A program made the translations under genes and the position numbers. Below the pieces are notes generated by a model. The model saw nothing but the letters and a program-made list of their open reading frames with translations, did not search any database and had not been told where the DNA came from. Positions 1-26,074 of a stretch of DNA of 26,074 nt are shown here, one piece after another. Within the stretch, counting starts at the first letter, position 1, and every line of letters begins with the position of its first letter. The stretch is taken from positions 1 through 26,074 of IMG/VR virus record IMGVR_UViG_3300009095_000063. The stretch is one strand, 5' to 3'. Source of the DNA: a virus. Lineage: Duplodnaviria; Caudoviricetes.

Positions 1-2
1 AT

Positions 3-548
3 TGGGGAGGCTATGGGATTAGCGAACAAGACCGAGAGATTGTACGTGTTTTTAGGCTTCAATTCAGAGATATTGTCAAGGGAATGGGAGAGCTAGGCTT
101 TCCACCAAACCTCGCATATTCCTTCACAGAACGCATGATTGATGTCTTCTCTGATTACATTGTCAGTGTAGATGAGAGGTTTATTGAAATCTCTTGCTCA
201 TATAGAACAATTCTTCAGCTTGTTGGAACAGATATTTGTCGTCATTTCAATGATACGATTTGGATTGACAAAGCTAAGAAAGCAATTGATAATGCACATG
301 CTTTGGGAAAGGATGTAGTGATTACAGACCTACGATTTGATAATGAAGCTCATATGCTCAGTGAAGAATATAATGCTTTCATTGTTGAAGTTAAAAGGGA
401 ATTGTGCTATAATCCCTCCCAGTTACAGAAGCATGATTCTGAGAAAGGATTGTCCACTGAATATGTAGATTATATTATTTACAACACAGGGGCACTTGAG
501 GAATATGAGAGTAAAGTGTTGAATTTGATTGGAGGGGAATATGGCTAA
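3..548 (+). CDS. Deoxynucleoside monophosphate kinase, 5'-truncated by the window edge
   Basis: The frame is open from base 3, upstream of the ORF-track Met at 84. Motifs RTILQLVGTDICR...IWID and VVITDLRFDNEA match T4 gp1/T5 Dnk-like dNMP kinases. Confidence 0.85.
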   Translation, partial: WGGYGISEQDREIVRVFRLQFRDIVKGMGELGFPPNLAYSFTERMIDVFSDYIVSVDERFIEISCSYRTILQLVGTDICRHFNDTIWIDKAKKAIDNAHALGKDVVITDLRFDNEAHMLSEEYNAFIVEVKRELCYNPSQLQKHDSEKGLSTEYVDYIIYNTGALEEYESKVLNLIGGEYG

Positions 549-807
549 GAATTACAAAGACCTTCACATGGAAGTAGCCCTTGATCTGGATAATCTGGCA
601 GATGAGATCGCACGTAAACTAGATCATGGGCAATTGGTAACTTTCATAGGTAGTCTAGTGGAAAGTTATGGAGAGTTGGATTTAGACGAGGCTGTATTCC
701 TCTCTCAATTACGCAATATGATTTCCTTAGTAGAAGGTTGTCCAGAAGAGTATGCTGGGACAAAGTGGGAAATGCTCCCTGCAATGAAAGGTTTGTTAGA
801 TAAATAA
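541..807 (+). CDS. Hypothetical protein
   Basis: ATG at 541 follows a GGAGGGG RBS and is tightly packed in the operon. Confidence 0.75.
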   Translation: MAKNYKDLHMEVALDLDNLADEIARKLDHGQLVTFIGSLVESYGELDLDEAVFLSQLRNMISLVEGCPEEYAGTKWEMLPAMKGLLDK

Positions 808-817
808 GGAGGGAATA

Positions 818-1174
818 ATGCAGATTAATTTTAAAGATATGGTGGCTGCTTTGGTGAAGCCGGGTGAAGATATTGTACAAAGTCTCACTGCTGAGAAAGC
901 TAATGTGTGGCACCTTGCTACAGGAGTATCAGGGGAGGCGGGAGAACTTCTTGATGCAATTAAGAAGCATGTAATCTACAATAAACCTCTAGATCGTGAG
1001 AATGTGATTGAAGAGCTTGGAGATATGATGTTCTATATGGAAGGCTTGATGCAGGCTCTAGGTATTAGTGGTGAAGAGTGTATTGAGGCTAATATTAAAA
1101 AGCTTGGTGTACGCTACGCCCAGGGTTATTCAGATAAGGCAGCCCAACAACGTGCAGATAAGGAGGAAGAATGA
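818..1174 (+). CDS. MazG-like nucleoside triphosphate pyrophosphohydrolase
   Basis: GVSGEAGELLDAIKK...EELGD (ExxE...ExxD) all-alpha NTP-PPase motif; AGGAGG RBS. Confidence 0.88.
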   Translation: MQINFKDMVAALVKPGEDIVQSLTAEKANVWHLATGVSGEAGELLDAIKKHVIYNKPLDRENVIEELGDMMFYMEGLMQALGISGEECIEANIKKLGVRYAQGYSDKAAQQRADKEEE

Positions 1175-1419
1175 GTTATAAAATTACTGTCGTATCAGCA
1201 GCGTGGTGCCCCAATTGTGGGGTGTTGAAGAACAATCTTACACAAGCAAATATCATCTATCGTGTTGTAGACGCTGACACAGAAGAAGGCATGAATTATT
1301 GTACAGAGCATGGTGTCCGTGGTCTTCCAACAACAATCATTACAGATGGAGCTGGTGAAGTTGTTCGTAAAGTGGTAGGATTGCAACCAGTTAAGGTGTT
1401 CCAAGAATATGCAAATTGA
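1171..1419 (+). CDS. Thioredoxin/glutaredoxin-like redoxin, probable RNR electron donor
   Basis: WCPNC CxxC motif and GVRGLPT cis-Pro motif; ATGA overlap with the upstream gene. Confidence 0.88.
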   Translation: MSYKITVVSAAWCPNCGVLKNNLTQANIIYRVVDADTEEGMNYCTEHGVRGLPTTIITDGAGEVVRKVVGLQPVKVFQEYAN

Positions 1420-1702
1420 TCCTAACTCAGTGAGAATCACATTGAATGGTGTAGAGATAAAGGGTTGGGGTTGGCAGTATAAAGCAGATAAAGTGTTTGA
1501 ATACACTAAAGCTCCATACGAACTTGTTGTTAAAGAGAATCTAAAACAGGCTGTTATGAACATGGGAGTTATCCTTGATTGTAAGGATATTCAATTAATT
1601 CCTTCTGCTAAATACAAAGGCTGTTTCAGAATGAGGCCAGCTCTTACAGAAGAGCAAATGAATATGGCGAAGAACTATTTAGATACATATATGGAGGTGT
1701 AA
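1409..1702 (+). CDS. Hypothetical protein
   Basis: Fills the gap between redoxin and thyX on the coding strand with short overlap/abutment. Confidence 0.7.
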   Translation: MQIDPNSVRITLNGVEIKGWGWQYKADKVFEYTKAPYELVVKENLKQAVMNMGVILDCKDIQLIPSAKYKGCFRMRPALTEEQMNMAKNYLDTYMEV

Positions 1703-2563
1703 GTGAGTGTATCAGCTAAAGTAATTTGTGATAGTAAGTACCGTAATACACGATTGATTACGCTGGAAGTGGAGATGCACCGTTTCATCCTTGCTGAGAA
1801 TAACACTCACAAGGCACAGAGTCGTAATGTTCAAAGTAGTCGTGCAATCCCTGTACTACGGCAACTAGAACAGATTGCAAACAACCCTGCAATGCCTGTA
1901 GAGTATCGTAAGAACCAATCGGGGATGGTTGCTGGGGAGTATCTTACAGCAGAGGAAGTGGAGGATTGTAAGAAGGTTATTCTGTGGATGCGAGATTGCT
2001 GCCTTATTGGTGTTAAACAACTTCACCAAATTGGCTTAGCAAAGCAATGGGCAAACCGTTATGTTGAACCTTGGATGTACACTAAGGGTGTGGTAACAGC
2101 AACAGAGCGTGATTGGAAAGCCATGTTTAAGCTTCGACGACACTACGCAGCTCAACCTGAGATTAAAGCCTTGTTTGATGCTATCTATGATGCAGTCAAG
2201 GCTAGCACACCTAACACCCTACTTACGGGACAGTGGCATCTACCTTACTGCGAAGACTTAACTTTAGGTATTCAAGACGCAATCAAGGTGAGTGCAAGCT
2301 GTGTAGCACAAGTATCTTATCGTAAACTAGATGACTCTCTTGACAAAGCTGTTGATGTCTATAATATGCTCAACCTCCCTGAGAACGGTGTATATCCAGA
2401 AGACCCTCCACATTTCAGTCCAACAGAGCACATTGCAAAGGCAGGAGAAGCTTCCCTAACCCTGAGTGGTAACTTCCAGTGCAATGATTTTACACAGTAT
2501 CGTAAAGTGCTGGAGATGGGTTTAGAGAAAGAAGTTATTAACAACTATAAGGAGAACGTATGA
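1703..2563 (+). CDS. thyX: Flavin-dependent thymidylate synthase-like protein (phage ThyX type)
   Basis: EMHRFILAENNTHKAQSRNVQSSRAIP is a variant of the RHRxxSxxxxSxR motif. Also LAKQWANRYVEP and LRRHYAAQPEI. GTG start after GGAGGT. Confidence 0.8.
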   Translation: MSVSAKVICDSKYRNTRLITLEVEMHRFILAENNTHKAQSRNVQSSRAIPVLRQLEQIANNPAMPVEYRKNQSGMVAGEYLTAEEVEDCKKVILWMRDCCLIGVKQLHQIGLAKQWANRYVEPWMYTKGVVTATERDWKAMFKLRRHYAAQPEIKALFDAIYDAVKASTPNTLLTGQWHLPYCEDLTLGIQDAIKVSASCVAQVSYRKLDDSLDKAVDVYNMLNLPENGVYPEDPPHFSPTEHIAKAGEASLTLSGNFQCNDFTQYRKVLEMGLEKEVINNYKENV

Positions 2564-2928
2564 GTACACAATGGTTTAAGAGCTACCAATATCTGTCAGA
2601 AGCAGACCTACAGAAACTATCTTTCTGGACAGAAGACTTCCCTGAAACAAATCCAGAAGCATTTAAAGATATTCTGTTCCAACACGGAGCTGAGGTTTCA
2701 CAAGAGATTGAATGTGTAACAGATACACATCGTATGCGTACAAGTAATCAGACACATACAGGTAAGCGCTGGGTGTTTGTTGAACGTCAAGATCGTGAGT
2801 ATTTGAATAGTGGGATTGCATCTATGGAAGCTTGGATTGCTTCTGCTGACATCTCTACACGAGAAGATATGATGAATATGAGTCGTCGTTACCAACTACC
2901 AAGTAAGAAAGAAAAGGAGAATGAATGA
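2560..2928 (+). CDS. Hypothetical protein
   Basis: AGGAG RBS; ATGA overlaps at both ends. Confidence 0.75.
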   Translation: MSTQWFKSYQYLSEADLQKLSFWTEDFPETNPEAFKDILFQHGAEVSQEIECVTDTHRMRTSNQTHTGKRWVFVERQDREYLNSGIASMEAWIASADISTREDMMNMSRRYQLPSKKEKENE

Positions 2929-4790
2929 AAGGTTCGCACAATGACATGGTGAAAGAGTATCTTGGAGTAGTTATTGATTACAGCAGAGATTCTTTAATTC
3001 CAGAGCAAGGTTTGGTGATGCTGACCGCAAAAGGGTTCTATAAGACTGAGAACGAATCCAGTCCACAGGAGACATTTGCAAGAGCTGCTACTTGTTATAG
3101 CTTTGGTGACTATGAGTTTGCTCAGCGTATTTATGACTACATATCGAAACAACACTTTGTATGCGCAAGCCCTGTACAGACAAATGCTGTTGAGATTAAC
3201 TGGCCTACGTTCTCAGAGGATCAATTTGAAGAGGCTGGAGATTGGTTAGAGGAGAACGTGGAACCAAACGGTATGCCCATTAGTTGCTTCTTGTCCATGA
3301 TTGATGATAGTCGTCCTGGCCTAACCACTGCATCAGCAGAGGCAAAGGAGCTTTCTATGATGGGTGGTGGTGTTGGTGTGTATGCTGGTAATCGTAGTCC
3401 TGACGAGAAGTCTACTGGGGTTATGGCTCACGCTGGGGATTATGACAATATGACTGTGGCTTATCGTCAAACAGCCTCTCGACGTGGATCAATGGCAATG
3501 TATATGGATATCACACACCCCGAACAAGCAATGTTTATGGATATGCGTAACCCAACTAAGGGGGATGAGAACAAGAAGTGCTTTAACTTGAATCATGGCT
3601 TTAACATCCCTGATGAGTTTATGCACGCTGTTATTGCTGGAACAGATTTAGAGTTGGTTGACCCTAAGCATGGCCCTACAGGGCGTAAAGTAAATGCTCG
3701 TGCTGTATGGGAACACCTGATGGAAACTCGTTTTGAAACTGGCGAGCCATACATGCTCTTCATTGACACTGTAAATCGTAATCTACCAAAGCAGATCACT
3801 AAGCCAACATACCGGGTACGTCAGAGTAACCTCTGTAGTGAAATTACTTTGATGACGAGTTTTAGTCGTACTGCTGTTTGTTGCTTGAGTAGTTTGAACT
3901 TAGATAAGTATGATGAATGGAAGGACACTGCTATTGTAGAAGACTTGACAAGATTCTTGGATAATGTCCTTGAATACTTTATTCGTCTAGCACCAACAAC
4001 AATTAGCCGTGCAATTAACTCTGCTACTAAAGAACGGGCTTTGGGGATGGGCACACTTGGTTGGCATAGCTATCTGCAAAAGAACATGATTCCTTTTGAG
4101 TCTGGTGGGTTTAATAGTGCTGTACAACATACACATATGTTGCATTCGGAGATTGAACGTAAGGCAAAGGCTGAAAGTCTACGGCTTGGTTCCCTGAGAG
4201 GAGAAGCACCAGATTGTAGAGGGAGTGGTTTCCGTAATAGTCATTTGATTGCTATTGCCCCTAATGCCTCTTCTGCAAGCTTGGTTGGTGCTAGTCCTAG
4301 TCGTGAGCCATGGGCAAGTAATGCTTTTGTTAGTCAGGGCAGGGCTGGTAGTTTTCTGATTAAGAATAAGTATTTGAAACCAGTGTTAGCTAAGTATGGT
4401 CTGGATAATGATGATGTTTGGGCAAGAATTGTAAAAGAAGAAGGGAGTGTGCAGTGGATTGATGCCCTCAGTGCTTTAGAGAAAGCTGTGTTTGCTACAG
4501 CTCGTGAGATTGATCCTATGTGGATTATTGAACTTGCTTCGGCTGCTCAAGAGCATGTTTGTCAGTCTATCTCTACTAACCTGTTCTTCCCAGCAGTAAC
4601 CACTGCACAACAAATGTCTGATGTACACATCTATGCTTGGCAGAAAAGGTTGAAGAGTTTGTATTATTGTCGTGCTCAAGAGCCTACAAAGGCAGACATT
4701 GGTACTGGTGGAGATATGCCTTTAAATGCAGTGAAAGTTAAGAAACGAATTGAATACGATGCCACTGGATGTATTGCTTGTGAAGGCTAA
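2925..4790 (+). CDS. nrdA: Ribonucleotide reductase class I alpha subunit, short form with no evident ATP cone
   Basis: PISCF, RQSNLCSEI active-site loop, TAVCCLSSLNL, IAPNASS, SLYYCR tyrosine pair and C-terminal CIACEG. Confidence 0.96.
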   Translation: MKGSHNDMVKEYLGVVIDYSRDSLIPEQGLVMLTAKGFYKTENESSPQETFARAATCYSFGDYEFAQRIYDYISKQHFVCASPVQTNAVEINWPTFSEDQFEEAGDWLEENVEPNGMPISCFLSMIDDSRPGLTTASAEAKELSMMGGGVGVYAGNRSPDEKSTGVMAHAGDYDNMTVAYRQTASRRGSMAMYMDITHPEQAMFMDMRNPTKGDENKKCFNLNHGFNIPDEFMHAVIAGTDLELVDPKHGPTGRKVNARAVWEHLMETRFETGEPYMLFIDTVNRNLPKQITKPTYRVRQSNLCSEITLMTSFSRTAVCCLSSLNLDKYDEWKDTAIVEDLTRFLDNVLEYFIRLAPTTISRAINSATKERALGMGTLGWHSYLQKNMIPFESGGFNSAVQHTHMLHSEIERKAKAESLRLGSLRGEAPDCRGSGFRNSHLIAIAPNASSASLVGASPSREPWASNAFVSQGRAGSFLIKNKYLKPVLAKYGLDNDDVWARIVKEEGSVQWIDALSALEKAVFATAREIDPMWIIELASAAQEHVCQSISTNLFFPAVTTAQQMSDVHIYAWQKRLKSLYYCRAQEPTKADIGTGGDMPLNAVKVKKRIEYDATGCIACEG

Positions 4791-4799
4791 GGAGAATAA

Positions 4800-5825
4800 A
4801 TGAGTGTATTTAAAGAGAGTAAAGCGTACAGACCATTCCAATACCCTTGGGCAGTAGAGGCAGCAAAGACTCACTCCATTGGTATGTTCTGGGATGTACA
4901 CCAAGTTGAGCTACAAGATGATCTTCGGCAGTACAATACTGCTGGAGGTCTTGCAACACCAAATGTGAGTCATGAAGTTAATAAGCGTAAGATTGATCTT
5001 ATTCTCCCCCTTTTCACAGAGATGGATAAAACTGTAGCTGGTGGTTATAAGAAAGTAATGCCTTATTTCAAAAACAATGAAATTAGTAACATGCAGTTGA
5101 CCTTTGCTTGCCGTGAAGTTACTCACCAACGAGCCTATGCATTGGCTGGGGAAACATACGGACTGATGGATGCTGACTGGTCTTCATTTCACGGGTATGC
5201 TGAGATGAGGGGGAAGCTTGATTTGATGTCGGATGATCTTACAAAACCTCACTACAGAGATGAGTTAAATGCTACAATCTCTTTGTGTCAAATTCTACTT
5301 GGGGAAGGTATCGGCTTGTTCGCAGCATTTGCTAACCTACTAAACTTTAAGCGGTTTGGGTTGCAAATTGGCTTTAATGATATCAACCAGTGGTCTTTGG
5401 CGGATGAGCAAGAGCACGTAACAAACAACATCCGTACAGTGAAAGAGGCAAGGAAAGAGCTTACAGAGGTCGAGCGGGAGATTCTTAAAGAGGCTGTGTT
5501 TAAACTTGTTCAAGCCTATGTAGACGCAGAGAAGGTTTTCATTGTACTTCTGGACAAGGAAGGGCCGGCTGAAGATATGACCAGTGAGCAGTTAGAAGAC
5601 TACATGAGCTTCCTAGGTGAACTTCGTCTATTCCAGCTTGGCTATCTCACTGCTGAAGAAGTGAGGAAGAACCCCCTACCTTGGATGGAGTGGCTATTGT
5701 CCGGGGAGAAGCATGATAACTTCTTTGAGAAGCGGGTTACTTCTTACAACCACCTTGGTCTTGTTGGTGGAGTGGATTACGGGAAATACAAACCACTGCT
5801 TGACAAGGTATTGTTAACTGGCTAG
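4800..5825 (+). CDS. nrdB: Ribonucleotide reductase class I beta subunit
   Basis: YRPFQYPWA, EVTHQRAY (ExxH plus radical Tyr), EGIGLF, DEQEH and NFFEKRVTSY. Confidence 0.95.
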   Translation: MSVFKESKAYRPFQYPWAVEAAKTHSIGMFWDVHQVELQDDLRQYNTAGGLATPNVSHEVNKRKIDLILPLFTEMDKTVAGGYKKVMPYFKNNEISNMQLTFACREVTHQRAYALAGETYGLMDADWSSFHGYAEMRGKLDLMSDDLTKPHYRDELNATISLCQILLGEGIGLFAAFANLLNFKRFGLQIGFNDINQWSLADEQEHVTNNIRTVKEARKELTEVEREILKEAVFKLVQAYVDAEKVFIVLLDKEGPAEDMTSEQLEDYMSFLGELRLFQLGYLTAEEVRKNPLPWMEWLLSGEKHDNFFEKRVTSYNHLGLVGGVDYGKYKPLLDKVLLTG

Positions 5826-5828
5826 AAT
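5800..5828 (+). promoter_or_regulatory. Sigma70-like promoter overlapping the end of nrdB
   Basis: TTGACA (5800-5805), 17-nt spacer, TAGAAT (5823-5828). Confidence 0.7.
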
Positions 5829-5837
5829 GCATACCAA

Positions 5838-5861
5838 GGGGAGGGAAATCCTCCCCATTTT
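5838..5861 (+). terminator. Hairpin after nrdB: intrinsic terminator or 5' stem-loop
   Basis: GGGGAGG-GAAAT-CCTCCCC followed by ATTTT, a short U-tract. Confidence 0.6.
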
Positions 5862-5873
5862 AAGGAGGGAGAT

Positions 5874-6044
5874 ATGACACTTGTATTTATATTTCTTGGA
5901 GTGATCTTGTTTGTAATGCTGATGGGATTGGGATGTAAATCAGTGCTTGACAAGCTTCAGGAAGTAGAAGAGAATGAACGTAAGCGAAGGGACTCACGTA
6001 TTGAGCCTTCGCTAGACGAGTCTAAAATGAATCAGGAGGGATGA
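5874..6044 (+). CDS. Small single-pass membrane protein, 56 aa, absent from the ORF track
   Basis: AAGGAGG RBS. Translates to MTLVFIFLGVILFVMLMGLGCKSVLDKLQEVEENERKRRDSRIEPSLDESKMNQEG. The stop overlaps the next start (ATGA). Confidence 0.75.
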   Translation: MTLVFIFLGVILFVMLMGLGCKSVLDKLQEVEENERKRRDSRIEPSLDESKMNQEG

Positions 6045-6331
6045 TGATTAATTTAATGATTGGCTTAGGAGCCTTAGTTTTGATTATCCTTGTAAGTATA
6101 GGTGTGTATCATCTAGCCAAGTGGTTGACAAACAAGGCTCCGACTAAGAAGAGTAAAGAAGAAGGCTTCAGCCTAATTGAGCTGATTATTATCATCGCGA
6201 TTATGGGCATCCTAGCTTCGATACTTGTTCCAGCTTATAATGAATGGGAAGCTAAGCAGCCGGTGACGGATGAAGCCACTCAACAAGAATTGCAGCGACA
6301 AGATGTTCGTAATAACGGAAAGATTCTTTAA
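6041..6331 (+). CDS. Type IV prepilin-like protein: class III signal and alpha1-N helix, no globular head, extra N-terminal TM segment
   Basis: KKSKEEG|FSLIELIIIIAIMGILASILVPAY contains G-1, F1, E5, G14, P22 and Y24 as in major pilins; AGGAGG RBS. Confidence 0.85.
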   Translation: MMINLMIGLGALVLIILVSIGVYHLAKWLTNKAPTKKSKEEGFSLIELIIIIAIMGILASILVPAYNEWEAKQPVTDEATQQELQRQDVRNNGKIL

Positions 6332-6350
6332 AACAACAGAGGAGAAACAT

Positions 6351-7205
6351 ATGCAAACTAAAGGTGTTGTAGGTTTGGTTGTACTAGCTATTGTAGCTGT
6401 GCTGGGTCTAAGTGCCGTACTTGGTAGCTTCTATACGGTGGATGATGGTGAGCGAGGTGTAGTTCTCCGTAATGGTAAGTATATTGGTACTGCTGAACCC
6501 GGCTTGAACTGGAAGGCACCATTTATTGATGATGTGCAAACTGTAAGTATTCGTACCTTTACAGTACCATATGCGGGCCTACAAGCTTACAGTAAGGATC
6601 AGCAGACTGCTACTATCCGCACTTCCGTAACTTTCAGTATCCCTGCGGGGAGTGTTGGCGAGCTATACTCTAAGTATGGTAGTGTTGACAACCTAGTAGC
6701 ACGAGAGCTTAACCGTTCTATCCCAGAACAAGTTGAGATTATCTTTGGTAAGTACAACGCTATCACTGCCGTACAGAAACGTGACGTACTGAGTGCTGAC
6801 GTAGCCAAAGCTATCAAGGGTGCAGTGAAAGGCCCACTGCTGATTGAGGGTGTTAAAGTTGAGAACATTGACTTCTCTGGTGCATATGAAACCTCCATTG
6901 AAGACCGTATGAAAGCCGAAGTGAAAGTTGAAACTGAGAAACAGAACCTTGCTAAAGAGCTTGTACTGGCAGAGATTACTGTAGCTAAGGCTCAAGCTCT
7001 TGCAGATTCTACTCTTGCACAAGCTAAGGCAGATGCTGAGTCAATCACTCTCCGTGGTGACGCTGAGGCTAATGCGATTAAGGCTAAAGCAGCAGCTCTT
7101 CGTGACAATCAGAACCTTGTTGAGCTGACTAAAGCTGAACGCTGGGATGGTAAGCTACCAACCACTATGCTCCCGAATGGGGCTGTCCCATTCCTACAGA
7201 AATAA
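6351..7205 (+). CDS. SPFH (Band 7/prohibitin/HflC-like) membrane protein
   Basis: Start reassigned to ATG 6351 after GAGGAG. N-terminal TM, YTVDDGERGVV, PGLNWKAPFID, Ala/Glu-rich coiled coil and ERWDGKLP. Confidence 0.92.
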   Translation: MQTKGVVGLVVLAIVAVLGLSAVLGSFYTVDDGERGVVLRNGKYIGTAEPGLNWKAPFIDDVQTVSIRTFTVPYAGLQAYSKDQQTATIRTSVTFSIPAGSVGELYSKYGSVDNLVARELNRSIPEQVEIIFGKYNAITAVQKRDVLSADVAKAIKGAVKGPLLIEGVKVENIDFSGAYETSIEDRMKAEVKVETEKQNLAKELVLAEITVAKAQALADSTLAQAKADAESITLRGDAEANAIKAKAAALRDNQNLVELTKAERWDGKLPTTMLPNGAVPFLQK

Positions 7206-7208
7206 AGC

Positions 7209-7237
7209 TTTACAAAGACAATATGATGCTGTAATCT
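7209..7237 (+). promoter_or_regulatory. Possible sigma70-like promoter for the small-gene array
   Basis: TTTACA (7209-7214), 17-nt spacer, TAATCT (7232-7237). Confidence 0.45.
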
Positions 7238-7269
7238 AAGCTCCATGCCTTACGGTTGTGGAGCTTTTT
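7238..7269 (+). terminator. Intrinsic terminator after the SPFH gene
   Basis: AAGCTCCA...TGGAGCTT stem followed by a T-run. Confidence 0.7.
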
Positions 7270-7285
7270 CTATGGAGGATATTAA

Positions 7286-7555
7286 ATGAACACAGTGTTT
7301 ATACAGAAGGATGAAGGGTTCGAGATATCTTTTATCTGGTCAGAGGATATTGACACGTTAAAGAATCTATTAACTGCATACCACGAAGATGTTCTTTCTT
7401 TTGGGGAACAAGCTCTTGGTTACTACACTAGAGACTTTGAATCAATATACTCAACTTGCAATGTTGTCTTTGATGAGGTAATTTTAATTGGAAACGATAT
7501 AGAACAGGGAGATGTATTCGTTGGGTATTGTAGGGAGGTGTTAGATGCAAAGTGA
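7286..7555 (+). CDS. Hypothetical protein, paralog group A
   Basis: GGAGG RBS; VFIQKD...FIWSED motif shared with 7545 and 8674. Confidence 0.75.
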   Translation: MNTVFIQKDEGFEISFIWSEDIDTLKNLLTAYHEDVLSFGEQALGYYTRDFESIYSTCNVVFDEVILIGNDIEQGDVFVGYCREVLDAK

Positions 7556-7847
7556 TGTCAAGGTGGTGTATGTGCAAGTAGACCCCAGTCTTGAAAATTA
7601 TCCAGAGGAGAGACATTTTATATACTCTGAAGATAGAGACATGCTTACTAATATCGTGCAAACCTTCAGTAAAGACTGCTTACTATTTGAAGACTTCCCT
7701 GGGCTCAGTACATATAAGACTTGCGAACGGGAAGATATGGTAAACCTGTGTAAGTTAACTTTTGACAAGGTTGTATTCTTAGACAACGAGTTTACCCAGT
7801 GTAGGCATTTCGTTCACTCAGTATTTGATTACGAAGATGAAAACTAA
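7545..7847 (+). CDS. Hypothetical protein, paralog group A
   Basis: GGAGGT RBS; VYVQVD...FIYSED motif. Confidence 0.75.
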   Translation: MQSDVKVVYVQVDPSLENYPEERHFIYSEDRDMLTNIVQTFSKDCLLFEDFPGLSTYKTCEREDMVNLCKLTFDKVVFLDNEFTQCRHFVHSVFDYEDEN

Positions 7848-7866
7848 ACTCATAGAAGGAGGGTGG

Positions 7867-8001
7867 ATGGACTTCCTACAGCAAGTGAGAGCTTCTTCTG
7901 AAAAAGAGTTGACAGAGAGTGAAGTGAAGGCTATGATGAAGCTCTACATTACTGGAACTTCTGTTGAAGAAGCCTTGAAGACATTTAAGGAGGGTAAGTA
8001 G
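7867..8001 (+). CDS. Small hypothetical protein, 44 aa, absent from the ORF track
   Basis: AAGGAGG RBS. Translates to MDFLQQVRASSEKELTESEVKAMMKLYITGTSVEEALKTFKEGK and fills the intergenic gap. Confidence 0.7.
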   Translation: MDFLQQVRASSEKELTESEVKAMMKLYITGTSVEEALKTFKEGK

Positions 8002-8370
8002 GTGGATAATATGAATAGTAAACCCCCAGAGATTTACTTTGCAGAGATGTGCACGGGAGGAATTAGTACGAGGGTTGCGCAAGGTTATATTCCCAGAGGT
8101 TATGAAATGTTCTGTAATTTCATGCTTACCAAATTAAACCATAAAGATGATGACGGTAATACATTCCGTTTAAAACGCCCTGAAGATGGTACAGTCATCC
8201 CAGAAAATACTTTTGTGCTGTGGCAAAACGGACGTGGAAGCCATTATACATTTGAAGAGTTCTTTGAAGATATGCAGATGCTTGGGTATGAGGTGGTCTT
8301 ATTACCAAAAGGAACTAATACCTCTTTGCACGGAGTGGTAGCTTATGTAGAGGAGAATTACAATGAATAG
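8002..8370 (+). CDS. Hypothetical protein, paralog group B
   Basis: YIPRGY...NF...K and EDMQMLGYEVV shared with 8363. Start is GTG 8002 or ATG 8011. Confidence 0.75.
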   Translation: MDNMNSKPPEIYFAEMCTGGISTRVAQGYIPRGYEMFCNFMLTKLNHKDDDGNTFRLKRPEDGTVIPENTFVLWQNGRGSHYTFEEFFEDMQMLGYEVVLLPKGTNTSLHGVVAYVEENYNE

Positions 8371-8677
8371 AGCTTATATTGATTTGCTAGATACTGAAGC
8401 AAGTGCAGTTCTTTTGTATATACCAGACAGCTACACTCCTATGGCCAACTTTTTAGAAAGTAAATTCCATGACGGATGTTGTAAGGGAACTCAGGTGTGG
8501 GCAGGGGGTTCCATTAAGCTTGGAGGCGATATTGTAATTTGGTTTAGAGAGGGGCTGTACATGTACGACAATCTAATCGAAGATTTACAAATGCTAGATT
8601 ACAATATTGTACAACTGGACGAATCATTTGATAGGTTTGAAGAGATGTTAGAATATATTAAGGAGAGCAACCTATGA
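8363..8677 (+). CDS. Hypothetical protein, paralog group B
   Basis: YIPDSY...NF...K and EDLQMLDYNIV; GAGGAG RBS. Confidence 0.75.
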   Translation: MNRAYIDLLDTEASAVLLYIPDSYTPMANFLESKFHDGCCKGTQVWAGGSIKLGGDIVIWFREGLYMYDNLIEDLQMLDYNIVQLDESFDRFEEMLEYIKESNL

Positions 8678-9009
8678 CAGATACAAAGATTATTTACATT
8701 CAAGATGATCGTAGGAGTTCTACAACAATCCAATTCTGTTATTCTGAAGATATGCAACCAATTGATAATTGGATAGGGACTGTATATGGAGAAGATAAAG
8801 AGGATGTGTTCCATGATCATTGGCAACAGCTAACCCCTATTACATGCACAGGGATTAGAAACTTAGAGACAGCAAAGCTAAGTGCTGATGACTTCATAAC
8901 TATGTGCAACACTCTAGACTATGTTGTAAAAAGAGTTAAGAATGAAGTTGTAAAAGGTGAGTCTTTCAAAGTATCTTGCTTTACAGCCTATCCAGAAGAC
9001 TTCAAGTAA
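8674..9009 (+). CDS. Hypothetical protein, paralog group A
   Basis: IYIQDD...FCYSED; AAGGAG RBS; ATGA overlap. Confidence 0.75.
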   Translation: MTDTKIIYIQDDRRSSTTIQFCYSEDMQPIDNWIGTVYGEDKEDVFHDHWQQLTPITCTGIRNLETAKLSADDFITMCNTLDYVVKRVKNEVVKGESFKVSCFTAYPEDFK

Positions 9010-9033
9010 CCCCTTCACTTTTCTGTAGTTAAC

Positions 9034-9057
9034 AAAAAGCCCGCCATAAAGGCGGGC
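9034..9057 (-). terminator. Intrinsic terminator of the late operon at the convergence point, possibly bidirectional
   Basis: GCCCGCC-ATAAA-GGCGGGC with an A5 run on the left, which is a U-tract on the - strand. Confidence 0.85.
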
Positions 9058-9070
9058 ATAATTATTCTTA

Positions 9071-9394
9071 TTATTGTTTATTCTTATTATTGTCTTTTAC
9101 ATCTCCCTTCAAAGCTGCATCCTTCACATTCAGCTCATCTAAGACCAGGGAATATCTCCTTTGATTCAAGTAGGCATCACTCTCAACCTTCTTGTGAAGT
9201 TTGTCCAGAGAGTCTAAGTATTCCCTTCTCTCCCTGTCCATCCTCTCCTCCAGTTCCTTCCTTAGAATCATCAACTCATAGTCTGCCTTGTGTGTCCTAG
9301 TGGCCAACCCCACAGAAACGGATACACTTCCAACCAATCCAACAGACAGAAGTATCATCACCGCCATCATGATAAAATCAGATTTTCTCTGCAT
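9071..9394 (-). CDS. Membrane-anchored coiled-coil protein of unknown function
   Basis: N-terminal hydrophobic helix followed by a charged helical region; last gene of the late operon. Confidence 0.7.
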   Translation of the reverse strand: MQRKSDFIMMAVMILLSVGLVGSVSVSVGLATRTHKADYELMILRKELEERMDRERREYLDSLDKLHKKVESDAYLNQRRYSLVLDELNVKDAALKGDVKDNNKNKQ

Positions 9395-9411
9395 GAGTGG
9401 CCCCTTGACAA

Positions 9412-9708
9412 CTACTTGTTATTGTATCTCTGTTGTAACTCCAATTGTTTAAGAATGATATCCATCTTATTGTTGAGGTCGCCAATGCGAGTATCAACGA
9501 AGGAGATGATTTCTTGTTTAGTTGTTTGAAGCTTCTGCTCTGTAACTGCTGTGGCTTGGAGTTGATAAATACGCTCTTCAAGTTTCTGCACTTGTGATTG
9601 CTGCCATGTAAGGCCCAATACAAGAAAAGGAATTAGAAACTTACTGATTGTATCTACTACAATCTTCCATCCACCATCATCGTTATTTTGCTGATTCCTT
9701 GTCGTCAT
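9412..9708 (-). CDS. Single-TM coiled-coil protein, possibly lysis-related
   Basis: TM segment KFLIPFLVLGLTW followed by a heptad-rich region; directly follows the o-spanin. Confidence 0.7.
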   Translation of the reverse strand: MTTRNQQNNDDGGWKIVVDTISKFLIPFLVLGLTWQQSQVQKLEERIYQLQATAVTEQKLQTTKQEIISFVDTRIGDLNNKMDIILKQLELQQRYNNK

Positions 9709-9982
9709 ACAATTTATTAGCCTCTTCTATAAACTTTCTAGCTGCTTTGAGGCGATTATTACACTCTGCAACTTTCTTAGCTGACTTAATGTAGGCGTCA
9801 GAGACGCTGTAGAAAGCAGATTCATAAGAGTCTCCTAGTTCCCCTACATCACTAAATCCACAATCACTCAGGAGGTGCTGTGGAGGGGCAAGCACTACGG
9901 TTTCCTGCAAGACAAGCTGCTTCTGAGAGCAACCACTTATGCTCAGAAAGATCAAGCTTGACAACAACATCTTCTTTAACAT
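9683..9982 (-). CDS. o-spanin (Rz1-like outer-membrane lipoprotein)
   Basis: Lipoprotein signal MLKKMLLSSLIFLSISG|C, Pro-rich APPQHLLSDC and CNNRL; overlaps the 3' end of the i-spanin in another frame. Confidence 0.85.
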   Translation of the reverse strand: MLKKMLLSSLIFLSISGCSQKQLVLQETVVLAPPQHLLSDCGFSDVGELGDSYESAFYSVSDAYIKSAKKVAECNNRLKAARKFIEEANKLYDDKESAK

Positions 9983-10298
9983 CTGTAATTGCTCTCTGTG
10001 TTAGGAGAGGCTTACAAGACTTCCCCTTTAATCCACTGAATTTAGCCTCTAAATCATCGAACTTCTCTTTGGTAGTATCTTGGTCAAGGAAAAGCTCAGC
10101 GATGATTTCTTCGTGTTTTTTACTTAGACTTTGAGCCTTTTGAAGCTCTTCTGAAGACTTCTCTAAGGACTCCCTGAGTGCCTTTACATTGAGTTCACTG
10201 ACCTCTAGTGATTTGCTCTTAGAATCAAGCATCAGGTAAAGACCGCTGCAAGCTAGTGAGAGAGTTAGGATGACCCCTATTAGAATCTTAGTCAGCAT
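9864..10298 (-). CDS. i-spanin (Rz-like)
   Basis: Start reassigned to MLTKILIGV at 10298 after GGAGG. N-terminal TM, coiled coil and C-terminal cysteines. Confidence 0.82.
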   Translation of the reverse strand: MLTKILIGVILTLSLACSGLYLMLDSKSKSLEVSELNVKALRESLEKSSEELQKAQSLSKKHEEIIAELFLDQDTTKEKFDDLEAKFSGLKGKSCKPLLTQRAITDVKEDVVVKLDLSEHKWLLSEAACLAGNRSACPSTAPPE

Positions 10299-10536
10299 CC
10301 TCTGCCTCCTTATCACATTCCATAACGTCATCAAGACCTTGATCCAGAAAACGCCCAAGCAGGCCCAGAATGCCAAGAAAGAGAGCACAACCAACCAGAA
10401 TAGGGAACGCAAGCTCACTAGATAACACCCCCAATACTGAAAGACCAGAGACAGATAAAGCAATCAGGAAGTTAGCTGCCATTGAAAGGAAGCTGTAAGA
10501 CTTAATAATCTTCTTTTTATTTGGTAGAAGTTTCAT
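10288..10536 (-). CDS. Putative holin (two TM segments, pinholin-like)
   Basis: 82 aa, basic N-terminus, two hydrophobic helices and an acidic tail; lies between endolysin and spanins. Confidence 0.7.
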   Translation of the reverse strand: MKLLPNKKKIIKSYSFLSMAANFLIALSVSGLSVLGVLSSELAFPILVGCALFLGILGLLGRFLDQGLDDVMECDKEAEDAD

Positions 10537-11026
10537 TAGACTCTTGCACCCCTTCTAGGCAAAGTTTATTCTCAGATTGACGCCTGAGAGTAAGACCTTT
10601 TAGTTTCTTACCCCCGGCTTTGTCCCAGCGTAATAGTTGATTACAAGCTCCGACTCTATCTCCGTTATTCAACTTCTTGAGTAGTGTTGACTTAGAGAAA
10701 GCTCCAACACCTACGTTGTAAGTGAAAGAGAGATAAGCAGCTTCTTCTTTCTCGCTAATAGGAGTTTTGATATACATCACCATCTTCTTGTGGTGTTCTG
10801 TAAGTTCTTCAGCAAGAGAATCTAGGCACTCTTCGTCTGTCTTGTAGTCTCCCTTGTTCACTCCTTTAGTTTCTCCGTAGCAGATTGTCCAGATTCCTAC
10901 AGGATCAAGGTAAGCTTTGTTGCTCACTCCTTCATAGTAGGATACTGTGCCAGCGCCTGCTAAGACTAAAGCAGCACTCAGGCCAATCCCTGATAGGTGT
11001 TTAGCTATCTTCTGATTGAACTTCAT
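10517..11026 (-). CDS. Endolysin, GH24 lysozyme with probable SAR domain
   Basis: EG...AYLDPVGIWTICYGET catalytic E-D-T pattern, FTYNVGVGAF, LKGLTLRR and a Gly/Ala-rich weakly hydrophobic N-terminus. Confidence 0.93.
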   Translation of the reverse strand: MKFNQKIAKHLSGIGLSAALVLAGAGTVSYYEGVSNKAYLDPVGIWTICYGETKGVNKGDYKTDEECLDSLAEELTEHHKKMVMYIKTPISEKEEAAYLSFTYNVGVGAFSKSTLLKKLNNGDRVGACNQLLRWDKAGGKKLKGLTLRRQSENKLCLEGVQESNETSTK

Positions 11027-11733
11027 TAACTGATATCCTTGTAAGGATTTATTTCAAAAGTAAATCCTTTGAAATATTTATACTCTTGCTCAGAAGGATA
11101 GGCTTTAAAGTTATCTTGCAAGTCAAACTTGTTCCCAAGCTGAATTACAAGAGACTTTGAGACATTTAGATAAGTGTTAACTTTAAGCTTGTATTTGTAC
11201 CAAGAGTCAACCTTTTCAAAACCTAGAGTATAAACTTTGTGTTCAGGGTAAAGCCAAACACCATAGAAAGTGTAATATTTACCACACTTCAGGAATTGCC
11301 AACCTGTAGACCTCAGATCATCACGAACATAATCTTGACCAGCAACCTTTTCTACAATATCGTTACGAACATCACAACCAAGAATAAAACGTTTGAAATA
11401 GTTGAAAGGATTACGAATAACCATCCACCAGAATTGCCCTAAGAAAGATGTATTCTTTAAACCAAAAGGAATGTCACGAGAAGCCCAACGAAAGTTGTCA
11501 TCACCTAAAGTTCCGTCTACACTATTATCATACCACTTAGCCCACTTAGGAAGCTGGCGTAACCAATATTCCTCACCGTCAGAATTAAGAATATATGTTT
11601 CATCCTCCAAACTGTCATCAGGGAATAACAAAGCAATGGGTACAATAATTAAGCCAATTAAGACACCAAGAATTGTGAGTATTGCTTGTAGTGTCCAAAT
11701 TAGGACAGCTTGAAAGATATTTAACATCCACAT
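11026..11733 (-). CDS. Membrane-anchored hypothetical protein, Trp-rich
   Basis: Long N-terminal hydrophobic segment; LPKWAKWYDN...DG..GD and WWMVIRNP motifs. Confidence 0.75.
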   Translation of the reverse strand: MWMLNIFQAVLIWTLQAILTILGVLIGLIIVPIALLFPDDSLEDETYILNSDGEEYWLRQLPKWAKWYDNSVDGTLGDDNFRWASRDIPFGLKNTSFLGQFWWMVIRNPFNYFKRFILGCDVRNDIVEKVAGQDYVRDDLRSTGWQFLKCGKYYTFYGVWLYPEHKVYTLGFEKVDSWYKYKLKVNTYLNVSKSLVIQLGNKFDLQDNFKAYPSEQEYKYFKGFTFEINPYKDIS

Positions 11734-11738
11734 ATTTC

Positions 11739-12290
11739 CTAATAAGAGATTGCCAATACGGCAGCGTAGGTTGTAGCCGCATCAACAGCAGCAAGCTTAC
11801 TCGCAAGGTGAACCTGTTCTGCTTTGATATGTTCATTCATATCCTGCATTACTTGAAGTAGTTGTGCCGATGAATGGTATTTCCACTCAAAACGGGTGCC
11901 GTCACTAGTCCAGATTGGTTGATCTTCTTGCGTAAAATTTGCTACGTTTAAACGAGTTTGCAGGTTAACTTGGTCTACTAGACGACAGTCATAGTTATGA
12001 ACAGCGCCTAATGCCTCAGATGAGAAAATGGTTCGTTGAATGTTATCTGAACACATTGTACGAAATTCATACCGTTTTTGTACCCTGCCATCCTCCACAG
12101 GAGGTGGAGGTGGTTGTACCCACTCAAGACGGCCATCTTCCCCAATGGCCAACATAAGACCAGTATTCCACAGAGGCCTCAAATCATCCCACTCTTGTTG
12201 TGTCATTTCAAAAGCATCTTCGGGAAGAGTGTAGTCAAAAATTGACGTATCGTACCAACCCAAAGTTTCAAACGAGTAGTAAAGTGCCAT
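11739..12290 (-). CDS. Tail fibre assembly chaperone (Tfa/DUF4376-like)
   Basis: Start reassigned to MALYYS at 12290 after AGGAG. GWYD...LPEDA, PPPPP linker and SEALGAVHNYD...DQVNL; follows the fibre gene. Confidence 0.78.
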   Translation of the reverse strand: MALYYSFETLGWYDTSIFDYTLPEDAFEMTQQEWDDLRPLWNTGLMLAIGEDGRLEWVQPPPPPVEDGRVQKRYEFRTMCSDNIQRTIFSSEALGAVHNYDCRLVDQVNLQTRLNVANFTQEDQPIWTSDGTRFEWKYHSSAQLLQVMQDMNEHIKAEQVHLASKLAAVDAATTYAAVLAISY

Positions 12291-12304
12291 AATATTTCTC
12301 CTAA

Positions 12305-13162
12305 TTAATACCCAATAGCAAACCAACGACTACCCGCAGGGATTGCCCCGGCGTTAGTTCTAAAGTTAACACCACTAGTAGTCAAACCATAAGCCGCAAT
12401 AGAGTCCTGAGTAGGTGTGACGCTAGTGGCACCTAAATAATTAGTGGCTGCTACATATACACAAGCTGTTGGGAAAGGAATACTAAAACTTATCGCAGCT
12501 GGAGTGCCCGAAAAAGCTGGAGTTGTACCCCATTGTAAAATTAATCCGCCAGGTAACACTTGATAGCCTGCTGCACCAATAGACTGCTTTCCTGCACCGG
12601 TAAACTGTTGAAAAAGAAATGCTGTAGTTGCTAGTTGTGTGGTGCTGGTGTTTAGGGCGGCTGTTGGTGCAGTAGGTGTTCCCGTAAAGGTTGGACTATT
12701 AATAGCAGCAGCACCAAGATTTCCACGGGCGGTTGCTACGTTAGTTAAGTCACTAAGGTTGTTAGACCGCTGTGTATAACGTACATCGCCAGCGGTTTGT
12801 GTCAGGAACGCACCTACATCAGCAAACGCCACAGTCCAGTATGTATCAGAAACGTCTGTAGTCGGGTCTTGTACTGTGGTGGCTGGCCCAGAGGCTGCTA
12901 CAGACTTATACACCTTACCGTCACTACCTTGAACATAAGATAGTCCACCAGCTTCATAGTTAGTTAGTCCGTCCCAAGCAGGCAGACCACGCTGGTTAAT
13001 GTGGGCAAGGTATTCATCTTGTCTATTCTGAATCCAATTCTCAAATTGGTGAGGAGGAACTTCTACAGTCCACCCTTGTTGCTTTTTGAGGTCAGATGGT
13101 TCTACAATATCCCCACCTGAAGCCCAAACCTGTTGCATATTAGGCTTTGTTAAAAGAGCCAT
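12305..13162 (-). CDS. Tail fibre protein (short)
   Basis: N-terminal baseplate anchor WASGG...GW...PPHQFENW, NNLSDL...ARGNLG, SPTFTGTPTAPT and C-terminal GYQVLPGGLILQWG...WFAIGY. Confidence 0.88.
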   Translation of the reverse strand: MALLTKPNMQQVWASGGDIVEPSDLKKQQGWTVEVPPHQFENWIQNRQDEYLAHINQRGLPAWDGLTNYEAGGLSYVQGSDGKVYKSVAASGPATTVQDPTTDVSDTYWTVAFADVGAFLTQTAGDVRYTQRSNNLSDLTNVATARGNLGAAAINSPTFTGTPTAPTAALNTSTTQLATTAFLFQQFTGAGKQSIGAAGYQVLPGGLILQWGTTPAFSGTPAAISFSIPFPTACVYVAATNYLGATSVTPTQDSIAAYGLTTSGVNFRTNAGAIPAGSRWFAIGY

Positions 13163-13189
13163 TTGTTACTCCTATTAAAAATTTACTGA

Positions 13190-13936
13190 CTAAGAAATCA
13201 ATGTGGCCCATTGTCCACCCACCGTAGGATCACTAACATCTCCATAACCTTTGGCAGTAGGAACACCAGCAAAAGCAAAGAAGTTGTCTCCGGGAAACTG
13301 TCCGTAATTAACTCTCACCCCTACAGGTTTAGGGATGAATGGGACATCATACCCTTCTGAGTTTGTGGTGTAAGTTAGAAGTGCTCTCTCAAAAGAGTTA
13401 AGTTCTTTACCAACTAGAATGGTAAACTCTGCGTCACCCTCTGTAATTACGGAGTTAAGAGTTGTTCCATATACAAAGCTAATAAAATCTAAGAAGTCAT
13501 TAGGTGTAGCGTTAGTTCTATTCTTGAGAATCTTAGCTTTAATGAATAACCTATACTGCTCATCATTGAGAAGTGTATTACCAGCCAGAGGATCACCAAG
13601 TGAATACCAAGTACCTCCAACACTCACATCGTTTAAATCTCCATAGCTCTTACCATCTAACACACCATCGAATGCAAAATACTCTAAGAGGGCTGTGTCA
13701 ATAAGAACTCTTGGTTGTCCTACAATATCCCCAAGAATGTCTAGTTGAACACCTTCTGCGGTGTCGATGCTTCTCTTTTGCATCAAATCTTTCAGAGCAA
13801 GTTGTACATCAATATTATTCTCAAGCATTAGCTGAACAAACTTATCAAACATAGGCTTATTCTTGAAGACTTCTGTGTAACGACTCCTAGCTTCTTCTAA
13901 GTATTCAACAACTTCAAATTCATTTATCTCACTCAT
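13190..13936 (-). CDS. Baseplate wedge subunit (DUF2612-like)
   Basis: IDTAEGVQLDILGDIVGQPR, LNDEQYRLFIKAKI and PKPVGV; follows the baseplate J-like gene. Confidence 0.82.
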   Translation of the reverse strand: MSEINEFEVVEYLEEARSRYTEVFKNKPMFDKFVQLMLENNIDVQLALKDLMQKRSIDTAEGVQLDILGDIVGQPRVLIDTALLEYFAFDGVLDGKSYGDLNDVSVGGTWYSLGDPLAGNTLLNDEQYRLFIKAKILKNRTNATPNDFLDFISFVYGTTLNSVITEGDAEFTILVGKELNSFERALLTYTTNSEGYDVPFIPKPVGVRVNYGQFPGDNFFAFAGVPTAKGYGDVSDPTVGGQWATLIS

Positions 13937-13943
13937 AGTCCCC

Positions 13944-15389
13944 TCATACGAAAGTAATAGCTAAGTAGTCAGTCATTGCAAGCTCATCAAAATCAATAGT
14001 GAGGTTGGACATTCCTACAGGTGAAGGGGAGGTTGAGATATTTAAGCTGTTAACTTGATGCCCCGGAATGCTATTGATCGGGGTGTAAAGTCTACTGTAT
14101 ACAACATCATCACCAATCTTTAGATCACTGATATATTGAATCAGTGCATCCCTAATAGCATCCTCTCCATTAGGAGGGAACTGGGAGTTGGTGGTGAGAG
14201 ACAGTTCAATATAGATTGTTACAGGAACAGGTCTTGAGAAATTAACATCATGAGGCAACCCTTGAGTGTCCAAGACAGTCACTGTAGTATTCCCTTGACT
14301 CAGAATCCCAATCGGTTTATTATCCCATATGGCCTGAGCAATAGCAGAGCCTAAACCTCCATCTACAATGGTTAAGAAACTATGACCTAGTACACCATTG
14401 CTGTCAGTGACGTTGGTATCATTCTCATAAATTCTGAGGTCTTGTACACCTTGAATTCCGAGGATTGCACTATAGAGAGCTTCGATTACGTTAGTAGACT
14501 TGTCGAACTTAGAGTTTCTAAACCTCTCTCTTAGTTCTGAATCTGTCTCAATAAAGCTACCAATAGCAGCTTCCATAGGGTTGCTTACAGAGTCCCATCC
14601 GAGTACAGGAGTGGAAATCGTATCAATAGTATCCACTGGCTGCTCTACAGGGCCAACTTCATCACCTGTAAACACCAAGGGTTTAATCACTTTTACGATG
14701 CCGAGGTTAGCAGAGCTGGAGTAGGTGAACAGTTGGAAAGGATCAATACTCTCAACGTACAGGATGTTATTAACTACTGAGGTTTTTAGAGCTGGGAAAC
14801 TGCCTGCAATCAACACTTCAAACTGATTAAACAGAGAAAGAAGTGTTGTACCACTCATAGGAGTAGTGATACTAATATCAATATTAGTGATATCATTAGC
14901 TTCTCTGTACGAGAGGGTGTAGACTGTGTTGTTTGCCACTGAGATAGGATTAACGCCTACGCCTGTAGCACTCACAACAGATAGCTGAGTAAGTAGTAAG
15001 TTTGAATATGTCTTACCGCTAGTCGAGCTTGTAACCTTTGAGTTTGCAGGGATGATAATGTTTGTATTCCCTGTAACAAGGCAAGTAGCTCTTGTAGGGG
15101 AAGAAGGGATTCTTGTAATACCACCAAGAGCAACAATGTTATCCAGAGCAACACCAACTGCCGTATTTGGGTTAAAGGCATCATAAACTTGCTGTACAGC
15201 TTCCCAGAGGTCAGCCCCTGACGGCGCTACAACACCAATCTGCCTACCGATGGCAGAGTTGTCTTCTACGTTAACAACCTCCCCTTCAGGTACTGTGTCT
15301 GCCCAGATTTCTCTGGCTTTATCTCTGAGTTCTTCAACAACCTCTGGCAGTCTGGGAACTGTAAGTCCTTCTGGTGTAAGTCCTGCCAT
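13944..15389 (-). CDS. Baseplate J-like wedge protein
   Basis: AVGVALDNIVALGGITR, ETDSELRERF and IAQAIWDNKPIGI motifs. Confidence 0.88.
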   Translation of the reverse strand: MAGLTPEGLTVPRLPEVVEELRDKAREIWADTVPEGEVVNVEDNSAIGRQIGVVAPSGADLWEAVQQVYDAFNPNTAVGVALDNIVALGGITRIPSSPTRATCLVTGNTNIIIPANSKVTSSTSGKTYSNLLLTQLSVVSATGVGVNPISVANNTVYTLSYREANDITNIDISITTPMSGTTLLSLFNQFEVLIAGSFPALKTSVVNNILYVESIDPFQLFTYSSSANLGIVKVIKPLVFTGDEVGPVEQPVDTIDTISTPVLGWDSVSNPMEAAIGSFIETDSELRERFRNSKFDKSTNVIEALYSAILGIQGVQDLRIYENDTNVTDSNGVLGHSFLTIVDGGLGSAIAQAIWDNKPIGILSQGNTTVTVLDTQGLPHDVNFSRPVPVTIYIELSLTTNSQFPPNGEDAIRDALIQYISDLKIGDDVVYSRLYTPINSIPGHQVNSLNISTSPSPVGMSNLTIDFDELAMTDYLAITFV

Positions 15390-15390
15390 T

Positions 15391-15774
15391 TTAGGCTCCT
15401 GCGTTCACTTGAATATTATTTGTAATCTGCCCTAGAGTTGTTCTAACCCTGAAGTTTATCGTGTATGTTCTACCGTTGGAGACATCACTAAAGAACTCTG
15501 TAAGTTCTACAACATCAGGCTCTTCTAGAATCTTTTGTTGGAAGATTAGGTCAATGGTTTGTTTATTCCTAACCTTACCAAATATCTCCTGGTAATAAGG
15601 GACACCGTTATCTGTGTTGATAAACCATTCACCTAGGAAGGTAGATAGCTTTATCTTCAACTTCTGTGCTACACTGCTAGCTCGATCTGTGGTTACAGTG
15701 GCTCCGGTGTTGTCGTACAATAAATCTCCATAAGTAGGAGATAGAGGATCATCATCTAATCGCATATCTGTCAT
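15391..15774 (-). CDS. Baseplate wedge/sheath initiator (gp25/Mu gp46-like)
   Basis: LSTFLGEWFINTDNGVPY motif; lies between spike and J-like genes. Confidence 0.78.
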   Translation of the reverse strand: MTDMRLDDDPLSPTYGDLLYDNTGATVTTDRASSVAQKLKIKLSTFLGEWFINTDNGVPYYQEIFGKVRNKQTIDLIFQQKILEEPDVVELTEFFSDVSNGRTYTINFRVRTTLGQITNNIQVNAGA

Positions 15775-15787
15775 GTTTATCTCCTAG

Positions 15788-16537
15788 TTATTGAGGGACG
15801 GATGTGTTACTTAGGCCGGGTTGAACACCACCATGTACGTGAGCGTTCATATTTATACCATCTAAAGAGTAAACACCCAGTTGTCTAAGTGACCCGTTCA
15901 ACGTAACATCCCCGTTGAATGTAAGGTTTCCACTCCACTCTGTTGCTGGACAGTTGATGGTTGTAGAAGCACTAACATTGACAACTGCTGTCTGTCACTC
16001 TACAGTGATAGCAGTGGGAGACTTAATGAGTACACTTCCATCAGGACGCATTCTTAGCTCAACCTCTGCGCCACCAAGATTGTGAGCAACCACTAAATCA
16101 CTTGTGGAATGAGGAAGACTTCTTACGGTAGCATTATTAATAGACTCAGAGAATGGGAATAATCCGGGGATTGCTATTGCATCCCTCTTGTCAAACTTCC
16201 TGAAGTCTGTTGGGGTTACAAACCTTGAGTCAGAGCTTGAATTCTTGAATGTATCTAGTCCACGTTGACTGAATACACACAACACTGTATCACCAATACT
16301 AATTGGGAATGTCAGGGCTGATGTAGAGCTAGACGGGAAGATAACTGGGACACTGAGGATAGGGGGATGCTGCTCTACAGTGTCATTCTTGAATCTCTTA
16401 TTAACTACAGGCTGTACATCTAGCATCTGAGATGCAATGTTAGAGTTACCAACTACTACACAAGGAAGGCAAGTATAGATGTTGCTTATCTGTGATAAGA
16501 AGCCTGTACGAGACATCTCTTCAAAAACATCATTCAT
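15788..16537 (-). CDS. Baseplate central spike, interrupted by one in-frame TGA at 15995-15997
   Basis: OB-fold N-terminus (VPVIFP...PISIGDTVLCVFSQR). The same frame continues after the TGA for 68 codons of beta-repeat ending in AHVHGGVQPG, the HxH metal-binding tip. Confidence 0.85.
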
Positions 16538-17427
16538 GATGGTATATCTCCATTTAGTATCTCTTCACAGAAGCAGTCGATGTACCAATCGTTATCATTA
16601 TAACCACCATAGTATCTGGCGTTTACAACTCTGAATGTACCTGTGATAAGAGTGCTCTGAATGGCCACAGGACTACCGGGAAAGATTCTTCCGTTCAAGA
16701 GAGCTTTGAATTGAACTCCTTTACGCTTAGTCTTATCTCCTTTCAGCTTAGCACCATCTGCTGTGGTTCTGTAAGGGATATCAATAAGGCCGGTGTTTTC
16801 ACTCAGGATAAAGGCTGTAGTGAGGTTCTTATCTGTAAGCTGGGATTCATCTGAGATGTATAAAGCATCCCTATCAATCCGATACTCCATACGATTAGCT
16901 TCACACACTTCATTAAGCATTTGCCTAGGAGTTCCTGTTAGGGGATATCCATAGAGGCACTGTTGGTTCTTATTCAGCCCAACATAACCCCCTTTTACAA
17001 TGCCGGGCATCTGCTTCCTAATCTCTTCAATTGTTTGTTCAACTGTAGAGCCAGCAGGAGTAACACCTTTCAAATATTGTTGGTTAAGCTCAATATACCC
17101 TTCACCAATAACAATAGTAGTAACTTTATCTGTACCACTACGTCTAGTAGTTACTTGAGTAACTTGCCCTGTAATCAAATTCACAAGACCAGTATCTTCA
17201 TAACCACAAGACAAACTTACTCCTAGATACTCAGTTGAGTCTAGTTTAGCAAGAGTGTTATTGGAGAGGTTATACACTTCAATATTAGCCGAGTTACTTT
17301 TTCTTTTATTATCGCTTGACTTACTTACATCAAAGGTGACTTGAAGATTAGTGATACTGATAGCGTCTTTATTCTTACTTTTGTAATCACCTAAGATCAG
17401 CTCATAAATACGCTGTCTCTGTAGCAT
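16534..17427 (-). CDS. Baseplate hub protein
   Basis: ANIEVYNLS and LSENTGLIDIP motifs; size and position upstream of the spike. Confidence 0.75.
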   Translation of the reverse strand: MLQRQRIYELILGDYKSKNKDAISITNLQVTFDVSKSSDNKRKSNSANIEVYNLSNNTLAKLDSTEYLGVSLSCGYEDTGLVNLITGQVTQVTTRRSGTDKVTTIVIGEGYIELNQQYLKGVTPAGSTVEQTIEEIRKQMPGIVKGGYVGLNKNQQCLYGYPLTGTPRQMLNEVCEANRMEYRIDRDALYISDESQLTDKNLTTAFILSENTGLIDIPYRTTADGAKLKGDKTKRKGVQFKALLNGRIFPGSPVAIQSTLITGTFRVVNARYYGGYNDNDWYIDCFCEEILNGDIPS

Positions 17428-17768
17428 TAATCTTCTTCCTCATAAATGTAAAATAGTCTATAGTATTGGGCAAGAGCTTCTGGAGAAGTGTCTAGCTTAT
17501 CCGTAGTGAAATCTCCGCTGTCTACCAGAACAAAGTACCCATTGATGCCAAACCCCTGAAGCTGATAGTCAGCTAGGATAGGGTAGTAAGGGACGATTTT
17601 AATGCCTAGAACAATAGGAGTTAGATCATCCTGCTTAACATCTAGATACCAAGAGGATGTTCTATCTTGCCAACGGAATGTAATCACTCTTGCTTCATCT
17701 TCTAAAGCAATACGATATTCGTAGAAGGGGTCTGAGTAGAGGGGAAGCTCTGTAAATTTCTGAGCCAC
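17427..17768 (-). CDS. Small baseplate/virion structural protein
   Basis: GTG start; 113 aa; conserved myovirus position before the hub gene. Confidence 0.7.
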   Translation of the reverse strand: MAQKFTELPLYSDPFYEYRIALEDEARVITFRWQDRTSSWYLDVKQDDLTPIVLGIKIVPYYPILADYQLQGFGINGYFVLVDSGDFTTDKLDTSPEALAQYYRLFYIYEEED

Positions 17769-17769
17769 G

Positions 17770-18603
17770 TTAACCCCCTGTAGCTTGTTTAGTTAAATCT
17801 TTTAAGATAGACGAGTCATTCTTCAAGCTAGAGGTTTCAGTCTTAGCAGGAGCAGCAATACCCGGAGGAATGTCATACTCTTTAGCAGGCTGATTCCCTT
17901 TCTGTGCTTTCTCTGAGCCACTGTTCTTAACGTCTGAAGAAATTCGGTTAGTTGGGAATGTTGTTTTCATTAGCTCAACAAACCTAACTTGTTCAAAAGA
18001 CATTTGAGGGTAGATTGCATCACCACTCTCAGGGTCTTGTGCAAAACTGAGAGATGTACATACGCAGTTGTCAAATAGATTCTTTACAGTGAAGTCTGTA
18101 TCAAACTCCATAAGAGACACTACTTGTTTTCTCTTAGTGGTTTTTCTGTCAGCAGTAACTTCTGTGAATCCGTTAATAATGCTTTTAAGGGTTTCATAAA
18201 CGCTTGTTGAATTCTTCTCAAAAGCTACAGCCCCCATTACAACTTCTGGAGGTGAGTCATTACCAATAAACTGACTAATAGAACTTGGAAGGAGTTTTAC
18301 AAGAGGATTTTGCTGAGAAGAACCTATAAGAACTTGTGTTGGTTGAAACTCAAGGTTTTTAATGTTCTCCTGATTAGGAATAACATCCTGAGATATCTTC
18401 TGTAAATCAAAGGTCTTACAGAAGTCTACTTCAGTGACAACCCCCGAAATAGAGAACTTAGCGTTGTCTTGTATAATATGATCGGAAATACTACTTCCAC
18501 TTTCAATCTGGTGTTTAGTTACGGAAGAGCTGTAGCTCTCCGAGAAGGAAAGTACAGCATCCATCCAAACAACATCACCAGACTCTAGCTTTAATGCTAT
18601 CAT
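17770..18603 (-). CDS. Baseplate organisation/tube-initiator (Dit-like) protein
   Basis: DAVLSFSE...VTKHQIESGSSISDH motif; immediately after the tape measure gene. Confidence 0.72.
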   Translation of the reverse strand: MIALKLESGDVVWMDAVLSFSESYSSSVTKHQIESGSSISDHIIQDNAKFSISGVVTEVDFCKTFDLQKISQDVIPNQENIKNLEFQPTQVLIGSSQQNPLVKLLPSSISQFIGNDSPPEVVMGAVAFEKNSTSVYETLKSIINGFTEVTADRKTTKRKQVVSLMEFDTDFTVKNLFDNCVCTSLSFAQDPESGDAIYPQMSFEQVRFVELMKTTFPTNRISSDVKNSGSEKAQKGNQPAKEYDIPPGIAAPAKTETSSLKNDSSILKDLTKQATGG

Positions 18604-18606
18604 CTG

Positions 18607-19746
18607 TTACTCCGTAACTGGTAGATTCTTTACTGACATAGAGGCTAGTTCTTGAATCTTCTTCATAACAACTTCCCCTACAACTTGAGGATCACCAGAG
18701 CCATCTACATGGATTTCAACTTTATCAATAGTTGTAGTGTTCCCCATTGGCATATTAACGCCAGGAAGAGGGTATTTATTTGTCATCTCAGTAAGCATTC
18801 CGTTGCCTGGGCCTCTTTGGAGGTTTCTGATTCTCAGTCCAATTTCTTCCCTTTCAGCTACAATTCTTGGGTCTTCGCTGGCGTGGTATGCAGAAGTAAC
18901 TTGATCGTAAGCAATAAGACCACCTACAATAGCTGCTGTTTTAGGGTTCTTCTTAATCACAGAAACTGTAGTTCCTACAATGGAAGATAGAAGACCTTTA
19001 CCGCCCATACCTTTGGCACCGGGAATACCTCCCATAGCACCACCAATGCCGGCAATAGCTGTTGCAATAGCACCAAGGGCTAGAGCAAATCCACCAACTG
19101 CTGCTGTAGCTTTAACCCAAGAGTTTTCATCTAGGAATTCAAGTAGGTCTTTAGTGTAAGAATCTCCACCTCTCATGCCAACAGATATATCTTCTAGTAC
19201 AAGAAAGAGAACACCTGCTGCTGCTGCAATACGTCCAAATCTAGTTGCAAGTAATAGAGCAGTTGCTGACAGTGCAGCTAAATCAGCTTCAGAAGTTCCA
19301 AGATACTTAGACAACATTGAAAATCCATCTAGTAGATTATCAATCCCTTGGAAAGCTCTTTGAAAAATATCTCCAAGCTTGTTCCAAGCTTCACCCAGAC
19401 CAATAGCAACGTCATGGTTTTCTTTCATAAACTCAGCAATGGAGTTGAAGATTTTTGCAAACCCTTGTTCACCACCATTCTTAGAGAATATCCCTACAAA
19501 CTTTTCAAACTGGAAGTTCATCCTTCCTTGAGCAACAATAGATGTGCCAAGGGCTTTTGAATAAGCTCCACTTGTATCAGACATCTTTTCCATGTAAGCT
19601 GCCATCTTTGGTAGCAGTTCATTAGGGTTAAGTTGTCCAGCTTCCATCATTTTGTTAAGAGCTTTGGTGTCGCCACCAGTCATAACTTCAGCGGCAATTC
19701 TAACTGCTGCTGGTAATCTTTCAGCAAGCTGTCCGCGTAATTCTTC
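18607..19746 (-). CDS. Tape measure protein, exon 2
   Basis: The frame extends 21 codons upstream of the ORF-track Met (EELRGQLAERLPAAVRIAAEV); Ala/Gly-rich hydrophobic helices follow. Confidence 0.9.
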   Translation of the reverse strand, partial: EELRGQLAERLPAAVRIAAEVMTGGDTKALNKMMEAGQLNPNELLPKMAAYMEKMSDTSGAYSKALGTSIVAQGRMNFQFEKFVGIFSKNGGEQGFAKIFNSIAEFMKENHDVAIGLGEAWNKLGDIFQRAFQGIDNLLDGFSMLSKYLGTSEADLAALSATALLLATRFGRIAAAAGVLFLVLEDISVGMRGGDSYTKDLLEFLDENSWVKATAAVGGFALALGAIATAIAGIGGAMGGIPGAKGMGGKGLLSSIVGTTVSVIKKNPKTAAIVGGLIAYDQVTSAYHASEDPRIVAEREEIGLRIRNLQRGPGNGMLTEMTNKYPLPGVNMPMGNTTTIDKVEIHVDGSGDPQVVGEVVMKKIQELASMSVKNLPVTE

Positions 19747-19886
19747 CCTTTGTATTCAGGAAGGGTCGTTAATCCTTCCCTGCACCACTACGTGCGACTT
19801 CAAGTCTCCCTGAAGAGTAGACTATATCTTCACCCTGTTTATAAGGGTGACTCCCGTTTCCACCCACTTGGGTGTACGCCTTTCGG

Positions 19887-20438
19887 CTAGTCGTTGGAGT
19901 TCACTCTAAACTTTAGTTTTTCAATCTTATATTGACAAGATATATGCTTCCAAGCAATACCACAGCGTATCTTACTTGCTTGTTGTATACTTATACCAAA
20001 AACTTCAACAGCTTTCTTTGGAGTATTGAGTGAGCATTCTTCGTACCACTTACAAAGTTTATGAACAAAGTCTTCACTCAACACAGCCCTACCGTTTAAA
20101 GAACCTTTTGGTTTAGGGTTTAATCCAGTATCAAAAGCGTGTCTTATATTTTCTTGTCTAGTACACCATTCTAAGTTGGACAAGGAAGAATTATGCTTTA
20201 CCCCGTCCTTGTGATTGACCTCGGGTTTATTCTCAGGGTTGGGGAGGAAAGCCTCTGCCACAAGTCTATGGACTTTAAAGCTAAACCTTTTGCCGGAGAT
20301 TTTATACTGCCCGCATAAATAGCCAATCTTATCTTTCTTAATGTACCAAGGTCTACCTGTTTTAGAGCACCGTACATTCCCAAGGTTGGAAACCTCAAGT
20401 CTTGGTATGCTCCTAACAATTTCCCAGATTTCTAACAT
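19887..20438 (-). CDS. Intron-encoded HNH homing endonuclease (NUMOD4 + HNH + HTH-like tail, I-HmuI-like)
   Basis: EVSNLGNVR and VHRLVAEAFLPNPENKPEVNHKDG.K.N....NLEWCTRQEN motifs; GAGGAGG RBS; lies between intron elements Q and R. Confidence 0.93.
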   Translation of the reverse strand: MLEIWEIVRSIPRLEVSNLGNVRCSKTGRPWYIKKDKIGYLCGQYKISGKRFSFKVHRLVAEAFLPNPENKPEVNHKDGVKHNSSLSNLEWCTRQENIRHAFDTGLNPKPKGSLNGRAVLSEDFVHKLCKWYEECSLNTPKKAVEVFGISIQQASKIRCGIAWKHISCQYKIEKLKFRVNSND

Positions 20439-20439
20439 T

Positions 20440-20496
20440 CTTTACCTCCTCTGCTATGAAAAGATAAAGTCTAGAGTTTTACCTGCTGATTGTCAA
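20440..20496 (-). promoter_or_regulatory. Internal sigma70-like promoter and RBS-sequestering hairpin of the HNH gene
   Basis: TTGACA (20496-20491), 17-nt spacer, TAGACT (20473-20468). A 12-bp stem CUUUAUCUUUUC/GAGGAGGUAAAG spans 20469-20440. Confidence 0.72.
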
Positions 20497-20623
20497 CTTT
20501 ATTTTGTAGATTGTCAGGGGTCGTTACCTGTCACCAGATAATATCCTACTACAAACCTGTTGAGTTTCCAGCAATTAGAGAGTTGTTTCAATACACATTA
20601 CTGTGTAAAGCGCCTATAAATTA

Positions 20624-21784
20624 AGCGTATACCTGTTGTTTACTTACCATTTGCGACACCGCGCGAAAAGAACCTTTCATGGCCTCTTCATCAAGGCCCA
20701 TCACAGTGCCGTATTTCATAAATGATTTGAAGATTGTCTGCTCTTGACCACCAAGGGCTGTACCTTGAATAGAGGCTGCAAGCTTAACAAACTCAGGCCC
20801 AAGACCTCTTACCGTTTTACCCATCTCTGCGCCTACAGAGTTGAGGAAAGCCATGTTCTCTGCTGCTGCTTGTTCTGACCCAGATACAGCCAGCAAAGCG
20901 TTCTCTACAGATTTAAGCTCTTGTCCAATCTTATTGAAGTTAACAGCAGCGTATGCAGCACCGAAACCCGGAAGTAATCCAGACATACTGCTGGAAGCAG
21001 CTCCAACAGCACCACCCACTGTAGCACCACCAAACATACCTCTACCACCCGGTCTTCCAGCTCCCCCACCTCCCATTCTAGAAGCAATGGCTTGAGCCTT
21101 CAATTCAGCAGCAGTGATAATAGCAGCAGCTCTCTTAGCCCCAGCTTCTCTGATAGCAGATGTACGTTGAGCCATGATAGCTTCACGTCTAGCTACGTTC
21201 TCTTGGATTCTAGCTAAGTTTTGTGCAGCTCTTGACCTACGCATATCTTCACGCATTGCAGCAGCATGAGACTTGTCCATACCCTCGTAGGGAGATTGTT
21301 TAGCTCCGAACAAGCTGTCATACATTGACTGCTGAGCATTTCTGGCTTTGTTCGTCATATTAGACGACCCACCAGTTAGTCTACCTACACTCTCTCTGAA
21401 GTTTGTTTGCCAAGCCTTAGCATTCTTTCCCACTGCTCCGGGGCCAGACCACTTCCTAGTTTGCCTTGTAGCTCCTTCCCCAAACAACTTGTCATACATT
21501 GCTTGCTGGGAAGCTCTACTAACTTTATTGTTTGCTTGTTGTATCTTTCTAGTAACAGCAGCTCTCTTATTGAGAACCTTGTTACCATCAGAGATAGCTT
21601 TGTTTAAATTCTTATTCTGTGTAACTAAGCTAGAAGCTTGTTTAGCAGACTTCTTAGCACCAGCCTCCATATTATGAAGACCACGCTCAATATTATCTAA
21701 AGACTTGCCCAGACGATCAATAGACTTCTGGTCTACCTTAATACCAATCTGAGCAAAATAATCAGCAATCTTTTGTCTTGCCAT
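20624..21784 (-). CDS. Tape measure protein, exon 1
   Basis: Follows the tail chaperone. Ala-rich helical protein ending ...AVSQMVSKQQVYA, which joins EELRGQLAERLP to restore a tape-measure domain motif. Spliced product is 766 aa. Confidence 0.92.
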
Positions 21785-21802
21785 TATTCCACCATTCGGT
21801 TA

Positions 21803-22063
21803 CTATTGTTTTTGTTTAGGAGCTGGTGTTGGAGCTGTCAATGTATGGTGAGCATCCATAACTTCAAGGATGTCATACATATCCTCTACATCGTATATTG
21901 TTTGAAGATCATTCAATGTAGCAAGTTTCAGCTCACTCGTAATAATAGCGAAGATATCAAAGTCTTGTGAAAACTCTTTAGAAACTCTTCTAACTTCATT
22001 ACTAACGATCTTGTCCGATTCAGAGATTAGTTGCTTTCTTCTGAACCGAACAGTGTAAAAACC
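21803..22063 (-). CDS. Tail assembly chaperone, -1 frameshift extension (GT-like), absent from the ORF track
   Basis: Open -1 frame from slippery GGTTTTT (22063-22057) encodes YTVRFRRKQL...LATLNDLQTIYDVEDMYDILEVMD...KQKQ, with no ATG until late in the frame. Confidence 0.78.
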   Translation of the reverse strand, partial: GFYTVRFRRKQLISESDKIVSNEVRRVSKEFSQDFDIFAIITSELKLATLNDLQTIYDVEDMYDILEVMDAHHTLTAPTPAPKQKQ

Positions 22064-22419
22064 GAGCCGTAGTTAAACTCCACAATCTCTTTCACCAGGG
22101 TGAATAGCTTGCCATACTCACCAGAGAACTCCATGTCGAAGTTAATGGCCATACTACCCTTGGTAGCACTTGCAGAGACAAGCTCTTTAATAAGGCTTTC
22201 TACGTCTACAGTGTCAAGGTTATCAAACAACTTCTCCATAGCCAATCCCATAGGATTTGCATCAGCTTTCTCATCAGATTCACCACCCTTCAAGAGTTCT
22301 GTGAAAGATGGGCCAATAAGCTTAGTCAGTTGCTTTAGGAGTTTAATCCCTTTAGTGGCAGGGATAGTGGACAACAGGAATTCTTCGCCGTTGATAGTAG
22401 TTGTCTTTTGCTTAATCAT
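22027..22419 (-). CDS. Tail assembly chaperone (G-like)
   Basis: Lies between tube genes and tape measure; acidic 130 aa; AAGGAGG RBS. Confidence 0.82.
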   Translation of the reverse strand: MIKQKTTTINGEEFLLSTIPATKGIKLLKQLTKLIGPSFTELLKGGESDEKADANPMGLAMEKLFDNLDTVDVESLIKELVSASATKGSMAINFDMEFSGEYGKLFTLVKEIVEFNYGSVFTLFGSEESN

Positions 22420-22444
22420 AAAATAAGTTCCTCCTTAGGAATAA

Positions 22445-22984
22445 TTAAAAGCCAATAGCAGAAGATACTGTCTTCACTGCCGATTGACCCGCTTGTGCAA
22501 TTTTGTCTACTCCAGCTCCAAGGAACCCAGCAATATCTTCTAAGAATTGAGGTCTTTGTCTAGAGTTACCACCCACCCAGATTACGTTGGTATTCAACAT
22601 TTGAATAGTCCAAGTACGAGTAGATAGTTCGGTTGAGTAGTTTAATTCTGAGTAGCTAGAAACAAAAGCGTTCTCTGTTTGCACTTTACTTGTCCCTGCT
22701 GTATCCTCTAGAGAGATACTTAGTCTTCCACGTCCTGTAGTAATATCTTGAGAGATAATGTCTGACAGAACATCGTTAGCAACGGAAGTTTGTAAAAGTT
22801 CTACACTGAGAGTGCAGGATGTATCTTGTGTTCTAACTCTTGAATGCTGTCCTTTGATCCCCTTAATGATCTTATATCTTTCTGGAAAAGACATAGAGAC
22901 ACTAACGATACCACCAACTTGGTAATCACCAGCGATAAAGAGTTTTAGGTCAGCTGGTTTATAAGTTTTAACTTGGGCTGCCAT
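22445..22984 (-). CDS. Tail tube-like structural protein, third paralog
   Basis: TYKPADL...LLQTSVANDVLS...RTWTI resembles the two upstream tube-like genes. Confidence 0.75.
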   Translation of the reverse strand: MAAQVKTYKPADLKLFIAGDYQVGGIVSVSMSFPERYKIIKGIKGQHSRVRTQDTSCTLSVELLQTSVANDVLSDIISQDITTGRGRLSISLEDTAGTSKVQTENAFVSSYSELNYSTELSTRTWTIQMLNTNVIWVGGNSRQRPQFLEDIAGFLGAGVDKIAQAGQSAVKTVSSAIGF

Positions 22985-23490
22985 TAGATAACTCCTAGAT
23001 CACTGAGAATAGGAAGAGCACTTGCACCAAGACCAATAATGTCTAGTACAGTGTTGCCTTCCTGATTACCACCAATACTCAAGGCTGCTTCGGATGTACC
23101 CAAGACCCATGTACGGGTTGTCAAGGATGCACCAAAAGACGTGTCAGGAATATCTTCAATCCATGCTGTACCAGCAAAGAATGTAGTGGAACCTTTCTGA
23201 TCTTTAATAAAAAGGGGAAACTTACCCATCTGCGTTGCAACATCTACGTTGTAGATTGCCGAGAGGATATTGTTTGCAGAAGACGATTGAGCTAAGGTCA
23301 GCTCGACTGTGTAACCTTCGTCTTTGCGATAAATGCGGGCTTGTTCACCATCCATGCTCTTCATGGCATCAAATGGCTTTACATCTTTTCTAATACTGAT
23401 GAATGTGTCTGATGCATATCCATCTAGCTTATAGAATCCACCTAAGAGGACTGTAACATCTTTAGGTGAATATAGAGCAATACTTGCCAT
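22984..23490 (-). CDS. Tail tube-like structural protein, second paralog
   Basis: YSPKDV...LAQSSSANNILS...IKDQKG...RTWVL. Confidence 0.75.
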   Translation of the reverse strand: MASIALYSPKDVTVLLGGFYKLDGYASDTFISIRKDVKPFDAMKSMDGEQARIYRKDEGYTVELTLAQSSSANNILSAIYNVDVATQMGKFPLFIKDQKGSTTFFAGTAWIEDIPDTSFGASLTTRTWVLGTSEAALSIGGNQEGNTVLDIIGLGASALPILSDLGVI

Positions 23491-23501
23491 ATTCGCCTCT
23501 T

Positions 23502-23525
23502 AGAAATGGGGCTGTTTCCAGCCCC
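23502..23525 (-). terminator. Hairpin after the major tube gene, probably a partial terminator
   Basis: GGGGCTG-GAAA-CAGCCCC followed by ATTTCT on the - strand. Confidence 0.65.
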
Positions 23526-23537
23526 TATTCATTTACA

Positions 23538-24062
23538 TTACGGCTGCCATTGAGGCAGTACAGTTCCACCCAGAGCAGCAACAGAGTTGGCATCGTCAGC
23601 ACTGAAGCGAGCGTTACCAGCAATGGTGGTGTTGAGCGAAGCAGCGTGGATCACCCACTCACGAAGTTCCATAGAGTTGCTGAAAGCACTGTTAGGTACA
23701 ATAGCAATGTAGGCTTCGTCAGAGAAGTAGACAGAACGTCCAGTAAGGTCTTTGATTTGCAGAGAGAACAAGCCATCTGAGTTCAGACGTGCTCTATCAT
23801 ACTCATACAGCAAACTGAAGATGTCGTTGCTGTTGGAAGTTTGTTGCAGAGGAACAGTGATTGTAGCAGAGCTGTCACTGTTGTAGATACGAGTTTTAGT
23901 ATCATCTGCACCACGGTACATTGTGAATGTCTCAGAGTTTCTTTCGATAGAAACAATGCTATCTTCACTGAAACCTGTTACAGTATGTACAATCCCTGTA
24001 GCATCATGTGTGAGAATCACACTAACACTATTAGGGCTGTAAGTTTGAAGTCTTTGTGTCAT
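23538..24062 (-). CDS. Major tail tube protein (DUF3277-like)
   Basis: Directly after the sheath gene; TYSPNSV...LQQTSNSNDIFS...IKDLTG...REWVI. Confidence 0.82.
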   Translation of the reverse strand: MTQRLQTYSPNSVSVILTHDATGIVHTVTGFSEDSIVSIERNSETFTMYRGADDTKTRIYNSDSSATITVPLQQTSNSNDIFSLLYEYDRARLNSDGLFSLQIKDLTGRSVYFSDEAYIAIVPNSAFSNSMELREWVIHAASLNTTIAGNARFSADDANSVAALGGTVLPQWQP

Positions 24063-24073
24063 TTCCTATCTCC

Positions 24074-25372
24074 TTAAACGAACACTTTGCCTTGGATTTT
24101 GACGTAGTGAATAGCGCCTGCTAGGCGGGCTTCAAAACTCAAGTCTTCCAAAGTACGGGTTGCACGGAGGTTAGGATCAACAGCCAAAACATCAGGTACA
24201 CTGATCACAGGAGCAGGACTATCAGCAAGGAAGTTGTTACGAATACCTTCTTGAATCTGTGCTCTCACTTCTGCTTCAATAATCGAAACACCAGCTTGAG
24301 TGTAAGCAATTTTGCTTGTGTTAACCAAGCGGAACCAGATACGTTCACGCATACGAGCGGTTAGCCAAAGCACTCCCACCATCACGTCGGTGAATTCACC
24401 CCCAACCATCTTACCATTGGTAGTAGCGTTTACACCGCCAATGTTCTCATAAGTGTTTACGTTCTTAGCCAGCAGGTTTACAGTTTCAGTACCAGTGAGT
24501 TTATCTACCGAAGTACCAGTGAGGGTTTTATAAGCCCAAGTGTTACTGCCCGGAAGAGGTTGAATCTGATAAGCAGTCCAAGCACACTCTGGATAGTTAA
24601 CATCGGCATCAGCTTTCCACATAATAGCTGTCTTGTTATAACCAAGGGATTTCAGTTGCGAGGCAACGTCAGTGGTTACAGCAGTTTTGACAGCAGCAGA
24701 GCTAGTCGAAGTGATGTACACTTTCTCACGAGCTTCAATGGCTTCAGCCAGCTCAAGGATAACAGCGTCAGAATGATCTTCAGCGTTCAGTGCAATCCAT
24801 TGGTTGTTAGAGAACTCAACAGCGGTGAGGGCGTCAGACCAACTTTCAGTGGATGCTTTCTTAACAATACTCAGGTTACTAGAAGTAGTAATACTCCACT
24901 CAGCACCCGGCACTGCAACATCAACTTCAAAAGTACCGTCAAGGTTGTCTGTGAAGTTTACACCAGTGATTTGCAGTTCAGCAGCTACAGCCAGATCAAG
25001 AGCAGTGATAATTTCAATGGCAGTTGCGTCTGCGTCAGAGGTGATTGCAACCTTGACACCATTAATGGTTACGCTATACTCAGTGCTATTAGAAACAGTA
25101 GCAACAGTGCCGTCTACACCATCAATCTGCTTACGACCAATGATTACGGATGCTGGAACAAGTTCTTGACCAAAGTAACGAAGACCAGCTTCATATACCG
25201 AGGAACCAGAACGGAAATCTTCAGCGAGAGCACTGAAGGATGTATATGTACGTGTACGTTCAGCGAACGCTGTATGTTCAGCCAAGAAAAGAGGGATGTT
25301 AAAAGCAGCTCTACTTACTGCTTGTGTCTCCCTAGAAATCTGCACCTGAACAATGTCTGTGAGGACAGTCAT
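24074..25372 (-). CDS. Tail sheath protein (DUF3383-like)
   Basis: Start probably MTVLTDIV at 25372 after AGGAG. PGSNTWAYKTL, GEFTDVMVGVLWL, KIAYTQAG and LAGAIHYVKIQG motifs. Confidence 0.9.
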   Translation of the reverse strand: MTVLTDIVQVQISRETQAVSRAAFNIPLFLAEHTAFAERTRTYTSFSALAEDFRSGSSVYEAGLRYFGQELVPASVIIGRKQIDGVDGTVATVSNSTEYSVTINGVKVAITSDADATAIEIITALDLAVAAELQITGVNFTDNLDGTFEVDVAVPGAEWSITTSSNLSIVKKASTESWSDALTAVEFSNNQWIALNAEDHSDAVILELAEAIEAREKVYITSTSSAAVKTAVTTDVASQLKSLGYNKTAIMWKADADVNYPECAWTAYQIQPLPGSNTWAYKTLTGTSVDKLTGTETVNLLAKNVNTYENIGGVNATTNGKMVGGEFTDVMVGVLWLTARMRERIWFRLVNTSKIAYTQAGVSIIEAEVRAQIQEGIRNNFLADSPAPVISVPDVLAVDPNLRATRTLEDLSFEARLAGAIHYVKIQGKVFV

Positions 25373-25390
25373 TTTTACTCCTTGCAAGTA

Positions 25391-25933
25391 TTATTTAATA
25401 ATTTGTGTAATTATAACTGGAGGTGAATTATCTAGTTTCTTGTAAGTACCAGTTAACTCCACTGTCTCAATTATATCTACAGATTGTCGGGCCTCGACTT
25501 GATACGCAAAGAAGACATCAATCTGAAAGCACATATACCAATCAGTTTCACGCTTCTTTGGAACTCTTCTCACACTACCTTTACGCATAAAAGAAAGAGC
25601 ATTCTTTAGAAATGCTTCTTGTACTGGGGTAGAGTCGATTTGAAAATAAAACTCGTTAGCCATATCTGCTGCAACGAAGTCGTCATCTTGTTTGCCAACA
25701 AACTCAAATAAAACTCTCGTTTCAAACTGACTTACTATTTGTTGTTCACCAATTGAATTTGTCAGTGTGGAGATATATTCTCTCCCAATCTGATCAACTT
25801 GGATAACATCAAATACAATATATTCTGTAGGAACTTCAGGCCCGTTTGTATAGGCTTGTACGATTTGTGTAGTAGGGAATACTAAAGCAAGGCTGTCATA
25901 CAACTTGTCTCTTAAATCTGTGTAGATGCTCAT
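25391..25933 (-). CDS. Tail completion/terminator protein
   Basis: Position immediately upstream of the sheath gene; 180 aa. Confidence 0.7.
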   Translation of the reverse strand: MSIYTDLRDKLYDSLALVFPTTQIVQAYTNGPEVPTEYIVFDVIQVDQIGREYISTLTNSIGEQQIVSQFETRVLFEFVGKQDDDFVAADMANEFYFQIDSTPVQEAFLKNALSFMRKGSVRRVPKKRETDWYMCFQIDVFFAYQVEARQSVDIIETVELTGTYKKLDNSPPVIITQIIK

Positions 25934-26073
25934 GTAAGCTCTCTCATAACACAGATACTCTTATAGTGATCCAAAATCCCCATCTTTTAAGAGATAACCT
26001 TCATTACTCCCCATGTATTACCATAGATAACAAACGTATCTACTTGCGTGGCCCTAGCACCCTCTGAGAGCTG
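25930..26073 (-). CDS. 3' end of a head-closure/neck-type gene (partial) with an in-frame TAA at 25987-25989
   Basis: Reads QLSEGARATQVDTFVIYGNTWGVMKVIS*KMGILDHYKSICVMRELT*. The second stop forms an ATGA overlap with the next gene. Confidence 0.55.
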
Positions 26074-26074
26074 A

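What the first reader, a model, noticed from the sequence alone, without database searches (positions are those of the whole stretch)
6041..6331. Phage-encoded headless type IV pilin mimic with a membrane-tethered leader
Seen: residues 42-66 read G|FSLIELIIIIAIMGILASILVPAY, placing G-1, F1, E5, G14, P22 and Y24 exactly as in gammaproteobacterial major pilins (e.g. PilA FTLIELMIVVAIIGILAAIAIPQY). Only about 30 polar residues follow, with no beta-sheet head or Cys pair. The 42-aa leader has its own TM helix and a Lys-rich linker that would keep the cleavage site cytoplasmic. Known: prepilin peptidase PilD cleaves at G|F; in P. aeruginosa the pilin alpha1-N helix represses pilA through intramembrane contact with the sensor PilS; some phages disable type IV pili with non-pilin proteins such as PilB inhibitors. 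Inference: a lytic myovirus has no pilus of its own, so this may be a decoy. It could poison pilus or T2SS assembly, titrate PilD, or switch off pilin transcription, giving superinfection exclusion or motility control by mimicry.
Basis: partly seen in the sequence, partly recalled or inferred. Interest (0 to 1): 0.85.

Follow-up and report, generated by a model that had tools for sequence, protein, structure and literature searches.

The report
Membrane-tethered headless pilin of a phage
A probably lytic, probably Pseudomonas-infecting phage carries a small gene for just the membrane stalk of a bacterial pilus subunit behind an extra predicted membrane anchor; it likely jams the host's pili to keep rival phages out, an untested idea already in print for anchor-less versions.

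Summary
ORF 6041/6044-6331 passes the Pfam and TIGR prepilin cut-offs and has G-1, F1, E5, G14, P22 and Y24. A 30-residue Cys-free tail follows, and a predicted N-terminal membrane helix precedes it. Near-identical copies lie in runs of four other studies. The leader is retained, and G-1 and E5 are unchanged wherever the copy was fully seen.

The class is not new. Sztanko et al. 2026 list 59-65-aa truncated PilA proteins in six virulent Nankokuvirus phages and propose the same roles, untested. I found anchor-less versions of 31-82 aa in PX29, PhiW-14, KVP40, VH7D and a further T4-like phage. This scan also reported headless phage pilins on other DNA at least four times.

What is new is the membrane-spanning leader. 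It occurs in about 5 lineages, all headless, and in 0 of 149 full-length pilin hits.

Most likely, host PilD cleaves the protein and the stalk poisons type IV pilus assembly (about 0.45). PilS repression and a PilD sink are rivals.

Against this reading: the helix varies fast (11 of 18 amino-acid changes), one allele has F1S, and the window's allele sits further from the pilin consensus than two relatives. No function is shown.

The parts
5800..5828 (+). sigma-70-type promoter-like site (11 of 12 matches, 17-nt spacer) at the end of nrdB, upstream of the accessory cassette
   Evidence: a TTGACA-17-TAATAT site lies at the same place in the closest relative L019 (read from the sequence); activity not shown
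5874..6044 (+). 56-aa ORF with a hydrophobic N-terminus; its stop overlaps the start of the pilin-like gene; dispensable
   Evidence: no Pfam, PHROG or NCBIfam hit; one contig of run X3 skips 5869-6041 and joins the upstream ribosome-binding site to the pilin-like start
5947..5975 (+). second sigma-70-type promoter-like site (10 of 12), 65 nt before the pilin-like start
   Evidence: 5 sites found against 3.3 +/- 2.1 in shuffles, so the count alone is not above chance
6034..6039 (+). Shine-Dalgarno AGGAGG before ATG 6041/6044
   Evidence: sequence
6041..6331 (+). gene for the 95/96-aa headless prepilin-like protein; probable start 6044
6044..6118 (+). predicted N-terminal transmembrane helix of the leader (residues 2-26), uncharged to residue 24
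   Evidence: hydropathy, AlphaFold2 helix 2-31; kept in all close alleles
6119..6166 (+). Lys-rich linker ending in Gly-1 (6164-6166), the predicted prepilin-peptidase site
   Evidence: cleavage not tested
6167..6238 (+). type IVa pilin alpha1-N helix (mature 1-24; F1, E5, G14, P22, Y24)
6239..6328 (+). 30-residue polar tail with no Cys and no predicted beta strand (no pilin head)
   Evidence: no significant similarity to the tails of 12 other headless proteins after allowing for 12 tests
6351..7205 (+). downstream SPFH/Band 7 membrane protein gene; a neighbour, with no evidence of a functional link
   Evidence: PF01145, phrog_200; no prepilin motif within 4 kb of 18 other viral SPFH genes

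Best explanation
The gene encodes a headless type IVa pilin stalk behind a predicted membrane anchor; the host prepilin peptidase likely cuts it at Gly-1, and the freed 54-residue stalk probably enters the host's pilin pool and spoils pilus assembly, which would keep pilus-using phages off the infected cell. Shown: the gene, its motif, the missing head and its retention in independent samples. Inferred: (1) the protein inserts as a two-helix hairpin with the Lys-rich loop and the G|F site in the cytoplasm; (2) PilD cleaves it; (3) the mature stalk, which keeps E5 and P22, is drawn into growing pili but has no head to pack or to be bound by phages, so pili are shortened, destabilised or masked; (4) the extra helix mainly helps a very short protein reach and stay in the membrane. 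On (4): 69 residues follow the first hydrophobic segment here, against 4-55 in the eight anchor-less forms measured.
For: The motif passes curated cut-offs. The reading frame is intact in contigs from four other studies and in P0002 (81% identical). G-1, E5, G14, P22 and Y24 are unchanged in the fully seen copies: P0002, P0152, P0153 and the listed differences of X3. Unrelated lytic phages keep the same bare helix, down to 31 aa in PX29, with G-1, F1 and E5 in all 6 cultured examples read, so the helix is the retained unit. The PAK_P3 copy (gp139) is transcribed, more at 13 than at 3.5 min (log2 fold change 3.6; PMC4933390 S5 Table); that timing fits a direct effect on existing pili better than a transcriptional one. 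Phage pilin-like proteins do enter host pili and block phages (P-FimU, PMC12952977). Gly-1 is critical for processing and E5 for homopolymer assembly (PMC4471445 passages). Nankokuvirus Epa24, which encodes a truncated PilA, is listed as needing T4P (PMC12838167 Table 1). Structural and replication genes point to Pseudomonas myoviruses.
Against: No experiment exists for any truncated phage PilA in what I read. PilD substrates are defined by a hydrophilic leader (6-26 aa in PMC4471445); cleavage behind a membrane-spanning leader is untested. Allele X4/P0153 has F1S and no longer shows TIGR02532 at E 0.01. The distant look-alike P0119 has Arg at -1. The gene diverges much faster than nrdB: in X2, 7 amino-acid-changing and 3 silent codons, against 0 and 15 in the nrdB part laid. 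The window's allele matches the pilin majority at 15 of 24 positions, against 19 of 24 for P0002 and P0152, which could be decay. The host and its pili are inferred, and the phage's receptor is unknown. The closest relative, L019 (84 kb, about 91% complete), has no N_methyl match, so the gene is dispensable.
Confidence: 0.45

Rival explanations
1. The protein is a membrane-locked false signal for the sensor PilS. The extra helix slows or prevents cleavage and extraction, so the helix accumulates like unprocessed prepilin and switches pilA transcription off.
For: Unprocessed prepilins accumulate in the membrane, suppress pilA through PilSR and give phage resistance (PMC13170266 section 7). The Nankokuvirus LSL4 already targets PilS with an unrelated 131-aa protein, PIT4 (PMC10714779 passages). 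E5 and P22 are kept in the TM-leader alleles. The TM leader occurs only on headless forms, and promoter-like sites could allow early expression.
Against: A lytic cycle is short and host transcripts are depleted anyway (7.2-fold late in PAK_P3 infection), so repressing pilA adds little. The PAK_P3 copy is a late gene. P22 is missing in 3 of 6 cultured examples; the E5/P22 requirement for PilS binding is recalled, not read here. Gly-1 is kept in all close alleles, which a never-cleaved ligand would not need. Whether the host has PilSR is unknown.
Confidence: 0.18
2. [quoted passage not shown]
For: PilD is of low abundance, and slowing it blocks both pili and type II secretion (PMC13170266). A two-helix hairpin could be released slowly. 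Gly-1 is kept while the rest of the helix varies.
Against: E5, G14, P22 and Y24 are not needed for cleavage (E5) yet stay fixed in the close alleles. A benefit of blocking secretion for a lytic phage is not obvious.
Confidence: 0.1
3. The gene is a captured pilin fragment under weak or no selection, or a small phage membrane protein that uses the pilin helix merely as a membrane anchor and does nothing to pili.
For: There are 18 amino-acid-changing against 10 silent codon differences over four alleles; 11 of the 18 are in the helix, including F1S and polar I-to-T changes. The window's allele is further from the pilin majority than two relatives. The gene lies in a variable cassette and is absent from L019. 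Small membrane ORFs lie next to it, so a chance fusion could explain the leader.
Against: No stop or frameshift was seen in any of the close copies. P0002 differs at 18 of 95 residues yet keeps every signature residue and is nearer the consensus. No longer parent with this leader was found (weak evidence by the tool's own note). The same truncation recurs in many unrelated phages. The clustering of changes is not significant against silent changes (Fisher p 0.43), so it does not distinguish decay from diversifying selection.
Confidence: 0.22
4. The stalk is half of a two-gene pilin or of a membrane complex, pairing with the downstream SPFH protein or another phage product, as a short bacterial pilin can pair with a separate head protein.
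For: The SPFH gene follows 19 nt after the stop and stays adjacent in the contigs that span both genes (X2, X3, X4). Short natural pilins (61-69 aa geopilins) are among the nearest solved structures; their pairing with a separate head protein is recalled.
Against: No prepilin motif lies near 18 other viral SPFH genes. The cultured-phage examples have other neighbours: thymidylate synthase, nrdB or small hypothetical genes.
Confidence: 0.05

Closest known systems
Truncated phage PilA (P-PilA) of Nankokuvirus: KPP10 gp132 YP_004306725.1, Ab03, Ab17, Ab06 (printed Av06), Epa24, G1 (Sztanko et al. 2026, PMC12952977, section 17 and Table S3); PHROG 10597
   Same: Virulent Pseudomonas myoviruses related to this phage; pilin alpha1-N plus about 30 polar residues (mature 53 against 54 aa); 44% identity over 50 residues with KPP10 gp132; the same proposed roles, untested.
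   Different: KPP10 gp132 has an ordinary 6-aa leader, lacks P22 and Y24 and lies at another genomic site. Tail similarity is not above shuffles (p 0.20), so common descent beyond the pilin motif is not shown.
Other annotated phage pilin stubs: Aeromonas phage PX29p038 (31 aa, after nrdB), Delftia phage PhiW-14 gp119 (44 aa), Vibrio phages KVP40.0030 (66 aa) and VH7D gp250 (67 aa), phage 1.081.O gene 058 (82 aa)
   Same: Headless class III signal with G-1, F1 and E5 in lytic-phage genomes, mostly among nucleotide-metabolism or small accessory genes.
   Different: All have 5-6-residue leaders with no membrane helix; their tails are unrelated.
P-FimU of F10-like Pseudomonas prophages (PMC12952977)
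   Same: Phage-encoded pilin-family protein that uses the host machinery; shown to enter the pilus and block phages.
   Different: A full-length minor pilin with a head that keeps pili functional, from temperate phages; this protein has no head and resembles the major pilin helix.
Non-pilin phage inhibitors of type IV pili: Aqs1 of DMS3 (binds PilB; PMC13436744), PIT4 of LSL4 (binds PilS and other kinases; PMC10714779), Zip (PilZ; 10.1101/2024.03.05.583538, listing only)
   Same: The same likely purpose: disabling pili to exclude competing phages.
   Different: Proteins with no described pilin likeness that act on the motor or on regulators; no mimicry of the subunit.
Short bacterial type IVa pilins (geopilin domain 1 proteins, PDB 2m7g and 9egp)
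   Same: alpha1-N helix with little or no head; among the best solved-structure matches.
   Different: Cellular, with a hydrophilic leader, and part of a host pilus system; the matches cover mainly the helix.

Membership tests
Type IVa prepilin (class III signal peptide) | Gly or Ala at -1 followed by about 21 hydrophobic residues with Glu5 | tested here: met
Type IVa prepilin (class III signal peptide) | hydrophilic, short leader peptide (6-26 aa in PMC4471445) | tested here: not met
   41/42-aa leader with a predicted membrane helix; only the last 16 residues are hydrophilic
Type IVa major pilin | globular head with an antiparallel beta-sheet packed on alpha1-C, mature length about 130-170 aa | tested here: not met
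   mature 54 aa, no Cys, no strand in the model; far below all whole-protein pilin equivalog cut-offs
Type IVa prepilin (class III signal peptide) | cleavage and N-methylation by PilD; incorporation into a filament | not testable with these tools
   needs bench work
Truncated phage P-PilA (Sztanko et al. 2026) | encoded by a non-temperate phage | tested here: inconclusive
   no integrase or repressor family among 40 window ORFs and the nearest cultured kin are lytic myoviruses, but the record is a 26-kb fragment
Truncated phage P-PilA (Sztanko et al. 2026) | [quoted passage not shown] | tested here: met
   54 residues after Gly-1; the extra 35-aa N-terminal extension is not part of the published description
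PHROG 10597 (KPP10 gp132 family) | full-length match to the 59-position profile | tested here: not met
   39.4 bits over positions 3-37 only, against 150.2 bits over 1-59 for KPP10 gp132
PilS-repressing pilin ligand | intramembrane binding to PilS and repression of pilA | not tested

The most novel reading that the evidence does not exclude
A phage two-helix precursor that the host's own prepilin peptidase cuts into two membrane peptides. The membrane-spanning leader is a recurrent phage invention that turns a pilin stub into a tethered, slowly processed decoy, and the fast-changing helix tracks host PilS, PilD or assembly-platform surfaces in an arms race. It would be the first class III signal with a transmembrane leader shown to be processed, and a new route to superinfection exclusion by lytic phages.
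Probability: 0.2. Interest if true: 0.75.

Novelty: new variant of a known kind. Interest (0 to 1): 0.45.

Why it matters
Truncated pilins of lytic phages are noted in print but untested. This locus gives a natural allele series (F1S, near-consensus and off-consensus helices) and a leader type that should separate three mechanisms: incorporation into pili, PilS feedback and PilD titration. A positive result would show whether PilD accepts a membrane-anchored leader. It would also give a 54-residue pilus inhibitor of possible anti-virulence use and help explain interference between phages in cocktails.

Tried and rejected
Searches that found nothing or were insensitive:
- tblastn of the protein, of a 50-aa part and of P0125 against cultured phages found nothing. 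These searches were insensitive, since other queries did find the class.
- A DNA pattern for the PAYxEW subfamily gave one chance match. The P0155 scan gave two leaderless loci.
- No genomic context could be had for P0002, P0017/P0155, P0034, P0119 or P0145, so their phage origin is not shown.
- ESM Atlas hits were all under 0.9 and are leads only.
- No RNA holder was listed for the locus. X1 may be the source sample and was not counted as independent.

Not done:
- A fold search, because the model has pTM 0.32 and is three helices.
- Complex prediction with PilS, which was not available.

Considered and rejected:
- An internal start at TTG 6125 (which would give an ordinary 14-aa leader): no Shine-Dalgarno-like sequence before it, and the TM-coding part has 4 silent against 2 changing differences. 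It is not excluded as a minor start.
- Holin: the lysis genes lie on the other strand at about 9.1-11.0 kb, and there is no holin family hit.
- The hit at Salmonella phage SE_PL was not a prepilin.
- The hairpin at 5838-5856 is not above shuffles (z -1.5).

Literature searches for a phage prepilin with a transmembrane leader listed none, but subscription papers are largely missing from that library.

Full report
Observation. The ORF at 6041-6331 (+) is as described. Gly42 is followed by F1, E5, G14, P22 and Y24, then 30 polar residues without Cys. It passes Pfam N_methyl (29.1 against 21.2 bits) and TIGR02532 (18.0 against 16.3); it was the only one of 40 window ORFs scanned with an N_methyl hit. 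A profile of 51 full-length pilins gives 47.8 bits, against at most 10.6 in 4,319 scored whole-protein shuffles (5,000 made) and 6.3 in 5,000 local shuffles. The training set was chosen with a query-like pattern, so this shows only that residue order matters. Residues 1-24 are uncharged and hydrophobic, and residues 25-42 hold 5 K/R and 2 D/E, which predicts a hairpin with the G|F site in the cytoplasm (inference from the positive-inside rule as stated in PMC10191384, passages). AlphaFold2 on an 8-row alignment gives three helices and no strand at pTM 0.32. A Shine-Dalgarno AGGAGG lies at 6034-6039. The conserved start is probably 6044, as contig X5 has lost ATG 6041 (depth 3.4, so possibly error).

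Setting. The window is a 26-kb virus record with nucleotide-metabolism genes on one strand and contractile-tail and lysis genes on the other. The nearest cultured phages are Pseudomonas myoviruses: phiPMW and Nankokuvirus at about 65% DNA identity in nrdA, tail sheath up to 52%, and tail-fibre N-terminus 80% to vB_PsaM_M1. Host and lytic lifestyle are therefore inferred. The gene sits in a variable cassette after nrdB, behind two sigma-70-type sites, between a 56-aa membrane ORF and an SPFH gene. The closest relative, L019 (NrdB 85%), keeps a promoter-like site at the same place but has other small genes there and no N_methyl match in its 84-kb record. In one search, 2 of 5 related records had a match; both are Nankokuvirus-type.

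Alleles. Contigs from four other studies (X2-X5) cover the gene with no indel or stop. One X3 contig lacks the 56-aa gene and places the upstream ribosome-binding site directly before the pilin-like ATG, so the long leader travels with the gene. G-1, E5, G14, P22 and Y24 are unchanged in P0002, P0152, P0153 and the listed differences of X3; three differences of X5 were not shown. Against the mimic reading, X4 has F1S. Tolerance of F1 changes and of acidic leaders by PilD is recalled from Strom and Lory 1991, which I did not read; the review passage seen says only that Gly-1 is critical and E5 dispensable for processing. Of 18 distinct amino-acid changes, 11 fall in the 24-residue helix (binomial p 0.0014). 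However, 4 of 10 silent changes do too, and the contrast is not significant (Fisher p 0.43); the changes are counted against one reference and are not independent. In X2 the gene has 7 changing and 3 silent codons, against 0 and 15 in the part of nrdB laid. The window's allele matches the pilin majority at 15 of 24 positions, P0002 and P0152 at 19, and P0153 at 14. Diversifying selection, recombination and partial decay all fit these numbers.

The class is known. PMC12952977 (abstract, sections 17 and 18, part of the tables, and part 2 of the supplement read) reports truncated PilA proteins of 59-65 aa in six virulent Nankokuvirus phages. It suggests that they enter pili without offering phage-binding sites, or inhibit assembly; neither was tested. 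I located KPP10 gp132. It aligns with the mature part at 44% over 50 residues but has a 6-aa leader and no P22 or Y24, and the tails are no more alike than shuffles (p 0.20). A search with it hit 166 phage records at E up to 10 (60 listed). I read seven hits. Five are headless (PX29p038 31 aa, PhiW-14 gp119 44 aa, KVP40.0030 66 aa, VH7D gp250 67 aa, 1.081.O gene 058 82 aa), one has a 99-aa Cys-containing body, and one was not a prepilin. Among 89 IMG/VR loci found by a motif pattern, most are full-length pilins. Five have complete ORFs of 42-84 residues after the Gly: four among small ORFs in the 4-6 kb held, and L105 with only 653 bases in view. The PAK_P3 copy, identical to KPP10 gp132, is transcribed and rises from 3.5 to 13 min (PMC4933390, passages and one supplementary row). 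Four earlier notes of this scan describe headless phage pilins on other DNA; I had read the paper before seeing them.

What differs is the leader. Of 270 proteins held, 1 without the motif and 38 with several motifs were dropped. Among the remaining 231, a hydrophobic leader was found in 10 of 62 short forms (mature up to 75 aa), 0 of 20 intermediate and 0 of 149 full-length. The 10 collapse to about 5 lineages: this one, P0017/P0155, P0034, P0119 and P0145 (Fisher p 0.0014). Caveats: the searches were seeded with the leader-bearing protein, many short hits are probably contig-end fragments, and the contexts of the four distant lineages are unknown. P0155 aligns over 78 residues at 41% including the leader. 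P0119 lacks Gly-1, and P0034 lacks P22. No longer protein with this leader was found (weak evidence). None of the cultured examples has it. Seven literature searches listed no phage prepilin with a transmembrane leader. Reviews define the leader as hydrophilic (PMC4471445 and PMC10191384, passages).

Mechanism. Shown: an intact, mobile, headless prepilin-like gene. Inferred: hairpin insertion, cleavage by PilD, entry of the 54-residue stalk into the pilin pool, and spoiled or masked pili that exclude pilus-using phages (0.45). The extra helix is most simply a targeting aid. It leaves 69 residues behind the first hydrophobic segment, against 4-55 in eight anchor-less forms. That short chains are poorly targeted during translation is general knowledge, not tested here.

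The PilS rival (0.18) rests on PMC13170266 (passages and section 7 part 1), where unprocessed prepilins repress pilA and give phage resistance, and on PIT4 of phage LSL4 binding PilS (PMC10714779, passages). It is weakened by the short lytic cycle, the late timing in PAK_P3 and the loss of P22 in several class members. Kilmury and Burrows 2016 was seen only as a citation; its E5/P22 result is recalled. A PilD sink (0.10), a neutral or merely anchoring fragment (0.22) and a partnership with the SPFH protein (0.05) remain. Whether related phages use pili themselves is mixed: Epa24 and Epa26 are listed as needing T4P plus LPS core, and three other Nankokuvirus phages as unknown (PMC12838167, passages). 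Other papers seen: PMC13436744 (listing and passages), PMC6058289 (passages) and PMC12426801 (abstract), where archaeal proviral pilins instead serve as receptors, a reminder that a viral pilin need not be inhibitory.

Verdict. A real feature and a new variant of a known but untested kind. It is not a member of the type IVa major pilins (no head, non-hydrophilic leader), but it probably works through the pilin helix. Interest 0.45.

Noticed in passing
window 5910-6039 and beyond, run X3 record of 436 bases: A second X3 contig matches the 56-aa gene and then continues into a start reading MNKLMIG, like the pilin-like leader, but too divergent to be laid; probably a more distant allele.
   Followed up: no
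window 5800-5861; L019 about 7001-7072: In both phages a strong sigma-70-type site overlaps the end of nrdB and is followed at once by a hairpin with a short T run, so the promoter lies just upstream of a terminator-like element at the head of a variable cassette.
   Followed up: partly
P0017 and P0155: Two members of one cluster with the same TM leader differ in tail length (78 against 104 aa), suggesting that the tail is dispensable.
   Followed up: no
L196 1390-1578 (phage Ab03-type record): The truncated PilA carries a three-residue duplication inside the hydrophobic helix (62 against 59 aa).
   Followed up: no
P0023, P0003-P0016 and others: 38 of 270 proteins held have more than one prepilin motif; P0023 has two, separated by a further membrane helix and a basic linker, like a tandem precursor.
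   Followed up: no
window 6351-7205: Phage SPFH/Band 7 (HflK/C-like) membrane protein; no relative above 50% identity among 18 viral loci found.
   Followed up: partly
window 9071-9394 (-): 107-aa ORF at the end of the lysis cluster with a weak, below-cut-off Pfam hit to SieB superinfection exclusion protein (E 0.009) and a hit to phrog_3899.
   Followed up: no
window 18607-21784 (-): An HNH/NUMOD4 endonuclease gene (19887-20438) lies between two 358- and 387-aa ORFs, upstream of the Dit-like gene where a single tape-measure gene is expected; possibly an intron or a split gene.
   Followed up: no
L202 (Aeromonas phage PX29): Its 31-aa pilin stub also lies directly after nrdB, as here; several other stubs lie beside thymidylate synthase genes.
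   Followed up: partly
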